Origin: Candidatus Saccharimonadota bacterium
GTDB taxonomy: Bacteria > Patescibacteriota > Saccharimonadia > Saccharimonadales > JAGQNJ01
Direction: 5' to 3'
Assembly (NCBI GenBank): GCA_036826295.1
Contig: DAISWO010000002.1
Span: forward strand, 77,963-141,962
Length of the DNA: 64,000 nt
A model generated the notes under the pieces. The model was not told the origin of the DNA. It did no database searches and worked only from the letters and a program-made list of their open reading frames with translations. This document shows, in pieces, positions 1 to 64,000 of this stretch. Position 1 is the stretch's first letter. Every line of letters starts with the position of its first letter. Made by a program: the position numbers and the translations under genes.

Positions 1-494
1 ATGAAGTACCAAAGCTTGAGAAGATTGTACTAAATATTGGGCTAGGTAAAGCTAAGGATGACAAAAAAGCTATGGAAGTAGCTACAACCACGCTGAAAAA
101 GATTTCAGGTCAAACCCCCGTTCAAACATTAGCAAAAATTTCTGTTGCCGGGTTCAAACTTCGCGAAGGTAACAAGATTGGTCTTAAAGTTACCCTCAGA
201 GGCGACAAAATGTATGAATTTTTGGACCGACTTATTAATATCGTTTTGCCAAGACTTCGAGATTTTCATGGATTAAGCCTAAAATCGTTTGATAAACAAG
301 GCAATTACAGCATCGGAATCGTTGATCAAACCGTATTCCCTGAGATCAACTTTGAAGACAGCCCAATAACACACGGGCTCCAGGCGATTATAGTAACTGA
401 CTCTGTTGAGAAAGAATACTGTAAGTTGCTACTAGAAAAATTAGGAATGCCATTTGAGAAAGAATTAGACAACGATAAAGGAAAGGAGAACTAG
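1..494 (+). CDS. rplE: 50S ribosomal protein L5, 5'-truncated by window edge (codons start at nt 3)
   Basis: Translation ..[36 protein letters not shown].. is continuous with ORF 72..494; sits before S14-S8-L6 as in spc operons. Confidence 0.95.
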
Positions 495-496
495 CA

Positions 497-766
497 ATGG
501 CCAAAAAATCAATGATCGCTAGAGATTTAAAACGTCAGAAGATGATACGAAAGTATGCTGCAAAACGCGCAGAGTTGAAGTCTGTTGGAGACCAAGAAGG
601 GCTTGCTAGACTACCGAAAAATTCGTCACCTTCCAGATGGAATAACAGATGCCTTGAGACCGGTCGATCTCGAGGATATATGAGGACCTTTGGACTTTCA
701 AGAATTTCGTTCAGAGAACATGCAAATAAAGGAGAAATACCCGGTGTCACAAAATCAAGTTGGTAA
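497..766 (+). CDS. rpsN: 30S ribosomal protein S14
   Basis: [28 protein letters not shown]...; C-terminal [18 protein letters not shown] typical of S14; operon position. Confidence 0.93.
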
Positions 767-770
767 TACA

Positions 771-1181
771 TTGAAAATCGTTGGGAGTACTTCTACGGAC
801 CCGATAGCAGATATGCTTAGTCGTATTAGAAACGCCATTTTAGTTCATAAAAATGAGATAATGGTGCCTCACTCTAAATTGAAAAAAGCAGTTCTAAAAG
901 TATTGGTCGACAACAAGTTCATCGTGAAAACCGAGGAAGTATCACTTGGGGTAGGAAAAGTACTTAAAGTAACTATAAATAATACGAATGAGAATGCCAG
1001 TATCACTCATATTTCACGGATAAGTAAACCGGGTCGAAGAATGTATGTTAAGTCTAAGGATATTCCTAAGGTTAAACACGGTCGAGGAATTGTAATTGTA
1101 TCTACTTCAAAAGGTCTCTTAACAGATAGACAGGCACGCCAACAAGCCTTGGGCGGAGAGTTGATTTGTAAGGTATATTAG
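771..1181 (+). CDS. rpsH: 30S ribosomal protein S8 (TTG start proposed; track ORF 690 overlaps rpsN)
   Basis: TDPIADMLSRIRNAILVHK S8 N-terminal signature; in-frame TTG at 771 just after rpsN stop. Confidence 0.9.
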   Translation: MKIVGSTSTDPIADMLSRIRNAILVHKNEIMVPHSKLKKAVLKVLVDNKFIVKTEEVSLGVGKVLKVTINNTNENASITHISRISKPGRRMYVKSKDIPKVKHGRGIVIVSTSKGLLTDRQARQQALGGELICKVY

Positions 1182-1182
1182 T

Positions 1183-1719
1183 ATGAGTAGAATAGGAAGA
1201 TTACCAATAACAATGCCCAGTAATGTAACTTTGTCTGTAGACAACGACGTTATTAAAGTTACAGGGCCAAAGGGTGAATTATCAGAGCAAATTTTAAGTG
1301 GTGTCAAGATTATCCAAGAAGAAAATTTAATTACAGTACAAAGATTATCTGATTCAAAAATTGACAAGTCGAATCACGGACTCATGCGCAGTCTAATAAA
1401 TAATATGGTTGTCGGTGTAACAGAAGGTTTCAAAAAAGAGCTTGAAGTAACAGGTGTTGGATTTAGGGTTGCGGTGTCCGGCAACATGCTTAAGCTGAAG
1501 GTCGGATTTTCTCACGATATCGAATACAAATTTCCTGATGGAATCAATGTATCTGTCGAGCAGAATAAGATCACTGTAGAAGGCATAAGCAAACAACAAG
1601 TAGGTCAGACTGCTGCCGAGATTAGGTCATTCAAAAAACCTGAACCTTATAAAGGTAAGGGTATAAGTTATGTAGGCGAAAGAATACTGCGCAAAAGCGG
1701 AAAGTCAGGTAAGGAATAG
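1183..1719 (+). CDS. rplF: 50S ribosomal protein L6
   Basis: MSRIGRLPITMPSNVTLSVDNDVIKVTGPKGEL L6 signature; operon order. Confidence 0.96.
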   Translation: MSRIGRLPITMPSNVTLSVDNDVIKVTGPKGELSEQILSGVKIIQEENLITVQRLSDSKIDKSNHGLMRSLINNMVVGVTEGFKKELEVTGVGFRVAVSGNMLKLKVGFSHDIEYKFPDGINVSVEQNKITVEGISKQQVGQTAAEIRSFKKPEPYKGKGISYVGERILRKSGKSGKE

Positions 1720-1728
1720 GTAAATATT

Positions 1729-2079
1729 ATGAATAGACTATTTGATAAAAAAACTAACTTACAACGAAGAAAAATCCGCATACGTAAACGCGTATCTGGA
1801 ACTGCAGTTAGGCCGCGAATGAGTGTTAGCATTAGCAACAAGAACATCACAGTCCAACTTATTGACGACGAAAAACACAATACCTTGGTCGATCTAAATA
1901 CATTCAAGATCAAGGATAAAAACATGTCAGAAAAAGCAATCCAAGCTGGTACCGAGATTGCCAAGAAAGCCAAGGCAAAAAAGATAACTACAGTGGTGTT
2001 TGACCGTAACGGTAAACTATATCACGGACGAATTAAAGCTCTTGCAGACGCTGCTAGAAAAGAAGGATTGGAGTTTTAA
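1729..2079 (+). CDS. rplR: 50S ribosomal protein L18
   Basis: [54 protein letters not shown]. Confidence 0.95.
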
Positions 2080-2631
2080 ATGTATCAAAAACAAACTGAC
2101 AGAAAAAATGTATTTGAAGAGAAGCAATTTGACGAACGTATGGTACACATCGATAGGGTTGCTCGAGTTGTAAAGGGTGGTCGTCGATTTAGGTTCAGAG
2201 CCTTAGTAATCGTCGGGGATCACAAAGGAAAAATTGGTGTTGGTACATCTAAAGGCGCGGACGTGACGACAGCCGTAACGAAAGCCACAGATGTCGCTAA
2301 GAAGAATATGGTCCAGATTAGTTTATACAATGATACGATTCCTCATGAATCACAAGCCAAAGTCAGCGGAGCAAAAATTCTAGTCAAGCCTGCCAGTCCA
2401 GGTACTGGCCTAATCGCTGGTGGTGTGGTCCGAGTTGTGTTAGAAGTAGCCGGAATTAAAAATGCACTTTCAAAATCCTTGGGTTCAAGCAACAAGATTA
2501 ATATCGCATATGCGACGGTAGAAGCACTAAAAGCCATAGAACCTATGAAAAATTGGGTCACAACGGATGATAAGCCTTCGCAGAAACGACCAATATCAAA
2601 ATCAAAAGTTATTGCCGAGGTTAAAAAATGA
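2080..2631 (+). CDS. rpsE: 30S ribosomal protein S5
   Basis: [39 protein letters not shown]5 dsRBD motif. Confidence 0.96.
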
Positions 2632-3089
2632 AATACAACGAACTTGATCTAAAAAGTTACAAGAATACTCGTCGTAAAGGACGAGGTATTGGATCCGGTG
2701 CCGGCAAAACAGCTGGGCGTGGTACTAAAGGTCAGAATTCTAGATCGGGCGGCGGCGTTAGAATAGGTTTTGAAGGTGGACAAACACCTTTAATGCAGAA
2801 GATGCCAAAAAAACGAGGTTTTACATCCCACCGTACGAAACCTGTAGCAATTACTCTAGATAAACTAAGCCTAATCAAGGGTAAAGTCACAAATTCTAGT
2901 GTTTACGAAGCTAAACTAGTCAGTGATCTATATCTGCCAATCAAGGTCTTGTCAGCTAAAGAACCAATAACAAAAATGACAATAGAACTCCAAGCCATAT
3001 CTAGTGGAGCATTGAAACAACTAGAAAAAGCCGGTGGTACGTTTAAAACAATCGATAATCCAAAACGTAGTAAAAAAGAACAAGCCTAG
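2628..3089 (+). CDS. rplO: 50S ribosomal protein L15 (overlaps rpsE stop; no L30 gene between)
   Basis: [41 protein letters not shown]. Confidence 0.95.
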
Positions 3090-3136
3090 AGCTTCAAAAT
3101 CAAGTATTATAATACTATTAACTAATAGAGGGTTTC

Positions 3137-4630
3137 ATGAGCTGGAAAACAATATGGCAGTCTTTCAAGAACAAGGATATGCGAAAACGTATATTTGCGG
3201 TACTTGGAATGTTATTCATCTTCCGAGTTTTAGCTCATATACCAATTCCATTAGCTGACGGAGAAACTCTTAAACAGATTCTAGAAACCTTATTTGCTTC
3301 GGAAAACCGACCTCAGCTTCTTAGTTTTATCGATGTATTGTCGGGCGGTGCTCTGGCGAACTTTTCTATAATGTTAGTTGGGCTAGGGCCATACATTAAT
3401 GCCTCGATTATCATGCAATTACTAACGAAAGCTATTCCAAAACTTGAGACACTGAACAAAGAGGGTGAATACGGTCGCAAGAAAATCAATCAATACACTA
3501 GGATGCTGGCATTACCACTAGCCGTGGTGCAATCAATAGGAACAATCTTTTTAGTAAGGCAAACTGCCAGCCAAATTGGGGGGTTGGGCGATATTACAGC
3601 CAACACATCTATTTCGCAGTGGGCCTTGATGATAACAGCCTTAACTGGTGGTGCAATGCTTCTAATGTGGCTCGGAGAGCTAATAACCGAGGAAGGTATC
3701 GGTAATGGTATATCGCTAGTAATTACGGTAGGTATCGTCAGTATGCTTCCTAGCACCATTACTTCAATAGTAAGCGCTATATTCGCGGAAGGCGCACAAA
3801 CTCGGCTACTTGGTTTCAATCTACCAATCGACACCACAGCTCTGCTGTACGCGTCCTTAATCTTGGCAACAGTTGTGACGGTAACTGTGCTGGTAGTAAA
3901 GCTAAACGAGGCTTCAAGACAGCTTACTATTCACTACGCTAAACGCGTGCAGGGTAATCGTGCCTACGGTGGCGTTCAAACCACCTTACCAATTAAATTG
4001 ATAACTGCTGGGGTTATACCGATAATATTCGCTCTGGCCTTTTTAAGTGTTCCTAGCTTTGCAGGGCAGTTAATGAGCTCCTCGAGCAATCCAAATATCC
4101 AAGCACTCGGTGTCAATCTTACGCAATGGTTCCAACAACCCACCCCAGAATCATTTGCTAGTGGCGGTCTTCAACCTTATATATATCCATTGGTTTATTT
4201 TATATTAGTATTTGCATTTACATTCTTCTATACGAATATTACATTCAATTCACAAGAGATAAGTGAAAACTTGCAAAAACAAGGTGGTTTCTTCGCTGGC
4301 GTTCGATCTGGTAAACAAACAGAGAAATACCTATCTAGAATGGTTAACAAATTAACTCTCTTCGGCGCTCTTAGCCTTGGCGCTCTAGCTGTTTTTCCAA
4401 TCATTCTTCAAGCATTCGTCAATACTAGTATTGCCCTTGAAGGAACAAGTATCTTGATTCTTGTAGCGGTTGCTCTCGAAACTCTCCGACAAATTGAATC
4501 TAGAGCACTCATGGTAACTTATGATCAGTACGATCAACCTGATTTCTTCTATGATTCTTCAGAACCTGCCAACGCTGCTACGGGAGGAAGAAGACTAAGA
4601 TTTCGTGGCCGAAGCAAAATAAAAAAATAA
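3137..4630 (+). CDS. secY: preprotein translocase subunit SecY, with a roughly 40 aa basic/acidic C-terminal tail
   Basis: 497 aa polytopic protein; LGPYINASIIMQLL and GISLVI motifs; position after rplO. Confidence 0.95.
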   Translation: MSWKTIWQSFKNKDMRKRIFAVLGMLFIFRVLAHIPIPLADGETLKQILETLFASENRPQLLSFIDVLSGGALANFSIMLVGLGPYINASIIMQLLTKAIPKLETLNKEGEYGRKKINQYTRMLALPLAVVQSIGTIFLVRQTASQIGGLGDITANTSISQWALMITALTGGAMLLMWLGELITEEGIGNGISLVITVGIVSMLPSTITSIVSAIFAEGAQTRLLGFNLPIDTTALLYASLILATVVTVTVLVVKLNEASRQLTIHYAKRVQGNRAYGGVQTTLPIKLITAGVIPIIFALAFLSVPSFAGQLMSSSSNPNIQALGVNLTQWFQQPTPESFASGGLQPYIYPLVYFILVFAFTFFYTNITFNSQEISENLQKQGGFFAGVRSGKQTEKYLSRMVNKLTLFGALSLGALAVFPIILQAFVNTSIALEGTSILILVAVALETLRQIESRALMVTYDQYDQPDFFYDSSEPANAATGGRRLRFRGRSKIKK

Positions 4631-4633
4631 CAC

Positions 4634-4663
4634 TTTACAAACAGATACAAAGTAGGCTATAAT
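4634..4663 (+). promoter_or_regulatory. putative sigma70-type promoter for infA (TTTACA, 18 nt spacer, TATAAT)
   Basis: TTTACA 4634-4639 and TATAAT 4658-4663 read directly; 17 nt before ATG 4681. Confidence 0.5.
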
Positions 4664-4680
4664 TAGCTCTTGTTATATTT

Positions 4681-4902
4681 ATGACTAAACAAAAGGAAGT
4701 AATTGAGCTAGAAGGCAAAATAGTTGAGACGCTTCCAGGCGCTCAGTTCAAGGTCGAACTAGAGAATGGTCATCAAATTATAGCTCACGTCGCCGGTAAA
4801 ATGAGGAAATATTTTATCCGCATAGTACCCGGAGACAGCGTGACGGTCGAGTTGACCCCTTACGACCTAACTAAGGGAAGAATCACCTATCGCAAAACGT
4901 AA
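4681..4902 (+). CDS. infA: translation initiation factor IF-1
   Basis: [43 protein letters not shown].. Confidence 0.96.
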
Positions 4903-4991
4903 TATTAAAGCAGTGTGTTCGTGTAAAGCGAATCCGCATCAATCGTTTACAGCTAAACGATAACCCAATTAAGAGAGGAATATCTAACGGG

Positions 4992-5108
4992 ATGAAAGTG
5001 CGTGCAAGTGTAAAAAAGATTAGTCCAGATGACAAAGTAGTTCGCCGTAAAGGACGAGTCTACATTATTAATAAGCTAAAACCTAAGCATAAACAGAGGC
5101 AAGGCTAA
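4992..5108 (+). CDS. rpmJ: 50S ribosomal protein L36 (38 aa; below the ORF-track size cutoff)
   Basis: Hand translation [38 protein letters not shown]; between infA and rpsM as expected. Confidence 0.9.
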
Positions 5109-5110
5109 AC

Positions 5111-5497
5111 ATGGCAAGAATTTCTGGAGTTACTATTCCAACTGATAAACAGATAGAGATTGCCTTGACTTACGTGTATGGCATCGGCCGAAAAACAAGC
5201 CACGATATCGTAGAAAAAGCGAAGATTGATCCTACTATCAGAGTTAAGGATTTAACAGACAGTGAGATCTCTAAGATTCAAGATGTAATTAACGAAAATT
5301 ATTCGGTTGAAGGTGATTTACAACGTGTTGTAACCACTAACATTAAAAGACTTAAGGATATCGGATCGTATCGAGGATTAAGACATCAACGAAGCCTACC
5401 GAGCAGGGGTCAAAGAACAAGGACTAATGCAAGAACCCGTAGAGGCAAAAAAGTTACCGTAGGTGGCACTAAAGTAAAGGCAGCTACAAAGACATAG
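5111..5497 (+). CDS. rpsM: 30S ribosomal protein S13
   Basis: [30 protein letters not shown].. Confidence 0.96.
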
Positions 5498-5504
5498 GCA
5501 ATTT

Positions 5505-5963
5505 ATGAAAGACGACAACAAAACAATCGAAACACCAGAAATTATCGACGATAACGCAGCGGAGAAAGCTGTAGCTGTTGCTCCTGCCACGAAGCGGAAA
5601 AAAGTAAAAAGAACTGTTCCTTACGGTCAGATGCATATCCTAGCTACGTTCAATAACACAATTATCACTTTTACTGATTCTAAAGGCAATGCATTGACAT
5701 ATAGTAGTGCAGGAGCATGTGGCTTTAGAGGATCGAAAAAAGGCACAGCCTATGCAGCCCAAATCGCCGCAGAAAAAGCCGCCAACGCAGCAAAGCAAAA
5801 CTTTGGTTTATCTAAAGTAGATATATTCGTAAAAGGCGTTGGACTAGGACGAGAAGCAGCAATTCGCACACTGATTAACGCAAATATTAAAGCGGAGAGT
5901 ATTGCAGACGTTACTGGCGTACCTCACGGTGGTGTTAGACCAAAGAAAGCACGGAGAGTATAG
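5505..5963 (+). CDS. rpsK: 30S ribosomal protein S11 with a roughly 30 aa N-terminal extension
   Basis: GQMHILATFNNTIITFTDSKGNALTYSSAGACGFRGSKKGTAYAAQ. Confidence 0.94.
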   Translation: MKDDNKTIETPEIIDDNAAEKAVAVAPATKRKKVKRTVPYGQMHILATFNNTIITFTDSKGNALTYSSAGACGFRGSKKGTAYAAQIAAEKAANAAKQNFGLSKVDIFVKGVGLGREAAIRTLINANIKAESIADVTGVPHGGVRPKKARRV

Positions 5964-6584
5964 ATGGCCCGAGATAGAAGCAGTATAGTAAAGCAAAGTC
6001 GACGTGAAGGTTATGCCTTGCATCCAAAAGCTCATAAAGCCCTAGTAAAGAAAACTTCGCTACCTGGTAAAGCACCAAATTACCGAGCAAGGAACAAAGA
6101 CAGCCAATATTCACTACAGTTACGAGAAAAGCAAAAAGTAAAACGACTTTACGGACTCTTAGAAAAACAATTCAGGAAATTAATGAAAGAAGCTAGCGCA
6201 ACTAAAGGTCAATCTGGCGAAACACTACTAAAGTATCTAGAACAACGCGCAGATAATGTAGTCTACCGATCAAGTTTTGCGACAAGCCGTCGCGCAGCTA
6301 GACAGCTAGTTACACACGGGCATTTTGAATTAAATGGCAAAAGATTTGATATTCCATCGATCAGAATTAATCCGGGCGACGTACTAACTGTTCGCGATAA
6401 AAGTAAAAAATCCGAGTACTTTAAACTAATTGATGATCTTAGTCCTGCAGGAGCAGAAGGATCAATCAGTTGGTTGAAAGTAAATAGAAAGAAACTTGAA
6501 GTATCTGTTACGGCCCTCCCGCCGCGCGAAGAAGCCGAACCAGATATTAACGAGCAATTAATAGTAGAGTATTACTCACGATAA
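5964..6584 (+). CDS. rpsD: 30S ribosomal protein S4
   Basis: QLREKQKVKRLYGLLEKQFRK..RADNVVYRSSFATSRRAARQLVTHGHF. Confidence 0.95.
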   Translation: MARDRSSIVKQSRREGYALHPKAHKALVKKTSLPGKAPNYRARNKDSQYSLQLREKQKVKRLYGLLEKQFRKLMKEASATKGQSGETLLKYLEQRADNVVYRSSFATSRRAARQLVTHGHFELNGKRFDIPSIRINPGDVLTVRDKSKKSEYFKLIDDLSPAGAEGSISWLKVNRKKLEVSVTALPPREEAEPDINEQLIVEYYSR

Positions 6585-6601
6585 GGGAGGTGAGCAGTCA
6601 A

Positions 6602-7537
6602 ATGTCAAAATCAATTTATACACCAGGAGTAGTCACCGTCGACGATCACAGCAAAACAAGTGCAACGTTCGTCATAGAACCGCTTCATACCGGTTACGGA
6701 ATGACTCTAGGAAACAGCCTCCGAAGAGTACTATTATCTAGTATCTCTGGAGCATCAATCACAGCATTTAAAATAGAAGGCGTAACTCACGAATTCACAG
6801 GTGTTCCAGGAATCAAAGAAGACGCTGTCGATATTATGCAAAATCTTAAAGGCGTCAACTTTAAGGTCTTCAGCGAAGAGCCACAAACACTCCGAATTGT
6901 TAAAAAAGGTAGCGGAGCAGTTACGGCAAAAGATATTGAAGTGAATGCGGATGTTGAGATAGTTAATCCAAAGCACGTTATATGTACTATCGATGACTCC
7001 AAAGGATCATTTGTTGCTGACATTGTAGTAGAAACAGGTAGAGGCTATCGTCCGATCGAGGAAGGCGCACTTCGAAAGCCAAGTGATATGATTGCAATTG
7101 ACGCAATCTTTGGACCAGTACAGAGGGTGAGATATAAAGTTGAGCATACACGTGTTGGACAAATGACTGACCTAGATAAATTAATTATCGACGTAGACAC
7201 TGACGGCTCTATTACTCCTAGCGATGCTTTTGAAGAAGCAGCAGCAATCTTAGTTAACCAATACACAGCTCTAGCCGGCCAAACAAGAGTTAAAGCTGCG
7301 GCACCAATTACTGCAGAACCAGAAATTGAAAATGCCGTGGAAGAACAGACTGAGCTAATGACACCTATAGAGGATCTAAATCTTTCGGCACGAACAACTA
7401 ATGCGCTAGTGAATAACGATATTCACACACTTAAAGACCTTTTTAGTCTAAGCGACATAGAACTTCGCGAGCTGAAGGGCTTTGGATCAAAAGCACTAGA
7501 TGAAGTAAAAGATAAAATGGCGGAGTTGGAGCTTTAA
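6602..7537 (+). CDS. rpoA: DNA-directed RNA polymerase alpha subunit (ATG 6602 preferred; GTG 6590 abuts the SD)
   Basis: GYGMTLGNSLRRVLLSSISGASITAFKIEGV; C-terminal LNLSARTTNALVNNDIHTLKDL; SD AAGGGAGG 6583-6590. Confidence 0.94.
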   Translation: MSKSIYTPGVVTVDDHSKTSATFVIEPLHTGYGMTLGNSLRRVLLSSISGASITAFKIEGVTHEFTGVPGIKEDAVDIMQNLKGVNFKVFSEEPQTLRIVKKGSGAVTAKDIEVNADVEIVNPKHVICTIDDSKGSFVADIVVETGRGYRPIEEGALRKPSDMIAIDAIFGPVQRVRYKVEHTRVGQMTDLDKLIIDVDTDGSITPSDAFEEAAAILVNQYTALAGQTRVKAAAPITAEPEIENAVEEQTELMTPIEDLNLSARTTNALVNNDIHTLKDLFSLSDIELRELKGFGSKALDEVKDKMAELEL

Positions 7538-7539
7538 AG

Positions 7540-8013
7540 ATGCATCGTCACGGATATCAAGGAAGAAAGTTTGGAAGAGAGCGCGACCAGCGCAAGTCTC
7601 TAATTAAATCGTTGGCTGATTCTTTGATACTCCACGAATCAATTGAGACAACTCTAGAAAAAGCTAAAGAAGTTAACCCATATGTTGAAAAACTAATAAC
7701 TAAAGCCAAAAAAGGCGGGCTAGCTAACCGACGATACATTATCGCTCATCTTCAGACAAAAGAAGCATCGCACAAACTTGTTGATGGTATTGCCCCTCAA
7801 CTAACTGCTAGAAACAGTGGTCATCTAAGAATTGTCAAAACTTCATCAAGGCGTGGAGATAATGCACAGCTAGCCAGAATCAGCTTCGTTGATGAACTCA
7901 AACAAATCACAGCTGAGACAACTACAGAGAAGCCAAGCACTACAGTGAAGCCGAAAAAAACTGTTACTAAAAAGACAGTAGCAAAAAAACCAGTTAAGGC
8001 GGAGAAGAAATAG
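7540..8013 (+). CDS. rplQ: 50S ribosomal protein L17 with Lys-rich C-terminal tail
   Basis: MHRHGYQGRKFGRERDQRKSLIKSLADSLILHESIETTLEKAKE. Confidence 0.94.
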   Translation: MHRHGYQGRKFGRERDQRKSLIKSLADSLILHESIETTLEKAKEVNPYVEKLITKAKKGGLANRRYIIAHLQTKEASHKLVDGIAPQLTARNSGHLRIVKTSSRRGDNAQLARISFVDELKQITAETTTEKPSTTVKPKKTVTKKTVAKKPVKAEKK

Positions 8014-8454
8014 ATGAAAACTTACAGTGCAAAAAATACGGACGTAGAGCGCAAATGGTGGCTTGTTGACGCCTCAGACCTAACTTTAGGAAGATTATCG
8101 ACAGCTATTGCACAAAAGCTAACTGGTAAAGAAAAGCCTATGTTCACGCCTCACGTTGATTGCGGAGACTACGTAGTCGTCATTAACTCTGATAAATTAG
8201 TTGTAACGGGCGATAAACTAAACAAAAAGACGTATTATCGTCACAGTGGATTCCCGGGTAACCTTAAAGAATCAAGCCTTCAAGAGCAAATAGATAAAGA
8301 TTCTCGAAATGTAATCATATATTCAGTTAAGGGCATGTTGCCAAAGAATAAACTGCAGGACCCTAGGATCAAAAGACTTAAGGTATATGCCGGTCCTGAA
8401 CACGATAATACGGCACAACAGCCAACAACTCTAAATCTTAAGGAAGGTAAATAA
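8014..8454 (+). CDS. rplM: 50S ribosomal protein L13
   Basis: ERKWWLVDASDLTLGRLSTAIAQKLTGKEKPMFTPHVDCGDYVVVIN. Confidence 0.95.
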   Translation: MKTYSAKNTDVERKWWLVDASDLTLGRLSTAIAQKLTGKEKPMFTPHVDCGDYVVVINSDKLVVTGDKLNKKTYYRHSGFPGNLKESSLQEQIDKDSRNVIIYSVKGMLPKNKLQDPRIKRLKVYAGPEHDNTAQQPTTLNLKEGK

Positions 8455-8855
8455 TGGCTACAAAAAATGCTTACTTTTATGGCCTCGGGCGACGTAAAAG
8501 CGCCTCAGCACGAGTGAGAATAACTGGGGGCACTGGCAAATTTACGATAAATGACAAAACTTCAGAGGAATATTTTGCAAATAGCAAAAACCTACTTAGC
8601 GAGTTAACAAAACCTTTTACAGTGGTAGATCTTGTCAACAAATTTGATGTTAGTGTAAAAGTTATCGGCGGAGGTCATAGTGGCCAAGCAGATGCCATTA
8701 TCCTAGGTATTTCAAAAGCACTAGCAGTTATGAATGAAGATCTTAGAAGTACGCTCCGCCGTGCTGACCTGCTTGGTCGTGATCCAAGAGAAAAAGAACG
8801 CAAGAAGTTCGGTCTCAAAGGCGCGCGAAAGCAACGACAATTCACAAAGCGTTAA
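8454..8855 (+). CDS. rpsI: 30S ribosomal protein S9
   Basis: YGLGRRKSASARVRI..GGGHSGQADAIILGISKAL..RKKFGLKGARKQRQFTKR. Confidence 0.95.
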   Translation: MATKNAYFYGLGRRKSASARVRITGGTGKFTINDKTSEEYFANSKNLLSELTKPFTVVDLVNKFDVSVKVIGGGHSGQADAIILGISKALAVMNEDLRSTLRRADLLGRDPREKERKKFGLKGARKQRQFTKR

Positions 8856-8878
8856 GCTTTTAGTGTTACAATTTATTC

Positions 8879-9079
8879 ATGGAACAAAACCCTAGTAAAT
8901 GTAATGATGCTCGTGTTGTACATGATATCCAGATGCCAGGAGAACTAGTCGATGGTACTCTATATGACATGCTCCCTGAGGTCACGCCAGAACAGCAAGC
9001 AAAATTCGATAGACTTTCGGCACTTGATGAAGAAATGAAAAGAGCTGGTCCAGATTTTAGCATCCACATTAATACTTGA
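8879..9079 (+). CDS. hypothetical protein (66 aa)
   Basis: ORF only; no recognisable motif. Confidence 0.35.
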   Translation: MEQNPSKCNDARVVHDIQMPGELVDGTLYDMLPEVTPEQQAKFDRLSALDEEMKRAGPDFSIHINT

Positions 9080-9215
9080 CATAAAATCTATAAAGCTGTA
9101 TTGTCTTATGGTTATGTTACGAAACATTATAAATAGCACTTATTGGTTTACCTCCAAATATTCATGGCGGCAAACTTCGTATTGTCTATAAAATAACAAA
9201 ATATCAAGAAATTTT

Positions 9216-9238
9216 AACCGCCACACAGGCGGTTTTTT
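9216..9238 (+). terminator. Rho-independent terminator-like hairpin
   Basis: AACCGCC-acaca-GGCGGTT followed by a T-run. Confidence 0.55.
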
Positions 9239-9260
9239 AATATTTAAAGGGGAAACTATT

Positions 9261-9521
9261 ATGTCAGAACCAGAACTAATAACTGAAAGAATTACGGCAG
9301 GCTTGCCGGCTCGGATAGAATCAATACCAAACGGATTACTTAATGCTCTCGGACAAGGAGTAATCAAAAACTCTGATTTAGTGCCAAATATTGTAGCTCA
9401 GATAAGCAGCGGCAATCGCCCAGACGTTGATCCGCCGTTGAATATTCACGAACAAGTAGCCCGCACTAAGCACATAAATCAGTTAGCATCTAACTGCGTC
9501 GCGCAGTTTTTAACACAATAA
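9261..9521 (+). CDS. hypothetical protein (86 aa)
   Basis: ORF with AGGGGA-like SD 8 nt upstream; no motif. Confidence 0.4.
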   Translation: MSEPELITERITAGLPARIESIPNGLLNALGQGVIKNSDLVPNIVAQISSGNRPDVDPPLNIHEQVARTKHINQLASNCVAQFLTQ

Positions 9522-9540
9522 GAATTTAGGAGAGAATAAA

Positions 9541-10192
9541 ATGAAATTTACACTTACAACACCTGATCAGCTTGATAAAGCTGACATAGACAAATTAAGT
9601 TACATCGCTCAAGCAGGTTTTGAGCGGATTGGCGACCCATCAATGCACGAAGATACACTGCGTCACGTCGCTGAAGCAGAAATGTTACAGGTTATAGAAT
9701 CAGAAGGAAAACCGGTTGCATTTTCTATGTATCAGAGGTGTCTTTGGCAATGAAGCTATAGAAGCAGCTGGAATTGCAGTTTTACCAGGGTTCCAACGAC
9801 AAGGAATCGCCACAACAGCGTTTAGGGCACTCATCGAAGTAGAAAGACCTAGACACTTAACGGCGTACACGCGTAACCCAGCGCTCATTAAGGCTGTAGC
9901 TGAAGCATGTGGACTTGGGAATACATTTCCTTTTAACAGGGAGAATAGATCGGCAGCCATCGCTGCAGCTAACATGGCTAACGCGACTCTCTACATGGGA
10001 GATAATGGACGACAAGTCTTTCATGAGAACCGCTACTGTATACCTGGACTGTCCGGGCTATACGGTGGCGATGATCCTGCCGAGCGAACCCTTCGTTATG
10101 ACGGCCGGAGCTTAAAAGAAGAATTTACTATGCTAGAGCATGTAGGTAACGCCTTGATTGTTGCAGCTACTTTGGAGTACTCAAATGACTAA
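9541..10192 (+). pseudogene. GNAT-family N-acetyltransferase split by a 1-nt frameshift near 9735-9750 (ORFs 9541..9753 and 9716..10192)
   Basis: Frame 1 ends ..EGKPVAFSMYQRCLWQ*. Frame 2 continues ..GVFGNEAIEAAGIAVLPGFQRQGIATTAFRALI, the GNAT motif A (Q/R-x-x-G-x-A). Confidence 0.55.
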
Positions 10193-10898
10193 GGTTCTTT
10201 TACTAGCGTCACAACACGGTAACGAGCTACTAGGGGAGCGGTTGTATAAACATTTTCAACTGCTCTACCCAGAGTATCTTCCTCAAATTGACTTCATGAT
10301 TGCAAACCCTATGGCACGAGACCAAGGATTGCGGTATGTTGAGACTGATCTTAATAGGAGCTACAACAAGCCCGTAAAAAGCTACGAAGAAAAACAAGCT
10401 ACTAAGATTCGTAAGTATATAGAGAGCACAAAGCCAACCATTGTGCTAGATTTACACACTACAACATGCAATCAGCCACCGTGCTTTATTATTGCGTCCG
10501 TAAACAACGAAAACATTGCGTATCTTAAAGCGTCGCATATTAGTCGCGTAGTTATTATGAGTAACGACATTGTAAAGCATTCGTTAATTGGAAACTGCCA
10601 GAATTCTGTATCAATTGAAATAAGTGACAAGACAATAGACACCCAAGTACTAAACAAATTATCGCTAGATATTGTTAACTTTCTTAATCGGTTGTATTCG
10701 TACAAAACAAAGCATTTGTTTGAAGTTAACGAACTGTTGATGAAGTCAAAATTTAGAATCAATAACCAAAAGTCGATGCAAAATTTCAGAAAATCTAAAT
10801 ATGGCTTCTATCCCATATTAGTAGGTGAACAAGCCTACAAGAAAGATAAAATGTATTTTGGATTTAAGGCAGATAAAAGACAAATAATTAAGCTATAA
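10185..10898 (+). CDS. succinylglutamate desuccinylase/aspartoacylase-family zinc hydrolase (start moved to ATG 10185)
   Basis: VLLLASQHGNELLGE, ANPMARDQGLRYVETDLNRSY, VLDLHTT motifs typical of the AstE/AspA family. Confidence 0.65.
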   Translation: MTKVLLLASQHGNELLGERLYKHFQLLYPEYLPQIDFMIANPMARDQGLRYVETDLNRSYNKPVKSYEEKQATKIRKYIESTKPTIVLDLHTTTCNQPPCFIIASVNNENIAYLKASHISRVVIMSNDIVKHSLIGNCQNSVSIEISDKTIDTQVLNKLSLDIVNFLNRLYSYKTKHLFEVNELLMKSKFRINNQKSMQNFRKSKYGFYPILVGEQAYKKDKMYFGFKADKRQIIKL

Positions 10899-10910
10899 TA
10901 GGAGATAATA

Positions 10911-11939
10911 ATGAGTAAACCAGTAATTTTAACAGGCCTAAGGGCCAACAACGATTTGCACCTTGGCAGTTACCTAGGCGCGATGTTGCCTATGGCGCAA
11001 ATGCAAAAGAAATATGGTGAAACCTATCAGTTGAATATGTTTATCCCGGATTTGCATAGTTTTACGACACCTATCGATCACAGTAAGCTATACGAGCAAT
11101 CAATCCACAATATAAAGCTGTTTATTGCATCTGGTTTAGACATTAACCACCCAGAAACATATATTTACAGACAAAGTCGGGTATCCGCGCACAGCGAGCT
11201 TACAGTGATACTTAATTGTTTCACCTATATGGGCGAGATGCAACGCATGACTCAGTTTAAAGAAAAAAGCGCAAAATCGGACTCTGTCTCTGTAGGGCTA
11301 TTTGACTATCCCGTGCTTATGGTCGCAGACATTCTTTTGTATGGCGCTAAATACGTACCAGTAGGCGCCGATCAAACACAACATGTAGAGCTGGCCCGCG
11401 ATATTGCAATACGAATGAACAACAAATTCAACCGAGAATTGTTCGTTTTACCGGAAGCCGAAAAAGAACAAATTGCTTTCGCCACTCAGGACGAGAGATT
11501 GCGTGTAAGGGATTTGCTAGATCCAACTAAAAAGATGAGCAAGTCGGACGAGACGGGTAAAGGTGTGATCTTCCTCGGTGATAGTCCTGAGACAGGTGCC
11601 AAAAAAATTATGAGCGCCACAACAGACAGTCTTAGCAAGATCAACTATGACTATCATAAACAACCAGGCATTAGCAACCTTCTAGATATTCTCAGCGCCT
11701 TAACAAATACGCCTATCAAAGAGATTGTCGCAAAGTATCAAGGTCAGACTCAATACGGCCCGCTAAAGCAAGACGTCGCAGATGCTATAAGGAACTTCTT
11801 GACAAACTTTCAATCAAAACTAGCGAAGGTAGACGAAAAAGAACTAATGGATAAGCTAGAGGCTTCAGAGAAAGCAATGAACGAAGTTGCCAACCAGACT
11901 TTACGTAAAGTTCAAGAAGCCGTTGGCCTCCGAATATAG
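10911..11939 (+). CDS. trpS: tryptophan--tRNA ligase
   Basis: Class I aaRS with HLGSYLG (HIGH-like) and KMSKSD motifs; about 340 aa, TrpRS size. Confidence 0.9.
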   Translation: MSKPVILTGLRANNDLHLGSYLGAMLPMAQMQKKYGETYQLNMFIPDLHSFTTPIDHSKLYEQSIHNIKLFIASGLDINHPETYIYRQSRVSAHSELTVILNCFTYMGEMQRMTQFKEKSAKSDSVSVGLFDYPVLMVADILLYGAKYVPVGADQTQHVELARDIAIRMNNKFNRELFVLPEAEKEQIAFATQDERLRVRDLLDPTKKMSKSDETGKGVIFLGDSPETGAKKIMSATTDSLSKINYDYHKQPGISNLLDILSALTNTPIKEIVAKYQGQTQYGPLKQDVADAIRNFLTNFQSKLAKVDEKELMDKLEASEKAMNEVANQTLRKVQEAVGLRI

Positions 11940-12010
11940 CCAAGTCGGTATAATTGTCGTATAAGTTTGTATTTTTTGTTAGAATACTTACAACACTATA
12001 GGAGAAAATT

Positions 12011-12442
12011 ATGAGTACTAGACTAAGAAATGGCTGGGGAGGAAATAGAGAAGGCGGGGTGTTTTTAGCAAATTCTCCCAACATTAGATTCGGTGACTGT
12101 TTCGTCGAAAAGGAAAAAATCACTCTTCCTAATGGGGCGGAGTTAGAAGGATGTCGAGGAGTTCCTGTTGAGAACTTTCTCGGACTAGGTACATTGGCAG
12201 TGGCAGTAAGACATAGTGGAGATCATTACAATACTTACGTACCTGTATCTGTCCAGTACTATATAGCCCACGGGCAAACTATAATGAGGCCGTATATTGA
12301 TCTTCAATTTGGAGCTTATGACTTTGGCGAGAAAATTGGAACGCTCGATTATAATTCACTATGTCAAATTCAAGCCGGAGGCGAAGCTATATTCGATAGT
12401 TGCGAAAACCCGCTAAATCACGCCAGTCTCGAAACAAATTAA
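12011..12442 (+). CDS. hypothetical protein (143 aa)
   Basis: ORF with GGAG SD; no motif recognised. Confidence 0.45.
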   Translation: MSTRLRNGWGGNREGGVFLANSPNIRFGDCFVEKEKITLPNGAELEGCRGVPVENFLGLGTLAVAVRHSGDHYNTYVPVSVQYYIAHGQTIMRPYIDLQFGAYDFGEKIGTLDYNSLCQIQAGGEAIFDSCENPLNHASLETN

Positions 12443-12446
12443 TTAT

Positions 12447-13307
12447 ATGCAGAAGATTATAGTAGATGCAGAAAATAGCGAAAGACTAGATCTTTTTTTG
12501 GTTGGAATGATTCCAGAATTAAGCAGGAGTTCTATTCAGAAACTCTGTGACAGCGGTAAAGTACTCGTTAACAACGAGCAAAAGCCAACCAAGTACAAAG
12601 TTAAAATGGGGGATGAAATCAAAGTGTATTTCGACCCTAAAGAGTTAGACGAAATACCAAAGATTGACCTTCCAGTCCTGTACGAGGATGAAGACTGTAT
12701 TGTTATCGACAAGCCATCAGGCATCTTGACGCATAGCAAAGGTTCATTCAATCCTGAGGCGACCGTTGCCACATTTATCAGAGATAAAATATCAGATATT
12801 GACAGTGAACGGGCAGGGATTGTACATCGATTAGATAGAGGCACTTCTGGTGTTATTATTTGCGCAAAAAACCAAAAGTCACTGGATTACCTACAAAAAC
12901 AATTTGCTGATCGAAAAACAGTCAAAAAATATATTGCAATAATTGAAGGTACAATTGAACCGAGTAAAGCCATTATCGACATGCCGATTGCACGAGACGT
13001 TCGAAATCCTAAATCTTTCTGCGTTAAAACAAACGGAAAAGAGTCTATCACTGCCTACGAATTACAACAACAAAGCAGTCATTATTCGCTCTTAGTGCTA
13101 ACTCCGAAAACCGGTAGAACACACCAGCTTAGAGTCCATCTGTCTCACCAAAAACACCCAATTGTTGGTGATGAGCTATATGGTGGCAAGCCATTTAGTA
13201 GAATCTTGCTTCACGCAAAAGAGCTAACAATATCTCTACCAGAGGGCAAGACAACAACTTTTGAATCCAAACTTCCTGCCGAATTTATAGATATAATGAA
13301 CGTATGA
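12447..13307 (+). CDS. rluD: RluA/RluD-family 23S rRNA pseudouridine synthase with S4 domain
   Basis: HRLDRGTSGVIICAKN catalytic motif; GRTHQLRVHL; N-terminal S4-like RLDLFL. Confidence 0.88.
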   Translation: MQKIIVDAENSERLDLFLVGMIPELSRSSIQKLCDSGKVLVNNEQKPTKYKVKMGDEIKVYFDPKELDEIPKIDLPVLYEDEDCIVIDKPSGILTHSKGSFNPEATVATFIRDKISDIDSERAGIVHRLDRGTSGVIICAKNQKSLDYLQKQFADRKTVKKYIAIIEGTIEPSKAIIDMPIARDVRNPKSFCVKTNGKESITAYELQQQSSHYSLLVLTPKTGRTHQLRVHLSHQKHPIVGDELYGGKPFSRILLHAKELTISLPEGKTTTFESKLPAEFIDIMNV

Positions 13308-14155
13308 CATACCCGTTAATAAATCCTCGGACTAAGTTTAAAGTTGATGCCTTCATAAAGAACCCGTCCCACGCACTAATAATATCTGGGCCTGTTGGCT
13401 CTGGAAAAACAAAATTAGCGGATTACATTGCTCAGGTTGCTCTCGATACCCAAGATATCAATACATATCCCTATCTACACAAAATAAATCCAATCGATGA
13501 CAAACTAGGGATTGAACAAATTCGGGAACTACAAAGTCTAGTTAAGCTTAAAATCCCAAGCAACAAAGACATTTCTCGAATACTAATAATCGGGAGCGCA
13601 GATATTATGGGTGACGAAGCCCAAAATACTCTACTAAAAACGCTTGAAGAACCCCCAACTGATACTATATTGATCCTACTTACAACCGACATGAATAAAC
13701 TGCTAGAAACAGTGAGATCTAGGGCAGTAACTATTGAAGTAAAAACGCCAACTAAAGGGCAACTTGTTGATCACTTTACCGGAAAAGGCTTTGACCAAAA
13801 GCAGGTCGAACGAGCAATGTTGTTAGGATCAAATAGGCCTGGAATAATTAGTGAGATTCTTGATGAAGATGAATCAGAGTACGAAAAATCGATTGTTGAA
13901 GCCAAGAATATTCTAGCAAGTTCTGAGTTTAATAGACTCATAAAAATAAACGAGCTAGCAAAAGACAAGCAAGTATCTTCCGAGATAATCGACTCATTAA
14001 TCTTAATTGCCCGCTCGGCAATGAAATCTTCCAGCAACCCTGAGCAAACAAAACGTTGGCACAAAATTCTCAAAAACGCTGATAAGGCAAAACAAAAAAT
14101 GGCGAAAAACGGCAACACTAAAATTATACTAACTGACTTGTTCTTGAACCTATAG
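13304..14155 (+). CDS. holB: DNA polymerase III delta-prime subunit
   Basis: GPVGSGKTKLA P-loop and NTLLKTLEEPPTDTILILLT clamp-loader motif; shorter than dnaX. Confidence 0.8.
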   Translation: MTYPLINPRTKFKVDAFIKNPSHALIISGPVGSGKTKLADYIAQVALDTQDINTYPYLHKINPIDDKLGIEQIRELQSLVKLKIPSNKDISRILIIGSADIMGDEAQNTLLKTLEEPPTDTILILLTTDMNKLLETVRSRAVTIEVKTPTKGQLVDHFTGKGFDQKQVERAMLLGSNRPGIISEILDEDESEYEKSIVEAKNILASSEFNRLIKINELAKDKQVSSEIIDSLILIARSAMKSSSNPEQTKRWHKILKNADKAKQKMAKNGNTKIILTDLFLNL

Positions 14156-14172
14156 TATAATTATACCCACTA

Positions 14173-14829
14173 ATGATAGAACTACTTTTAGTCGTCGGTT
14201 TTGGAATAATTGCCTACCGTAGCGCTACAATTCGTGACGAAGATTTGTCGCCGCTCCCTAGAAAGTTAAGTGATAAGCTTGGACAACTTTGGGGAATTGC
14301 CCATCAAGGGATGAAGGATAATAGTTTAATTAGAGCAGAAAAAGCTCTTTTGACTATCCTAAAGATTGACAAAAAAAATGCTGCCGCCTACAACCGTTTA
14401 GGCATCTTATACGCTAAGCAAAAAGAGTACAAAGATGCTATAGATTGCTTTGAGATTGCCTCGAGCATCGAAGTGAGTCCTTCGAGCCTGCATAACTTAG
14501 GATTAATCTACTATGAAACAGAGAATTACGAGAAGGCAGCAACTGCGTTCGAACAAGCACTAAAACTAGAGGATGACTTGGCGGCTAGGCATGTTGCATA
14601 TGCAAAAGTTCAAGAAAAACTAGGCAACAACAAGCTCATGTTTGCAGAGCTCGAGAAAGCTGTCGAGATTGAGCCGACTAAAGAATCGTTAAAATATCTA
14701 CACCAAGCTTATGAGAATAACGATATGCACGATGAAGCACGAAATATTCGCCGTAGACTAGATCGAGCCACAGTTTCAAAAACAAAACCAAAAAAACTAA
14801 CAAGACCAAAACGTAGAGTTGTTATTTAA
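14173..14829 (+). CDS. TPR-repeat protein with N-terminal TM helix
   Basis: Repeated A..YN.LG..Y....Y..A...FE.AL pattern (AAAYNRLGILYAKQKEYKDAIDCFEIA; HNLGLIYYETENYEKAATAFEQAL). Confidence 0.75.
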   Translation: MIELLLVVGFGIIAYRSATIRDEDLSPLPRKLSDKLGQLWGIAHQGMKDNSLIRAEKALLTILKIDKKNAAAYNRLGILYAKQKEYKDAIDCFEIASSIEVSPSSLHNLGLIYYETENYEKAATAFEQALKLEDDLAARHVAYAKVQEKLGNNKLMFAELEKAVEIEPTKESLKYLHQAYENNDMHDEARNIRRRLDRATVSKTKPKKLTRPKRRVVI

Positions 14830-14949
14830 CCCCTGTTCTGGTAAAATTTGACAGTACTTTTCTTTGATAATAAGAGGAAAAGAGCAGCCTGACAAAATGT
14901 ATTCCATTTTGCCAGCGCGATGAGAAAAACCTTTGGTTTGTCTCATTAG

Positions 14950-15026
14950 GCCGCCTTAGCTCAGTTGGTTAGAGCGACGGTTTTGTAAACCGTAGGTCGT
15001 CGGTTCGAATCCGACAGGCGGCTCCA
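14950..15026 (+). tRNA. tRNA-Thr (anticodon UGU), CCA encoded
   Basis: Hand-folded cloverleaf: GCCGCCT/AGGCGGC acceptor, anticodon arm ACGGT-TTTGTAA-ACCGT, T arm GTCGG-TTCGAAT-CCGAC; 77 nt. Confidence 0.93.
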
Positions 15027-15091
15027 CAGAAAGCATCATGACAGTTTACTGTTATTGTGCTTTCGAGGAAGCAACTGCAGCCCGAAGGGCT

Positions 15092-15104
15092 ACAGGCGGC
15101 TCCA
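15092..15104 (+). repeat. 13-nt direct duplicate of the tRNA-Thr 3' end (ACAGGCGGCTCCA) behind a mini-hairpin
   Basis: Identical to 15014-15026; preceded by GCAGCCC-gaa-GGGCT-a-C hairpin. Confidence 0.85.
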
Positions 15105-15173
15105 GTAATATTAAGCTTATTGCGTGAAAGCTTAATTGTGGGCTAGAGTTCATGTAGGTGTTTATGTGTTACC

Positions 15174-15225
15174 TAGCCTAACGAACCAACGAGCGGGTTT
15201 CCCGACTCGAGTGTTCGCTAGGCTA
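15174..15225. other. long imperfect hairpin in the tRNA-Thr/tRNA-Tyr spacer
   Basis: TAGCCTA-a-CGAAC-caa-CGAG..CTCG-agt-GTTCG-c-TAGGCTA read directly. Confidence 0.6.
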
Positions 15226-15302
15226 AGAGGAAGAATCGACTAGAGAGTGAAAGTAAATTATCAAACAATAATTTACTGGAAGTTGACCGTCGGTTCTGAC
15301 GA

Positions 15303-15388
15303 GCAGGGTTAGTGAAGCGGTCAAACACGGCAGACTGTAAATCTGCTGGCTTATGCCTTCGTAGGTTCGAATCCTACACCCTGCACCA
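15303..15388 (+). tRNA. tRNA-Tyr (anticodon GUA), long variable arm, CCA encoded
   Basis: GCAGGGT/ACCCTGC acceptor, GCAGA-CTGTAAA-TCTGC, variable arm TGGCTTATGCCTTC, GTAGG-TTCGAAT-CCTAC; 86 nt. Confidence 0.92.
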
Positions 15389-15431
15389 TCCTTCGTCGCT
15401 ATGTTTCTATACATAGCTATGAAGGATTTTT
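15388..15431 (+). terminator. tRNA-trailer hairpin/terminator (family copy 1)
   Basis: ATCCTTC-gtc-GCTATG..CATAGC-tat-GAAGGAT + TTTTT, starting in the CCA end. Confidence 0.7.
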
Positions 15432-15436
15432 AGTTT

Positions 15437-15488
15437 GTCGTAGGGTTCGAACCGACAGGCGAAAACAGTTGGGGGCTGTTTGAGTTAT
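15437..15488 (+). repeat. T-arm-like mini-element (tRNA-Thr 3'-half-like GTCG..GGTTCGAACCGACAGGCG + AAACAG/CTGTTT hairpin + GAGTTAT)
   Basis: Near-copy at 62061-62106, relatives at 61250-61290 and 56541-56598. Confidence 0.75.
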
Positions 15489-15533
15489 CCATATTTCTAG
15501 CGAGATACTTTAGTTCTCGAGCGGATTAATCAA

Positions 15534-15556
15534 TTCGAATCCTACACCCTGCACCA
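15534..15556 (+). repeat. 23-nt exact duplicate of the tRNA-Tyr 3' end (TTCGAATCCTACACCCTGCACCA)
   Basis: Identical to 15366-15388; followed by a weak hairpin and T-run (15565-15590). Confidence 0.9.
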
Positions 15557-15956
15557 AACTAAGAACCCGACTTGTTCAGGTTTTTTGTTTGGTTTAAGTT
15601 GAAGGTTTCAAAATTACGACGGGAGCCTTCGTAGGGGAGAACTGTCAGTAGCAGTTCGAACAGTCGGGAGCCCGGAGTATATTAATGCCCGAGCTGAGGC
15701 AGGGTCGCGGAAATTTACATATAGAAAATTGTTCGTGACCGAATCCTTTTAGGTTTCGAGCTCGCGGAACGTGACCGAATCCTACTGGTTACTGATCAAA
15801 GCCTAATTCTGTCATAGCAATTATTTCTATGCTCTAAATAGGGCTGATAAAGTTGACGAAAGTATATAATTAAACTATGTTTCAGTAGGAGGCTAATATA
15901 CTGAGCCCATAAGAAACCACTGCTTTGTAAAGTGTAAATATAACAAGGAGTTTATT

Positions 15957-16385
15957 ATGCCGAATAAACCTGGCGTTGGACTGGGAGTAATAATTGAGAA
16001 TGAGCAAGGACAAGTTTTTATCGGAAAAAGAACCGGTAGCCATGCTCCGCATTACTCAATACCGGGCGGTAAGCTAGAACTAGGAGAAACTTTCGAACAA
16101 GGGGCTATTCGAGAGATACAAGAAGAACACGGAATAACAATTGTTAAACCAAAAGTGATAGCAGTAACAAATAACTTAGAGACATATAGGGCAGAAGGAA
16201 TTCACTTTATTTCGGTTATTTTATTAGCAAAGGCGTTCGAAGGAGAACCAAGTATTTGTGAACCGGATAAATGCGAAGAGATTCTCTGGGCAGATCCAAC
16301 CAGCTTACCTCAACCACATTTTGATGCGAGCAGACTTGCAATCGAGTGCTATTTACAAGAAAAACCCTACGTTGGAATTAGATAG
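15957..16385 (+). CDS. NUDIX hydrolase
   Basis: Nudix box GGKLELGETFEQGAIREIQEEHGI. Confidence 0.88.
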   Translation: MPNKPGVGLGVIIENEQGQVFIGKRTGSHAPHYSIPGGKLELGETFEQGAIREIQEEHGITIVKPKVIAVTNNLETYRAEGIHFISVILLAKAFEGEPSICEPDKCEEILWADPTSLPQPHFDASRLAIECYLQEKPYVGIR

Positions 16386-16401
16386 TTAATTTGTTGAAAA
16401 A

Positions 16402-16797
16402 ATGACCAGAACTTACCTAGGAAAAATTGTTGAAACGATTGAACCCGTTAATACAATAGCCCGTGAACTCGACGGTAAAAAATATTTGATTAACTTTATA
16501 GATGATTCGACACTGCGAAAGTCAGGTGTTTATCTAAGTGGTTATGCATATAAAGGTAAAATCTATATACGTTTAGGGCTTCCGAAAAGAGTCGAGCAAG
16601 CTGTATTTCGCCACGAAGTTTATCACTTAGATGACAAACACAGATGGCTGGGTAAGTACGGGATGGAAATGCGAGCGCATGCACACACAATTCTTCATGA
16701 TCCATTTGGATTTCTACTTGTTCTTCTTCATAGTTTGAACTTCAGATACATAAAAACATTTTGGCGACTATATATTTGGCCCAAAAACCCTAGCTAG
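16402..16797 (+). CDS. hypothetical protein with HExxH-like motif (HEVYH)
   Basis: ORF; FRHEVYHLDDKH; function not assignable. Confidence 0.45.
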   Translation: MTRTYLGKIVETIEPVNTIARELDGKKYLINFIDDSTLRKSGVYLSGYAYKGKIYIRLGLPKRVEQAVFRHEVYHLDDKHRWLGKYGMEMRAHAHTILHDPFGFLLVLLHSLNFRYIKTFWRLYIWPKNPS

Positions 16798-16939
16798 ACA
16801 ATCACCACGAACTTAAACTATTCCCCAACCCTAAACAATAGGACATCGTTAACACCAAAACTGTTTTTTGCTACAATAAAACTATGAAATGTCCAAAATG
16901 CAAACCGCAAGTAACGAATTAATGAATAAAGGCTAGACT

Positions 16940-17317
16940 ATGAATACAGAGTCAAACCAATTAGAAAGTTACGTTAATCAGCAGTTTGACCAAGGAATAT
17001 CAGAATCAGAAGTTCGTCAAAATCTATTGCAAAAAGGTTGGGATAAAATAACAGTGGATAAAGCTATTGAATATGCAGTAGATTCTCGTCAATCAAAAAA
17101 ATCATCACATAATTCAAAAGTTAAAAATGGGATTTTTTGGATTTTATCACCATTTATTTTTCTATTAATTGTTATCATTTTGAACATAATATCCCGATTT
17201 TCAGGAATTGATTCGACAATAATTGACGTTATATCTCTTATGGCGGGGATAACCGGAATAATTCTCATATTTGTGGGTCCAATTATCGGGATATTAAAGT
17301 TGTCAAAACATAATTAA
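16940..17317 (+). CDS. hypothetical membrane protein (soluble N-terminus + 2 TM helices)
   Basis: C-terminal hydrophobic stretches IFWILSPFIFLLIVIILNII and LMAGITGIILIFVGPIIGIL. Confidence 0.5.
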   Translation: MNTESNQLESYVNQQFDQGISESEVRQNLLQKGWDKITVDKAIEYAVDSRQSKKSSHNSKVKNGIFWILSPFIFLLIVIILNIISRFSGIDSTIIDVISLMAGITGIILIFVGPIIGILKLSKHN

Positions 17318-17387
17318 ACTCTTTCTCTAACTTTGAAAACAGTGCTAAACCAATAATATGGATGTCCATGAATCAAAGTAGATATTT

Positions 17388-17396
17388 TGTTAATAT
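17388..17396 (+). promoter_or_regulatory. extended -10 (TGtTAATAT) 6 nt before ATG 17403; implies a leaderless mRNA
   Basis: read directly. Confidence 0.45.
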
Positions 17397-17402
17397 AGTA
17401 AT

Positions 17403-17585
17403 ATGATTTGTCCGAAATGCAATAAGCCAATGGGAAATGTACGCTCAGAAATTACCAACAACCTCAAATCAGGCAAAAACTATAAAGAATACGATAAAAC
17501 AACTTACGAATGTAAAACAGATGACATCTGGCTTACAACAGAAACCCCAATCACTAAAAAGTCTACCGAGAAGTTATCGAAATAG
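17403..17585 (+). CDS. small zinc-ribbon-like protein (60 aa)
   Basis: CPKC ... YECKTDD; a truncated look-alike MKCPKCKPQVTN* lies at 16885-16923. Confidence 0.45.
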   Translation: MICPKCNKPMGNVRSEITNNLKSGKNYKEYDKTTYECKTDDIWLTTETPITKKSTEKLSK

Positions 17586-17630
17586 TTCTGATTTTTTGTA
17601 GAACAGAGTGTCACGGGCATGAACCTTAAG

Positions 17631-17639
17631 TGATACAAT
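17631..17639 (+). promoter_or_regulatory. extended -10 (TGaTACAAT) 7 nt before ATG 17647; implies a leaderless mRNA
   Basis: read directly. Confidence 0.5.
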
Positions 17640-17646
17640 TAATTCT

Positions 17647-17841
17647 ATGGAACGAATTTCGATCCACAAAACGCAACTAGATGTTGGGCCTGAGGTAAAG
17701 TTCGACACTTTATTGCTCGTTGAACCCACAGAGCGTGCTATTGATGCGTTCGAAAGACGTGAGGCTGAAATTATCGCACAAGAAGCACCAGACCCACGCA
17801 TACACCATTGCATTGGTGATCTAGTACTTATGCCGACATAG
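17647..17841 (+). CDS. hypothetical protein (64 aa); stop overlaps tRNA-Thr(GGU) 5' end by 10 nt
   Basis: ORF with leaderless-type promoter; no motif. Confidence 0.4.
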   Translation: MERISIHKTQLDVGPEVKFDTLLLVEPTERAIDAFERREAEIIAQEAPDPRIHHCIGDLVLMPT

Positions 17842-17906
17842 CTCAGGGGTAGAGCGCATCCATGGTAAGGATGAGGTCCTGGGTTCAAATCCCAGTGTCG
17901 GCTCCA
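17832..17906 (+). tRNA. tRNA-Thr (anticodon GGU), CCA encoded
   Basis: GCCGACA/TGTCGGC acceptor, CATCC-ATGGTAA-GGATG, CTGGG-TTCAAAT-CCCAG; 75 nt. Confidence 0.93.
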
Positions 17907-17952
17907 AAAATACTACTTGAAATAACTATTCTAATCTGTTAATCTATATTTC

Positions 17953-18159
17953 ATGGCTAAAAAAACCGGTAAACGAAAAACTATAGGACTTGTAAGCGAA
18001 CTTTCAGGTCATCGTCATTATTACACTGACAAGAATCAACAAAATACTCCAGACAAATTGAGCCTAAGAAAATACGATCCAGTTGCCCGAAAACACGCAC
18101 TTTATACAGAGACAAAGAAGAGCTTGGGCCGTAACGAAGTTAAGCCTCGTAAAAAATAG
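17953..18159 (+). CDS. rpmG: 50S ribosomal protein L33 (with C-terminal extension)
   Basis: HRHYYTDKNQQNTPDKLSLRKYDPVARKHALYTETKK matches the L33 core pattern. Confidence 0.85.
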   Translation: MAKKTGKRKTIGLVSELSGHRHYYTDKNQQNTPDKLSLRKYDPVARKHALYTETKKSLGRNEVKPRKK

Positions 18160-18336
18160 TTATCCACAACCCCCTCTTGACACTCAAAATAGGTCTTGTA
18201 TGCTGGTCTTTGTGTCTTTTGTCAGTGAGAGTGGAACGCTGTATTTAAGCCCTGGACACACAAATATATAATAGAAAATCATTTCTAAAATAAAAATAAC
18301 CTAAAAACAAAAGGGCAACAATTAAGAGGAGGTGTT

Positions 18337-18951
18337 ATGCGAAAAATCGCACTACTAGCGATGCTAGTATTAAGTGTACTATTTATTAGTACTACAACGG
18401 GTTCAGCACATGCTGAAACAGTTAAAAAAGTGAGTAAAAGTAAGCAAAAAATCGTAACAGTAATGAGTGGAGACTCATTAGCTAAAATTGCTACCAAGCA
18501 CAAATCTACATACAAGCGGATTTTTGATGCTAATAAAAAGATCAAAAGCCCAGATTTAATTTTTCCGGGCCAAAAACTACGAATACCTAAGAAATCAGAG
18601 AAACTTAAATCTAGGACTACAGCTCCAGTTGTCGCTGCACCTTCGGTTAGCGCACAGCCTGTCGCACCAGCTACTCCACAGCCTGCGCCAGCCCCAGCAA
18701 ACTTTGCCCCCGGAAATAGTGTCTGGGATCAGTTAGCGGCCTGTGAATCAGGTGGAAACTGGGCTATAAATACTGGAAACGGTTATTACGGTGGCCTGCA
18801 GTTCTCGCTATCTAGTTGGAGAGGCGTTGGTGGCAGCGGATACCCACATCAAGCTAGCAAAGCCGAACAGATCAAACGCGCCGAAATATTACGTGGAAGC
18901 GGTGGATGGGGCCATTGGCCAGCGTGTTCCGCAAAACTCGGTCTTATTTAA
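18337..18951 (+). CDS. secreted LysM + Rpf (resuscitation-promoting-factor-like transglycosylase) protein
   Basis: Signal peptide MRKIALLAMLVLSVLFISTTTGSAHA; LysM VTVMSGDSLAKIATKH..IFPGQKLRIP; Pro/Ala linker; WDQLAACESGGNWAINTGNGYYGGLQFSLSSW Rpf motif. Confidence 0.88.
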   Translation: MRKIALLAMLVLSVLFISTTTGSAHAETVKKVSKSKQKIVTVMSGDSLAKIATKHKSTYKRIFDANKKIKSPDLIFPGQKLRIPKKSEKLKSRTTAPVVAAPSVSAQPVAPATPQPAPAPANFAPGNSVWDQLAACESGGNWAINTGNGYYGGLQFSLSSWRGVGGSGYPHQASKAEQIKRAEILRGSGGWGHWPACSAKLGLI

Positions 18952-18973
18952 AACAATTTAACAATTCTAGCCT

Positions 18974-19006
18974 AACAATAGCCTCATATATTGAGGCTAT
19001 TGTTTT
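18974..19006. terminator. bidirectional terminator hairpin between convergent genes
   Basis: AACAATAGCCTCA-tatat-TGAGGCTATTGTT, 13-bp stem, followed by TT. Confidence 0.7.
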
Positions 19007-19028
19007 ATAGGAACATATAGTACGTTTA

Positions 19029-19511
19029 TTATATGTCGTATTCTTCTTGGCTTATAATCGCTGTACGTTTCTTCTTATACACCTGCTCAATATCGAATAA
19101 ATCTTGCCATCTTAGAAACTGAGATATTGGCAAATCAACGCTAACCGTACCTGATTCACGCAGCTCTAATACCGGAGTCAGATCAGGATGGATGAACGTA
19201 TTTAGTGTATTTGTATAGGATTCTGAAGCGCTCTCTAACCCATCCCTATTGATAAAGAACCCCGAAACGACGCTTCCGATTGCATTAAAGTCATAAGAAA
19301 CAGCTACTAAGGCATCTCCAGAATGGGATCCACGAGATGGAAATTCGACTATACTTCGGAAGACCACATTCATTGAATGATCACCATAAGGGTTAACTAA
19401 CTGATCGCCTTCAGGAAATACAATTGTATCGGCAGCTCTGTCTGGTCGCGGAAACCTAGTATCATCATTTGGTTGAAAACTAAATGTAAACGGGATTGAT
19501 TCAGATATCAT
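19029..19511 (-). CDS. hypothetical protein (160 aa)
   Basis: ORF only. Confidence 0.5.
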   Translation of the reverse strand: MISESIPFTFSFQPNDDTRFPRPDRAADTIVFPEGDQLVNPYGDHSMNVVFRSIVEFPSRGSHSGDALVAVSYDFNAIGSVVSGFFINRDGLESASESYTNTLNTFIHPDLTPVLELRESGTVSVDLPISQFLRWQDLFDIEQVYKKKRTAIISQEEYDI

Positions 19512-19581
19512 AGGTATATTATACTGCAGAATAAAGTATTATGCAATAGTCCGAGCTCGAATAACTGATAACTTGAATAAA

Positions 19582-19658
19582 TGGCAGGGGTGGAGGGACT
19601 TGAACCCGCGACCTTCGGTTTTGGAGACCGACGCTCTAGCCAGCTGAGCTACACCCCT
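19582..19658 (-). tRNA. tRNA-Trp (anticodon CCA), CCA end encoded; one C-U mismatch in T stem
   Basis: Reverse complement AGGGGTG TA GCTC AGCTGGCT AGAGC G TCGGT CTCCAAA ACCGA AGGTC GCGGG TTCAAGT CCCTC CACCCCT G CCA. Confidence 0.88.
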
Positions 19659-19785
19659 ATACGGCTAATTGATAATTAAAGGTTCAAGTCCGACTTGGTC
19701 ACATTCTGCGACCCCGAAACTTTCATACTCTAAGCATAGCTTATAATCTGAAAGATTTCCTTGCGAAATGCCACAGGCATTTCTC

Positions 19786-19845
19786 ACCCGCGACCTTCGG
19801 TTCTAGCGACCGACGTTTCACACCAACTGAGCTACACCCCTATAC
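19786..19845 (-). pseudogene. partial, diverged duplicate of the tRNA-Trp 5' two-thirds (acceptor, D and anticodon arms; no T arm)
   Basis: 17-nt and 18-nt blocks identical to 19604-19620 and 19645-19662; anticodon-loop equivalent reads CGCTAGA (CUA); D stem not pairable. Confidence 0.8.
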
Positions 19846-19987
19846 CTAGTAACTATTTAGATACCAGTTAATAATACAATACGTTATCTGTTATGTCACT
19901 TGAGCTTTTTATCTATTAATATCTAATGAACACAAATCAATCTTTAGCATTTAACCAAAGTCCAACTCTGTTATACAATAGATGCAC

Positions 19988-20638
19988 ATGTCAAAAATTC
20001 CATTAAAGAAACCCGTACTCATCACACTATTTGGCTTCCCAGGTTCTGGCAAAACATATTTTGCAAAAAACCTAACCAACTATATACAGGCCGTACATAT
20101 CAGTACCGATAAGCTTCGAAACGAGCTGTTTACTCGTCCAAGATTCGACAAAGAAGAAAATAGCGTAGTAAGTCATCTTGCTCAATATATGTGTGAGGAA
20201 TTTTTATCAGCTGGTGTCAGCGTAATATATGACGGCAAATGCGATAGACTTTCAAAGCGCCTAGCTTTAAGAGAAATAGCAAAAAAACATAAAGCTGTAT
20301 ATACACTAATTTGGTTTCAGATAGACAAGGACTCAGCGTTTGCGAGAATGAAAAATCGCGATAAAAGAAGAACTGAAGATAAGTACTCTCGAGATTTCAC
20401 AAAAGAAGAATTTGGCAAGTTTATAAGTAGTGTACAGAATCCAAAACCAGAAGAAGATTATCTAGTTTTAAGCGGCAAACACTCGCCTAATATGCAACGT
20501 AGCGCTCTAGTAAGACGACTGTTCGAAAGAGGAGTCATATCTGCCGATTACGTACCTTCAAACGTTACAAAGCCTGGCATGGTAAACCTTGTACCAGGAC
20601 GAGTTGACGAAAGCCGCAGAAATATTTCAATCCGCTAG
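19988..20638 (+). CDS. P-loop kinase/AAA_33-like ATPase (leaderless start at second ATG favoured)
   Basis: LITLFGFPGSGKTYFAKNL Walker A; TACAAT 19974-19979 lies 8 nt before ATG 19988. Confidence 0.6.
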   Translation: MSKIPLKKPVLITLFGFPGSGKTYFAKNLTNYIQAVHISTDKLRNELFTRPRFDKEENSVVSHLAQYMCEEFLSAGVSVIYDGKCDRLSKRLALREIAKKHKAVYTLIWFQIDKDSAFARMKNRDKRRTEDKYSRDFTKEEFGKFISSVQNPKPEEDYLVLSGKHSPNMQRSALVRRLFERGVISADYVPSNVTKPGMVNLVPGRVDESRRNISIR

Positions 20639-20643
20639 AACCT

Positions 20644-21342
20644 ATGTCAAAAACAACAATTAATATCCCTGATATTGGCGACGTAGATTTTGTTAAAAAC
20701 CCTCGGGCAAAAAATATTAGAATCCATATTAATGGCAGTAGAGTTAAGGTAACATACCCCCGTTACGTTTCCCGTACTCTAGCTCGGTCTTATGTAGTAT
20801 CAAAAAAAACGTGGATCAATAATCATAAATCACAAATTCATGTCTTTCACAGCGGTGATCTTATAGGGAAACAGCACAAACTAGTGCTTGAGACATCAAA
20901 TATCACAAAAATATCTTCAAAAGTGACCAACAATACACTTCATATTAATGTTCCGATGGGTGTCGATCCGTACTCGGCATCCGTACAAACAAAGATTCAT
21001 TCAAAAATTGAAAAGATTCTAAAAACTGAGAGTGAAGATCTAGTCACAGATAGGCTAAAGGATATTTCATTTGAGAACAACATCGACTATAGGTCGATCA
21101 ATTATAAAAAGCTTACAAGGCGTTGGGGTAGCTGCGACAACAAAAAGAACATAATCCTAAATCTTTATCTGGTGCAATTACCATGGGACCTAATCAACTA
21201 CGTAATAGTTCACGAGCTAGCTCACACTATAGAGCTTAACCATAGCCCGAAATTCTGGAATATCGTAGAATCAATAATCCCAGATTATAAAAAATTAAAA
21301 ACCCAGCTCAATAAACATTCCCCAGAAGCATACGTTTTCTAA
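20644..21342 (+). CDS. YgjP-like (DUF45/M48-type) metal-dependent hydrolase
   Basis: RRWGSCDNKKNIILNLYLVQLPWDLINYVIVHELAHTIELNHSPKFW. Confidence 0.82.
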   Translation: MSKTTINIPDIGDVDFVKNPRAKNIRIHINGSRVKVTYPRYVSRTLARSYVVSKKTWINNHKSQIHVFHSGDLIGKQHKLVLETSNITKISSKVTNNTLHINVPMGVDPYSASVQTKIHSKIEKILKTESEDLVTDRLKDISFENNIDYRSINYKKLTRRWGSCDNKKNIILNLYLVQLPWDLINYVIVHELAHTIELNHSPKFWNIVESIIPDYKKLKTQLNKHSPEAYVF

Positions 21343-21391
21343 AACCAATAAGCACAAACAATTACTAAATAATATGCGATAATACGACTAC

Positions 21392-22516
21392 ATGGGCGAA
21401 GAACCAACAAAACAACCTACCAAACCACAAGCTGCTGATCATGAAAGGCTAACTAGCCTTATCAATAGTATGGGCGACGGAGTTATTGCTATCGACCAAA
21501 ATCAGAAAATCATTCTTTATAACGGCGCTGCACTAAATATATTAGATAAAAACACTGCCATTCAAAATAGTTTTCTCTCGAGCGTTTTGACAATTATCGA
21601 TAAAAATAAGCAACCAGTTGATATTGCGACTATTATTAATAACACAAAGACTGCATATTTTAATCGCGATTACTTACTGCTCTACCCAGACAAAAGCACG
21701 ATCAATCTATACCTGAGTATTGCGCCCGTAAGGTTAGGTTATGGTCAATCTGATACAGGCGGTTACGTAGTACTGCTCCGCGATATAACCCGTGAAAAAT
21801 CATTAGAAGAAGAACGGGACGAGTTTATCAGCGTTGTTAGCCATGAACTTCGTACACCAATTGCAATTACCGAAGGTAATATTGGAAACGCCCAAATGAT
21901 AGCAGAAAAAACTGGCGATATGGCGCAAATAAAAGAAGCGCTTAGACAGGCTCACGATCAAGTACTTTTTTTGGGTGATATGATTAATGATTTATCCACT
22001 CTGTCTAGAGCCGAGCGGGGAAAATTGAACGTTGAGGTCGAAGCGATAAATGTACACGATCTAATCTTAGATTTGGTTCATAACTATACATCGGATGCAG
22101 AAAAAAAGGGAATCACTATCAAGACACAGATCGACCCAAGCCTAGAATTATTATATTCGAGCAAACTCTACGTTAGAGAAATCCTACAAAACTTTGTAAC
22201 AAACGCTATAAAATACACCGAAGAAGGGTATGTACAGATCGAGGTCCAACGAAGCGAAAAAAGCGTAATTTTCAAGATAACTGATACGGGTATCGGTATC
22301 GGCAAGGCAGACAAAGAAAAATTATTCGACAAATTCTTCCGATCCGAGGACTATAGAACACGAAAGAATAGCGGTACAGGTCTTGGGCTTTACGTAACAA
22401 TGAAGTTGGCTACCTTAATACACGCAAAAATTTCTGTAGATAGCGAGTTAGACAAAGGCTCTACTTTTAAAATCTCTATACCGAATCTACAAAAGCCCAT
22501 TGTAAAGGAAAAATGA
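21392..22516 (+). CDS. cytoplasmic PAS-domain sensor histidine kinase
   Basis: H-box SHELRTPI; N/G boxes NFVTNAIKYT, DTGIGI, GTGLGLY; no TM segment. Confidence 0.88.
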   Translation: MGEEPTKQPTKPQAADHERLTSLINSMGDGVIAIDQNQKIILYNGAALNILDKNTAIQNSFLSSVLTIIDKNKQPVDIATIINNTKTAYFNRDYLLLYPDKSTINLYLSIAPVRLGYGQSDTGGYVVLLRDITREKSLEEERDEFISVVSHELRTPIAITEGNIGNAQMIAEKTGDMAQIKEALRQAHDQVLFLGDMINDLSTLSRAERGKLNVEVEAINVHDLILDLVHNYTSDAEKKGITIKTQIDPSLELLYSSKLYVREILQNFVTNAIKYTEEGYVQIEVQRSEKSVIFKITDTGIGIGKADKEKLFDKFFRSEDYRTRKNSGTGLGLYVTMKLATLIHAKISVDSELDKGSTFKISIPNLQKPIVKEK

Positions 22517-22540
22517 CTGTGGTAGTATTGACATAGACAG

Positions 22541-22567
22541 CACATACTATAGATGTATGTGTTTTTT
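22541..22567 (+). terminator. Rho-independent terminator after the kinase gene
   Basis: CACATAC-tatagat-GTATGTG + TTTTTT. Confidence 0.7.
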
Positions 22568-22582
22568 AATTAGGAGGATCGA

Positions 22583-22978
22583 TTGAGTAAAGAAAAATCC
22601 AAAAACGTCAAGTCACAGTCATTACGGCAGAACATCGAAAGTAATGCTGGATCAAGTAAAAAGAATAGGCGTTTAAAAACTGGGGCGAGTACTGTTTCGA
22701 AACCTCTTAAAAAGGTTATTGGCAAAGGTAAAAACGAATATCACATCCCGTTGCCAGATAACAAAGCTGGACGAATTCTAGGCAAACGAGTTCGGATTTT
22801 TCCTAAATACTTTCGTGATAGTTGGGCTGAGTTAAGGCAAGTTGTCTGGCCAGACAGAAAGCAAACCATCAAGCTAACAACAGCTGTAATTGTTTTTGCC
22901 CTTGTTTTCGGTGTTGCAGTAGCAATAGTTGATTACGGGCTTGATAAATTATTTAGAATATTAATATTGGAGAAATAA
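22583..22978 (+). CDS. secE: preprotein translocase subunit SecE (TTG start, long basic N-terminus)
   Basis: AELRQVVWPDRKQTIKLTTAVIVFALVFGVAVAIVDYGLDKLF; AGGAGG SD 5 nt upstream; precedes nusG. Confidence 0.88.
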   Translation: MSKEKSKNVKSQSLRQNIESNAGSSKKNRRLKTGASTVSKPLKKVIGKGKNEYHIPLPDNKAGRILGKRVRIFPKYFRDSWAELRQVVWPDRKQTIKLTTAVIVFALVFGVAVAIVDYGLDKLFRILILEK

Positions 22979-23520
22979 TGACAAAAAGATACGACACAAC
23001 AAAACAATGGTACGCAATCCACACTTATAGTGGATATGAAGAGAAGGTAGCTGAGAGCATTCGACAGCGCGCCGACAGTCTAGATATGAAAGACAAGATC
23101 TTTCAGATTCTGGTACCAAAAGAAAAGATGATCGAAGTAAAAAACGGCAAACGTAAAGTAGTAGAAAAACGAATCTTTCAAGGTTACTGCTTGGTCGAAA
23201 TGAAGCTGACAGAAGATGCTTGGTATATTGTGCGAAACACCCCTAACGTTACAGGCTTTGTTGGCACGGGTACTGAACCAACGCCAGTGTCATACGAAGA
23301 AATAGAAAAAATCATGAAGCGAATGGGACGAGAAGAGCCAAAGCACAAAATTGACTTTAAAGTTGGGGAAGTCGTAAACATTATCGATGGCCCTTTCAAA
23401 GGTTTTGATGGAGCAATTAACGAGATTGACGTACAAAAAGGCAAACTAAAGGTGCTCGTGAACATGTTTGGTCGTGAAACTCCAGTAGAATTAGACTCGT
23501 TGCAAGTAAAACGCGTATAG
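22978..23520 (+). CDS. nusG: transcription termination/antitermination factor NusG
   Basis: WYAIHTYSGYEEKV.. NGN domain; KOW GEVVNIIDGPFKGFDGAINEID. Confidence 0.94.
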   Translation: MTKRYDTTKQWYAIHTYSGYEEKVAESIRQRADSLDMKDKIFQILVPKEKMIEVKNGKRKVVEKRIFQGYCLVEMKLTEDAWYIVRNTPNVTGFVGTGTEPTPVSYEEIEKIMKRMGREEPKHKIDFKVGEVVNIIDGPFKGFDGAINEIDVQKGKLKVLVNMFGRETPVELDSLQVKRV

Positions 23521-23606
23521 ACAACAGGGGTAATCTATAGTAGTATGTATCAGTTACGCACGATAACTGCATGCTTCAGCAGTATTATGCAAATAAGGAG
23601 ATAAAA

Positions 23607-24029
23607 GTGGCTAAAAAAGTTACAGCAAATTTAAAGATGAAAATACCTGCCGGTAAAGCTAGCGCTGGACCCCCAGTTGGTTCAACTCTTGGTCAATACG
23701 GTGTTAATATGATGGATTTTGTGACACCGTTTAACGAGCAAACACGTGAGTTAAAGGGTACGGTTACAGCACATATTCAGATTTATGATGATAGGAGTAT
23801 GGATTTTAGAGTTGTCGCCGAACCTACAGATGATCTAATTCGACAAAAACTGGGTATCGACAAGGGTAGTGGTAAGCCAAATACCGAGAAAATCAGCAAA
23901 AAACTATCTGATGCACAACTTACTGAAATAGCAGAAATTAAAGCAAACGACATGAACACTGATGATATAGAAGCCGTTAAAAAAATGGTAGCGGGCACAG
24001 CCAGAAGCATGGGCGTGGAGATAGGATAG
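23607..24029 (+). CDS. rplK: 50S ribosomal protein L11 (GTG start after AAGGAG)
   Basis: KMKIPAGKASAGPPVGSTLGQYGVNMMDFVTPFNEQT. Confidence 0.93.
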   Translation: MAKKVTANLKMKIPAGKASAGPPVGSTLGQYGVNMMDFVTPFNEQTRELKGTVTAHIQIYDDRSMDFRVVAEPTDDLIRQKLGIDKGSGKPNTEKISKKLSDAQLTEIAEIKANDMNTDDIEAVKKMVAGTARSMGVEIG

Positions 24030-24033
24030 CAAT

Positions 24034-24447
24034 ATGAGTGGAAACTTTGATTTTTCAAAAGGAACTAGTCGATTCGAAAGTCGAGTAGCAGAAGGTGAAG
24101 GTGATAATACAGGAGATGTTTCTTGGTGGGGATCATTGTCACATAGTGAGGTTACGGAAGCTGCTCAGGATATTTGGCGCGCCGGACACGCTTCATGGGG
24201 CGTAACCGGTAATCCTATCGACCTTTCGAATTTCTCAAGGTTAGCAGACTCTTTTTTAGACGATAGATGGAGCCTACACGCATTGCACCTTGTAAGCAGG
24301 ATTAATCTTAAGACTGCACACCAAGCTTATGAAACTGCGCTAGAAGATAGAATAGATGAACTTGAACGCGTAGTTAGTATGGTGGATACAGGAATATCGG
24401 CAATAATCGATAAGTTCAAGCATGACCAATTTGTTGATCAAACATAG
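24034..24447 (+). CDS. hypothetical protein (137 aa) inserted between rplK and rplA
   Basis: ORF 5 nt after rplK stop; Trp-rich, no motif. Confidence 0.5.
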   Translation: MSGNFDFSKGTSRFESRVAEGEGDNTGDVSWWGSLSHSEVTEAAQDIWRAGHASWGVTGNPIDLSNFSRLADSFLDDRWSLHALHLVSRINLKTAHQAYETALEDRIDELERVVSMVDTGISAIIDKFKHDQFVDQT

Positions 24448-24511
24448 CGTATAAAACATTTAATTTGTGGGAGGTTATAAAAATGCCGATTGAACCACGA
24501 GAGGAGCTAAA

Positions 24512-25486
24512 ATGGCAGAAGCCAAAAAAACAACAAAAAAGACACCAGAACAAGAAGTAGAGATTCTTGAATCTATTAAGAAGGCCGACAAAGCCGTCGT
24601 AGACAAAGAAGCTAAAGAGATCGTTGAAGAAGAAAAGTCTGAGACTATGATCAAAAAAGCCGGAAAACACAGCGCTAAAGGTCTGAAAGAAGAGCAAGAA
24701 AAGTTAGAAAAAATTGAGCGCCAAAAGCATAAAGAAGAGCAAGAAGCCGTTTCTGAGTCAAAACCAAAAGTAATCCAGAAACCAGCACGACCGCATCATG
24801 AACGAAAAGGTAAAAAATATCGAGAAAGCTACAAACTAATCAACAAAGATACTGAATATAACCTAAATGATGCGATTGATCTTGCAAAAAAGACAAGCAA
24901 CGTTAAATTTGATGCATCTGTAGAATTACACGTAAAACTAAACGTCAACCCTAAACACGCTGATCAGAATATTCGTGAAAGTATAGTATTGCCAGCCGGA
25001 ACAGGCAAGAAAATTACTGTAGCTGTCTTTGCCGAAGCAGAAGATGCAAAAAAAGCAAAAACTGCCGGTGCGGATATCATTGGTGAAGATGATTTCTTGC
25101 AACGACTCGACAAGGGGCAATTCGATTTCGATGTACTGATCTCTACACCCAAGCTAATGGCTAGACTAGGTAAATACGCTAAAGACCTAGGGCCAAGAGG
25201 TTTAATGCCAAACCCTAAAAGTGGTACCGTCACAAAAGATGTTGCCAAAGCTGTTACTGAGTCTAAAGGTGGTAAGGTTGAATATCGTGTAGATAGTACT
25301 GGGATAGTCCACTTGGCTACTGGTAAAGTTAGCTTTAGTGACAAAGATCTTGCTCGCAATATAGACACAGTATTTGCTAGTATAAAAAACGCTAAGCCAA
25401 CCTCAATAAAAGGGACTTATGTCGATTCTATCTACATCAGTACATCAATGGGGCCAAGCATAAAAGTTGCAAACACCGTAATTTAG
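24512..25486 (+). CDS. rplA: 50S ribosomal protein L1 with roughly 95 aa Lys/Glu-rich N-terminal extension
   Basis: Canonical L1 begins near RKGKKYRESYKLINKDTEYNLNDAIDLAKK; GPRGLMPNPKSGTVT motif. Confidence 0.92.
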   Translation: MAEAKKTTKKTPEQEVEILESIKKADKAVVDKEAKEIVEEEKSETMIKKAGKHSAKGLKEEQEKLEKIERQKHKEEQEAVSESKPKVIQKPARPHHERKGKKYRESYKLINKDTEYNLNDAIDLAKKTSNVKFDASVELHVKLNVNPKHADQNIRESIVLPAGTGKKITVAVFAEAEDAKKAKTAGADIIGEDDFLQRLDKGQFDFDVLISTPKLMARLGKYAKDLGPRGLMPNPKSGTVTKDVAKAVTESKGGKVEYRVDSTGIVHLATGKVSFSDKDLARNIDTVFASIKNAKPTSIKGTYVDSIYISTSMGPSIKVANTVI

Positions 25487-25616
25487 TTTTAAAACACCCG
25501 ATTAACGCAATATAGTAAATCAAGTTGTAAAAATGATGTTGTAATAATCATCATTTGCTTGTTTGCTGTTGCCCCACCACAGTACAATATAGATATTACT
25601 AAGTGAGGGGAACAAG

Positions 25617-26330
25617 TTGTCTGTATATAGCAACACTCAAATTAATCAAGCAATAAATTATGGGCATATTGTCTGCACGCCGTTCAACCCGAAGCACGTA
25701 GCGCATGCCAGCCTAGACGTGACTCTAGGATATTACTATTATCGAACAGAAAGAGCCGGTGACCACACAATCTACAATCCATTTGATGAAGCCGATGTCT
25801 CTAGATATTTTGAAGGCCCACACAAAGCTGTACCTCATAAAAAATGGTGTGATGACAATGGAGTAAAACTTCTCAAAGGAGTGCCCGCTGATCATCCAGT
25901 AATCCCACTAAAACCCGGAGAGAGAATCCTGGCTCATACACACGAATTTTTCGGCATAAAACCACCAGGCGCATATGAACTAAAATCTCGTTCAAGTTGG
26001 GGCCGAAACGGCATAGCAGTTTGTTTTGATGCTGGTTGGGTTGATCCAGGCTATATTAATCGTTTGACATTAGAAATCTTTAATCTCAACCACAAAGAGA
26101 TCGTACTGTTGCCCGTAGGAGAACGTATCGGTCAAGCAGTATTTCATGACACCGGACAAGTTGAAGGAAACTACGGTGAAGGTCGAGAAAACGGCTTTAG
26201 CGGAAAGTACCAAAGTGGCACAGATCTAGATACCCTAATAAAAACCTGGAAACCAGAAATGATGCTACCAAAAGCGTATAAAGACAAACGCTCGTTGCCA
26301 GTAAAAATCAAAGGACTAAAAGGTGACTGA
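25617..26330 (+). CDS. dcd: dCTP deaminase/dUTPase-superfamily protein (TTG start)
   Basis: SLDVTLG.., SRSSWGRNGIAVCFDAGWVDPGYINRLTLEIFNLN, GERIGQAVF motifs of the Dcd family. Confidence 0.78.
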   Translation: MSVYSNTQINQAINYGHIVCTPFNPKHVAHASLDVTLGYYYYRTERAGDHTIYNPFDEADVSRYFEGPHKAVPHKKWCDDNGVKLLKGVPADHPVIPLKPGERILAHTHEFFGIKPPGAYELKSRSSWGRNGIAVCFDAGWVDPGYINRLTLEIFNLNHKEIVLLPVGERIGQAVFHDTGQVEGNYGEGRENGFSGKYQSGTDLDTLIKTWKPEMMLPKAYKDKRSLPVKIKGLKGD

Positions 26331-28665
26331 CATCCCACAAAACTTTGGTGGGGAAGAATCTACTAATTTAGCTAAAGGCATTTTTATCGTTATCGAGGGC
26401 ACAGACGGCTCTGGTAAGAGTACGCAATATCAGCTACTTAAAGAACATTTAGAAAGTATGGGCCACGACATTGTCCCAATACACTTCCCGCGCTACGACC
26501 AACCATCGAGTTATTTTATCAGGCAATATTTAAGCGGAGCATATGGCATGGGCGACGAAATTAATCCGTATTCTGGGTCAATATTCTACGCGCTGGATCG
26601 ATACGAGGCATCTAATGAAATACGCCAAGCACTTAGCGAGGGTAAAATTGTCCTTTGCGATAGATATGTAGGCTCGAATATGGCTCATCAAGGTACGAAG
26701 TTTGATAACCCAGCCGAGCGTAGAGGTTATTTTATTTGGCTGGACAATCTAGAATTTGGAACACTCGGCATCCCTCGTCCAGATATTAATTTTGTACTGA
26801 ATAATCCATACGACGTGATAACGTCTCGGCTAAAAAATAAACAAGAATCAAGCACACATATCAAGAAAAAAGACGTACACGAAGTGGACCCCAATCACAT
26901 CAAACGATCAATTGATGTATATCGAGACATGTGCGAATTATTCCCTAAAGACTTTGTACGCATTGACTGCGCAAGAAATGACGTTGTATTGCCAGCCGAA
27001 GAAGTCCATTCACTACTCTGGGAAAAGATTACTCCAAGATTACCTGTAATCAATCAGCCTGTTCCTGACAACGAAGATCAAGACTACATCACAAAAAACG
27101 AAAACGGCTCGTTCTCTATTACTAACGCCGGAAAAGAATTCCTTAACGATGCTATTACAAATACAGATGATAATGTCTATGCATTCACTGGCGAAAAGCT
27201 AACACCAATAACCGCAGCAGCAGCTATGGCCAGACTGAGCCGTCGAGGCGATGATATGCGCGTAACAATATTAGATGAGTTCGCAAAAAACCTTGGCAAG
27301 GACGAAGGGTTACTTAAACGCGTGATTACTGCGTACGGAGACGACTCTGTCCAACAACTTGTCGGCCAACACTTGGTGGTAGAAGAAGCGTCAAATCTAC
27401 TAACAAAAAAACTTGAGTGGGGAAGATTGGCTTCATATCTAGAACAATCAACACGTTACATTTATTTTGATCAAAAGGATAAAAACGGTCGATACAAATA
27501 TTTTACCCCGCCAGAGCTAGATGAGTTAACAAAACAAGTTTATGAACAAACGATGGATGAACTCTTTGATAATTATTCAAAACTTGCTAGTGATTTGACG
27601 GAATATGTACGAAATAAATCTACGGTTGCCGAGTCAGAACGCGATATCGCTTGGAAGGGCGCAACCCGTGCCCAAGCTTGCGATGCAATTCGTGCAGTAC
27701 TTCCAGTAGCTACAAAATCAACTGTAGGAATTTATGCGTCAGGACAAGCACTTGAAAGCCTAATAATGCATTTACAAGCTGACGAATTAGCAGAAGCAAG
27801 AACAACTGGCGATAAAATCTTAGCTGAATCTCGAAAAGTATTGCCAGCATTTTTAGAGCGCGCCGACAAGCCAGAACGAGGTGGAGCCAACATTGCTTAC
27901 AAAGCTAATACGGCAAGAAAAGTAAAAAAGCTTGCTTTAGATTACCTGCCTAACAATAACGTTGGCTCTAATGATGATGTGGTTCTGACTGATTATTGGC
28001 CAAAGAACGAGTTCGACCTAGTTGCCGACATGTTATACGATCACAGCTCGTTATCGCTTGAGGATATTCGTAGTGAGGTTTCTGACTGGCCATATGAGCG
28101 TAAAAAAGAGGTTTTTGACGCGTATGTGGGCGAAAGACTAAATCGGCGTCATAAACCCGGTAGAGCCCTAGAAAAGGCTCATTACAGCTGGGATCTTGTG
28201 TGTGATTACGGGATTTTCCGCGATTTACAGCGTCATCGTATTGTAGATGATCTAGAGTGGCAACTATTAACACCAAGATATGGTTATGAGATTCCAGAAC
28301 TTGTAGAAAAAGCCGGTTTGAGTGACCTTTTCGAACAATGCTTTGATTTAAGCCTAAAATTGTACAGCGACATGCAACAAGCTGGATATCCCCTTGAGGC
28401 CCAGTACGCAACACTCCTTGGTCACAAAATGCGCTGGAAAGTTACTTATAACGCAAGAGAAGCATTTCATTTACACGAACTGCGTACTGCGCCTCAAGGT
28501 CACCCTGGATACCGAAAGTTAGTTAAGCAAATGCACGACAAATTATGCGAGGTACACCCATCAATTGGCGTAGCCATGAAGTTTGTTAATAAAGATGAAG
28601 ATCCCGAGCTAACCAGACTAGCAGCTGAAAGATATACTCAATTTAAACTTAAAGACCTTCAGTAG
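26323..28665 (+). CDS. fusion protein: N-terminal thymidylate kinase + C-terminal extended ThyX-type (flavin-dependent) thymidylate synthase region
   Basis: Tmk P-loop IVIEGTDGSGKSTQ and DRYVGSNMAHQ; C-terminal ThyX RHR motif FRDLQRHRIVD plus HLHELRTAPQGHPGYR. Confidence 0.72.
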   Translation: MTDIPQNFGGEESTNLAKGIFIVIEGTDGSGKSTQYQLLKEHLESMGHDIVPIHFPRYDQPSSYFIRQYLSGAYGMGDEINPYSGSIFYALDRYEASNEIRQALSEGKIVLCDRYVGSNMAHQGTKFDNPAERRGYFIWLDNLEFGTLGIPRPDINFVLNNPYDVITSRLKNKQESSTHIKKKDVHEVDPNHIKRSIDVYRDMCELFPKDFVRIDCARNDVVLPAEEVHSLLWEKITPRLPVINQPVPDNEDQDYITKNENGSFSITNAGKEFLNDAITNTDDNVYAFTGEKLTPITAAAAMARLSRRGDDMRVTILDEFAKNLGKDEGLLKRVITAYGDDSVQQLVGQHLVVEEASNLLTKKLEWGRLASYLEQSTRYIYFDQKDKNGRYKYFTPPELDELTKQVYEQTMDELFDNYSKLASDLTEYVRNKSTVAESERDIAWKGATRAQACDAIRAVLPVATKSTVGIYASGQALESLIMHLQADELAEARTTGDKILAESRKVLPAFLERADKPERGGANIAYKANTARKVKKLALDYLPNNNVGSNDDVVLTDYWPKNEFDLVADMLYDHSSLSLEDIRSEVSDWPYERKKEVFDAYVGERLNRRHKPGRALEKAHYSWDLVCDYGIFRDLQRHRIVDDLEWQLLTPRYGYEIPELVEKAGLSDLFEQCFDLSLKLYSDMQQAGYPLEAQYATLLGHKMRWKVTYNAREAFHLHELRTAPQGHPGYRKLVKQMHDKLCEVHPSIGVAMKFVNKDEDPELTRLAAERYTQFKLKDLQ

Positions 28666-28978
28666 GGATTTGGTAGTTAACCTGTGAGAGCGTTTGGTCA
28701 TCGCTAAAGAATCTGACAACATCTAATACGAGTTCTCCTACCGCAAGAACACGATCGGGATTATCAATACTACAAGGCGTGATATCAGCCTCGTATTGAA
28801 AAACTTCGTGAGCAATAGCGTGAATAGGATCTTCGCCAACCATAAAAACCCCTACAAGGGGTCTACTCGGTGCCTCGCCATAGGCGATTCTTTTAACATT
28901 CATATAGACATCGAACCCCATTCGTTGTCCTCTGCTTTCTATAGAATCATCGGGCCTAGGTAATCTTATTAGTGACAT
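28649..28978 (-). CDS. hypothetical protein (109 aa)
   Basis: ORF only; convergent overlap with the tmk-thyX stop. Confidence 0.5.
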   Translation of the reverse strand: MSLIRLPRPDDSIESRGQRMGFDVYMNVKRIAYGEAPSRPLVGVFMVGEDPIHAIAHEVFQYEADITPCSIDNPDRVLAVGELVLDVVRFFSDDQTLSQVNYQIPTEGL

Positions 28979-29169
28979 AATATCCTCATTAAAAAGGCCT
29001 CCGTTTTTGTGGAGGCCAGTCTTTCGTTCTTTATTGCTTTATCGCAATCGGCCTCCACGCATATCGCCACAAATGATCACTCGATTTGTGAGCATTGTTT
29101 TATGGCTATATTTAACCGGACGTATTAATTTATTCATACCGCAATTAAAATTACTCCTATAAAAAGGGG

Positions 29170-29197
29170 TTGTCAAGATTATTTTTTATGATAAATT
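29170..29197 (+). promoter_or_regulatory. promoter of Leu leader (TTGTCA, 16 nt spacer, TGaTAAATT)
   Basis: -10 ends about 9 nt before ATG 29207, implying a leaderless or near-leaderless leader peptide. Confidence 0.5.
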
Positions 29198-29206
29198 ATA
29201 TATCTA

Positions 29207-29284
29207 ATGACTACAAAATCGTTGAAGCAACAAAACCTGCTACTCAGCCTACAAGGGTTGTGCTTCAACATGGTTGAAGCCTAA
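29207..29284 (+). CDS. Leu-rich leader peptide MTTKSLKQQNLLLSLQGLCFNMVEA (25 aa)
   Basis: Hand translation; codons 11-15 are CTG CTA CTC AGC CTA; overlaps attenuator segments 1-3. Confidence 0.7.
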   Translation: MTTKSLKQQNLLLSLQGLCFNMVEA

Positions 29285-29342
29285 GCGAATAACTCGCTTC
29301 TAGCACAACCGACATCAAACGGCTTCAACGAAGCCGTTTTTT
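29221..29342 (+). promoter_or_regulatory. four-segment transcription attenuator upstream of the leuA-like gene
   Basis: Seg1 GTTGAAGCA 29221-29229. Seg2 TGCTTCAAC 29261-29269. Seg3 GTTGAAGCC 29273-29281. Seg4 GGCTTCAAC 29321-29329, inside terminator AAACGGCTTC-aac-GAAGCCGTTT+TTT 29317-29342. Confidence 0.8.
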
Positions 29343-29360
29343 AAATAATAAGGAGCTAAA

Positions 29361-30644
29361 ATGAGTTTTGAACAAGTAGATGTACATATTTTTGACACAA
29401 CTTTACGTGATGGGGCCCAATCGTTACCTAGAGACCATCAGTTTCCTGTAGGTTCGAGGACAGAAATTGCTGATAAGATAGCCGGCTTAGGCGTTGGTGA
29501 AATCGAAGCTGGGTTTCCCGTCACACCAGGCGATGCGACTGAAGTAGAAGAGGTTGCTAGAACAATTGGCAATAAAGCCTATTCTGTCTCTCGATGGGAA
29601 CAAGCAGAGCTATCGGGAGAAGTTACGCGACCACCTGTTATTGCGGGCCTATCTCGTACAACTCAAGGTGATATCGAAGCAACATGGGAGGCAATCCAAT
29701 ACGCATCTCGCCCACGAATACATACTTTTGTCTCGACAGATCCAGAGCATATGGCCGCAAAGTTTCCAGGAAAGTCTCAGACCCAAGTACTAAATATGGG
29801 AAGAGATGCTATCCGTATGGCACGGGATTTTTCAGATGAGCATACCGGAGCTTCAGTAGAATTTTCCGCGGAAGCTGCTAGTACAACTGATACCGAATAT
29901 TTAGAAAGAGTAATTAGGACAGCGGTGTCAGAAGGAGCTGATATAATCAATCTTCCAGATACCGTAGGACAAAGAAATCCATTTTGGATGAAAGATTTTT
30001 ACTCTAAAGCTATCGAGTGGATTCGTTCAGAGAATCCTGACGTAGTAATCTCCGCGCACAACCATAACGATTTAGGGATGGCTGCCGCGAATAGCTATGC
30101 TTTATTGTTAGCCGCCGCAGATGCTGCACAAAAATCACAGTCCAGAGTCAATATACAAATCGAAGGAACAATTTGTGGCTTAGGCGAACGCGCAGGTAAT
30201 GCAGACATCTTCACTGTGATGGGAGAGATCTATAAGTTTGTTGGTGACTTGGCAGTACCGGTTACATGGGGCTTTAATCCAGAAAAGTCAGTCCAAATAG
30301 CAAATGATGTAATGGGTTACGCAGGATTAAGTGTTGATCGACAGAATCCTATTGTTGGCCGAGACACAATGGTACATCGATCCGGAATCCACAGCGATGG
30401 TGTAATTAAGGGTGGTCATCAAATATACACTCCACATGACCCTACTTTCTGGGGCCACAGAGAACAAGCCGTCCACGAAGAAGGACGATATCAAGGCAAA
30501 GCAGGTCGTGCCGCCGCGAGAAAATCAATTTCACAAATTGGCGCATCCGACTTAAGGGAAGTAATAGATGGAACCGTGAACCCAGACGAACACGATTACG
30601 ACGGATTCGAAAATGAACTAAGAGCCGCTGGCGTCACTATTTGA
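29361..30644 (+). CDS. leuA: 2-isopropylmalate synthase/homocitrate synthase-family (HMGL-like) enzyme, short form
   Basis: FDTTLRDGAQS, EAGFP, HNHNDLGMAAANS, HRSGIHSDG motifs; 427 aa, apparently lacking the usual LeuA C-terminal regulatory domain. Confidence 0.8.
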   Translation: MSFEQVDVHIFDTTLRDGAQSLPRDHQFPVGSRTEIADKIAGLGVGEIEAGFPVTPGDATEVEEVARTIGNKAYSVSRWEQAELSGEVTRPPVIAGLSRTTQGDIEATWEAIQYASRPRIHTFVSTDPEHMAAKFPGKSQTQVLNMGRDAIRMARDFSDEHTGASVEFSAEAASTTDTEYLERVIRTAVSEGADIINLPDTVGQRNPFWMKDFYSKAIEWIRSENPDVVISAHNHNDLGMAAANSYALLLAAADAAQKSQSRVNIQIEGTICGLGERAGNADIFTVMGEIYKFVGDLAVPVTWGFNPEKSVQIANDVMGYAGLSVDRQNPIVGRDTMVHRSGIHSDGVIKGGHQIYTPHDPTFWGHREQAVHEEGRYQGKAGRAAARKSISQIGASDLREVIDGTVNPDEHDYDGFENELRAAGVTI

Positions 30645-30669
30645 CATTAATCGACACAGAAATTATGAT
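30641..30669 (+). promoter_or_regulatory. TTGACA, 17 nt spacer, TATGAT promoter overlapping the leuA-like stop
   Basis: read directly; would start transcription near ATG 30677. Confidence 0.45.
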
Positions 30670-30727
30670 TGATGATATGAATATTTCAATTATTCAAATT
30701 ATTGAAGGGACCGTAAGCGCGGAGTAG
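30665..30727 (+). CDS. Ile-rich mini-ORF MIDDMNISIIQIIEGTVSAE (or leaderless MNISIIQIIEGTVSAE from 30677)
   Basis: Hand translation; all Ile codons are ATT; stop lies 3 nt after GCGCGG (30717-30722), which can pair with the terminator 5' arm. Confidence 0.5.
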   Translation: MIDDMNISIIQIIEGTVSAE

Positions 30728-30751
30728 TGTTAGTTTTACAAAAAAAACAAA

Positions 30752-30773
30752 CCCCGCGCCAAGCGGGGTTTTT
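30752..30773 (+). terminator. Rho-independent terminator / attenuator
   Basis: CCCCGC-gccaa-GCGGGG + TTTTT; CCGCGC 30754-30759 is complementary to 30717-30722. Confidence 0.75.
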
Positions 30774-30845
30774 AAATTTTCGAAGGAGTTTACCATTAGC
30801 CCTAACCATGAATTACTAGATTACAGCACACCCGACCACGATGCA

Positions 30846-31163
30846 GTGTTAGCCGTTCGAGGGGTTAGTTTTGAAGAGCGAGAACGCATAGCCCAAGAGT
30901 TGGCCCAATTTATGATAGGTGGTTTTAGCGCAGAGCAGCTCATTATAGCGACTTCAGCCATCGATCAACTCTATTCCAGAGCATCCGCAGGTAAAAATTA
31001 CACGCATTCTGAAGCAGATGTTTTTGCTAGAGCCGCAATATTTGCAGTGCAAACTCGAGGTATACCCGAACAAGGCTTAATAGTCGATAAGATCAAACGA
31101 AATCGTAATAGATCGCTAGGCAAACCAGGCAAAGCCGAAGTTCAAGAGTTGCAAAACATTTGA
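30846..31163 (+). CDS. hypothetical protein (105 aa from GTG; frame also open from ATT 30795, 6 nt after GAAGGAG)
   Basis: ORF; start codon uncertain. Confidence 0.4.
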   Translation: MLAVRGVSFEERERIAQELAQFMIGGFSAEQLIIATSAIDQLYSRASAGKNYTHSEADVFARAAIFAVQTRGIPEQGLIVDKIKRNRNRSLGKPGKAEVQELQNI

Positions 31164-31310
31164 CACCGACGCTTTACTCTGTTAAGATTGCATAGTTAAT
31201 TACCAAAGACAGCGATGGTCGCACGCGACTTAATCATATCGCCGAGGCAAAAACATCAACTTTTTGTATCGTACGTTTTTAAAAGTCTTTGGTAACCCAA
31301 AGGCTTTTTT
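31160..31310 (+). promoter_or_regulatory. rplJ promoter and L10-leader-like attenuator
   Basis: TTGACA 31160-31165, 17 nt spacer, TAAGAT 31183-31188. Long-range helix TTACCAAAGAC 31200-31210 / GTCTTTGGTAA 31285-31295 competes with terminator 31284-31305 + T-run. Confidence 0.6.
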
Positions 31311-31356
31311 AGTCTTCGTACATTGAAATGAATAAAATAATCAAAGAAAGGAAGAT

Positions 31357-31887
31357 ATGGCTTTAACAAAAGATCAAAAGAAAGATGTTGTTGAAGAAGT
31401 GTCTAACTTGCTTGAGAATTCAAAATTAACTGTTATCGCAGAGTACAAAGATACTAGCGTTAAACAATTACAACAGCTAAGAAAAAACGCTCGAGAAAGC
31501 GAAACTTTAGTTAAAGTAATCAAAAACCGTCTAGTGATCAAAGCTATCAAGCAAAGCGAACGGTATAGTGACGTTGATACAGCCAGTATTACCGGACAAC
31601 TATTGTACGCGTTTAACTCTGTTGACGAAGTTGCACCGGCTCAAAGCTTGGCTACTTTTGCAAAAAGTAACCCAAGTATAAAGTTTGTTGGCGGAATTAC
31701 ATCTGATGGTCAGCTAATAAGCGCCGACGATGTAGCAGCCCTAGCAGCTTTGCCAAGCAAAGATCAGTTGCGTGCACAGTTAGTTGGTACAATCGCAGCT
31801 CCACTAAGTGGATTCATGAATGTACTTTCAGGCAACGTTAGAGGTGTACTAAATGTTCTTCAAGCGAGAGCAGATTCAATTAATTAA
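31357..31887 (+). CDS. rplJ: 50S ribosomal protein L10
   Basis: MALTKDQKKDVVEEVSNLLENSKLTVIAEYKDTSVKQLQQLRK. Confidence 0.94.
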   Translation: MALTKDQKKDVVEEVSNLLENSKLTVIAEYKDTSVKQLQQLRKNARESETLVKVIKNRLVIKAIKQSERYSDVDTASITGQLLYAFNSVDEVAPAQSLATFAKSNPSIKFVGGITSDGQLISADDVAALAALPSKDQLRAQLVGTIAAPLSGFMNVLSGNVRGVLNVLQARADSIN

Positions 31888-31911
31888 GTAATAAATAGTA
31901 GGAGAAATTAA

Positions 31912-32334
31912 ATGAGCGAAGAAGTAAATAAGAGCGAAGATAAAAAAGTAGAGACTCCAAAAGAGTTCGAAAAACTAGTTTCAGAACTAGACAAAATGTC
32001 AGCACTAGAAATTAGCAAATTTGTTAAGTTTCTAGAAGAGTATTGGGGCGTAAGTGCAGCAGCACCAGCAGTAGCTATGGCAGCAGCACCAGCAGGCGGT
32101 GACGCACCAGCAGAAGAAGAAAAATCTGAGTACGACGTTATTCTAAAAGACGCAGGCGCACAGAAAGTTGCAGTTATTAAAGCTGTTAAAGATATAACTG
32201 GCCTTGGTCTTGGCGAAGCAAAAGCAGTTGTTGACGGTGCTCCAAAACCAGTACTAGAAAAAGCTAAAAAAGAAGACGCTGATAACGCTAAAAAAGCATT
32301 GGAAGATGCTGGCGCAACAGTAGAACTAGCTTAA
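31912..32334 (+). CDS. rplL: 50S ribosomal protein L7/L12
   Basis: Ala-rich hinge [15 protein letters not shown]; [28 protein letters not shown]. Confidence 0.95.
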
Positions 32335-32356
32335 ACCCGATCAGAAAAACTCGATT

Positions 32357-32845
32357 ATGGTAAGACGACATAAATTAGCAGCAATTGGATTTAGTCTTGC
32401 TTTAACAGCTGGTAGTTGCTCTAGTGGCGAAGGATTACCTGCAGCTGAAACTCAACCGGCCCCTACTGAGGGCAGGAGTCTATTTGACCCGCTATACACG
32501 GCGGGTTGTGTTGCTGATGTGGTCGGAGACTTAACTTTATCGAATTTCGGCCTCTTAAAAGCCGAAGACGATCTAGTAGGTGAGTCGAATGGACAAGTTA
32601 TCTACAGAGCTGCAAGAGAGCTAGCAACACCTTTATGTGGGCTTGTCTATGCTGATCCCGACCATCGCGATATTCACTTATCTCTAGAGTCTGCCGATTG
32701 CATAAATTTTCAAGATAGGGCAGCGGCTGTGATTATAGCAACGGTCGTCGAAAACAATACTGAGGAAAGCTTTCCTGCTGTACTGGGTCAAGAAATAGCG
32801 TTCCCTGAAGCTAGCTTTGGCGAACCGCGCTGCAACAGCCAATAG
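32357..32845 (+). CDS. putative lipoprotein (162 aa) on a visibly GC-richer insert
   Basis: MVRRHKLAAIGFSLALTAGSCSSGEG signal/lipobox-like; bracketed by the rplL 3'-end duplication. Confidence 0.55.
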   Translation: MVRRHKLAAIGFSLALTAGSCSSGEGLPAAETQPAPTEGRSLFDPLYTAGCVADVVGDLTLSNFGLLKAEDDLVGESNGQVIYRAARELATPLCGLVYADPDHRDIHLSLESADCINFQDRAAAVIIATVVENNTEESFPAVLGQEIAFPEASFGEPRCNSQ

Positions 32846-32914
32846 ATTATGCGTGTTTCTACGGTGAGTTTTTTATACCATGTTTTTAGCTGTAACCCAT
32901 TTCAACCCTTCATT

Positions 32915-32967
32915 GATAACGCTAAAAAAGCATTGGAAGATGCTGGCGCAACAGTAGAACTAGCTTA
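32915..32967 (+). repeat. 53-nt exact duplicate of the rplL 3' end (32281-32333); here ends in TAG instead of TAA
   Basis: GATAACGCTAAAAAAGCATTGGAAGATGCTGGCGCAACAGTAGAACTAGCTTA occurs twice. Confidence 0.92.
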
Positions 32968-33096
32968 GTTTTTAGATAAAATCAGTAAAACAACCAAAAA
33001 GTTGTCCACAGGTTTTTTGACTATTACTATCATTAATGATATTTTAATGGTAACAGTACTGCAATAATAAAAAGTACGTGTAAAGAGACAAACAAA

Positions 33097-33606
33097 ATGG
33101 CGGATGTATCAGATAAACAAATAAAAAGATTAAAAATACTACTTCAAGAGTCGGAGACGAGTCTAGCGGCGGCTAAAGAATTGTTAGTCAGTCTTATAGG
33201 CGACGATGACAGTGCGCCAGTTATTCCTAGCGAAGATATAGCTGGAAAGATCATTGAAGGAGTTTTTGACGGGCAAAACATGGTCGGAAGTGACGGCAAG
33301 ACATATCCAGTGCCAGCTAACTACGCATCAAAGTCAAAACTAGTAGAGGGTGACATCCTAAAGCTTACAATCGCTGACGACGGAGCATTTCTTTACAAGC
33401 AAATTGGCCCAGTGGCTAGAACCCAAAAAGTCGGAACCCTAGTCATGGAGAGCGGCCATTACTTTGTAAATGTCGATAAGCAAAAATACCGCGTACTTCT
33501 CGCTAGCGTTACCTACTTCAAAGCAAAACCGGGTGATCAAGTCAGTATCAACGTTCCTGAAAGCAACGATAACGCCGAATGGGCCGCACTCGAAGCCGCA
33601 CTATAA
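33097..33606 (+). CDS. hypothetical protein (169 aa)
   Basis: ORF only. Confidence 0.55.
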   Translation: MADVSDKQIKRLKILLQESETSLAAAKELLVSLIGDDDSAPVIPSEDIAGKIIEGVFDGQNMVGSDGKTYPVPANYASKSKLVEGDILKLTIADDGAFLYKQIGPVARTQKVGTLVMESGHYFVNVDKQKYRVLLASVTYFKAKPGDQVSINVPESNDNAEWAALEAAL

Positions 33607-33679
33607 ATCTAGAGACTTCTGTTTAGTGTTTTTTATACAATCATATTCGCATAACAATTGACGTATAATATATAACCCG

Positions 33680-35110
33680 ATGGGGGAAGCATTATACCGA
33701 AAACATCGGTCAAAATCTTTGGATGAGATTGTTGGCCAAGAACACATTACTACGACACTTAGTAATGCTATTAAATCTGGCAAAATTAGTCACGCTTATC
33801 TACTCACCGGCCCAAAAGGTGTAGGCAAAACAAGTGTAGCGCGAATACTGGCCCACGCTGTCAACGAACTCGATTATCAACCAGATGCTGGCCCAAAATA
33901 CATAGATATTATCGAAATTGACGCTGCCAGTAACCGACGTATCGACGAAATTAGAGAACTACGAGAAAAAGTTCAAACAGCCCCAACATCCTCAAAGTAT
34001 AAAGTCTACATCATTGACGAAGTCCACATGCTAACTCGCGAGGCATTCAACGCCCTACTAAAAACGCTAGAAGAACCACCGGCCCACGCGATATTCATAC
34101 TGGCGACAACCGAAGCCCACAAACTACCTGAGACCATCATCAGCAGAACACAGCACTTCAGCTTTAAACCGATATCGAGCGAAGACCTAATATCGCACTT
34201 GGCTCAAATTGCAAAAACTGAAAAAATCGATATCGACGACGAAGCATTGAAGGTAATCGCATCCTATGGCAGAGGTAGCTTCAGGGATAGCATTAGTCTA
34301 CTAGACCAACTTAGTTCCTCGGGATCGAAAATCACAGCTAAAGACGTACAAGAAGCCGTTGGGATTGCTCCATCAGAAATTATTAGTAGCATTATCAATT
34401 CTATTTCGGCTCATGACCAAAAATCCCTGCTAACAACAATCGATGATATTGAGTCGCAGAACCTAGATACTGCTATTGTTGCAAGTAGTTTAATCGAATC
34501 GCTTCTCCAATCCGTCAGGAATAACAATAACAACCTTTCAAAAAAAACATTGTTATGGCTAGTTAATGAACTTACATCAGTCCAAAAATCGCCAAACCCA
34601 GATATTCGCTTAGAAATAATTCTACTTGAAGCCGTCTGGGGCGAACAAGTTAACACAAAGCCCAAAACACCAGAGGCACAATCAGCCCCCATAAATGAGG
34701 CGACACCAAAAACCGAAGCTAAAATTGAAAAACCAGTACAAAAACCGGCGGAATCGGTTCAAAAACCCGCTCAAAAAACTGACGATCTATGGACTAGAGT
34801 AATCGCTATGTTAAAAGGTAAACATAATACACTTTACGGCGTAGCAAGAATGGCAAACCCAGAAATCGGAAAAGACCGAATAAAATTAATCTTCAAACAC
34901 GATTTTCACAAACGGCGCTGTGGCGAACCTCGAAACAAAAAAATATTACAAGATACCCTTCAAGAACTTTCAGGCCAATCATTTGAAATCGAGTTTATTA
35001 CAGACAAATCTGCGCCTACTCCAAAGCTAGAAACACAAGAGCCCAAGCCATCTGATACACTAGATACAATAACTAATGTTTTTGGTGGTGGGGAAGTATT
35101 GGAAGATTAA
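33680..35110 (+). CDS. dnaX: DNA polymerase III gamma/tau subunit
   Basis: GPKGVGKTSVARILA, DEVHMLT, NALLKTLEEPPAHAIFILATTE, SRTQHFSF. Confidence 0.93.
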   Translation: MGEALYRKHRSKSLDEIVGQEHITTTLSNAIKSGKISHAYLLTGPKGVGKTSVARILAHAVNELDYQPDAGPKYIDIIEIDAASNRRIDEIRELREKVQTAPTSSKYKVYIIDEVHMLTREAFNALLKTLEEPPAHAIFILATTEAHKLPETIISRTQHFSFKPISSEDLISHLAQIAKTEKIDIDDEALKVIASYGRGSFRDSISLLDQLSSSGSKITAKDVQEAVGIAPSEIISSIINSISAHDQKSLLTTIDDIESQNLDTAIVASSLIESLLQSVRNNNNNLSKKTLLWLVNELTSVQKSPNPDIRLEIILLEAVWGEQVNTKPKTPEAQSAPINEATPKTEAKIEKPVQKPAESVQKPAQKTDDLWTRVIAMLKGKHNTLYGVARMANPEIGKDRIKLIFKHDFHKRRCGEPRNKKILQDTLQELSGQSFEIEFITDKSAPTPKLETQEPKPSDTLDTITNVFGGGEVLED

Positions 35111-36472
35111 ATGAGCCCTACCCAAAATAACCCAAGAATACCCCCACAGAATACCGACGCCGAAGCCAGCTTACTCGGGGCCATACTAATTGATAGTGAC
35201 GCTATCGTTAAGATTGCCGACCAACTGAGCCCTGACGATTTTTACGACGACAAGCACAAAATCATTTTCGAGAACGTAAAAATCCTCTATGACAAACATA
35301 GTCCAATAGACGTATTAACCTTAACTAATCAATTAAGAGCTCATAATGTCCTAGATTCCGTCGGTGGCTCTTCGTATTTGAGCGAACTGACTAATTATGT
35401 GCCAACCGCTGCTCACGTGGAACAATATTCTGAAATTGTGTCCCAAAAAGCCTTGAGACGTCGGCTAATCCAGAACAGTCAAAACATCGTGAATCTCGGT
35501 TATGACGAGACAAAAAACCTGCAAGAACTAATCGAACAGTCCGAAAAAGAATTATTCGAGACCAGCCACCGCTACGTTGGACAAAATGTTGTCAGCTTAG
35601 AAGAAATCCTGTCAGAATCTTTTGATAGATTAGACGAACTCCATAAAGACAAAGGCAAAATTCGCGGTGTGCCGACCGGATTCCGCGACCTTGATAAAAT
35701 CCTAGCAGGTCTTCAACGCTCTGACCTGTTCATTCTTGCCGCCCGTCCATCTATGGGAAAGACCGCGCTAGCATTAAACCTAGCCCATAATGTCGCTTCA
35801 AAATCAGGTGAGCCCGTACTACTCTTCAGCTTAGAAATGAGCAAAGAACAGCTAGTTGATCGATTGCTAGCGATGGAGTCAGGCGTCGATGCTTGGGCGC
35901 TTAGAACAGGTAATCTAACAGACTCGGATTTTGAAAAAATTGGTCAGGCTATGGGCACGTTAGGCGAGGCTCCGATCTTTATTGACGACAGTCCTGGTAT
36001 TACAGTTAGCGACCTTCGGACCAAATCACGTCGAGAAGCCCACAAAAGACCGATTGGATTAATCATCATCGACTATTTACAGCTAATGAGCGGTGGCGGT
36101 CGCTATAACGAAGGCAACCGCGTGCAAGAAATCTCTGAAATCTCTAGAGGGATAAAAGGGATAGCCCGTGAGCTTAATGTACCAGTGATTGCCCTCAGCC
36201 AGTTGAGTCGTTCAGTAGAGAGTAGAAGCCCACAGATACCTCAACTAGCCGACCTGCGTGAATCTGGGTCAATTGAGCAAGATGCTGACGTCGTAGCCTT
36301 TATGTACCGTGAGGATTACTACAAACCAGACACTGAAAGACGAAATATCACAGATATCTTAATCAAAAAACATCGAAACGGGCCGGTAGGTACTGTAGAG
36401 CTATACTTCGACAAAGAGCATCAACGCTTTAGATCTCTAGACAAAAAGCATGATCAACCATTTTCGGACTAG
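35111..36472 (+). CDS. dnaB: replicative DNA helicase DnaB
   Basis: PPQNTDAEASLLGAILID; ARPSMGKTALALN Walker A; IIDYLQLM; ALSQLSR. Confidence 0.95.
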   Translation: MSPTQNNPRIPPQNTDAEASLLGAILIDSDAIVKIADQLSPDDFYDDKHKIIFENVKILYDKHSPIDVLTLTNQLRAHNVLDSVGGSSYLSELTNYVPTAAHVEQYSEIVSQKALRRRLIQNSQNIVNLGYDETKNLQELIEQSEKELFETSHRYVGQNVVSLEEILSESFDRLDELHKDKGKIRGVPTGFRDLDKILAGLQRSDLFILAARPSMGKTALALNLAHNVASKSGEPVLLFSLEMSKEQLVDRLLAMESGVDAWALRTGNLTDSDFEKIGQAMGTLGEAPIFIDDSPGITVSDLRTKSRREAHKRPIGLIIIDYLQLMSGGGRYNEGNRVQEISEISRGIKGIARELNVPVIALSQLSRSVESRSPQIPQLADLRESGSIEQDADVVAFMYREDYYKPDTERRNITDILIKKHRNGPVGTVELYFDKEHQRFRSLDKKHDQPFSD

Positions 36473-36507
36473 ACTGCTATTCATAGTGGTATACTGGTAC
36501 CAATAAC

Positions 36508-37683
36508 ATGGGCAAACTCAAGAGTATCTTACGTCAAAACTGGCTTACTGTAATTATTTTTGTTGCAGTAGTAGTTGGTGGACTATTTGCGGTCTTCAAC
36601 CAACTATCTACGATACCGCCAGGAATCTCCTCGCCTGAAAGAGCCTTTATCAAATCTTCCCTGAGCCTAGAATCCATCACCGACAATCCCCTAAACGCCC
36701 CAATAAAACTATTGTTTTTCGTAGTCAATCAACTAAATCTTGACTCTATAACGGTCTACAGGGGGCTATCGGGAGTTTTTGGGGTAATATTTCTTATCTG
36801 CTTTTACAACTATCTTAAACATTTTCAGACTCGCAGAGTATCATTACTTGCAACCATCCTGCTGTTTACTAGTAGCTGGTTCCTTCATAACACACGACTT
36901 GCGCTTGCTAACATCCTCTTGCCATTATCTGTAATGATAATACTAATGTCGGCCCGAAAACTTCAACAATCAAGCAATACAGCAATAATTAGTGTCTTGC
37001 TGGGGATAGTTCTGGGCTTATCTCTGTATGTCCCAGCAGCTGCATCGGTCGCGCTGTTAGTGCTAATATTCGGACTAAAAACCAAGAAAACCAAGCTGAA
37101 ATTTAAACATTTATCTTCGTTTTTTATTTCGTTAACCATAACTATAGCTCCACTGATTTATGCGAGTACCCAAAACGTTGAGCTAATTTATGGCATCTTC
37201 GGATTACCTCAGACATTTCTACCAATAGAATGGCTAAAGCGAGTCTTGGCAATTCCAATCTTTCTATTCGCCAAAGGACCTCTTAATCCAGTCACTAATT
37301 TAGCTAGGCTTCCGATACTTGACGTTTTTAGTAGCGCACTCTTAGTCTTAGGTGTCTACGCCGCCTACTTCAAGGTAAAACAACCTCACTTTCGGCATAT
37401 TATCTTGGCGCTAATAGCGTCGTTTGTTCTAATCGCCTTAAACGGCGAAAGTCTACTTCCGGTGATTATGCCAATTATCTACATCGTGCTTTCTTACGGT
37501 ATCGCTATCATATTGCAACAATGGTTAACCGTCTTTCCTAAAAATCCACTAGTAAAAAATATCGGGATATTCATTGTAGTTATTTCGCTATCCTTCATTA
37601 GCTTTTATCATCTAAAGCGATACTTTATAGCCTGGCCAAACTCTCCAACTACAAAAATTGTATTTCGGCCACATATAGACTGA
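36508..37683 (+). CDS. polytopic membrane protein, possibly GT-C/PMT-ArnT-like glycosyltransferase
   Basis: About 10 predicted TM helices by eye; function tentative. Confidence 0.4.
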   Translation: MGKLKSILRQNWLTVIIFVAVVVGGLFAVFNQLSTIPPGISSPERAFIKSSLSLESITDNPLNAPIKLLFFVVNQLNLDSITVYRGLSGVFGVIFLICFYNYLKHFQTRRVSLLATILLFTSSWFLHNTRLALANILLPLSVMIILMSARKLQQSSNTAIISVLLGIVLGLSLYVPAAASVALLVLIFGLKTKKTKLKFKHLSSFFISLTITIAPLIYASTQNVELIYGIFGLPQTFLPIEWLKRVLAIPIFLFAKGPLNPVTNLARLPILDVFSSALLVLGVYAAYFKVKQPHFRHIILALIASFVLIALNGESLLPVIMPIIYIVLSYGIAIILQQWLTVFPKNPLVKNIGIFIVVISLSFISFYHLKRYFIAWPNSPTTKIVFRPHID

Positions 37684-37726
37684 GTATTTGGTACAATATA
37701 GGTACGAAGATTAAAGAGGAGAAAAC

Positions 37727-38020
37727 GTGAGTAAATTTGATCAAGCAAAAATGCTACTGAAAGTAAAAAAACTTCAAAAAGAGCTATCAAAACAAGTAAT
37801 CGAAGTTGAAGCAGGTGACGGGGCGGTTAAAGTCGAAATCACTGGTGAGCAAAAAATTAAAAAGATTCATATAGATCCAGAGTATGTTGATCTTGATGAT
37901 ATCGGCCAATTAGAAAAATGGGTAGAAGAAGCCGTGAAAGAAGCGATTGCCGAGAGCCAAAAAATAGCCGCCGAAAAAATGCAACCAATGATGGGTGCGT
38001 TAGGCGACCTAGGACTGTAA
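37727..38020 (+). CDS. ybaB: YbaB/EbfC nucleoid-associated protein (GTG start)
   Basis: AKMLLKVKKLQKELSKQVIEVEAGDGAVKVEITGEQKIKKIHIDPE; precedes recR as usual. Confidence 0.88.
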   Translation: MSKFDQAKMLLKVKKLQKELSKQVIEVEAGDGAVKVEITGEQKIKKIHIDPEYVDLDDIGQLEKWVEEAVKEAIAESQKIAAEKMQPMMGALGDLGL

Positions 38021-38026
38021 GCCTAC

Positions 38027-38329
38027 TTGGACATCATGAGTAGTGAACCATCGCAAGAAACAGCTGAAGCGCAATTTCCGTCAGTGTCACACTTTTATCA
38101 GACTCTTGAGGAATCCGACAAGCTAGGCAAGACTACACTCATAGGCGGAGTTAGTGCATGCGCTGATGCTGCCATGAGCATTGCTATAAGTATTCAGCCT
38201 ATACAAAATTCAGCCACTGAACTAATGCATACTTTAACGCTTGGTAAGGCTGTAGCAGGCGTAGCACTTATGACAGTTGGTATAATTCGTGAAGCAGTTA
38301 ATCAGTATAGCGTATATAAAAAACAATGA
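38027..38329 (+). CDS. hypothetical small membrane protein (alternative ATG 38036)
   Basis: ORF between ybaB and recR. Confidence 0.45.
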   Translation: MDIMSSEPSQETAEAQFPSVSHFYQTLEESDKLGKTTLIGGVSACADAAMSIAISIQPIQNSATELMHTLTLGKAVAGVALMTVGIIREAVNQYSVYKKQ

Positions 38330-38931
38330 ATGTGCTGCCCCAAAGCCTGCAAGACGCGATCGACTCTCTACGACTGTTACCGGGCGTCGGCCCGCGTTCA
38401 GCTGAACGTTATGCTTACTACTTACTAAGAGCTGATTCTAGTAGAGCAACAGAGATTGCAGATACTATCGGGAGGTTACATGACAGTATCGCATATTGTC
38501 AAAAAACGTTCGCTCTTGTAGAAAAAGGTAAAAAATATTCCGACCTTTATACTGACGCATCAAGGGATAAAACTACCGTTGCTGTTGTAGCAGAACCGTT
38601 TGACATCGTAGCGCTAGAGAACACTAGCCACTTTAAGGGAACTTATCATGTGCTAGGCGGGTTAGTCTCGCCAATTGACGGTGTTTCCCCTGACAGTTTG
38701 CATATAAAGGAGCTGATTGAAAGAATCGATAGTGATAATGTTACTGAGATTATCCTAGCAACAAACTCTAGTGTAGAAGGCCAATCTACGGCACTATACA
38801 TTCAACAACAGATTGGTGACCGCCCAGTAAAGGTAACCCGCTTAGCCAGAGGCCTACCAATAGGTGTAGACTTAGAGTACGCCGATCAAATAACCCTAAC
38901 CAGTGCGCTGGAAGGTAGACAAACACTATGA
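38326..38931 (+). CDS. recR: recombination protein RecR (Cys4 zinc-finger region degenerate)
   Basis: LPGVGPRSAERYAYYLL HhH; Toprim ILATNSSVEGQSTALYI; only one Cys (YCQKT) where C-x2-C...C-x2-C is expected. Confidence 0.88.
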   Translation: MNVLPQSLQDAIDSLRLLPGVGPRSAERYAYYLLRADSSRATEIADTIGRLHDSIAYCQKTFALVEKGKKYSDLYTDASRDKTTVAVVAEPFDIVALENTSHFKGTYHVLGGLVSPIDGVSPDSLHIKELIERIDSDNVTEIILATNSSVEGQSTALYIQQQIGDRPVKVTRLARGLPIGVDLEYADQITLTSALEGRQTL

Positions 38932-39935
38932 ACAAATCAAATATAGACAAGATTAAGCAAATCATCGATAAGGCAAAGAATATCTTAATTATTCAGGCCG
39001 ACAATCCTGATGGCGACAGCCTGGCCAGCAGTTTGGCGCTCGAGCAGATCCTACACAAACTAGGTAAAGAACCGACGATGTACTGCAGTGTGTCGGTGCA
39101 GAGTTATCTAAAATACCTCGATGGCTGGGATCGCGTCAGCACCATTATCCCTAAAAATATCGATGCCAGTATTATAGTTGATACTTCCACCATATCGTTA
39201 CTCGAAAAACTCCAAAACAGCGGTTCGGCCGGCTGGGTTAGTTCAAAACCGTGTATCGTTCTCGATCACCACGGCGAAACCAAAAGCGACATATCATTTG
39301 CCACTGTCGAGATAACAGATCCAACCTCGTCCTCGACCGGAGAGTTAATTTATCGGTTGTCTCGTGAACTAGACTGGCCAATCGACAAAATCTCTGGCGT
39401 TAACATAATGTCAGCCATCTTGAGCGACACCCAAGGACTTACTAACGACCTTACGTCACCGCAGACATATCGATTATTGGCAGAATTAGTCGACTTAGGC
39501 GTCAACCGACCAACCCTTGAAGACAAGCGCCGAGAAATGTCAAAAATGGAGCCTAGTATCTTTAAATACAAATCGCGTCTTATCGAACGAACAGAACTAC
39601 TACTAGATAATCAACTCGCCTACGTAGTTGTGCCGCATAACGAGATTATGGAGTTCAGCCCGCTATACAACCCGGCACCGCTAATTCAGGCCGATATGCT
39701 CCAAACTAGCGGTGTGGGGATCGCTCTGGTCGTCAAGCAATACGATGATGGCCATATCACCGGATCAATTAGGTGTAACCAAGGATTCGCGATTGCTGCT
39801 AAAGTCGCCGAAGAGCTTGGTGGAGGAGGTCACGAATACGCCGCAGGTTTTAAAATTCACGGTTCAAAACCTATAAATGACCTCAAAACTGAGATTATCA
39901 ATATAATTAGTAAAAATTTGGACGAATTAAAATAA
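38928..39935 (+). CDS. DHH/DHHA1 phosphoesterase (NrnA-like)
   Basis: DNPDGDSLASSLAL, VLDHHGE, GGGHEYAAGF. Confidence 0.85.
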   Translation: MNKSNIDKIKQIIDKAKNILIIQADNPDGDSLASSLALEQILHKLGKEPTMYCSVSVQSYLKYLDGWDRVSTIIPKNIDASIIVDTSTISLLEKLQNSGSAGWVSSKPCIVLDHHGETKSDISFATVEITDPTSSSTGELIYRLSRELDWPIDKISGVNIMSAILSDTQGLTNDLTSPQTYRLLAELVDLGVNRPTLEDKRREMSKMEPSIFKYKSRLIERTELLLDNQLAYVVVPHNEIMEFSPLYNPAPLIQADMLQTSGVGIALVVKQYDDGHITGSIRCNQGFAIAAKVAEELGGGGHEYAAGFKIHGSKPINDLKTEIINIISKNLDELK

Positions 39936-41356
39936 TGGCTGGGTTTAAATTATTTAATACCGCGTCAAAAAAAGTTGAAGACTTTACCCCGCATAAAGCA
40001 GACAATGTTAGTTTTTATAGTTGTGGGCCAACCGTCTATGACTATCCACACATCGGTAATTGGTACACCTTCATTCGCTATGATCAGCTTAACAGAGCTC
40101 TAAAACTAGTTGGTTACAAAACCACTTGGGTTATGAATGTTACTGATGTTGGGCATCTTGTTAGCGACGAAGACGAAGGCGAAGACAAGCTAGAAAAAGG
40201 AGCCAAAAGGGAAGGCTCAACCGCTTGGGACGTGGCAAAAAAATATACCGACTATTTTACCGATGCCCTAAATCGGCTAAACATAAATACGCCAGACAAA
40301 CTGCCGAAAGCTACCGACCACATTCAGGAGCAAATCGATTTGATTAAAAAATTAGAAAACAATGGCCATACTTACGTTATCGATGATGGCGTATATTTTG
40401 ATACCTCTACATTCTCGGACTATGGCAAAATGGCCGGGCTTAATATAGCCGAGCAAAAAGCTGGTGCTCGAGTCGCGCTTAACAAACAAAAACGAAACCC
40501 TAGCGACTTCGCATTATGGAAACTTTCACCGAAAGGCGAAAAAAGAGACATGGAATGGGACAGTCCGTGGGGCAAAGGTTTTCCAGGGTGGCACATCGAA
40601 TGCTCCGCAATGAGCATGAAATACCTCGGCGAAACTCTCGATATACACGGCGGGGGGGTTGATCATATACCAGTACACCACACCAACGAAATCGCCCAGT
40701 CAGAAGGCGCTACCGGCAAACCGTTCTCAAGATTCTGGTTTCATAGTCACTTTAATCTCGTAGACGGTAAAAAAATGTCAAAGTCACTAGGTAACTTTTT
40801 TACCCTAGAAGATGTCGAGAAAAAAGGCTTCGATCCACTGGCTTTTAGATTATTAGTATTACAATCTCATTATCGAACTGAAGCCCATTTCAGCTGGGAG
40901 AATCTTCGTGCTGCACAGAACCGGTTAAATGAGCTACGTGCATGGGCAGACCTACGACATCAACCCAGTACTGATTCCATGTCTGATGAGCTAAACGAAA
41001 AATGGGGAAAAACACTCACGGACATGAAAGAATGTCTAGCAAACGACCTCGATACGCCTGGCGCGCTGGCTGCTCTAGCAAAGCTTGTCAACTTTATGAG
41101 TAGCGTGCCTATTCCTAGGCAAAACGGCTCAAATACGGGTACAGCTTTGGCCCAGATCGACGAAATGCTCGGTCTCTCTCTAGATAACCGCCCAGATATA
41201 TCCGGTGATCAAAAATCGTTACTAAAAAAACGCCAAGAGGCGAAAGACGACAAAGATTACGCAACTGCCGATAAAGTCAGGGAAGAGCTAGAGTCCCAAG
41301 GTATTGCCATCCGCGATACAGATAACGGACAAATTTGGCAGAGAACTCGGGGCTAA
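39935..41356 (+). CDS. cysS: cysteine--tRNA ligase
   Basis: HIGNWYTF (HIGH), GWHIECSAM, KMSKSLGN. Confidence 0.94.
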   Translation: MAGFKLFNTASKKVEDFTPHKADNVSFYSCGPTVYDYPHIGNWYTFIRYDQLNRALKLVGYKTTWVMNVTDVGHLVSDEDEGEDKLEKGAKREGSTAWDVAKKYTDYFTDALNRLNINTPDKLPKATDHIQEQIDLIKKLENNGHTYVIDDGVYFDTSTFSDYGKMAGLNIAEQKAGARVALNKQKRNPSDFALWKLSPKGEKRDMEWDSPWGKGFPGWHIECSAMSMKYLGETLDIHGGGVDHIPVHHTNEIAQSEGATGKPFSRFWFHSHFNLVDGKKMSKSLGNFFTLEDVEKKGFDPLAFRLLVLQSHYRTEAHFSWENLRAAQNRLNELRAWADLRHQPSTDSMSDELNEKWGKTLTDMKECLANDLDTPGALAALAKLVNFMSSVPIPRQNGSNTGTALAQIDEMLGLSLDNRPDISGDQKSLLKKRQEAKDDKDYATADKVREELESQGIAIRDTDNGQIWQRTRG

Positions 41357-41357
41357 C

Positions 41358-42443
41358 TTATTCTGAAAGCTTTTCAGAAATCGTATTGCGGTCTTCAAAG
41401 TACTCTACTAATACTAGCCTAATGCAGGCCACGATCGGTATCGCCACGAAAGCTCCAATTATACCGCCAACACTTACTCCGATTAGTGCGGCAATAAAGA
41501 CGGTCAATGGGCTTATTTCACTCTGCCATGATTGAATGAGCGGTTGAATGGTAATGTTTTCTAGTTGTTGGTAGGTAATAAAGAATATAGCCATAACTAA
41601 AGCTAGAGGCAACGATGTAAAAGCACAAAGAGTAACTACGATTATCGCACCGATCATGGCGCCAAACATCGGAATCAGACTAGTAAGAGTCACGATCAGA
41701 GCAAATACTACAGCGTTGATATCGCCTCCAACGAGCGAACTTGCGGCTAATAGAGCGAATAAAGTTGCTGTACCAGCTATTAATGCAATCAAAAGCTGTC
41801 CATTGACATAGCCAGTAACTAACTGATACATCTTGGCCAATAAGCGTTTACGTTTTTGTAGTTGCTTAGGATTTTGTAACGTCCAAGAATATTTAATCCA
41901 ATCCGGGCCTTCAACCAACATCATGAAGGTTAGTGTCAGCACGATAATCAGCGACAAGACGGTTGTCCATACTTTATTAGCAGTCGATAAGGCCGAGCTA
42001 CCAACATTTTCAAATCTATCCCTGATCGAGAGAGTCGCTCGATCGATGTCATCTTCTAGGTTGTATTCCTGAATATATTTCTGCACCGTACTGTCATCGC
42101 TAGTATATCTAGAAAAAGTTACTGGCAGATCTTTAACAAAAGTCGAAGTTTGAGACACAATAGTTGGCACCACTACAATTAAAAATGACGAAATCAGCAA
42201 CAACACCATCAGGTAGGCAACACCAGTAGCTCGCACCCTGCTTTTACTCTTGAGGTGCTTTGATATCCAACTAACGGCTGGGTTAAGTGCCACTGCTAAA
42301 AAAGCCGAGATAAAGATTAGCGCGAGGATATGGGCAATACGCGTTATGAATGCCACAACTAGAATGGACAGGACCCCAATAATGACTACCCGAATTATTG
42401 TGCGATAACTAAATGAGACGGTAATTTTTTTGTCACTAAACAT
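41358..42443 (-). CDS. AI-2E/PerM-family transporter
   Basis: 361 aa, about 8 TM helices, typical length and topology; C-terminal ITYQQLENITIQPLI. Confidence 0.75.
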   Translation of the reverse strand: MFSDKKITVSFSYRTIIRVVIIGVLSILVVAFITRIAHILALIFISAFLAVALNPAVSWISKHLKSKSRVRATGVAYLMVLLLISSFLIVVVPTIVSQTSTFVKDLPVTFSRYTSDDSTVQKYIQEYNLEDDIDRATLSIRDRFENVGSSALSTANKVWTTVLSLIIVLTLTFMMLVEGPDWIKYSWTLQNPKQLQKRKRLLAKMYQLVTGYVNGQLLIALIAGTATLFALLAASSLVGGDINAVVFALIVTLTSLIPMFGAMIGAIIVVTLCAFTSLPLALVMAIFFITYQQLENITIQPLIQSWQSEISPLTVFIAALIGVSVGGIIGAFVAIPIVACIRLVLVEYFEDRNTISEKLSE

Positions 42444-42445
42444 AA

Positions 42446-43576
42446 TTAGTTCTTATTATGGGTTGCGTCAGTCTTTTTTGCAATTATTGTCTTATACTTA
42501 GCCATAATTTTTGGGGCCACAACGTCAATATCGTACTTCTTCATTATTTCATTTTGTATTCTATGATCATCTCTTAAATCTTTGTGCAAATACTTTTCTA
42601 AAACTTCTGCAACTTCATGGGGTTTTTTTGGATTAAATATATAGTTAGGGCTAGAGAGAACTTCACTGTAGCCTGGATTGTTGCCTCCTAGGACTACGCC
42701 AGAACCAGCCGCCATAGCCTCAATTAATACTATTCCAAAACTTTCGCCACCTTTTGAGGGAAACACCGCGATTTTGGCACTAGAGAGAATTTTGCCCTTA
42801 GCCTCTTCCGAAATCCTACCGAGCATTTTTACTTTATTGGTGAGCGATTTCTTTTTAATAAATGTCTCTATTTTGTCTCGGTCTGGACCATCGCCGGCAA
42901 TTACTAGTGTCGGAGTATTTGTTCCGAGTTTTCGCAACAGCAAATCATAGCCTCTTAGCAACTCGAGACAACCTTTACGGTCAACTAATCTTCCTAAAAA
43001 AACAATATTATCCTGCGAGCTGGGTTTAACATTTGTTTGCCTGAAGGCCGAATAATCCACGACGTTCGGCAACACCATAGAGTCTATTTTGAAAGTTTTT
43101 TTAGCCGTTTCTTGAGCAGCGCTAGATACACTAAAGACCGCGTCAAATAACCGCAAGTTCGGACGTAGGACATAACCCAAGACTGACGCTGCGGCCTGAT
43201 GGAACCTAGAGTATGGGGCGATATGAAAAGTCCCAACTACTGCAGTATGAGGCGGAGACAACTGTACGATTCTAGCAGCCAACATCGGGCTATAAGGCAT
43301 CTGAACGTGCAGTACATCAAAGTTCTCCTTAACTAGTAGTTGCCGAATCGCTCGGGGTGAGCTAGGCAAGGGGATTGTCAGCCGATTGTTATTAAATCTA
43401 ACTGGGATTTTTTTAGCCAACGAATGAACACCGCTTAGATCTGCCCGCTTGCTAGAACCACACAAATAATGGACATCTATGCCTTTTCGCTTCATCCATT
43501 TGCCTAGATTTAGCACATACTGCTGTACCCCGTCGGTAGAATCTAAACTATCGTCAACTACAAATCCCACCTTCAT
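42446..43576 (-). CDS. GT4-family glycosyltransferase
   Basis: GGESFGIVLIEAMAAGSGVV (E-x7-E region). Confidence 0.85.
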   Translation of the reverse strand: MKVGFVVDDSLDSTDGVQQYVLNLGKWMKRKGIDVHYLCGSSKRADLSGVHSLAKKIPVRFNNNRLTIPLPSSPRAIRQLLVKENFDVLHVQMPYSPMLAARIVQLSPPHTAVVGTFHIAPYSRFHQAAASVLGYVLRPNLRLFDAVFSVSSAAQETAKKTFKIDSMVLPNVVDYSAFRQTNVKPSSQDNIVFLGRLVDRKGCLELLRGYDLLLRKLGTNTPTLVIAGDGPDRDKIETFIKKKSLTNKVKMLGRISEEAKGKILSSAKIAVFPSKGGESFGIVLIEAMAAGSGVVLGGNNPGYSEVLSSPNYIFNPKKPHEVAEVLEKYLHKDLRDDHRIQNEIMKKYDIDVVAPKIMAKYKTIIAKKTDATHNKN

Positions 43577-44715
43577 TAATTTCTCGTTTTCTCTATCTCA
43601 ATTGCTTCCTTATAAGTTGCTTCATATTGATCAGTTATTTTCTTGTAATCAAACTGCTTAATATAATCTTTAGCCCAATTCAACCACAGCTTCCGAAGTT
43701 CTTGATCTGATAGCATTAGCTCTAATTTTTTAGTAAATGACTCTGTATCTTTAGGGTTAATGATAGACAGGTTACCTTTGCCTTGCATAACAGCGCTGTA
43801 GCCTGGATTATTACCAGCGACCACAACCGCTCCAGCCGCCATAGCTTCTAATAGTACAATTCCAAAACTTTCTCCGAATATTGCCGGCGAGCAATAGATA
43901 TCACAACTACGAAGCAAATCAATTTTTTGTTGATCGCTTACGTAACCTAAAAACTCTACTCCGCTAATTTTCTTTTCGCGCACATATGTTTCTAGTTTTT
44001 TTCGCTCCGGACCATCGCCGGCAATTACTAAGCGGACTTTATCGCCGTTTTTAATCAACTGAGAAAATGCCATCAATAAATATTTAACGCCTTTACGTTT
44101 TTCTAAACGACCAACAAACAAAATAGTTTTGGTTTCTTCGTTAGATTTATCTGAGGCTCGAGTGTACTTATTGATATTAACGCCATTAGGGATAATCACC
44201 GGGTTATGTTTGCTAATTGCCGTGTAATACTCCGCGGCAGCGCTCGACACGGCTGTGCTAATATCTAACGACTTCAGTATGGATTTAGTGTATGGGGTAA
44301 TGACTTTTTCAACTGTTTTACTCAGCATCGTTTCGGGTAATTTGGCATGGAAGGTAGCGACGTTAGCACAACTAGATTTTGCCAAAATTTGCATAGACAA
44401 CATCGGTACCCACGGCTCGTGAAAGTGGATCACATCAAATTTGTGTGTAGCAAGCATCTCATCGATAGCCTTGAGATCCACCGAGGCTGAGACTTGGGCT
44501 GTCGTAGCCTGAAAAGGCGACTTGATATCAGCCGACGTGCCAATTAACACCATACCCTCGCTACTGCGGTTCAATTTGCTAAAGCCTCTGGGACGAGGTG
44601 TAATTATTAATACCTCATGGCCGCGATTAACTAGCTCCGTCTGAAGAGCCCGCACGCACTCTTGTACGCCACCACCTTTGAACATGTCATAAGGGCAAAC
44701 TAACCCAATCTTCAT
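43576..44715 (-). CDS. GT4-family glycosyltransferase
   Basis: FGESFGIVLLEAMAAGAVVVAG. Confidence 0.85.
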   Translation of the reverse strand: MKIGLVCPYDMFKGGGVQECVRALQTELVNRGHEVLIITPRPRGFSKLNRSSEGMVLIGTSADIKSPFQATTAQVSASVDLKAIDEMLATHKFDVIHFHEPWVPMLSMQILAKSSCANVATFHAKLPETMLSKTVEKVITPYTKSILKSLDISTAVSSAAAEYYTAISKHNPVIIPNGVNINKYTRASDKSNEETKTILFVGRLEKRKGVKYLLMAFSQLIKNGDKVRLVIAGDGPERKKLETYVREKKISGVEFLGYVSDQQKIDLLRSCDIYCSPAIFGESFGIVLLEAMAAGAVVVAGNNPGYSAVMQGKGNLSIINPKDTESFTKKLELMLSDQELRKLWLNWAKDYIKQFDYKKITDQYEATYKEAIEIEKTRN

Positions 44716-44732
44716 GAATTAATTATATCATT

Positions 44733-45650
44733 CTACTGTTTATTTAGCGCTTTTCTAATGCGTCCAGGGATAAATTCGATAGCCTCATCAGCTGACGCTA
44801 CTACAGTTGGGGCATGACGTTCTGATTTAATTACACTAGTATTAAAGTCGCTAAACACTATCTTATTGTGTTGCTGGACTATATGCCTATCCAGATATTG
44901 ATCGTTATCCACGGCAATACATTCTAGATGTGTCGACACGCTACTAGAGCAAATATCGATATTCAGGATTCTATTTAACGTGTAAAAGTGCGTCCGGATG
45001 TCATTTATGCGCCATAGATTAGTTTCAAAGTCGATTCGCAGTCGCTTCTGTTCTGGCGGTTCACTTTTATTATGTCTATCGGCAAACAGTAGGCTCCACC
45101 GCACTAGCGGTTTTATTTTTAGCCCAAGTCGCATTATGCCCGAAACGATCCTAGTTGACAGAATCTTCGTCAATGCCCGAAAAAGCTTCATTTTTCTAGG
45201 CGGATACTTTATGTCACTATGATGTAAAAATCCCACACCGCTAACCAGTAAATCCACTCTATCAGCAAGATCAGGGTATTTTTGCAGCATCCGTGTAGCA
45301 ATTCCAAAACCAAGCGAAACGCTCACGATCGTAATCCGGCGATTGCGGTAACGCAGTTTAATAAAGGCCGCTAAATAATCAGCCAGATTATCAATCGTCG
45401 GCGTTAATCCAATCTTAAAGTAGCTGTCCATCCCACCAAATCCCGGCAAATCCGGTATAGTAATGGCCCCGTAGCGATTGAGTGCTCTAGCGAACCCCTC
45501 CATGCGCTCTAGGCTGGCGTGATGACCATAGACTACTAGTATTTCTTTGGTTTTATTTTTCGGCGCTGGCATACGAAGCATTCGGCCATGCAAACCATTG
45601 ATAATAAATGGCTTAATATAGTGTTCTAAATCTTGATTATTCTTGGTCAT
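44733..45650 (-). CDS. alpha/beta-fold hydrolase-like protein
   Basis: ILVVYGHHASLERMEGF.., IVSVSLGFG nucleophile-elbow-like. Confidence 0.55.
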   Translation of the reverse strand: MTKNNQDLEHYIKPFIINGLHGRMLRMPAPKNKTKEILVVYGHHASLERMEGFARALNRYGAITIPDLPGFGGMDSYFKIGLTPTIDNLADYLAAFIKLRYRNRRITIVSVSLGFGIATRMLQKYPDLADRVDLLVSGVGFLHHSDIKYPPRKMKLFRALTKILSTRIVSGIMRLGLKIKPLVRWSLLFADRHNKSEPPEQKRLRIDFETNLWRINDIRTHFYTLNRILNIDICSSSVSTHLECIAVDNDQYLDRHIVQQHNKIVFSDFNTSVIKSERHAPTVVASADEAIEFIPGRIRKALNKQ

Positions 45651-45729
45651 ATACCTTCATAGCCTACTAAATTTATTTGGTTTAACACAATTAACTGGTG
45701 TAATTTGCTATAATTCTACTACTGATTTT

Positions 45730-46467
45730 ATGAAAAATGAAAAACTTCTGTACGCGGTCGCAATAACACTTCTAGCAATATTTGCTTTTGGCCAGCTAAA
45801 ATCACTGCTAACCCGCGAAGAACAGCGCGCTTATAAGAGTGGCGAGGTGGTGTCTAGTATTAATAAAACCAAATACTCTACATCAGAGCCCGCTAGCCTA
45901 TGGGTAATTGTTAACAAACAAAACCCCTTGCCAAAGACTTACTCACCAGCAAACTTATCCGAAGTTAAAGCGCTAACTGTCACTAATCCAGATGAATCCA
46001 AGCTTCGGGAGGATGCCAACAAGGCTCTAGCAGATCTGGTTAAATCAGCTGGCAAGGAAAAATTAAAATATCAGATGATTAGCGGTTATCGGTCTTATGA
46101 TCTACAAAATATCGTCTACGGCGGTAATGTCAGTAGTGATGGGCAAAAAAAGGCAGATGATACCAGTGCCCGACCAGGGCATAGCGAGCACCAGACTGGG
46201 CTAGCGGTTGATCTAGGTAGGACAGATGGTAAATGTCGGCTAGAGACGTGTTTTGGTGATACTCCGGAAGGCAAGTGGCTAGCTGATAATGCCTACAAAT
46301 TTGGTTTTATCGTGCGTTATCAGCAGGGAGAGCAAGGTATCGTTGGTTATAGTTACGAGCCTTGGCATCTGCGTTATGTCGGCAAGGAGCTAGCGGATGA
46401 ATTGTTTAAGAAGGATTTGACGATGGAAGAGTTTTTTGGGTATCCGGCGGCACCTGATTATAAATAA
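45730..46467 (+). CDS. VanY/M15B-family D-alanyl-D-alanine carboxypeptidase (start moved to ATG 45730)
   Basis: SGYRSYDLQ, HSEHQTGLAVDL, EPWHLRYVG; N-terminal TM anchor. Confidence 0.85.
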   Translation: MKNEKLLYAVAITLLAIFAFGQLKSLLTREEQRAYKSGEVVSSINKTKYSTSEPASLWVIVNKQNPLPKTYSPANLSEVKALTVTNPDESKLREDANKALADLVKSAGKEKLKYQMISGYRSYDLQNIVYGGNVSSDGQKKADDTSARPGHSEHQTGLAVDLGRTDGKCRLETCFGDTPEGKWLADNAYKFGFIVRYQQGEQGIVGYSYEPWHLRYVGKELADELFKKDLTMEEFFGYPAAPDYK

Positions 46468-46482
46468 TTCTCTAACTCAGTT

Positions 46483-46760
46483 TGCAAGCTAGAAGCTTGC
46501 GTAGAATCATACTTTTATCTCCAGCAATAAAAGTATGCAAAAGTGCCGCCCCGGCTCAAGCCACATGATGTAAATTGTTGTTTGTTTGCACCGTGCCTGC
46601 GGAACGCAAGCGATCTGATTCATTGATTTTGAAGTATGGAATCAGATTAGTCCTCGGCATTGATTCGGTACAAATCAAACAAAATTCGCTCAGTGTTTGA
46701 GAGGGGGTATAACAACAACTCAGGAAAAAGCCGATGCCCAGTTTAGACAGCTGGGTGCTG
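46483..46760 (+). repeat. structured repeat SR-A
   Basis: P1 hairpin CATACTTTTAT/ATAAAAGTATG 46508-46537. AAGTGCCGCCCCGGCTCAAGCCAC 46541-46564. Core CCTGCGGAACGCAAGCG 46596-46612. Hairpin ATCTGATTC/GAATCAGAT 46613-46647. TAGTCCTCGGC 46648-46658. Tail TCAGGAAAAAGCCGATGCCCA 46720-46740. Confidence 0.85.
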
Positions 46761-46789
46761 GTTTTAATAAGAAAAACGTTATGAACAAA

Positions 46790-46798
46790 TGATACAAT
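46790..46798 (+). promoter_or_regulatory. extended -10 (TGaTACAAT) 7 nt before ATG 46806
   Basis: read directly. Confidence 0.5.
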
Positions 46799-46805
46799 AT
46801 AGTTT

Positions 46806-47111
46806 ATGAGTGATAGTGCGACAAAAGCTGATTTTAAGCGAGTAGAAAAAAAGATTGACGGTGCTGTCGAGGATTTATCGCAAATTATTTCTGATTTTGC
46901 TAGTATTGTCGACAACCGTTTCAATAAAATTGAAGAGGATATTGCAGACTTGAAGCGTTCTCACGATAGGCTAGTTAACACCATAGATGGTTTTATTGGC
47001 AGAATAGACAAATACGAGACTGAACTTGCTGCGCGGGATCACAAAATTGACCGATTAGAGAAGTGGATAGAGCAGTTAGCTAAAAAAACAAACACAAAAC
47101 TGACAGTTTAA
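46806..47111 (+). CDS. coiled-coil hypothetical protein (101 aa)
   Basis: Heptad-rich sequence; cassette between SR-A and SR-C. Confidence 0.5.
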   Translation: MSDSATKADFKRVEKKIDGAVEDLSQIISDFASIVDNRFNKIEEDIADLKRSHDRLVNTIDGFIGRIDKYETELAARDHKIDRLEKWIEQLAKKTNTKLTV

Positions 47112-47177
47112 TTATCAATAGGTTTTTGAAAGCCTTTGCTTCACGCTTTTCCATAATTATGTGTCGACAAAATTGCG

Positions 47178-47216
47178 ATTACTTTTGGCAGGCAAAAGTA
47201 ATACAAAAGCTCGAGC
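47178..47216 (+). repeat. structured repeat SR-C (partial: P1 + P2 only)
   Basis: ATTACTTTTG-gcagg-CAAAAGTAAT then ACAAAAGCTCGAGC; parallels the SR-D 5' part. Confidence 0.65.
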
Positions 47217-47282
47217 TATCCGCTTTTATTGACATAACTAATACGGTATATATTGACTATAACGCAATAGTATTGTTAAAAT

Positions 47283-47918
47283 ATGATTATGACGGATATT
47301 GAGCGTGGCGAAGCTACGCCTCCACTTTTTGTAATGCGAACGGGGCTGATTTATTCATCACCTTTCGGCTTTTTTGATGATCTAGCTGATTGTCTTGATG
47401 CTCATGTGATTGTCCCGGACGACATCAGGCAAGACTTTATCGAAACACACGATGTTCCTGAGGGATTAGAAAGATCTGCTCCTGTCAGAGAGATGACACG
47501 GATTATTGCCGAGGACCAAGTTATTCGAGGTTTAGAACAGGGTGACAATGTAGTCTACGAGGGCCTTTTGAATCAAATTGAGCGTAGACAACAATTACGA
47601 GAAGTTGCAGAAAGTTGCGGTGCTTTAACGCTGTTAATTGCTACTAGATCATCTTTTGATGATATCTCAAAGAGGATACATCAACGCGCTAATGGCGAAA
47701 TTGATGGTATAGGCCCAGAAGATCAAGACTGGATAGATAGAAAATTATTTGCCTATCATAGCGTCAAGAAAAATATTGAATGGCCAGACGATGAACCGAA
47801 TTTAATATTGCGTTGCGATTTTGATAGAGATAACGAAGAGCTAATACAGATTGTCGAAAAACGTGTTGAGGTAATGTACTCCAAAGTAACCGAAAGTTGT
47901 AACATACTATTATCATGA
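47283..47918 (+). CDS. hypothetical protein (ATG 47289 possible leaderless start)
   Basis: ORF, visibly GC-richer; overlaps the next ORF by 4 nt. Confidence 0.55.
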   Translation: MIMTDIERGEATPPLFVMRTGLIYSSPFGFFDDLADCLDAHVIVPDDIRQDFIETHDVPEGLERSAPVREMTRIIAEDQVIRGLEQGDNVVYEGLLNQIERRQQLREVAESCGALTLLIATRSSFDDISKRIHQRANGEIDGIGPEDQDWIDRKLFAYHSVKKNIEWPDDEPNLILRCDFDRDNEELIQIVEKRVEVMYSKVTESCNILLS

Positions 47919-48541
47919 GGCTAAACGAAACAGCAACTGAATTACTGACTCCTCAATCTCAAGATCTTATTCGTAGGGAAGCGGATGATTTCGATAACCC
48001 TCGAGGTTATACATTTTCTTTAGCGGTAACAAATATCGGCAAACCATTAACAGTCAAACTAACTCAGGCATCAGAAATAATTGAACCTTATGATCCCGAT
48101 TTGGATGGTGTGATTGATAAAGACCCAGTCTATCGGGATGCATTTATCAGAGGCGGTTTATTAGCGGTCAGACTTTGTTACGAACATTTTGGGTCAAATT
48201 TTCGTGGTGAAATGAGAGATTTTGAACATGGACTAGAGCCTCTTCCCGATCCAAAGGATCCATTTTATCCAGAATCAAGAAAAGATAGAACCGAAGCTTT
48301 AAGGGAATTTTCAGAAGACGGTTGGAAAGTTGCGCAACCTACTTTCGGCGATTTATTTGAGCAATGGGAAGATATAGTTGTGCCTGATATATCAGCACAA
48401 TATTATTTGCGACCAGGTTTTGGTTATATTGTTCAGCTTGCATCAAAAGCTGAAGAGGTGATAGCTAGTAAACTAGAGGCTGTAGCCAGTGCGCCATCAG
48501 ATGCTTGGGATGATGCTATGACAAGAGAGTTGTCTCTTTAA
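47915..48541 (+). CDS. hypothetical protein (208 aa)
   Basis: ORF translationally coupled to 47283..47918. Confidence 0.55.
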   Translation: MRLNETATELLTPQSQDLIRREADDFDNPRGYTFSLAVTNIGKPLTVKLTQASEIIEPYDPDLDGVIDKDPVYRDAFIRGGLLAVRLCYEHFGSNFRGEMRDFEHGLEPLPDPKDPFYPESRKDRTEALREFSEDGWKVAQPTFGDLFEQWEDIVVPDISAQYYLRPGFGYIVQLASKAEEVIASKLEAVASAPSDAWDDAMTRELSL

Positions 48542-48587
48542 GCAAAATTCATATCTTTCTGGCGATCCTGTCAGCTCGTGTAGCTCT

Positions 48588-48766
48588 TATACTTTTGACC
48601 GCCAAAAGTATGGCAAAAGCTCGGGCTTAACGTTTTTTCTTGATTGACTCACTAGTCAAGACAAACAACAGGCTGTGGAACTCATCCATCAATAGATGGA
48701 CTCAAACAGTCCTCGCCTGATAGTTGTTTGTTTGACGTATAGTCATCAGGAAAAAGCCGATGCCCA
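48588..48766 (+). repeat. structured repeat SR-D
   Basis: P1 TATACTTTTG/CAAAAGTAT. Helix ACAAACAAC 48661-48669 / GTTGTTTGT 48723-48731. Core GGCTGTGGAAC. Hairpin TCCATC/GATGGA. GTCCTCGCC. Tail 48746-48766 identical to SR-A 46720-46740. Confidence 0.8.
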
Positions 48767-48853
48767 ACGAAAACTACAAAAGAACGCTCTAAATAGTAAA
48801 ATATGGGGGGGCATTATAATAATGCATATTAAGCTAAGGATAGATCAAACATC

Positions 48854-49252
48854 ATGAACAAGACTTACAATTGGTATCAGACACTGCAAAAGCCGTCATG
48901 GTCACCACCAGAATCGCTGTTTGGCCAAGTCTGGTCGGTTTTGTATCTCATTATTTTTTTCAGTTTTGGCATGGTGTTTTACAAGACAGCCTCCAAAGAT
49001 CTACCTTGGCTGGTAGCCTTGCCGTTTGGCCTCAATCTGCTGTTTAACTTTGCATTCACACCTTTACAATTTGGCCTCAAGAACAACCTACTAGCATCAA
49101 TCGATATTCTATTAGTGGTCGTCACGCTAATCTGGGCATTGATAGCAATTTGGCCACACATGCGCTGGGTAGCCCTAGTAAATGTTCCATATCTTCTCTG
49201 GGGCCTCTTCGCCACCGCCCTCCAACTATCCATTACTTATCTAAACAGATAA
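48854..49252 (+). CDS. tspO: TspO/MBR-family tryptophan-rich membrane protein
   Basis: WYQTLQKPSWSPPESLFGQVWSVLYLIIFFSFG and 4-5 TM helices. Confidence 0.8.
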   Translation: MNKTYNWYQTLQKPSWSPPESLFGQVWSVLYLIIFFSFGMVFYKTASKDLPWLVALPFGLNLLFNFAFTPLQFGLKNNLLASIDILLVVVTLIWALIAIWPHMRWVALVNVPYLLWGLFATALQLSITYLNR

Positions 49253-49290
49253 CAAAATTGTTTTTTGCGAGTAAGAACTCGCTTATCTTC

Positions 49291-49480
49291 CATACTTTTC
49301 TCAGTAGCAAGAAAAGTATGCAAAAGTGCCATGCCGACTGTTTGTTCTTGATATAACTTCTAGTCAATGCCTACAACAGCCTGTGGAACGACAAGCGCCC
49401 CGAATTATTGTTTTTGAGTATGAATTCGGGGATGTCCTCGGCTAACTAGTTGTAGGATTGACGGTGTTATTCAGGGACAA
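49291..49480 (+). repeat. structured repeat SR-E
   Basis: P1 CATACTTTTCT/AGAAAAGTATG 49291-49320. Helix CCTACAAC 49370-49377 / GTTGTAGG 49449-49456. Core CCTGTGGAACGACAAGCG. Hairpin CCCCGAATT 49398-49406 / AATTCGGGG 49423-49431. ATGTCCTCGGC. Confidence 0.85.
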
Positions 49481-49546
49481 CAGAGGCAACCAGAATGCAA
49501 TTGGGTTAAAAAAAACACCGCCCTAGAACTTCTATCACATTTAGCC

Positions 49547-49552
49547 TAAAAT
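49547..49552 (+). promoter_or_regulatory. -10 box TAAAAT 7 nt before ATG 49560 (leaderless R-M operon mRNA)
   Basis: read directly. Confidence 0.4.
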
Positions 49553-49559
49553 AGGGGTA

Positions 49560-50423
49560 ATGGGGCAGAAAATTCTTGAAGGTATTATAAAAAAAGCATA
49601 TTTTTCGGATAAGGGTTTTGTGCTTTTTAAAGATAATTCTATTGAATTACTCCAGAAAATCCCTGAAAACAGTATTGATATGATTTTTGCGGATCCTCCA
49701 TATAATCTATCAAATGGTGGTTTTACTGTACACGCCGGCAAAATGGTAAGTGTGAATAAAGGCGAATGGGATAAGAGTAAGGGGCTAAAAGCAGATTTTG
49801 ATTTTCATATACGATGGCTCGAGGAATGCTATAGGGTTCTAAAGCCAAATGGCACTATTTGGGTTAGCGGTACGTACCATTCTATATATCAGTGTGGATA
49901 CGCACTACAACTGCTTGGTTATAAAATTTTGAATGACATCGCATGGTTTAAACCAAATGCGTCCCCAAACCTAAGCTGTAGATATTTTACTGCCAGCCAC
50001 GAGACTTTACTGTGGGCAAGAAAAGACCCGAAGGGAAAGCATACTTTCAATTACGAAGTGATGAAAGGCTGGACAGATAACTACAAAAAACCGTTCAAAT
50101 CACCTACAACTGGCAAACAAGAATATATTGAGATTATGCATGAAGCAGGGAAGCAGATGCGCTCCGTGTGGGCCATAGGTACACCAAAACGAGAAGAAAA
50201 GACATTCGGTAAACATCCAACCCAGAAACCCGTAGCACTACTAGAGCGGGTCGTACTCTCTTCTACTAACAAAGGCGACGTAATCTTGGACCCCTTTACT
50301 GGCAGTTCTACAACAGGGATAGTAGCAGCAAAAAACAACAGGAAATTTATTGGAATAGATCTAGACAAAGAATACCTAGAAGTTTCAATAAAGAGATATA
50401 ATCTACTGAAAGCCGTGAAATGA
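49560..50423 (+). CDS. beta-class N6-adenine DNA methyltransferase, DpnA (M2.DpnII)-like, probable GATC specificity
   Basis: DMIFADPPYNLSNGG (motif IV) precedes ILDPFTGSSTTG (motif I). Long collinear similarity to my recollection of DpnA (SPNLSCRYFT, GKHPTQKP). Confidence 0.88.
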   Translation: MGQKILEGIIKKAYFSDKGFVLFKDNSIELLQKIPENSIDMIFADPPYNLSNGGFTVHAGKMVSVNKGEWDKSKGLKADFDFHIRWLEECYRVLKPNGTIWVSGTYHSIYQCGYALQLLGYKILNDIAWFKPNASPNLSCRYFTASHETLLWARKDPKGKHTFNYEVMKGWTDNYKKPFKSPTTGKQEYIEIMHEAGKQMRSVWAIGTPKREEKTFGKHPTQKPVALLERVVLSSTNKGDVILDPFTGSSTTGIVAAKNNRKFIGIDLDKEYLEVSIKRYNLLKAVK

Positions 50424-51280
50424 TTGATAAAGATTTTGATAAACTGGTTTCAACTTTCAAGAGTTCAATTAAAACCTGGGACTATTTTGTAAATTGGGAC
50501 AAAGTTTATTTAAATTCATCGGAACTTGAAATCGCCCTAAACAAGCTAAATTATTTACTCGGCAAGGAAAAGCTCGAAGAAGAGTTTATAAAATTATATG
50601 CTGATAACTCAGATATAGTTAAAGCACTGCCAGCACTATTGGCAATTAGAGAAAAGAAAATTGAGATTTTTGACAAAGCAACTAAAGATTCAGAATTTTT
50701 TAATTTCAATGATCAATCCGCTGGCGCAAAAAAATATTTCGAATTTATTGAGAAATCTGGACTTGCCAAACTTTTTAAAGAAGATGGGGTCAAGAATCTT
50801 GTCGACTATGTATTAGGGGTTGAGGTAGGGCTTGATAGCAATGGCAGAAAAAATAGAGGCGGTACGTTAATGGAAGACATTGTCGGCACTCTCTTAGCGG
50901 ATTTTTGCAAAGATAATGACTTACAACTAATGTCGCAAGCTACTGCAAAGAAAGTTAAAAATATTTGGGATATTAATATAAAAGTTGATAAATCTGCGCG
51001 AAGTTTCGATTTTGCAGTTTATAACCCCAGAAGTAATAATATAAAGTTATTTGAAGTAAATTTCTATAATGGGGGAGGCTCTAAGCTCAAAGCCGTTTGC
51101 GGTGAGTTTCGTAGTTTGTACGATGAGTTAAAGTCTCAAAGCATTGATTTTGTTTGGATTACAGACGGTTTGGGGTGGCATACTACTAAAAAACCACTTG
51201 AAGAAACTTATAATCATAACGAATTTGTCTTTAACCTTACCATGATCGAAAACAATATATTACAGCGTATGGAGTGGTAG
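50420..51280 (+). CDS. type II restriction endonuclease, DpnII/MboI family (GATC)
   Basis: LVDYVLGVEVGLDSNGRKNRGG, EVNFYNGGGSKL, WITDGLGW match remembered R.DpnII blocks; ATGA overlap with the methylase gene. Confidence 0.85.
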   Translation: MIDKDFDKLVSTFKSSIKTWDYFVNWDKVYLNSSELEIALNKLNYLLGKEKLEEEFIKLYADNSDIVKALPALLAIREKKIEIFDKATKDSEFFNFNDQSAGAKKYFEFIEKSGLAKLFKEDGVKNLVDYVLGVEVGLDSNGRKNRGGTLMEDIVGTLLADFCKDNDLQLMSQATAKKVKNIWDINIKVDKSARSFDFAVYNPRSNNIKLFEVNFYNGGGSKLKAVCGEFRSLYDELKSQSIDFVWITDGLGWHTTKKPLEETYNHNEFVFNLTMIENNILQRMEW

Positions 51281-51506
51281 GGGACGGATACTATAAATTA
51301 ACAATACAATTGCCCTTGTATTCTATAAGTTAGTATATTTATCGTTATTCAGAACACATTAGAATGTATATGGAAATGAGAGCGTGGCTATCCACACATA
51401 AAACTGGGACAGTCTATTCAAAACTTCCTATTCATGAATATTGCACATATGAGTCGTTCGTTTGCAACTGGTCATTTTTATGTTCATGTAATACAATTAG
51501 AAAGAT

Positions 51507-53507
51507 ATGTTGTCAGATCTAGACATCAAGCTAACCTATAGCTCTGCATATGATGACATTGTTAACGATTTTTTTATTCCAACTTTAAAACAATCGATTT
51601 CATATGATAGAGTCGCAGGGTATTTTTCTCCGTCAGTGTTAGCACTCGCTTCGGTTGGCATTGCTAGTTTCGTAAAAGAGAAAAAAGGAAAAATTAGAAT
51701 TATATGCAGTGTGAATATTAGCTCTAAGCTTTGCGATGCGATAATGGAAGACGACGGCTCGAAAATATCATTAGACGAAATGTCGGTAACAGAGCTAACT
51801 TCTGAACTCGAGAAAGACTATTATAGACTGTTTGTAAAAATGTTAAATGCAGGAATTATAGAATTAAAGATTGTTGCTATGGATAATGCGTTTAATATTT
51901 TTCATTCAAAAATTGGCATATTAAAAGATTCAGCTGGAAATGCCGTTTCTTTTGTCGGTTCGGTTAATGAAACATCAAACGCGTGGCAAGGAAATATAGA
52001 GGATTATCCAACTTTTACATCCTGGCGTCCTGGCGGGCAAGAATATATAGATAAATATATGTCAATATTTGAAGCATACTGGAATGGGGACATACCTAGA
52101 TCTACCACATTCAGCCTCAGTAAATCAGTGATTAACCGCATCCAAGAAATTTCAGGTGCTAACCAATTTGAGACCACTGAATTAGTTAAAAAAATCGAGA
52201 GCAAGTTGGTTGAAGAGAAAAAGAAACCCTATAAATATCAATTGAAAGCAATCGAGAACTGGAAAAATGCAAATTATAACGGGATATTTGCAATGGCAAC
52301 AGGGACCGGAAAAACATTTACGGCACTATGCGGATTAAAAGATTATTTCTTATCATCCGACGTCAATGTTGCTATCGTTGTCGTGCCACTAGCGCAACTA
52401 GTGTATCAATGGGTGGAGGAGATTAAAGACCATGAATTTTTCGCTAAAGCAAATATAATTATGGCACCATACGCTAGAGACTGGAAAAAAACAATAAAAG
52501 ATGAGCTATTCTACAATAGCGGGGGCAATAATTTAATCGTGGTCACTACTTATTCAACGTTTTTCACGGAAGATTTCATAAAAATCTTTAAGAGCTACGG
52601 TAAGACAACAATGCTGATAGCTGATGAGGTACACAACGTTGCTGGTGGCGCTAGACTTGAACATTCTGACTTTATATCAGAATTTCATTCAAAGTTGGGG
52701 TTAAGTGCGACACCGTTAAGCATTTGGTCAGAAGATAATTCTAATCAAATGATTGATTTGTTTGGGGGTGTGGTATATGAATACAGCTTAGAAAAGGCAT
52801 TGAAAAAGAATGATCTTACAAATTTTGATTATGAATACTTTGAAGTTCCACTGACTCAGCAGGAGTTTGAAGAGTATGTAGACCTATCGAAAAAAATATA
52901 TCCAAAAACAAACGAAGACAAAAAATTATCTGGAACAAGTGCAGAAATAAAAAGAGCAAACATAAAGAAGAATGCAGAGCAAAAAGTTTTAATGCTCGAA
53001 AAAAAACTTGCAACGCATAGTTTTGACATTAAAAAAACTTTGATTTACGCAAACGATCAAATTCAATTAGATAAAATACAAAAAATGATGGATGTCCATG
53101 GTCTAAAAACAAGTAGATTTACCGGTGAAGAGAAAAACCCAGTATTAAGAAAAAGCATTATCGAAAACCTCGAAGATGAGATATATGATGCAGTAGTTGC
53201 AATCAAATGTCTAGATGAAGGAGTAGATATTCGTTCAGCCCAAACCGCCTACTTAATTTCGAATAATACGGAGCCAAGGGAGTACACTCAACGATTAGGG
53301 AGAGTACTTAGGAAGTGTGAAGGTAAGAAGCTATCTTATGTAGTGGATTTTGTTGTTGTGCCCCCCGAGTCGTTTCGAGACAATAAATACGGAAAGCAAT
53401 TAGTTAAAAATGAACTAAAAAGAGTCGGTTTCTTCTCTGATCTTGCATCGAATAGTTCGGATGTTGCGGGTCATTTAATTGATACTAAACTAAAATACGG
53501 TATATAA
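51507..53507 (+). CDS. HKD(PLD)-family nuclease fused to SF2 (ResIII/DEAH-type) helicase
   Basis: FHSKIGILKD..GSVNETSNAW; helicase motifs AMATGTGKT, IADEVHN, SATP, QRLGRVLR. Confidence 0.85.
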   Translation: MLSDLDIKLTYSSAYDDIVNDFFIPTLKQSISYDRVAGYFSPSVLALASVGIASFVKEKKGKIRIICSVNISSKLCDAIMEDDGSKISLDEMSVTELTSELEKDYYRLFVKMLNAGIIELKIVAMDNAFNIFHSKIGILKDSAGNAVSFVGSVNETSNAWQGNIEDYPTFTSWRPGGQEYIDKYMSIFEAYWNGDIPRSTTFSLSKSVINRIQEISGANQFETTELVKKIESKLVEEKKKPYKYQLKAIENWKNANYNGIFAMATGTGKTFTALCGLKDYFLSSDVNVAIVVVPLAQLVYQWVEEIKDHEFFAKANIIMAPYARDWKKTIKDELFYNSGGNNLIVVTTYSTFFTEDFIKIFKSYGKTTMLIADEVHNVAGGARLEHSDFISEFHSKLGLSATPLSIWSEDNSNQMIDLFGGVVYEYSLEKALKKNDLTNFDYEYFEVPLTQQEFEEYVDLSKKIYPKTNEDKKLSGTSAEIKRANIKKNAEQKVLMLEKKLATHSFDIKKTLIYANDQIQLDKIQKMMDVHGLKTSRFTGEEKNPVLRKSIIENLEDEIYDAVVAIKCLDEGVDIRSAQTAYLISNNTEPREYTQRLGRVLRKCEGKKLSYVVDFVVVPPESFRDNKYGKQLVKNELKRVGFFSDLASNSSDVAGHLIDTKLKYGI

Positions 53508-53529
53508 TGCAAGATATTAAGGTTAGGAT

Positions 53530-53712
53530 ATGAGCACAACGATCAATAAGACAATACTTGCACAGATTGACTCCTCTAATTATTCGGACGAGGTAAAGTA
53601 CCTTGTTACTCAATTTATCCAGAAGGAAAAAGAACATTTTGAATCTCATCTAGATTTTGCAAAAGAACTTGATAAATTAATTAAAGTTGTCACAGATGAA
53701 AAGTTTAAATAG
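53530..53712 (+). CDS. small hypothetical protein (60 aa) of the defence operon
   Basis: ORF with AGGTTAGGA SD-like sequence; 3' end overlaps the ATPase start. Confidence 0.45.
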   Translation: MSTTINKTILAQIDSSNYSDEVKYLVTQFIQKEKEHFESHLDFAKELDKLIKVVTDEKFK

Positions 53713-55597
53713 CATACGAATAAAAAACTTTATGTGTTACGAAGATCAAACTATTGATTTTGAAAAAGATATTGGTCTATATTTGATTACTGGCGATAAC
53801 AACGCTGGTAAATCAACGATTTTTAACGCCATTAGCTGGTGCTTTTTCGAGAAAACTCCCTTCAGAAAACCAGGAGACGATATAGATATTGAGTTCTCGG
53901 GTAAATTAAAAGGTGCACCTACAGAAATCGAAGTACGCTTCACGCTGGACAACAATAAATTTTCAATATTTAGAAAGCTCGGCGGGTTGAATGGTTCGAA
54001 GCAAGTAGTGTCAAGTGTTAGTAAGAGCGGCGGTCTACAACCCATTTATTTTCATGCCGACGATTTAATATCGAAATTTTTACCAGAAAATATTAAGCAT
54101 TTATTTATGTTTGATGGTGAGATGATTAAGAATTTGTTTGACGATGATACAAGAGAAGGATTAAAAAACAGCATAAAATACATTAGCGACATAAACGTGC
54201 TAGAGCGTGCGAACCGTCATATAAGTAGTGAAGCTACCAAACTTTTAAAAAAAACCACCACAGATCGGAAGCAGTCTGAGCAGATCGATCAATTAGAGTC
54301 GACAATAGATAACAACAACACAAGAATTGAAGATTTTAAGAAAAAAGTCTCAGAGAAAAATAAAAGGATAAATGAGAATAAACAACGCTTGGATGATTTG
54401 GACGAACGGATAGAGAAAAACAAAGGTTATGAAGATCTATTGGCTATAAAAAATCGGAGCAACAACGAACGCAAAAAATCCGAAGAGTTAATAGAACTTG
54501 AAGAAAAAGATATGTTCAAGATGCTGACAGAGATTACACCCTTCATAATGGTTTACGACAAAATGTCTAAATTAGTAGGCACAATTGACGAAGAGATTGA
54601 CTTACACAATCTCCCAGCACCTATCGAACCATCTGAGCTCAAAAAGTTTGTTAAAGATGGGAAATGTGTTTGTGGGACGAAGGTAGACGAAAAGATAGAA
54701 AAACATTTTTTGAAACTGATCGACGAGTATTCGAAAGTTAATGAGAAGCAATATATTGTAGACATCTCAAAAGACTTCTGGTCTATTACGAATTCCATAA
54801 AGGATCTTACGAGTAAAATTGAGGACTCTCGCTCTAGGATAGCGAAAAATCGGCAATATAAAAACGAGCAAAATCTAGAGTTTGATATGGCGGTAGAAAA
54901 GCTAGATAAAATCCAAAGCATAGATCCCGAAGCTGACAAAGCATCCAGGAGAGATTTAATCGACTTGAATAATAAGTTAACTGAAGAAGTTACTGATTTG
55001 AAAAGAGATATTGTGCAGCTCGAAGCCGATGTGAGAAATGACACTATTACGAGAGATAACATACGACGAGATTTAGCGAAAGCCGAAGGAAAGAATTCTA
55101 AAATTAACCTACTACAAGAAGCAATGCAACTTATTGAGGAAACCATCAAAAAGACAACTCATGACACTAAGAATTTAATCGAAAGAAAGTTTAATGACAC
55201 ATTTTTAGAGCTGTCCGGAACAACAAATTTCACCGGGATAAAAATGGAGGACGACTATTCAATAATGCTAAAAACGGCTGATGGTTCGTACAGGGGGCCA
55301 TCTGGATTTGGGACTGGTTATCATAAAATGCTAGGCCTTTCTATTGTCTTTGCCTTGAGCGAACACCTAGATAATTCAGATTTTCCAATAATGGTTGACA
55401 ACCCTTATGATTCAATCGCTCCAGAGCATAAGCCGACGATTAATAGTTACCTAAAAAAACTCTCGAAAAAGAAACAGGTAGTAGTGACTGCCCTTGATGA
55501 AGAAGAGATGCTTGAAGGATTTAGCAAGGATGATGTAATGCGTCATTTTTTTATATCTCAGAAAAATAATGTTTCTAGTGTGGAGATAAAAAAATGA
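53696..55597 (+). CDS. SMC/Rad50/DndD-like ABC ATPase with long coiled coil (ATG 53696; TTG 53687 alternative)
   Basis: IRIKNFMCYEDQTIDF..ITGDNNAGKST Walker A. About 300 aa K/E/L-rich. CVCG in the middle. C-terminal GFGTGYHKMLGLSIVFAL..FPIMVDNPYDSI (signature/Walker B-like). Confidence 0.8.
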   Translation: MKSLNSIRIKNFMCYEDQTIDFEKDIGLYLITGDNNAGKSTIFNAISWCFFEKTPFRKPGDDIDIEFSGKLKGAPTEIEVRFTLDNNKFSIFRKLGGLNGSKQVVSSVSKSGGLQPIYFHADDLISKFLPENIKHLFMFDGEMIKNLFDDDTREGLKNSIKYISDINVLERANRHISSEATKLLKKTTTDRKQSEQIDQLESTIDNNNTRIEDFKKKVSEKNKRINENKQRLDDLDERIEKNKGYEDLLAIKNRSNNERKKSEELIELEEKDMFKMLTEITPFIMVYDKMSKLVGTIDEEIDLHNLPAPIEPSELKKFVKDGKCVCGTKVDEKIEKHFLKLIDEYSKVNEKQYIVDISKDFWSITNSIKDLTSKIEDSRSRIAKNRQYKNEQNLEFDMAVEKLDKIQSIDPEADKASRRDLIDLNNKLTEEVTDLKRDIVQLEADVRNDTITRDNIRRDLAKAEGKNSKINLLQEAMQLIEETIKKTTHDTKNLIERKFNDTFLELSGTTNFTGIKMEDDYSIMLKTADGSYRGPSGFGTGYHKMLGLSIVFALSEHLDNSDFPIMVDNPYDSIAPEHKPTINSYLKKLSKKKQVVVTALDEEEMLEGFSKDDVMRHFFISQKNNVSSVEIKK

Positions 55598-56058
55598 TAG
55601 ATTCTGAAAATTGGCCAGCAGTAAAAACATCGAAAGAAGTTCACGCGCAAATCGAAGATCTTCAAAATTCCGAAGGGTTTTTCCGAGGGATGAACCAGAT
55701 AGAGATTATGAAACTTGGAGCAGCTCATACTATTAAGAATGGACTGTCGGCTCCAGCAGAACATAAGAGAGAAACCGATATATCAGCACCTAAATATGTA
55801 GCGAGCAAAGAAACTATGTATGTAAACCTACGTATGCTTATGCTGTTATGTTACTCTACCGATTCTGGTATCAAAATTAGCGATGATTTTGAAAGAATTG
55901 ATATTGTTAAAACTTTTGAAAGATTTGCCGAAGCAGGTATTAGGGACCTGCATGATAAATACATAATTGGGAGCGATACACCCGAAGACTTTCTCAGACT
56001 TGCTTTTGAAGATGCACAATCGGTGAAACCAGCAATAGAAGAAAAGTTATCGAATTAG
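55594..56058 (+). CDS. small protein, tentatively DndE-like (DUF1832-type) DNA-binding protein
   Basis: VKTSKEVHAQIEDLQNSEGFF..IMKLGAAHTI resembles the DndE N-terminal pattern as I remember it; ATGA-coupled to the ATPase. Confidence 0.4.
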   Translation: MIDSENWPAVKTSKEVHAQIEDLQNSEGFFRGMNQIEIMKLGAAHTIKNGLSAPAEHKRETDISAPKYVASKETMYVNLRMLMLLCYSTDSGIKISDDFERIDIVKTFERFAEAGIRDLHDKYIIGSDTPEDFLRLAFEDAQSVKPAIEEKLSN

Positions 56059-56115
56059 GTTAGGAGGTCAGGGGGGGTTTGAGGGGCGTCCTCTAACGGA
56101 TAGGGAGAATTTGAA

Positions 56116-56427
56116 ATGTATGAGAATTTGAAGGATAGACTAAAAAAAGATTTTGATGTTGATCTGGACATATCAGGCGGTAATGGTAAAAGCTTAGCTG
56201 ATCCAATCGTAATCAACCAAAGTATTAGAGACTGTGTTGGTACAGAATATTATATTGTTAAGTTAATTTTTCAAGCAATGGGCAAAGAGTGGAAAACCGT
56301 AAAACAAACTATAGTTACTGCAGCTGACAAGAAAATTGATCAACTTACCATTGAAGTAACTGATGTTGACGGGGCTAAACACGAAACAGATTTTTATTTC
56401 GACATAACCAAGCATATTAAAAATTAA
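56116..56427 (+). CDS. hypothetical protein (103 aa), last gene of the defence cassette
   Basis: ORF with GGGAGA SD; no motif. Confidence 0.45.
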   Translation: MYENLKDRLKKDFDVDLDISGGNGKSLADPIVINQSIRDCVGTEYYIVKLIFQAMGKEWKTVKQTIVTAADKKIDQLTIEVTDVDGAKHETDFYFDITKHIKN

Positions 56428-56539
56428 TGGGGTTTGAAATACTTTTTGGTTGTATTGATGCTGATAAAAAATCAATACTACCCTGGGGTTTGAAATACTT
56501 TTTGGTTGTATTGATGCTGATAAAAAATCAATACTACCC
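56428..56539 (+). repeat. perfect tandem duplication of a 56-nt unit, followed by a diverged partial third unit starting at 56540
   Basis: TGGGGTTTGAAATACTTTTTGGTTGTATTGATGCTGATAAAAAATCAATACTACCC x2; each unit contains hairpin GTATTGAT/ATCAATAC. Confidence 0.92.
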
Positions 56540-56836
56540 TGGGATTTGAAAGGTGTCTCTGAATTTTCCTGAGCAGAGGTTGTGCCTGTTTGAGTTATTT
56601 TCCCCTCTCAAACACTGACGTAGCGAATTTGTTTTTGGTTGAATCATTTTCGAGGACCACTCCCGAACCATACAATAGAATAATGTTCGGGAGCGCTTTG
56701 CGTTCCGCAGAAACGATCAAAAACTAATTTGTGACCATCACGTGGCTTGAGCCGGGGCGGCACTTTGCCATACTTTCTTGCTGACTGAGAAAGTATGAAA
56801 AATCCGCAAACCGTAGGATCGTAAGAAAAGTATTTT
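56540..56836 (-). repeat. structured repeat SR-B (inverted relative to SR-A, C, D, E)
   Basis: Reverse complement carries P1 CATACTTTCT/AGAAAGTATG (56769-56797). The 24-nt block at 56742-56765 is identical to SR-A. CTGCGGAACGCAAAGCG (56694-56710). Hairpin CTCCCGAAC/GTTCGGGAG. GTCCTCG. Confidence 0.88.
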
Positions 56837-56867
56837 GATATAGCGGAGTTCAGACCTCTAAATAAGT

Positions 56868-56873
56868 TATACT
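56868..56873 (+). promoter_or_regulatory. -10 box TATACT 6 nt before ATG 56880
   Basis: read directly. Confidence 0.4.
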
Positions 56874-56879
56874 TGCACT

Positions 56880-57572
56880 ATGGATAACAATATTCGTCTT
56901 AAAGAATTGAAAGAGTTATCATCAATCGAAATACCGGCTGGCACTAATAGACTTCAAACCGCTCTTTTAATTGCTGATTTTGCCCATAGTGCTTTTTCGC
57001 ACAACGGCGACAGCAAACCCAGCTCATCTGACCCTGTGACTATACTGACAGAAGCACAGGCAGGTTCAAGCTTCAGATGCGTAGAATACAGTCACCTAGC
57101 CGCATGGCTTATGGTCGCCCACGGGATTGATGTCCGGACGTTGAACATTATGAACAAAGACGTCGAAACAATGGAATATGGCGCCGGTCATGTCGTTGTT
57201 GAATTTTATGAAGGCAAACAACACGGTTGGGTCATGGCGGATATCCAGGCGGGTGTTGTCGCCAGACAAGGAGGCGTGTTGCAATCAGCTTTTGAGCTAA
57301 GAGATTCTTTAGATGAAGCAAGCATAGAAGATTTTAGAGGGAATAAATTCGTCGCAGCGAAAGGGATGTTTGGCGGCAATTACAAAGAATGGCTCCGACC
57401 GTACCTATATTTTATAGACAGGTCAAAAAAACTTAATTACGAATACTCTGACGACTCAGAGCCGCATTTAATACTGGTGCCTGACGGCGGTAAGCCACCC
57501 AAGTTTTTTCAGCGGAATCATAAGCTCAATCTTATTGTTACGTCGCCTGATGTTTTTTATAAAGTAAAATAA
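56880..57572 (+). CDS. transglutaminase-like (Cys-His-Asp) domain protein
   Basis: SFRCVEYSHLAAWLMVAHGIDVR .. GAGHVVVEFY .. GWVMADIQ spacing typical of the TGase core. Confidence 0.55.
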   Translation: MDNNIRLKELKELSSIEIPAGTNRLQTALLIADFAHSAFSHNGDSKPSSSDPVTILTEAQAGSSFRCVEYSHLAAWLMVAHGIDVRTLNIMNKDVETMEYGAGHVVVEFYEGKQHGWVMADIQAGVVARQGGVLQSAFELRDSLDEASIEDFRGNKFVAAKGMFGGNYKEWLRPYLYFIDRSKKLNYEYSDDSEPHLILVPDGGKPPKFFQRNHKLNLIVTSPDVFYKVK

Positions 57573-57595
57573 ATATAGTATGGAGCGGAAGGTCT

Positions 57596-58096
57596 TTGGT
57601 CATAGTTTGCAGTTTTCCTGTGCATCTGGTTTTCCTAAGCAGATGTTCTATTTGTATTTACTACCACAATCCTACTGCCAGTGAACTGGCAATCGGTTGT
57701 CGCCACGCCTCGACTCGGGCAATAATTTGCGCCGGGCTTCCGGCCTTGCAAACTGCCACAGGCAGTTCTCACCTTATCAAAAAACAGAGGGAATGGGAGG
57801 TTTATTGTCCGAATGAATGCTGAGGACTAATCCGATTCCATACAATGGAATAATGAATCGGATCGCTTGCGTTCCACAAGCACGGACTAGAAACATCCCA
57901 AGACCATCTATCTTTTTGATAGGGCGGCTTTTTTGCATACTTTGGTAGCTGCAGACAAAAGTATGAAAATATATTTCAAAGCTTTGTTTTTTGTTTCGCA
58001 GGGCACCTTTGCCATTCCGCTAGACAGCAGATTCTTACTGACTGAGAAAGTATGTGAAATTCGCGAACCGTAGGATCACAAGAAAAATGTTTTGTA
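57596..58096 (-). repeat. structured repeat SR-F (composite: full core plus a second partial copy of the P1-side end)
   Basis: Reverse complement has CTTGTGGAACGCAAGCG + ATCCGATTC/GAATCGGAT + TAGTCCTCAGC (57819-57880). P1 at 57946-57975. 58040-58096 repeats SR-B 56780-56836. Confidence 0.8.
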
Positions 58097-58219
58097 GTTT
58101 TGGGCTGGTGTAAGAGTTCTGTGCTCTAGACGTTTGTCTGTACCTGTTCTATGGCACTATCGTCTTTGATATCAGTACGCATAATTGTTGGTAAGACCGA
58201 AACAGGCTAGAATTAAGCC

Positions 58220-58510
58220 ATGAAGAAACTCGTAATTATATCGTTTATAGTAGCGGCGATAATCTTCTTGTTACTACCATCACGCAGCGAAGAACTTTAC
58301 AGATGCCCCGACGGGTCTACTGTTTGTCCAGCCTTATACTCGTCTGAGACTAAACAATTCACCGGTATGACTCTTTACGGATTATTGACACCAGATAATG
58401 AAGCCGACGACCAAACCTACAGCGATTTAGCTAGAAATTCACTGATCTTTATTCCACCTTTTATTCTTCTAAGTGTTTATCTATACAACAAAAGAAAAAC
58501 CCACAAATAA
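58220..58510 (+). CDS. small membrane protein (96 aa)
   Basis: N- and C-terminal TM helices. Confidence 0.45.
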   Translation: MKKLVIISFIVAAIIFLLLPSRSEELYRCPDGSTVCPALYSSETKQFTGMTLYGLLTPDNEADDQTYSDLARNSLIFIPPFILLSVYLYNKRKTHK

Positions 58511-58531
58511 CCAAAATTTGTTGATATTTGT

Positions 58532-59221
58532 TTAGGCTACTTTTTGGTCTTGAATATATTCGGGGCCTAAATTGATGTCCGTAACGTTTGGCGACCTGCG
58601 CAGAGCAAGCACTGGATGCCCGGTGACTAGTTCTCCGATCAAAAAGGGGCGATTATCTGATGGAGGATTGCCCATGAAGTCGGGATTAAAATCCTGATCG
58701 GATAGTGTCGCCTGAAGCGCCCCCAGTACCATCATTGTGTCCTCATTCCTCTCCATAGAGAGTTCTTTGAATACTTCTTCAATTTGCTTGGTTGTGTGGT
58801 ATCCACCAATTCCGATACCTGTCTCGGCAACTGACTCAATAACGTTCGACTTGCCAGCACCGGGATACGATAGGAAACGTTCGCCATCAAATGTCCCAGC
58901 AACAACATACTCAATGATTATTCGTGTAGTCTTATATACTGCCTCTGGATCGTTATATTTTTCGCGTGCGATTGCTCCGAGCATGGTTGAAGCAAACAAG
59001 TCTAATCCATTAGCAATTTCCTCCGGTTGTTCAGCTATTTTCTCTAAATACTGTCCAGATTCACGCTGTAATAAATGACCGAGCTCAGCCTCGGCCCACT
59101 GGCAAGCTGTCTCGTAATTGTTTGAATCTGATTCAAAATTCGTTGACATTTTTACTCCATTTATTATTGATGAGCAACGTATTATTATAATGCATTTAAG
59201 ATATGTTTGCAATATGTCCAC
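58532..59221 (-). CDS. hypothetical protein (229 aa or shorter)
   Basis: ORF only. Confidence 0.5.
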   Translation of the reverse strand: MDILQTYLKCIIIIRCSSIINGVKMSTNFESDSNNYETACQWAEAELGHLLQRESGQYLEKIAEQPEEIANGLDLFASTMLGAIAREKYNDPEAVYKTTRIIIEYVVAGTFDGERFLSYPGAGKSNVIESVAETGIGIGGYHTTKQIEEVFKELSMERNEDTMMVLGALQATLSDQDFNPDFMGNPPSDNRPFLIGELVTGHPVLALRRSPNVTDINLGPEYIQDQKVA

Positions 59222-59253
59222 GATTAAGTTCTTGGCCCATGATGTTAAAAATT

Positions 59254-59455
59254 CGTACTACTTTTGTTTAGTTTAAAAAGCAATGTAGGACCATCGTATT
59301 CCTGTTAGCCAACTGAAGTGAAATCTTTTGTTTTTGGATAGCTATTGTGGAAAGACAAGCACCCTTCGCAATTATTTTAGACTATTGGCGCAAAGTAGTT
59401 CTCGGAATTGACTCAACTAAAAACAAACCCATTCACTTAACGTCAGGAGAGGCAC
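59254..59455 (+). repeat. structured repeat SR-G (degenerate)
   Basis: ATTGTGGAAAGACAAGC 59344-59360, AGTTCTCGG 59396-59404, TCAGGAGAGG tail, decayed P1 TACTACTTTTG..AAAAAGCAATG. Confidence 0.55.
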
Positions 59456-59512
59456 ACAGAATACTGCAGAACATGATTGCATTTGCTAATATTATGTGTT
59501 ATAGTTATATAT

Positions 59513-60028
59513 ATGAGTGAATTTATATCATTAGGAGAAATAATAACAGAGCCCGATGGGAGCAATCTGGTCCCTGTTGCTGTTTACAAAGCAATAGACG
59601 TACAAACAACTTCAGACCCTGAAGGCAACAAAGTCTATGAGGTGGTAATAGAGCGTCCTGTTGAGCAAGAAGAACGTTATTATCCTGAATTCGGCCTTTA
59701 TTCAGATGTGCCATATTTAAGGACTGTTGTTGTCCCCGAACAAGATGTTATTACTACTGATAATTCTCCAGACGCCAAATACAGACTATTTAGCGGTGTA
59801 GTCGTAGAGCGTGCTCCTCGCGGTCCATCTCGATTAGATCTAATGGGCAGTTTCGACGAACTTCTAGAAGCATCTAATGGAGACGATCAAGAGGAAGTTG
59901 CCGTTGCTCGTGCAGCCGCACTTGGTGCGTTACATCGCTGCGTGATTGATGAATTTCGGCCGATAACAAATTCTAGTGGTCAAGCTCAAGTTGACCCAAG
60001 ACCACTATTGGTAGGTAAAACACAATAG
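59513..60028 (+). CDS. hypothetical protein (start moved to ATG 59513 behind TGtTATAGT)
   Basis: ORF; extended -10 about 6 nt upstream. Confidence 0.5.
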   Translation: MSEFISLGEIITEPDGSNLVPVAVYKAIDVQTTSDPEGNKVYEVVIERPVEQEERYYPEFGLYSDVPYLRTVVVPEQDVITTDNSPDAKYRLFSGVVVERAPRGPSRLDLMGSFDELLEASNGDDQEEVAVARAAALGALHRCVIDEFRPITNSSGQAQVDPRPLLVGKTQ

Positions 60029-60101
60029 CACAACAAAGTCCTTGTTATTGCCTTGGTGTTTAATTAATCCTCAAATACTGAAGAGGTCTTATTTGCATGT
60101 T

Positions 60102-60995
60102 CTAATTAATTAGAGTTTGTAACCCAACCCACACATATTCCCATGGCTCTGGCTCTGGGCCCTGATCATCCACACCCTCAGGATAGCTAGGTAGGAAACC
60201 AACTGTTTTTGCGACTTTGTAATTATCTTTCTTTAGCCAATTAAAACAAACGGTGTATTTAAACGACTTCTGACCGTCGCCACACACAAAATCAACGGTG
60301 TAGCCGTTATGGTGTCTAGAGTAGCCGGGAGGGGCAGTAGTCAACAGCACGCTGGCAATTTTGTCATCAAGACTGCCACTTGGTATCTTGGCCACGTCAA
60401 CACCAGCCGAGGCCAATCTAGACACAAACAGACTCTTTTGAAGCTCTATTGATCTATAGCCAGAATTTAACTTAAGGGGAATTCCAGCGCGATCAGCTTT
60501 ACTCTTTAGTGCTCTCCATGACAAATAGGCTTTTGGCTGAAGCAAATCATCTTCACCGAGTCCAGGCTCGTTAGTTTTTACAATTGGAAGTTTAGGAACC
60601 GAGCGGAGTAGATAGCCACGACTCTCAGCAATGGTTCTAATCCGTTTATCAGCATCAGCATTGCCAGTGATATCAGGCGGGCTACTTAAAGGGGCGGTAT
60701 TAGGATAAACAATTGTCTCGTATAATTTTTGTATCTGATCGCCGGTCAAATAGTTAAAGTTAGAGTCGCTAACACCAGCCACTTTTGATGAATCTACTTC
60801 AATACTGGTCGCAAGTGTCGCGTTATTATCTTGATGCTTTAAAGCAGTTTCTTTATATGAGTTGGCAAGTGATAAAAATAATAAGCTAATAATTAACAGG
60901 CCAGCAATAATTACCAGAGGCCGAGTGTGCGTACGTTTTGATCTAGATATTTTTTTTCGAGATTGATGTCTGGTTTTTGGTTCGATTATTCTCAT
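60102..60995 (-). CDS. VanY/M15-family peptidase, membrane anchored
   Basis: SGYRSIELQ, GYSRHHNGYTVDF, EPWEYVW; N-terminal TM. Confidence 0.78.
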   Translation of the reverse strand: MRIIEPKTRHQSRKKISRSKRTHTRPLVIIAGLLIISLLFLSLANSYKETALKHQDNNATLATSIEVDSSKVAGVSDSNFNYLTGDQIQKLYETIVYPNTAPLSSPPDITGNADADKRIRTIAESRGYLLRSVPKLPIVKTNEPGLGEDDLLQPKAYLSWRALKSKADRAGIPLKLNSGYRSIELQKSLFVSRLASAGVDVAKIPSGSLDDKIASVLLTTAPPGYSRHHNGYTVDFVCGDGQKSFKYTVCFNWLKKDNYKVAKTVGFLPSYPEGVDDQGPEPEPWEYVWVGLQTLIN

Positions 60996-61068
60996 GGTTA
61001 TTTTGTCTTATTTTAGTTTATCATCATAATTGTATAACAACAGAGAATAAGCTACAATTTAACAGTTA

Positions 61069-61084
61069 TATTTCGGGATCGTCT
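61069..61084 (+). repeat. 16-nt duplicate of the tRNA-Gln 5' end (TATTTCGGGATCGTCT) followed by hairpin TCCGCC-ggtt-GGCGGA
   Basis: Identical to 61120-61135. Confidence 0.85.
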
Positions 61085-61122
61085 TCCGCCGGTTGGCGGA
61101 GGTAAGATGCTTAAAAAACTAT

Positions 61123-61196
61123 TTCGGGATCGTCTAATGGTAGGACACTGGTTTTTGGTACCAGCAATCTAGGTTCAAATCCTAGTCCCGAAGCCA
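61123..61196 (+). tRNA. tRNA-Gln (anticodon UUG), U1-A72, CCA encoded
   Basis: TTCGGGA/TCCCGAA acceptor, CTGGT-TTTTGGT-ACCAG, CTAGG-TTCAAAT-CCTAG; 74 nt. Confidence 0.9.
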
Positions 61197-61241
61197 TCCT
61201 TCGTCACTATGCTTTAAACGCATAGTTATGAAGGATTTTTT
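61196..61241 (+). terminator. tRNA-trailer hairpin/terminator (family copy 2)
   Basis: ATCCTTC-gtca-CTATGC..GCATAG-ttat-GAAGGAT + TTTTTT. Confidence 0.7.
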
Positions 61242-61249
61242 CGTTATAT

Positions 61250-61290
61250 GGAGTTGAACCTTGGTCGTAAACAGCCTAGTGGCTGTTTAC
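61250..61290 (+). repeat. T-arm-like mini-element (GGAGTTGAACC + GTAAACAG/CTGTTTAC hairpin)
   Basis: Same architecture as 15443-15488 and 62061-62106. Confidence 0.65.
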
Positions 61291-61354
61291 GTTTTACTCT
61301 CTTGTCTGTATGCGCGTTGGCTACGCCAACTAGTCGCTAACAGATGATGAACAG

Positions 61355-61445
61355 TCCTAGTCTAGGGAGCCATCCTTCGTCGCAAACCCATTGATGGGTT
61401 AGCTATGAAGGATTGTTGCGTTCTATGGGTTTGAACCTTGATAGT
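61355..61445 (+). repeat. second trailer module: degenerate tRNA-Gln 3' end + ATCCTTC..GAAGGAT hairpin (inner stem swapped) + TATGGGTTTGAACC
   Basis: GTCCTAGTCTAGGGAGCCATCCTTCGTCGC compared with the tRNA end ATCCTAGTCCCGAAGCCATCCTTCGTCAC. Confidence 0.7.
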
Positions 61446-61462
61446 GCTAGTCACATAAGCTT

Positions 61463-61471
61463 TGATATAAT
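61463..61471 (+). promoter_or_regulatory. extended -10 (TGaTATAAT) 6 nt before ATG 61478
   Basis: read directly. Confidence 0.5.
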
Positions 61472-61477
61472 TTTAGT

Positions 61478-62023
61478 ATGTCAGAGAATCCAAAAGTACT
61501 TCTTATAACCGGTCCTTCTGGAAGTGGTAAAAGCACTTTGGCGCAAAGCGTAGCTGAAAAACTTGACTGGGCATACGTGTGCGAGGACGACTTTTGGGTT
61601 AAAACAGGTTGGGGTGTAGATATTAGAACAGCTGAACAAGAACGGGTAATTCAAACCCAGGTCAATAGCAAAGTAACTGATGAATTAAATAAAGATAAGG
61701 GTGTTGTGCTTGAGTTTATACTATACAAAAAAGCACCAAACACCCTCACAGCCTATCAAGAAAGTCTTACCAATAGCGGTATAGAGTTTGACACAATCGC
61801 ACTAAAACCTCCCGTTGGCGAAATCCTTAATAGAATTGCCAACAGAGGGAGAGCAGCAGATCTAGACAACCCAAAGCGACGACTACAAGAAGTAGAGAGC
61901 CAGCTACAAGTTATTGAGCCAGAACTGATTCATCCCGGTTTAATGATAGATCCTACCGGAATGTCTATAGATTTGCTTCGCGACATGTGTATAGAGCGAA
62001 TTTTTCACTCCCCTCATATTTAA
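61478..62023 (+). CDS. P-loop NTPase/kinase
   Basis: LITGPSGSGKSTLA Walker A. Confidence 0.6.
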   Translation: MSENPKVLLITGPSGSGKSTLAQSVAEKLDWAYVCEDDFWVKTGWGVDIRTAEQERVIQTQVNSKVTDELNKDKGVVLEFILYKKAPNTLTAYQESLTNSGIEFDTIALKPPVGEILNRIANRGRAADLDNPKRRLQEVESQLQVIEPELIHPGLMIDPTGMSIDLLRDMCIERIFHSPHI

Positions 62024-62060
62024 ACGTATTTAGCTCTACTAATGGCCCAGCTCGCTATAT

Positions 62061-62106
62061 GGATTTGAACAGTCAGGCGAAAACAGTCAGGGACTGTTTG
62101 AGTTAT
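62061..62106 (+). repeat. T-arm-like mini-element (GGATTTGAAC-AGTC-AGGCGAAAACAG..CTGTTTGAGTTAT)
   Basis: Close copy of 15443-15488; fills the gap before the deaminase gene. Confidence 0.75.
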
Positions 62107-62115
62107 ACTTATATC

Positions 62116-62598
62116 ATGAATGACGAAGACTTTATGAAACTTGCAATCGAGACCGCACAAAAGGCAGAGGCCGATGGTGGTGCAGCAATTGGTGCAATAA
62201 TGGTAAAAGACGGCAAGATTATAGCTAAAGGCTTAAGCAACCCTTGGGGCAAACGCGATCCATCCAATCATGGCGAGATTGACTGTATCCGTCACTGCGC
62301 CAAAGACAATGACCTCATGGATATGCAGGGCTGTACGATGTACGGCACGCTTGAACCGTGTTCTATGTGTGTTGGTGCTGCGCTCTGGGCTGGTGTGGAC
62401 CGTATAGTATTTGGCGCCTACGCTATAGATGTGGCCGGCAACGAGTACGAATACGATAATTACAGCGCGGAAGCATTGGCTAAGACATCTAGAAAAGCTG
62501 CCGACCCATCCCGAGGTAAAATCGAGATTATCGGCGGTGTACTCCGCGAAGAGTGCAAAGCACTACTAAATAATTACAAAGGCTGGCAAAAAACATGA
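62116..62598 (+). CDS. CMP/dCMP-type zinc deaminase (TadA/RibD-deaminase/guanine-deaminase-like); start moved to ATG 62116
   Basis: HGEIDCIRH and PCSMCVGA zinc motifs; the track ORF N-terminus (61987-62115) covers a repeat. Confidence 0.8.
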   Translation: MNDEDFMKLAIETAQKAEADGGAAIGAIMVKDGKIIAKGLSNPWGKRDPSNHGEIDCIRHCAKDNDLMDMQGCTMYGTLEPCSMCVGAALWAGVDRIVFGAYAIDVAGNEYEYDNYSAEALAKTSRKAADPSRGKIEIIGGVLREECKALLNNYKGWQKT

Positions 62599-63272
62599 TT
62601 GCCACACTTTTTATGCTGATGTCGCTTGACGGCAAAATCTCTACAGGGACAGGGAATGATCGCGACTTCGACAAGGACCTGCCTAAGATCCCGGGGGCAG
62701 CTGAAGGACTAGAGCAATACTACGCATTAGAACAACAAACAGATTTCTATTCATTTAACACTGGTAAGGTTATGGCAAAAGTTGGGCGGAACGAAGCTAA
62801 AAAAAATATTCAAAAAATTCCAGTTACGTTTGTACTAGTGGATAACCAACCACATCTCACTAAACAGGGCGTTGAAAATCTCTTAAAACGTTGCAAATCT
62901 TTAATCATAGCCACTGTCGATGCAACGCATCCTGCACTCGACTTTCACGATGAAAATTTGAAAGTTATAACATATGGTCACGAAATTGATTTAGTTGACC
63001 TATTTAAACAAATCGAAAGCCTCGGTGCCGAGAGAATCACTATCCAATCAGGTGGTGAAATGAACGCAAGCCTACTAAGAACAGGATTAATTGATGAGCT
63101 ATCGATAGTTGTCTGTCCGGTATTGATAGGTGGGACCGAAACACCGAGCCTAATAGGAGGCGAGTCCATACAACGCCTAGAGGATCTAAACAAAATCAAA
63201 ATACTTGAGCTAATCGAGTCGAAACAACTTGAAAATAACTATCTGCATTTACGATATCGGGTCAAAAAGTAA
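62595..63272 (+). CDS. RibD C-terminal/DHFR-like reductase domain protein
   Basis: MLMSLDGKISTG, ITIQSGGEMNASLL, LSIVVCPVLIGG; ATGA-coupled to the deaminase. Confidence 0.72.
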   Translation: MIATLFMLMSLDGKISTGTGNDRDFDKDLPKIPGAAEGLEQYYALEQQTDFYSFNTGKVMAKVGRNEAKKNIQKIPVTFVLVDNQPHLTKQGVENLLKRCKSLIIATVDATHPALDFHDENLKVITYGHEIDLVDLFKQIESLGAERITIQSGGEMNASLLRTGLIDELSIVVCPVLIGGTETPSLIGGESIQRLEDLNKIKILELIESKQLENNYLHLRYRVKK

Positions 63273-63341
63273 TGCACCGAAAAAACAATGAGACTATTGC
63301 GTGTAGTTTCTTCTAGACCAGAAGTTGTCATTAGTTGATTT

Positions 63342-63350
63342 TGGTACAAT
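63342..63350 (+). promoter_or_regulatory. extended -10 (TGgTACAAT) 6 nt before ATG 63357
   Basis: read directly. Confidence 0.5.
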
Positions 63351-63356
63351 TGTTAA

Positions 63357-63791
63357 ATGAAGATTAGACTAACAGCTGTAATTATCGAAGATGGAAAGAT
63401 TCTTCTGCTAGATCAAAATGTCAATAAACACCGCTCTTGGTCATTACCTGGAGGTAAGCTCGAAGAGAATGAAACGATTGAAGAGGGTCTAGTCCGAGAG
63501 CTACTTGAAGAAACAGGCTTGATTATTACGGTTGGCAAACTGCTTTACGTCTGCGATCACAGTCATAATAACGAATATGTCCTTCACATGATGCTTGAAG
63601 CAAAACGTGTTGGCGGAAAGCTGGGCACCACAATCGAAGGATTAGATGTCAATACAATTCGCGGTATGGAATTTGTACCAATTGAGCAGATAACTACCAA
63701 AGGCTTTAGTGCTAAATTTCAAAACCTGGTCGAGAATAATTTTCCGGGTGCGGGCAGTTACATGGGCCCAAAAAGTGCAATCGGTTTATGA
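63357..63791 (+). CDS. NUDIX hydrolase
   Basis: GGKLEENETIEEGLVRELLEETGL. Confidence 0.88.
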   Translation: MKIRLTAVIIEDGKILLLDQNVNKHRSWSLPGGKLEENETIEEGLVRELLEETGLIITVGKLLYVCDHSHNNEYVLHMMLEAKRVGGKLGTTIEGLDVNTIRGMEFVPIEQITTKGFSAKFQNLVENNFPGAGSYMGPKSAIGL

Positions 63792-63857
63792 AAACGTTAT
63801 AGGTAAAGAATCGACGGAATCCGCACACTGTCTATAGAGGTGGTATAGTATAACGAC

Positions 63858-64000
63858 ATGGTCTCACACCTCAAGCGTCGCTCATACTCAATGTATTTGT
63901 TAAGAATACTATTAATCTCAACTTTAGTAATTTTGATTGCTCATTTAGTTTTGCAGTATCTGAATCTGATAATTTATGACCAGCAGAATGGTTTTATTTA
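63858..64000 (+). CDS. hypothetical membrane protein, 3'-truncated by window edge
   Basis: Open frame MVSHLKRRSYSMYLLRILLISTLVILIAHLVLQ.. to the end of the window; TGgTATAGT 8 nt upstream. Confidence 0.4.
   Translation, partial: MVSHLKRRSYSMYLLRILLISTLVILIAHLVLQYLNLIIYDQQNGFI

Follow-up and report, generated by a model that had tools for sequence, protein, structure and literature searches.

The closest described system to the locus reported here is PbeABCD of Haloterrigena jeotgali A29 (DndCDEA–PbeABCD; Xiong et al. 2019, Nat Commun 10:1688, PMC6459918). It is the only Pbe system to have been characterised experimentally, and it depends on phosphorothioate (PT) modification, requiring DndCDEA (PMC6459918). 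Its four genes are co-directional and overlapping, and encode an HKD–SF2 protein, a small protein, a CxC ABC ATPase and a dnd_assoc_4/DndE-cognate protein, approximately 700, 60, 640 and 150 aa long, respectively; the published lengths of PbeB and PbeD are 66 and 152 aa (PMC6459918). Solitary loci account for 320 of the 553 published pbeAC loci, a methylase lies within 10 kb of 155 of these 320, and pairing with methylases has been speculated on in general terms (PMC6459918). A later re-annotation by the Aravind group describes an HKD–SF2 helicase and a CxC ABC ATPase, accompanied by a small protein and a DndE cognate (NAR 2024, PMC10853773). More distantly, Pbe is related to the DndBCDE–DndFGH and SspABCD–SspE/SspFGH systems: PbeC and DndD form sister clades, and DndE has PbeD as its cognate.

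A divergent pbeABCD operon in a Saccharibacteria genome

We analysed 64 kb of a Candidatus Saccharibacteria (CPR) genome, referred to as the window, and found that positions 51507–56058 carry a four-gene pbeABCD operon (alias CxC ABC ATPase/DndE-cognate anti-invader system), an assignment that we hold with a probability of roughly 95% (Table 1). The operon lies in a low-GC island directly 3′ of a DpnII-type restriction–modification (R–M) pair. The assignment is based on full-length PADLOC matches of PbeA and PbeC, a conserved CxC hook, family matches of PbeD (by iteration and to TIGR04062), the A-B-C-D gene order, the gene sizes, the fit with the Aravind-group re-annotation and catalytic motifs that are all intact. 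Against it, the window proteins fall short of the NCBIfam equivalog cut-offs for TIGR04095, TIGR03185 and TIGR04062. Gene sizes are 666, 60, 636 and 154 aa, agreeing in order and size with published PbeABCD, the value for PbeC counting from an alternative TTG start at 53687. The genes are tightly packed, with a 22-nt gap between pbeA and pbeB, a 17-nt overlap of the pbeC ATG with pbeB, and an ATGA overlap of pbeC and pbeD at 55594–55597; the open reading frames, overlaps and strands given in an earlier note on this DNA were borne out.

Table 1 Features of the pbe locus and its upstream neighbours (window coordinates)
Feature	Coordinates	Strand	Description
Methyltransferase	49560..50423	+	Beta-class N6/N4 DNA methyltransferase, M subunit of DpnII-type (GATC, predicted) type II R–M pair; Pfam N6_N4_Mtase E 3.5e-63
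Restriction endonuclease	50420..51280	+	DpnII family; Pfam DpnII E 2.6e-90, positions 1–277 of 278
Spacer R–M pair/pbeA	51281..51506	.	226 nt, AT-rich, GC 0.32; pbe promoter possibly here
PbeA (ORF1)	51507..53507	+	666 aa; N-terminal HKD (PLD-type) nuclease fused to SF2 (ResIII/DEAD) helicase-translocase; proposed effector
PbeB (ORF2)	53530..53712	+	60 aa; small, fast-evolving protein, encoded between pbeA and pbeC; assigned by position and size
PbeC (ORF3)	53696..55597	+	633 aa from ATG; CxC-clade ABC ATPase: Walker A, coiled coil with C-x-C, Walker B Asp
PbeD (ORF4)	55594..56058	+	154 aa; dnd_assoc_4 family; predicted DndE-cognate small DNA-binding protein
ORF5	56116..56427	+	103 aa; 3′ of pbeD

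PbeA matched the PADLOC model PDLC02707 with an E-value of 1e-180 (residues 2–653 against profile positions 2–668 of 672) and the Pfam families PLDc_2, ResIII and Helicase_C, as expected of an HKD (PLD) nuclease–SF2 helicase fusion of about 650–750 aa. Across 32 homologues the HxK(x)4D..GSxN motif (H133, K135, D141 and GS-N-E) and helicase motifs I, II, III and VI were invariant (Walker A G266–T270, D373/E374/H376, SAT 400–402 and Q595/R596/G598/R599). In a database of 5.8 billion proteins, no PbeA exceeds 42% identity to this one. Scanning genome contigs with this single sequence returned no relatives because it is too divergent, and relatives were collected by scanning with an alignment of PbeA homologues. 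The A-B-C-D order, whose conservation in other genomes the earlier note had set as a check, was retained in about 50 bacterial and archaeal loci.

PbeC likewise matched its PADLOC model over its full length (E 8e-47), ahead of DndD (2e-32) and LmuB (5e-23), with Pfam matches to AAA_23 and SMC_N. Residues C327-V-C329 (numbered from the TTG start) align with two cysteine columns whose conservation across 48 PbeC sequences is at least 80%; the CxC motif occurs in just 1 of 18 DndD paralogues. The CVC of ORF3 corresponds in the alignment to the predicted CxC zinc hook of the PbeC clade.

The two small proteins were placed by context and by family. ORF2 is PbeB by position and size, with no significant sequence match: it had no family match in PADLOC, Pfam or other profile scans, and a single borderline hit in PHROGs (unannotated phrog_36286, E 0.0089). 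All ten close relatives have an ORF of 55–64 aa at this position, and these align collinearly with ORF2 at 14–30% identity, as fits a rapidly evolving protein of about 55–66 aa between pbeA and pbeC. ORF4 gave a full-length match to TIGR04062 (dnd_assoc_4, the PbeD family) below the cut-off (E 0.023), found only itself in a word-index search and recovered four weak relatives in an exhaustive HMMER search. An HMM iterated from it found 42 ORFs, all directly after pbeC (40 other loci), and TIGR04062 matched 23 of 32 members of this family, with a best E-value of 1.7e-33; ORF4 therefore has the expected PbeD identity through its family. PbeD is only weakly linked to DndE itself: hhalign of the PbeD and DndE profiles gave a probability of 69% (E 4e-5), and a PDB profile search with 32 PbeD sequences did not reach DndE, returning chance coiled-coil matches alone. 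An AlphaFold2 model of PbeD from a four-sequence alignment had a mean pLDDT of 50, too low to be of use.

The motifs listed in the earlier note were all present in the translations (FHSKIGILKD..GSVNETSNAW, AMATGTGKT, IADEVHN, SATP, QRLGRVLR, GDNNAGKST, CVCG and FPIMVDNPYDSI). Its domain calls (an HKD/SF2 fusion, a DndD/Rad50-style ATPase with a cysteine hook and a DndE-like small protein) were right, as was its view of the block as a defence module. We conclude that the locus is a new, divergent representative of the already described PbeABCD system. It documents PbeABCD in a CPR genome in a very divergent form; PADLOC-type tools can flag it already through their PbeA and PbeC models, so it is not the new finding first claimed.

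Other defence systems share parts of this architecture. PbeC resembles LmuB of Lamassu as an SMC/Rad50-like coiled-coil ATPase, but Lamassu was rejected on the higher-scoring PbeC match and on the lack of any LmuA or LmuC model in a PADLOC scan of the Pbe-block and R–M proteins. The ResIII-type translocase of PbeA resembles HsdR and Res subunits of type I and III restriction systems, whereas Pbe has no HsdM/S or Mod and its nuclease is of the HKD type rather than PD-(D/E)xK. Type I/III R–M was rejected on score and gene content, as were DISARM (DrmD), Dpd (DpdE), Hachiman (HamB), Shango (SngC) and the PLD-helicase family NF042964.

The locus lacks phosphorothioate genes and adjoins a DpnII-type R–M pair

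The window differs most from A29 in its surroundings: in place of adjacent dndCDEA or sspABCD genes, which distinguish DndCDEA–PbeABCD in the sense of Xiong et al., the operon has a DpnII-type R–M pair beside it. A six-frame HMM scan of all 64 kb detected no cysteine desulfurase, DndC/SspD, SspB, SspC-like protein, DndB, DndE or second DndD at E ≤ 1, which extends the absence of PT genes to 51 kb upstream and 8 kb downstream of the locus. Compared with Dnd and Ssp systems, the window has no DndA/B/C/E, SspA–D, DndFGH or SspE and its effector is an HKD helicase; canonical Dnd/Ssp was rejected because profile scans gave no match to DndC/SspD, DndA/SspA, DndFGH or SspE. The earlier reading of the block as neither canonical dnd nor ssp, with no sulfur-transfer gene, agrees with both scans. 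PT genes were also absent within 8–10 kb in all ten closest relatives. Of 56 Pbe loci sampled, 39 lie within 10 kb of one or more Dnd- or Ssp-type genes, and in the PbeA tree the loci without PT genes make up a separate branch.

The upstream pair, noted earlier as DpnII-type, is confirmed as such and consists of a DpnII-family endonuclease and its cognate adenine methylase. The two genes overlap by 4 nt and matched PADLOC MTase_II (E 1.8e-96) and REase_II (E 1.2e-93), with GC contents of 0.39 and 0.34, respectively. The best solved relatives of the methylase are CcrM and DpnA-type enzymes, and family membership suggests that the pair is specific for GATC. GATC occurs in the window at 0.81 of the frequency expected from a Markov model, a ratio that is uninformative as a sign of GATC restriction.

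In eight of the ten relatives closest to the window (the metagenomic loci L002, L003, L084–L086, L089, L094 and L095), a D12 adenine methylase gene directly precedes pbeA in the same orientation and in most cases overlaps its start. Among solved structures these enzymes are closest to DpnM and next to E. coli Dam, which both act on GATC, and the D12 methylases are probably GATC-specific on the same family grounds. Their pairwise identities track those of PbeA (r = 0.76). Neighbour-joining placed the window together with L002 and L003, in each of which pbeA is preceded by a Dam gene. The Dam–pbeABCD loci resemble the window in having the closest PbeA, PbeC and PbeD, no PT genes and an adenine methylase upstream; they differ in that a single D12 methylase is coupled to pbeA, whereas the window has a beta-class N6_N4 methylase with DpnII, followed by the spacer. 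We conclude that the window and its relatives form a coherent PT-less branch with a DpnM-like Dam methylase built into the operon. We did not find five-gene Dam–pbeABCD cassettes described in print as such, although ‘solitary pbeAC with a nearby MTase’ has been.

Proposed mechanism and alternative readings

Published work on the Pbe family suggests how PbeA–PbeD may act here. PbeC, a Rad50/DndD-like ATPase dimerised through its CxC zinc hook, would form an ATP-driven DNA-scanning complex with the DndE-like DNA binder PbeD. PbeA, combining an HKD nuclease with an SF2 translocase, would be the effector that cuts invading DNA or prevents its replication, and the small, variable PbeB may regulate the system.

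We tentatively propose that the self mark of this Pbe subclade is GATC N6-adenine methylation rather than PT, a proposal that we place a little short of even odds. The pairing is plausible because PT genes are absent, Dam lies upstream of pbeA in eight of ten relatives and the R–M pair occupies that position here. The neighbouring DpnII-type methylase, a candidate supplier of the mark, probably writes the same GATC methylation as the DpnM-like Dam of the relatives, so that DpnII and Pbe would be two restriction arms reading one mark. The accompanying evolutionary scenario, which we regard as possible but hold with slightly more reserve, is that the subclade exchanged PT for GATC N6-adenine methylation and that the DpnM-like methylase was replaced here by the DpnII pair. 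If so, one methylation would license two restriction arms that differ in mechanism, a classical type II endonuclease and an HKD helicase guided by an ABC ATPase. Several observations argue against coupling to methylation. The window methylase has an endonuclease of its own and is parted from pbeA by that gene and the spacer, and the adjacency may therefore merely reflect clustering in a defence island. L088, a complete pbeABCD locus, has no methylase within 8 kb, and L087 adjoins a C5-cytosine R–M system. The sole tested Pbe system is PT-dependent (PMC6459918), and GATC is only mildly under-represented in the window.

Some of these observations would also fit with pbeABCD acting without any DNA modification, by abortive infection or trigger sensing, with PbeB or PbeCD sensing a phage cue and releasing the HKD nuclease, and with the R–M pair unrelated. 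A suicide or trigger model in which the small protein is a negative regulator has been proposed by the Aravind group (PMC10853773). L088 lacks PT genes as well as a methylase within 8 kb, the PT-less loci L004, L005, L008, L034 and L048 have no methylase next to pbeA, and the window methylase already has a partner. We nevertheless consider this reading rather unlikely, given that in eight of ten close relatives the DpnM-like gene is part of the operon, with overlapping stop and start codons, that the methylase co-varies with PbeA and that the tested system is modification-dependent (PMC6459918). No restriction-endonuclease family was seen in the 8–10 kb around the eight Dam–pbe loci, where many neighbours are unannotated, which makes Pbe the obvious partner of the methylase.

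Less probable again is a conventional PT-dependent Pbe system whose dnd or ssp genes would lie beyond the window in the rest of the genome. The DndCDEA requirement of the characterised system (PMC6459918) and the 39 of 56 loci with Dnd- or Ssp-type genes speak for it, and our view of the genome spans 64 kb, whereas the longest contig that bears these genes measures 371,827 bp. Against it stand the PT-free flanks of the window and of its ten closest relatives and the separate branching of PT-less loci in the PbeA tree.

We think it very improbable that the module is an inactive remnant that has lost its modification partner. Solitary pbeAC loci are common, and inactivity was the first of two possibilities raised for them by Xiong et al. 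(PMC6459918). The four ORFs here are, however, intact and tightly packed or overlapping, and the HKD and helicase motifs, Walker A, Walker B and CxC are all conserved. The whole PT-less clade, moreover, retains intact four-gene cassettes at only 35–42% identity, which indicates long-term purifying selection.

A previously undescribed five-gene defence system, as the earlier note had proposed unless profile searches placed the components in a described family, is scarcely credible and fails that note's own refutation test: ORF2, ORF4 and ORF5 have no direct family match at curated thresholds (PADLOC, Pfam and NCBIfam-type profile scans) and the nearest PbeA homologue is only 42% identical, but the full-length PbeA and PbeC matches, the architecture and the gene sizes are those of published PbeABCD (PMC6459918, PMC10853773) and ORF5 is not conserved with the other four genes.

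For the proposed coupling to GATC methylation, the PT-less, Dam-linked branch makes the 2019 speculation that Pbe works with base methylation instead of PT directly testable. Such a test might also help to settle a disputed point, namely whether Pbe cuts DNA or acts by blocking replication alone.

Operon boundaries and surroundings

The conserved unit comprises four genes rather than five. ORF5, counted as a member in the earlier note, was missing from all of the roughly 65 related Pbe loci examined, and its homologues were found only elsewhere, beside GmrSD and TspO genes; because no Pbe locus shares it and its homologues have a different context, ORF5 is not a component of the system. The module start at 51364 given previously belongs to a 52-aa ORF (51364–51522), probably spurious, that lies in the spacer and runs into the first codons of pbeA. 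Two promoter-like sites in the spacer (51310–51339 and 51469–51497) match 9 of 12 positions, but sites of this kind are no commoner here than in shuffled sequence. Operon boundaries were set solely by gene spacing, since promoter and terminator counts equalled those of shuffled sequence.

PHROGs gave no match for ORF4, ORF5 or the flanking genes, and no recombinase or integrase was found beside the island. Rfam, searched over the whole window and more permissively over 56380–58260, returned just tRNAs and an L10 leader elsewhere in the window. The impression of an AT-rich block was accurate, with a GC content of 0.34–0.38 at 50–57 kb against 0.41 in the rest of the window. GC3 is 0.27–0.37 in the R–M, Pbe and ORF5 genes and 0.42–0.50 in flanking genes, and the R–M and pbe genes occupy one common low-GC island. 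The 297-aa gene adjoining tRNA-Gln encodes a VanY-type peptidase.

PbeABCD identity of the module

ORF1 and ORF3 matched PADLOC models of PbeA and PbeC end to end (ORF1, E 1e-180, covering positions 2-668 of the 672 in the model; ORF3, E 8e-47), with DndD (2e-32) and LmuB (5e-23) ranking behind PbeC for ORF3. In NCBIfam, the sub-threshold matches to TIGR04095 (dnd_restrict_1) and TIGR03185 (DndD) are the counterparts of these assignments, and ORF4 showed a weak full-length match to TIGR04062 (dnd_assoc_4; E 0.023). As originally defined (Xiong et al. 2019, PMC6459918), pbeA codes for a PLD-helicase, pbeB for a protein of 66 aa, pbeC for an AAA_23/SMC-like ATPase and pbeD for a protein of 152 aa. 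Their products were re-annotated as an HKD endoDNase with an SF2 helicase (PbeA), a small, rapidly evolving protein (PbeB), a zinc-hook ABC ATPase of the 'CxC' type from a sister clade of DndD (PbeC) and a DndE cognate (PbeD) (Aravind group, NAR 2024, PMC10853773). The sizes of ORF1-ORF4 (table) and the central CVCG fit this architecture exactly. We found all five structural features of PbeABCD/CxC-ABC membership in the module; adjacent phosphorothioate (PT)-modification genes are absent, as they are from 58% of published pbeAC loci. We conclude that the module is a very divergent new member of PbeABCD and no new system. The claim of the earlier note that it is undescribed thus fails on the PADLOC matches and the published architecture, whereas its domain assignments and the defence role were right. 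Lamassu was rejected on the E values of LmuB and PbeC, and type I or III restriction-modification (R-M) was also rejected as the module's identity.

ORF calling recovered the five co-directional ORFs with their 17-nt and ATGA overlaps, and each motif quoted previously was found in the translations. The start formerly placed at 51364 belongs to a 52-aa ORF, probably not a gene, within the 226-nt spacer upstream of pbeA. As had been proposed, an R-M pair lies upstream of pbeA; its methyltransferase is a beta-class N6_N4 enzyme (E 3.5e-63), and its endonuclease matches the DpnII family over the full length (E 2.6e-90). The block is also AT-rich, as noted before (GC 0.34-0.38 at 50-57 kb versus 0.41 elsewhere in the window). 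GC3 is 0.27-0.37 in the R-M, pbe and ORF5 genes and 0.42-0.50 in flanking genes; because all three sets share low values, the 49.5-56.5 kb block looks like a single acquired island.

Positions of the pbe genes, ORF5 and other elements in the window
Feature	Position	Strand	Size
ORF1 (pbeA)	51507-53507	+	666 aa
ORF2 (pbeB)	53530-53712	+	60 aa
ORF3 (pbeC)	53687/53696-55597	+	636 aa from TTG start; 633 aa from the ATG of the earlier note
ORF4 (pbeD)	55594-56058	+	154 aa
ORF5	56116-56427	+	103 aa
Tandem duplication	56428-56539		56-nt unit
Palindrome copies	46508-46537, 49291-49320, 56769-56797, ~57936-57966
Direct repeat	56775-56837, 58032-58094		63 nt
Thymidylate kinase-ThyX ORF	26323-28665		780 aa

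Conservation of the components

The catalytic motifs of the module are all intact. In PbeA, for which roughly 900 homologues turned up at E ≤ 1e-10, the HKD motif (H133, K135, D141 and GS-N-E), Walker A (G266-T270) and the D373/E374/H376, SAT 400-402 and Q595/R596/G598/R599 positions are invariant in an alignment of 32 homologues and are kept in the window protein. C327 and C329 of the window PbeC (TTG numbering) fall in the two Cys columns conserved in at least 80% of 48 PbeC sequences from the loci; among 18 DndD paralogues encoded at these loci, only 1 has CxC at that place. The PbeC clade as a whole keeps Walker A and the 'hhhD-P' Walker B; the signature/Walker B region of ORF3 that had been called divergent is therefore typical of the family.

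Direct searches with ORF4 gave almost no detectable relatives. An HMM iterated from it found 42 matches among about 8,800 ORFs in 83 loci, each encoded immediately 3' of pbeC, and 23 of 32 family members matched TIGR04062 (best E 1.7e-33). Comparison of PbeD with DndE by hhalign gave 69% probability (E 4e-5, 112 columns); DndE was not found in a PDB profile search with the PbeD family, and the AlphaFold model of PbeD, with a pLDDT of 50, is too poor for use. The description of ORF4 as DndE-like holds in the sense of the dnd_assoc_4/PbeD family; support for kinship with DndE itself is modest. PbeB had no sequence match to any family, and a collinearly aligning ORF of 55-64 aa fills its slot in 10/10 close relatives.

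Absence of phosphorothioation genes from the window

We built HMMs from the Dnd/Ssp genes of other loci (cysteine desulfurase, DndC/SspD, a 368-aa PAPS-reductase-like protein, DUF4007/SspB, a 1150-aa SspC-like protein, DndB, DndE and Dam) and ran them on the six-frame translation of all 64 kb. No Dnd, Ssp or Dam gene matched at E ≤ 1. The empty DndC/SspD and desulfurase scan bears out the view that the window has no sulfur-transfer gene and hence no canonical dnd or ssp cluster, an identity that we rejected for the module. PbeC is the only DndD-type ATPase in the window, whose remaining larger genes are housekeeping genes. One or more Dnd- or Ssp-type genes occur within 10 kb in 39/56 loci with full-length PbeA, which places the window in a minority 'solitary' class; in the published survey (Xiong et al. 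2019, PMC6459918), 320/553 pbeAC loci were solitary, and 155 of these 320 had a methylase no more than 10 kb away. PbeA of the window clusters with that of loci L002 and L003 in an NJ tree, with L004, L005 and L008 as sister, and none of these loci, like the window, contains PT genes.

Elsewhere, an Ssp-type cluster lies directly upstream of pbeABCD (loci L006, L007, L009, L011, L013, L016, L024, L039 and L046, and likewise Bacteroidota loci L032-L037, L041, L044 and L049), an arrangement that recurs in many Firmicutes, Methanobrevibacter and Bacteroidota genomes. This cluster comprises a PAPS-reductase-like gene, DUF4007 (SspB), a 1150-aa protein (no Pfam match; SspC-like by position) and a cysteine desulfurase. 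The PT partners of Pbe thus include Ssp-type genes, not just Dnd-type ones. On the PT-less sister branch, the pbeA start in a Prevotella MAG is overlapped by the gene of a 704-aa protein that weakly matches radical SAM (L008, 7885-9999), and a B12-binding-domain protein is encoded upstream of pbeA in L004 (493-1812); such proteins might serve as another kind of modification partner.

Methylases upstream of pbeA and a possible shared mark

A D12-class methylase gene lies directly upstream of pbeA in 8 of the 10 nearest Pbe relatives (35-42% identity), and its stop codon usually overlaps the pbeA start codon. These methylases exceed the Dam cut-off (TIGR00571, 257-271 bits versus 115); among solved structures they are closest to DpnM of the DpnII system (2DPM, E 2e-52), with E. 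coli Dam next. The motifs NGMYREN..YNIPFG..DPPY are common to 6/7 methylases compared, the first reading NGIRRIN in that of locus L084, and pairwise identities of the methylases correlate with those of PbeA (r = 0.76, from non-independent pairs). The upstream methylases look GATC-specific, and a five-gene Dam-pbeABCD cassette is the norm in the window's branch; one such cassette occupies 216.6-222.2 kb of contig CAZPAW010000002.1 (GCA_964584895.1). In the window, by contrast, the methylase slot is filled by the DpnII-type R-M pair rather than a lone Dam; judging by its family, this pair should also methylate GATC. Cytosine methylases or unspecified 'MTases' (PMC6459918) are the only ones named with such systems in the literature covered. 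Published work thus already contains the general methylase idea, but the Dam gene built into the operons of this branch may be under-described.

In the archaeal system, all four pbe genes are needed for about 10^4-fold protection against virus SNJ1, which depends on DndCDEA phosphorothioation, and viral DNA replication is blocked without visible cleavage (PMC6459918). PbeC and PbeD have been interpreted as a DNA-scanning ABC-ATPase/DNA-binder pair, PbeA as a translocating HKD nuclease comparable to the R subunit of type I or III enzymes, and PbeB as a regulator (PMC10853773). For the window's branch, we suggest, at slightly less than even odds, that the self mark would be G(m6A)TC, supplied here by the DpnII-type methylase; DpnII and Pbe would then be two effectors reading one mark. 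We give a probability of about 0.4 to a GATC-methylation-dependent Pbe that shares its mark with DpnII.

The other two nearest relatives differ in their surroundings. One adjoins an NgoFVII-type C5 R-M system (L087, 12714-15978), whose endonuclease and two C5 methylases stand back to back with Pbe; it is the second PT-less pbeABCD, after the window, to abut a complete type II R-M system. The other has no methylase or PT gene within 8 kb, and we regard it as unlikely, if a serious alternative to a mark shared with DpnII, that the window Pbe is modification-independent or acts by abortive infection. Dnd or Ssp genes were found within 8-10 kb in 0/10 of the nearest relatives, and the presence of PT genes elsewhere in the genome of the window seems improbable. 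An inactive relic is highly improbable given the intact motifs and a cassette conserved at 35-42% identity, and a truly new five-gene system is refuted.

ORF5 and repeats at the island flanks

No ORF5 homologue was found in related Pbe loci, where the gene 3' of pbeD varies from locus to locus; the five-gene composition proposed earlier is therefore wrong, and on its distribution we place ORF5 outside the Pbe system. ORF5 has no family match and only two homologues in a collection of 5.8 billion proteins (93% and 88% identity), on short Saccharibacteria-like contigs (L090, 3669-3983; L091, 1824-2138) with the gene order GmrSD, 222-aa gene, ORF5 homologue, TspO. ORF5 DNA is 91% identical to the contig copy, the neighbouring TspO gene only 69%. 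TspO lies just upstream of the window island and ORF5 just downstream, so that both seem to be landmarks of a variable defence hot-spot; ORF5 may mark this site next to TspO or travel with it.

A perfect 56-nt tandem duplication starts right after the ORF5 stop codon, with an incomplete third copy behind it; an 8-bp hairpin (GTATTGAT..ATCAATAC) is present in each unit, and the duplication had no Rfam match. Copies of an intergenic palindrome family (CATACTTTT-N-AAAAGTATG) come after VanY, TspO, ORF5-region and transglutaminase-like genes, and those at 49291 and 56769 flank the low-GC R-M and Pbe block on either side. The palindromes may be terminators, REP-like elements or island-boundary marks. 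A 63-nt direct repeat has its copies at 56775-56837 and 58032-58094. Elsewhere in the window, a single 780-aa protein carries both a thymidylate kinase domain and a ThyX (Thy1) domain.
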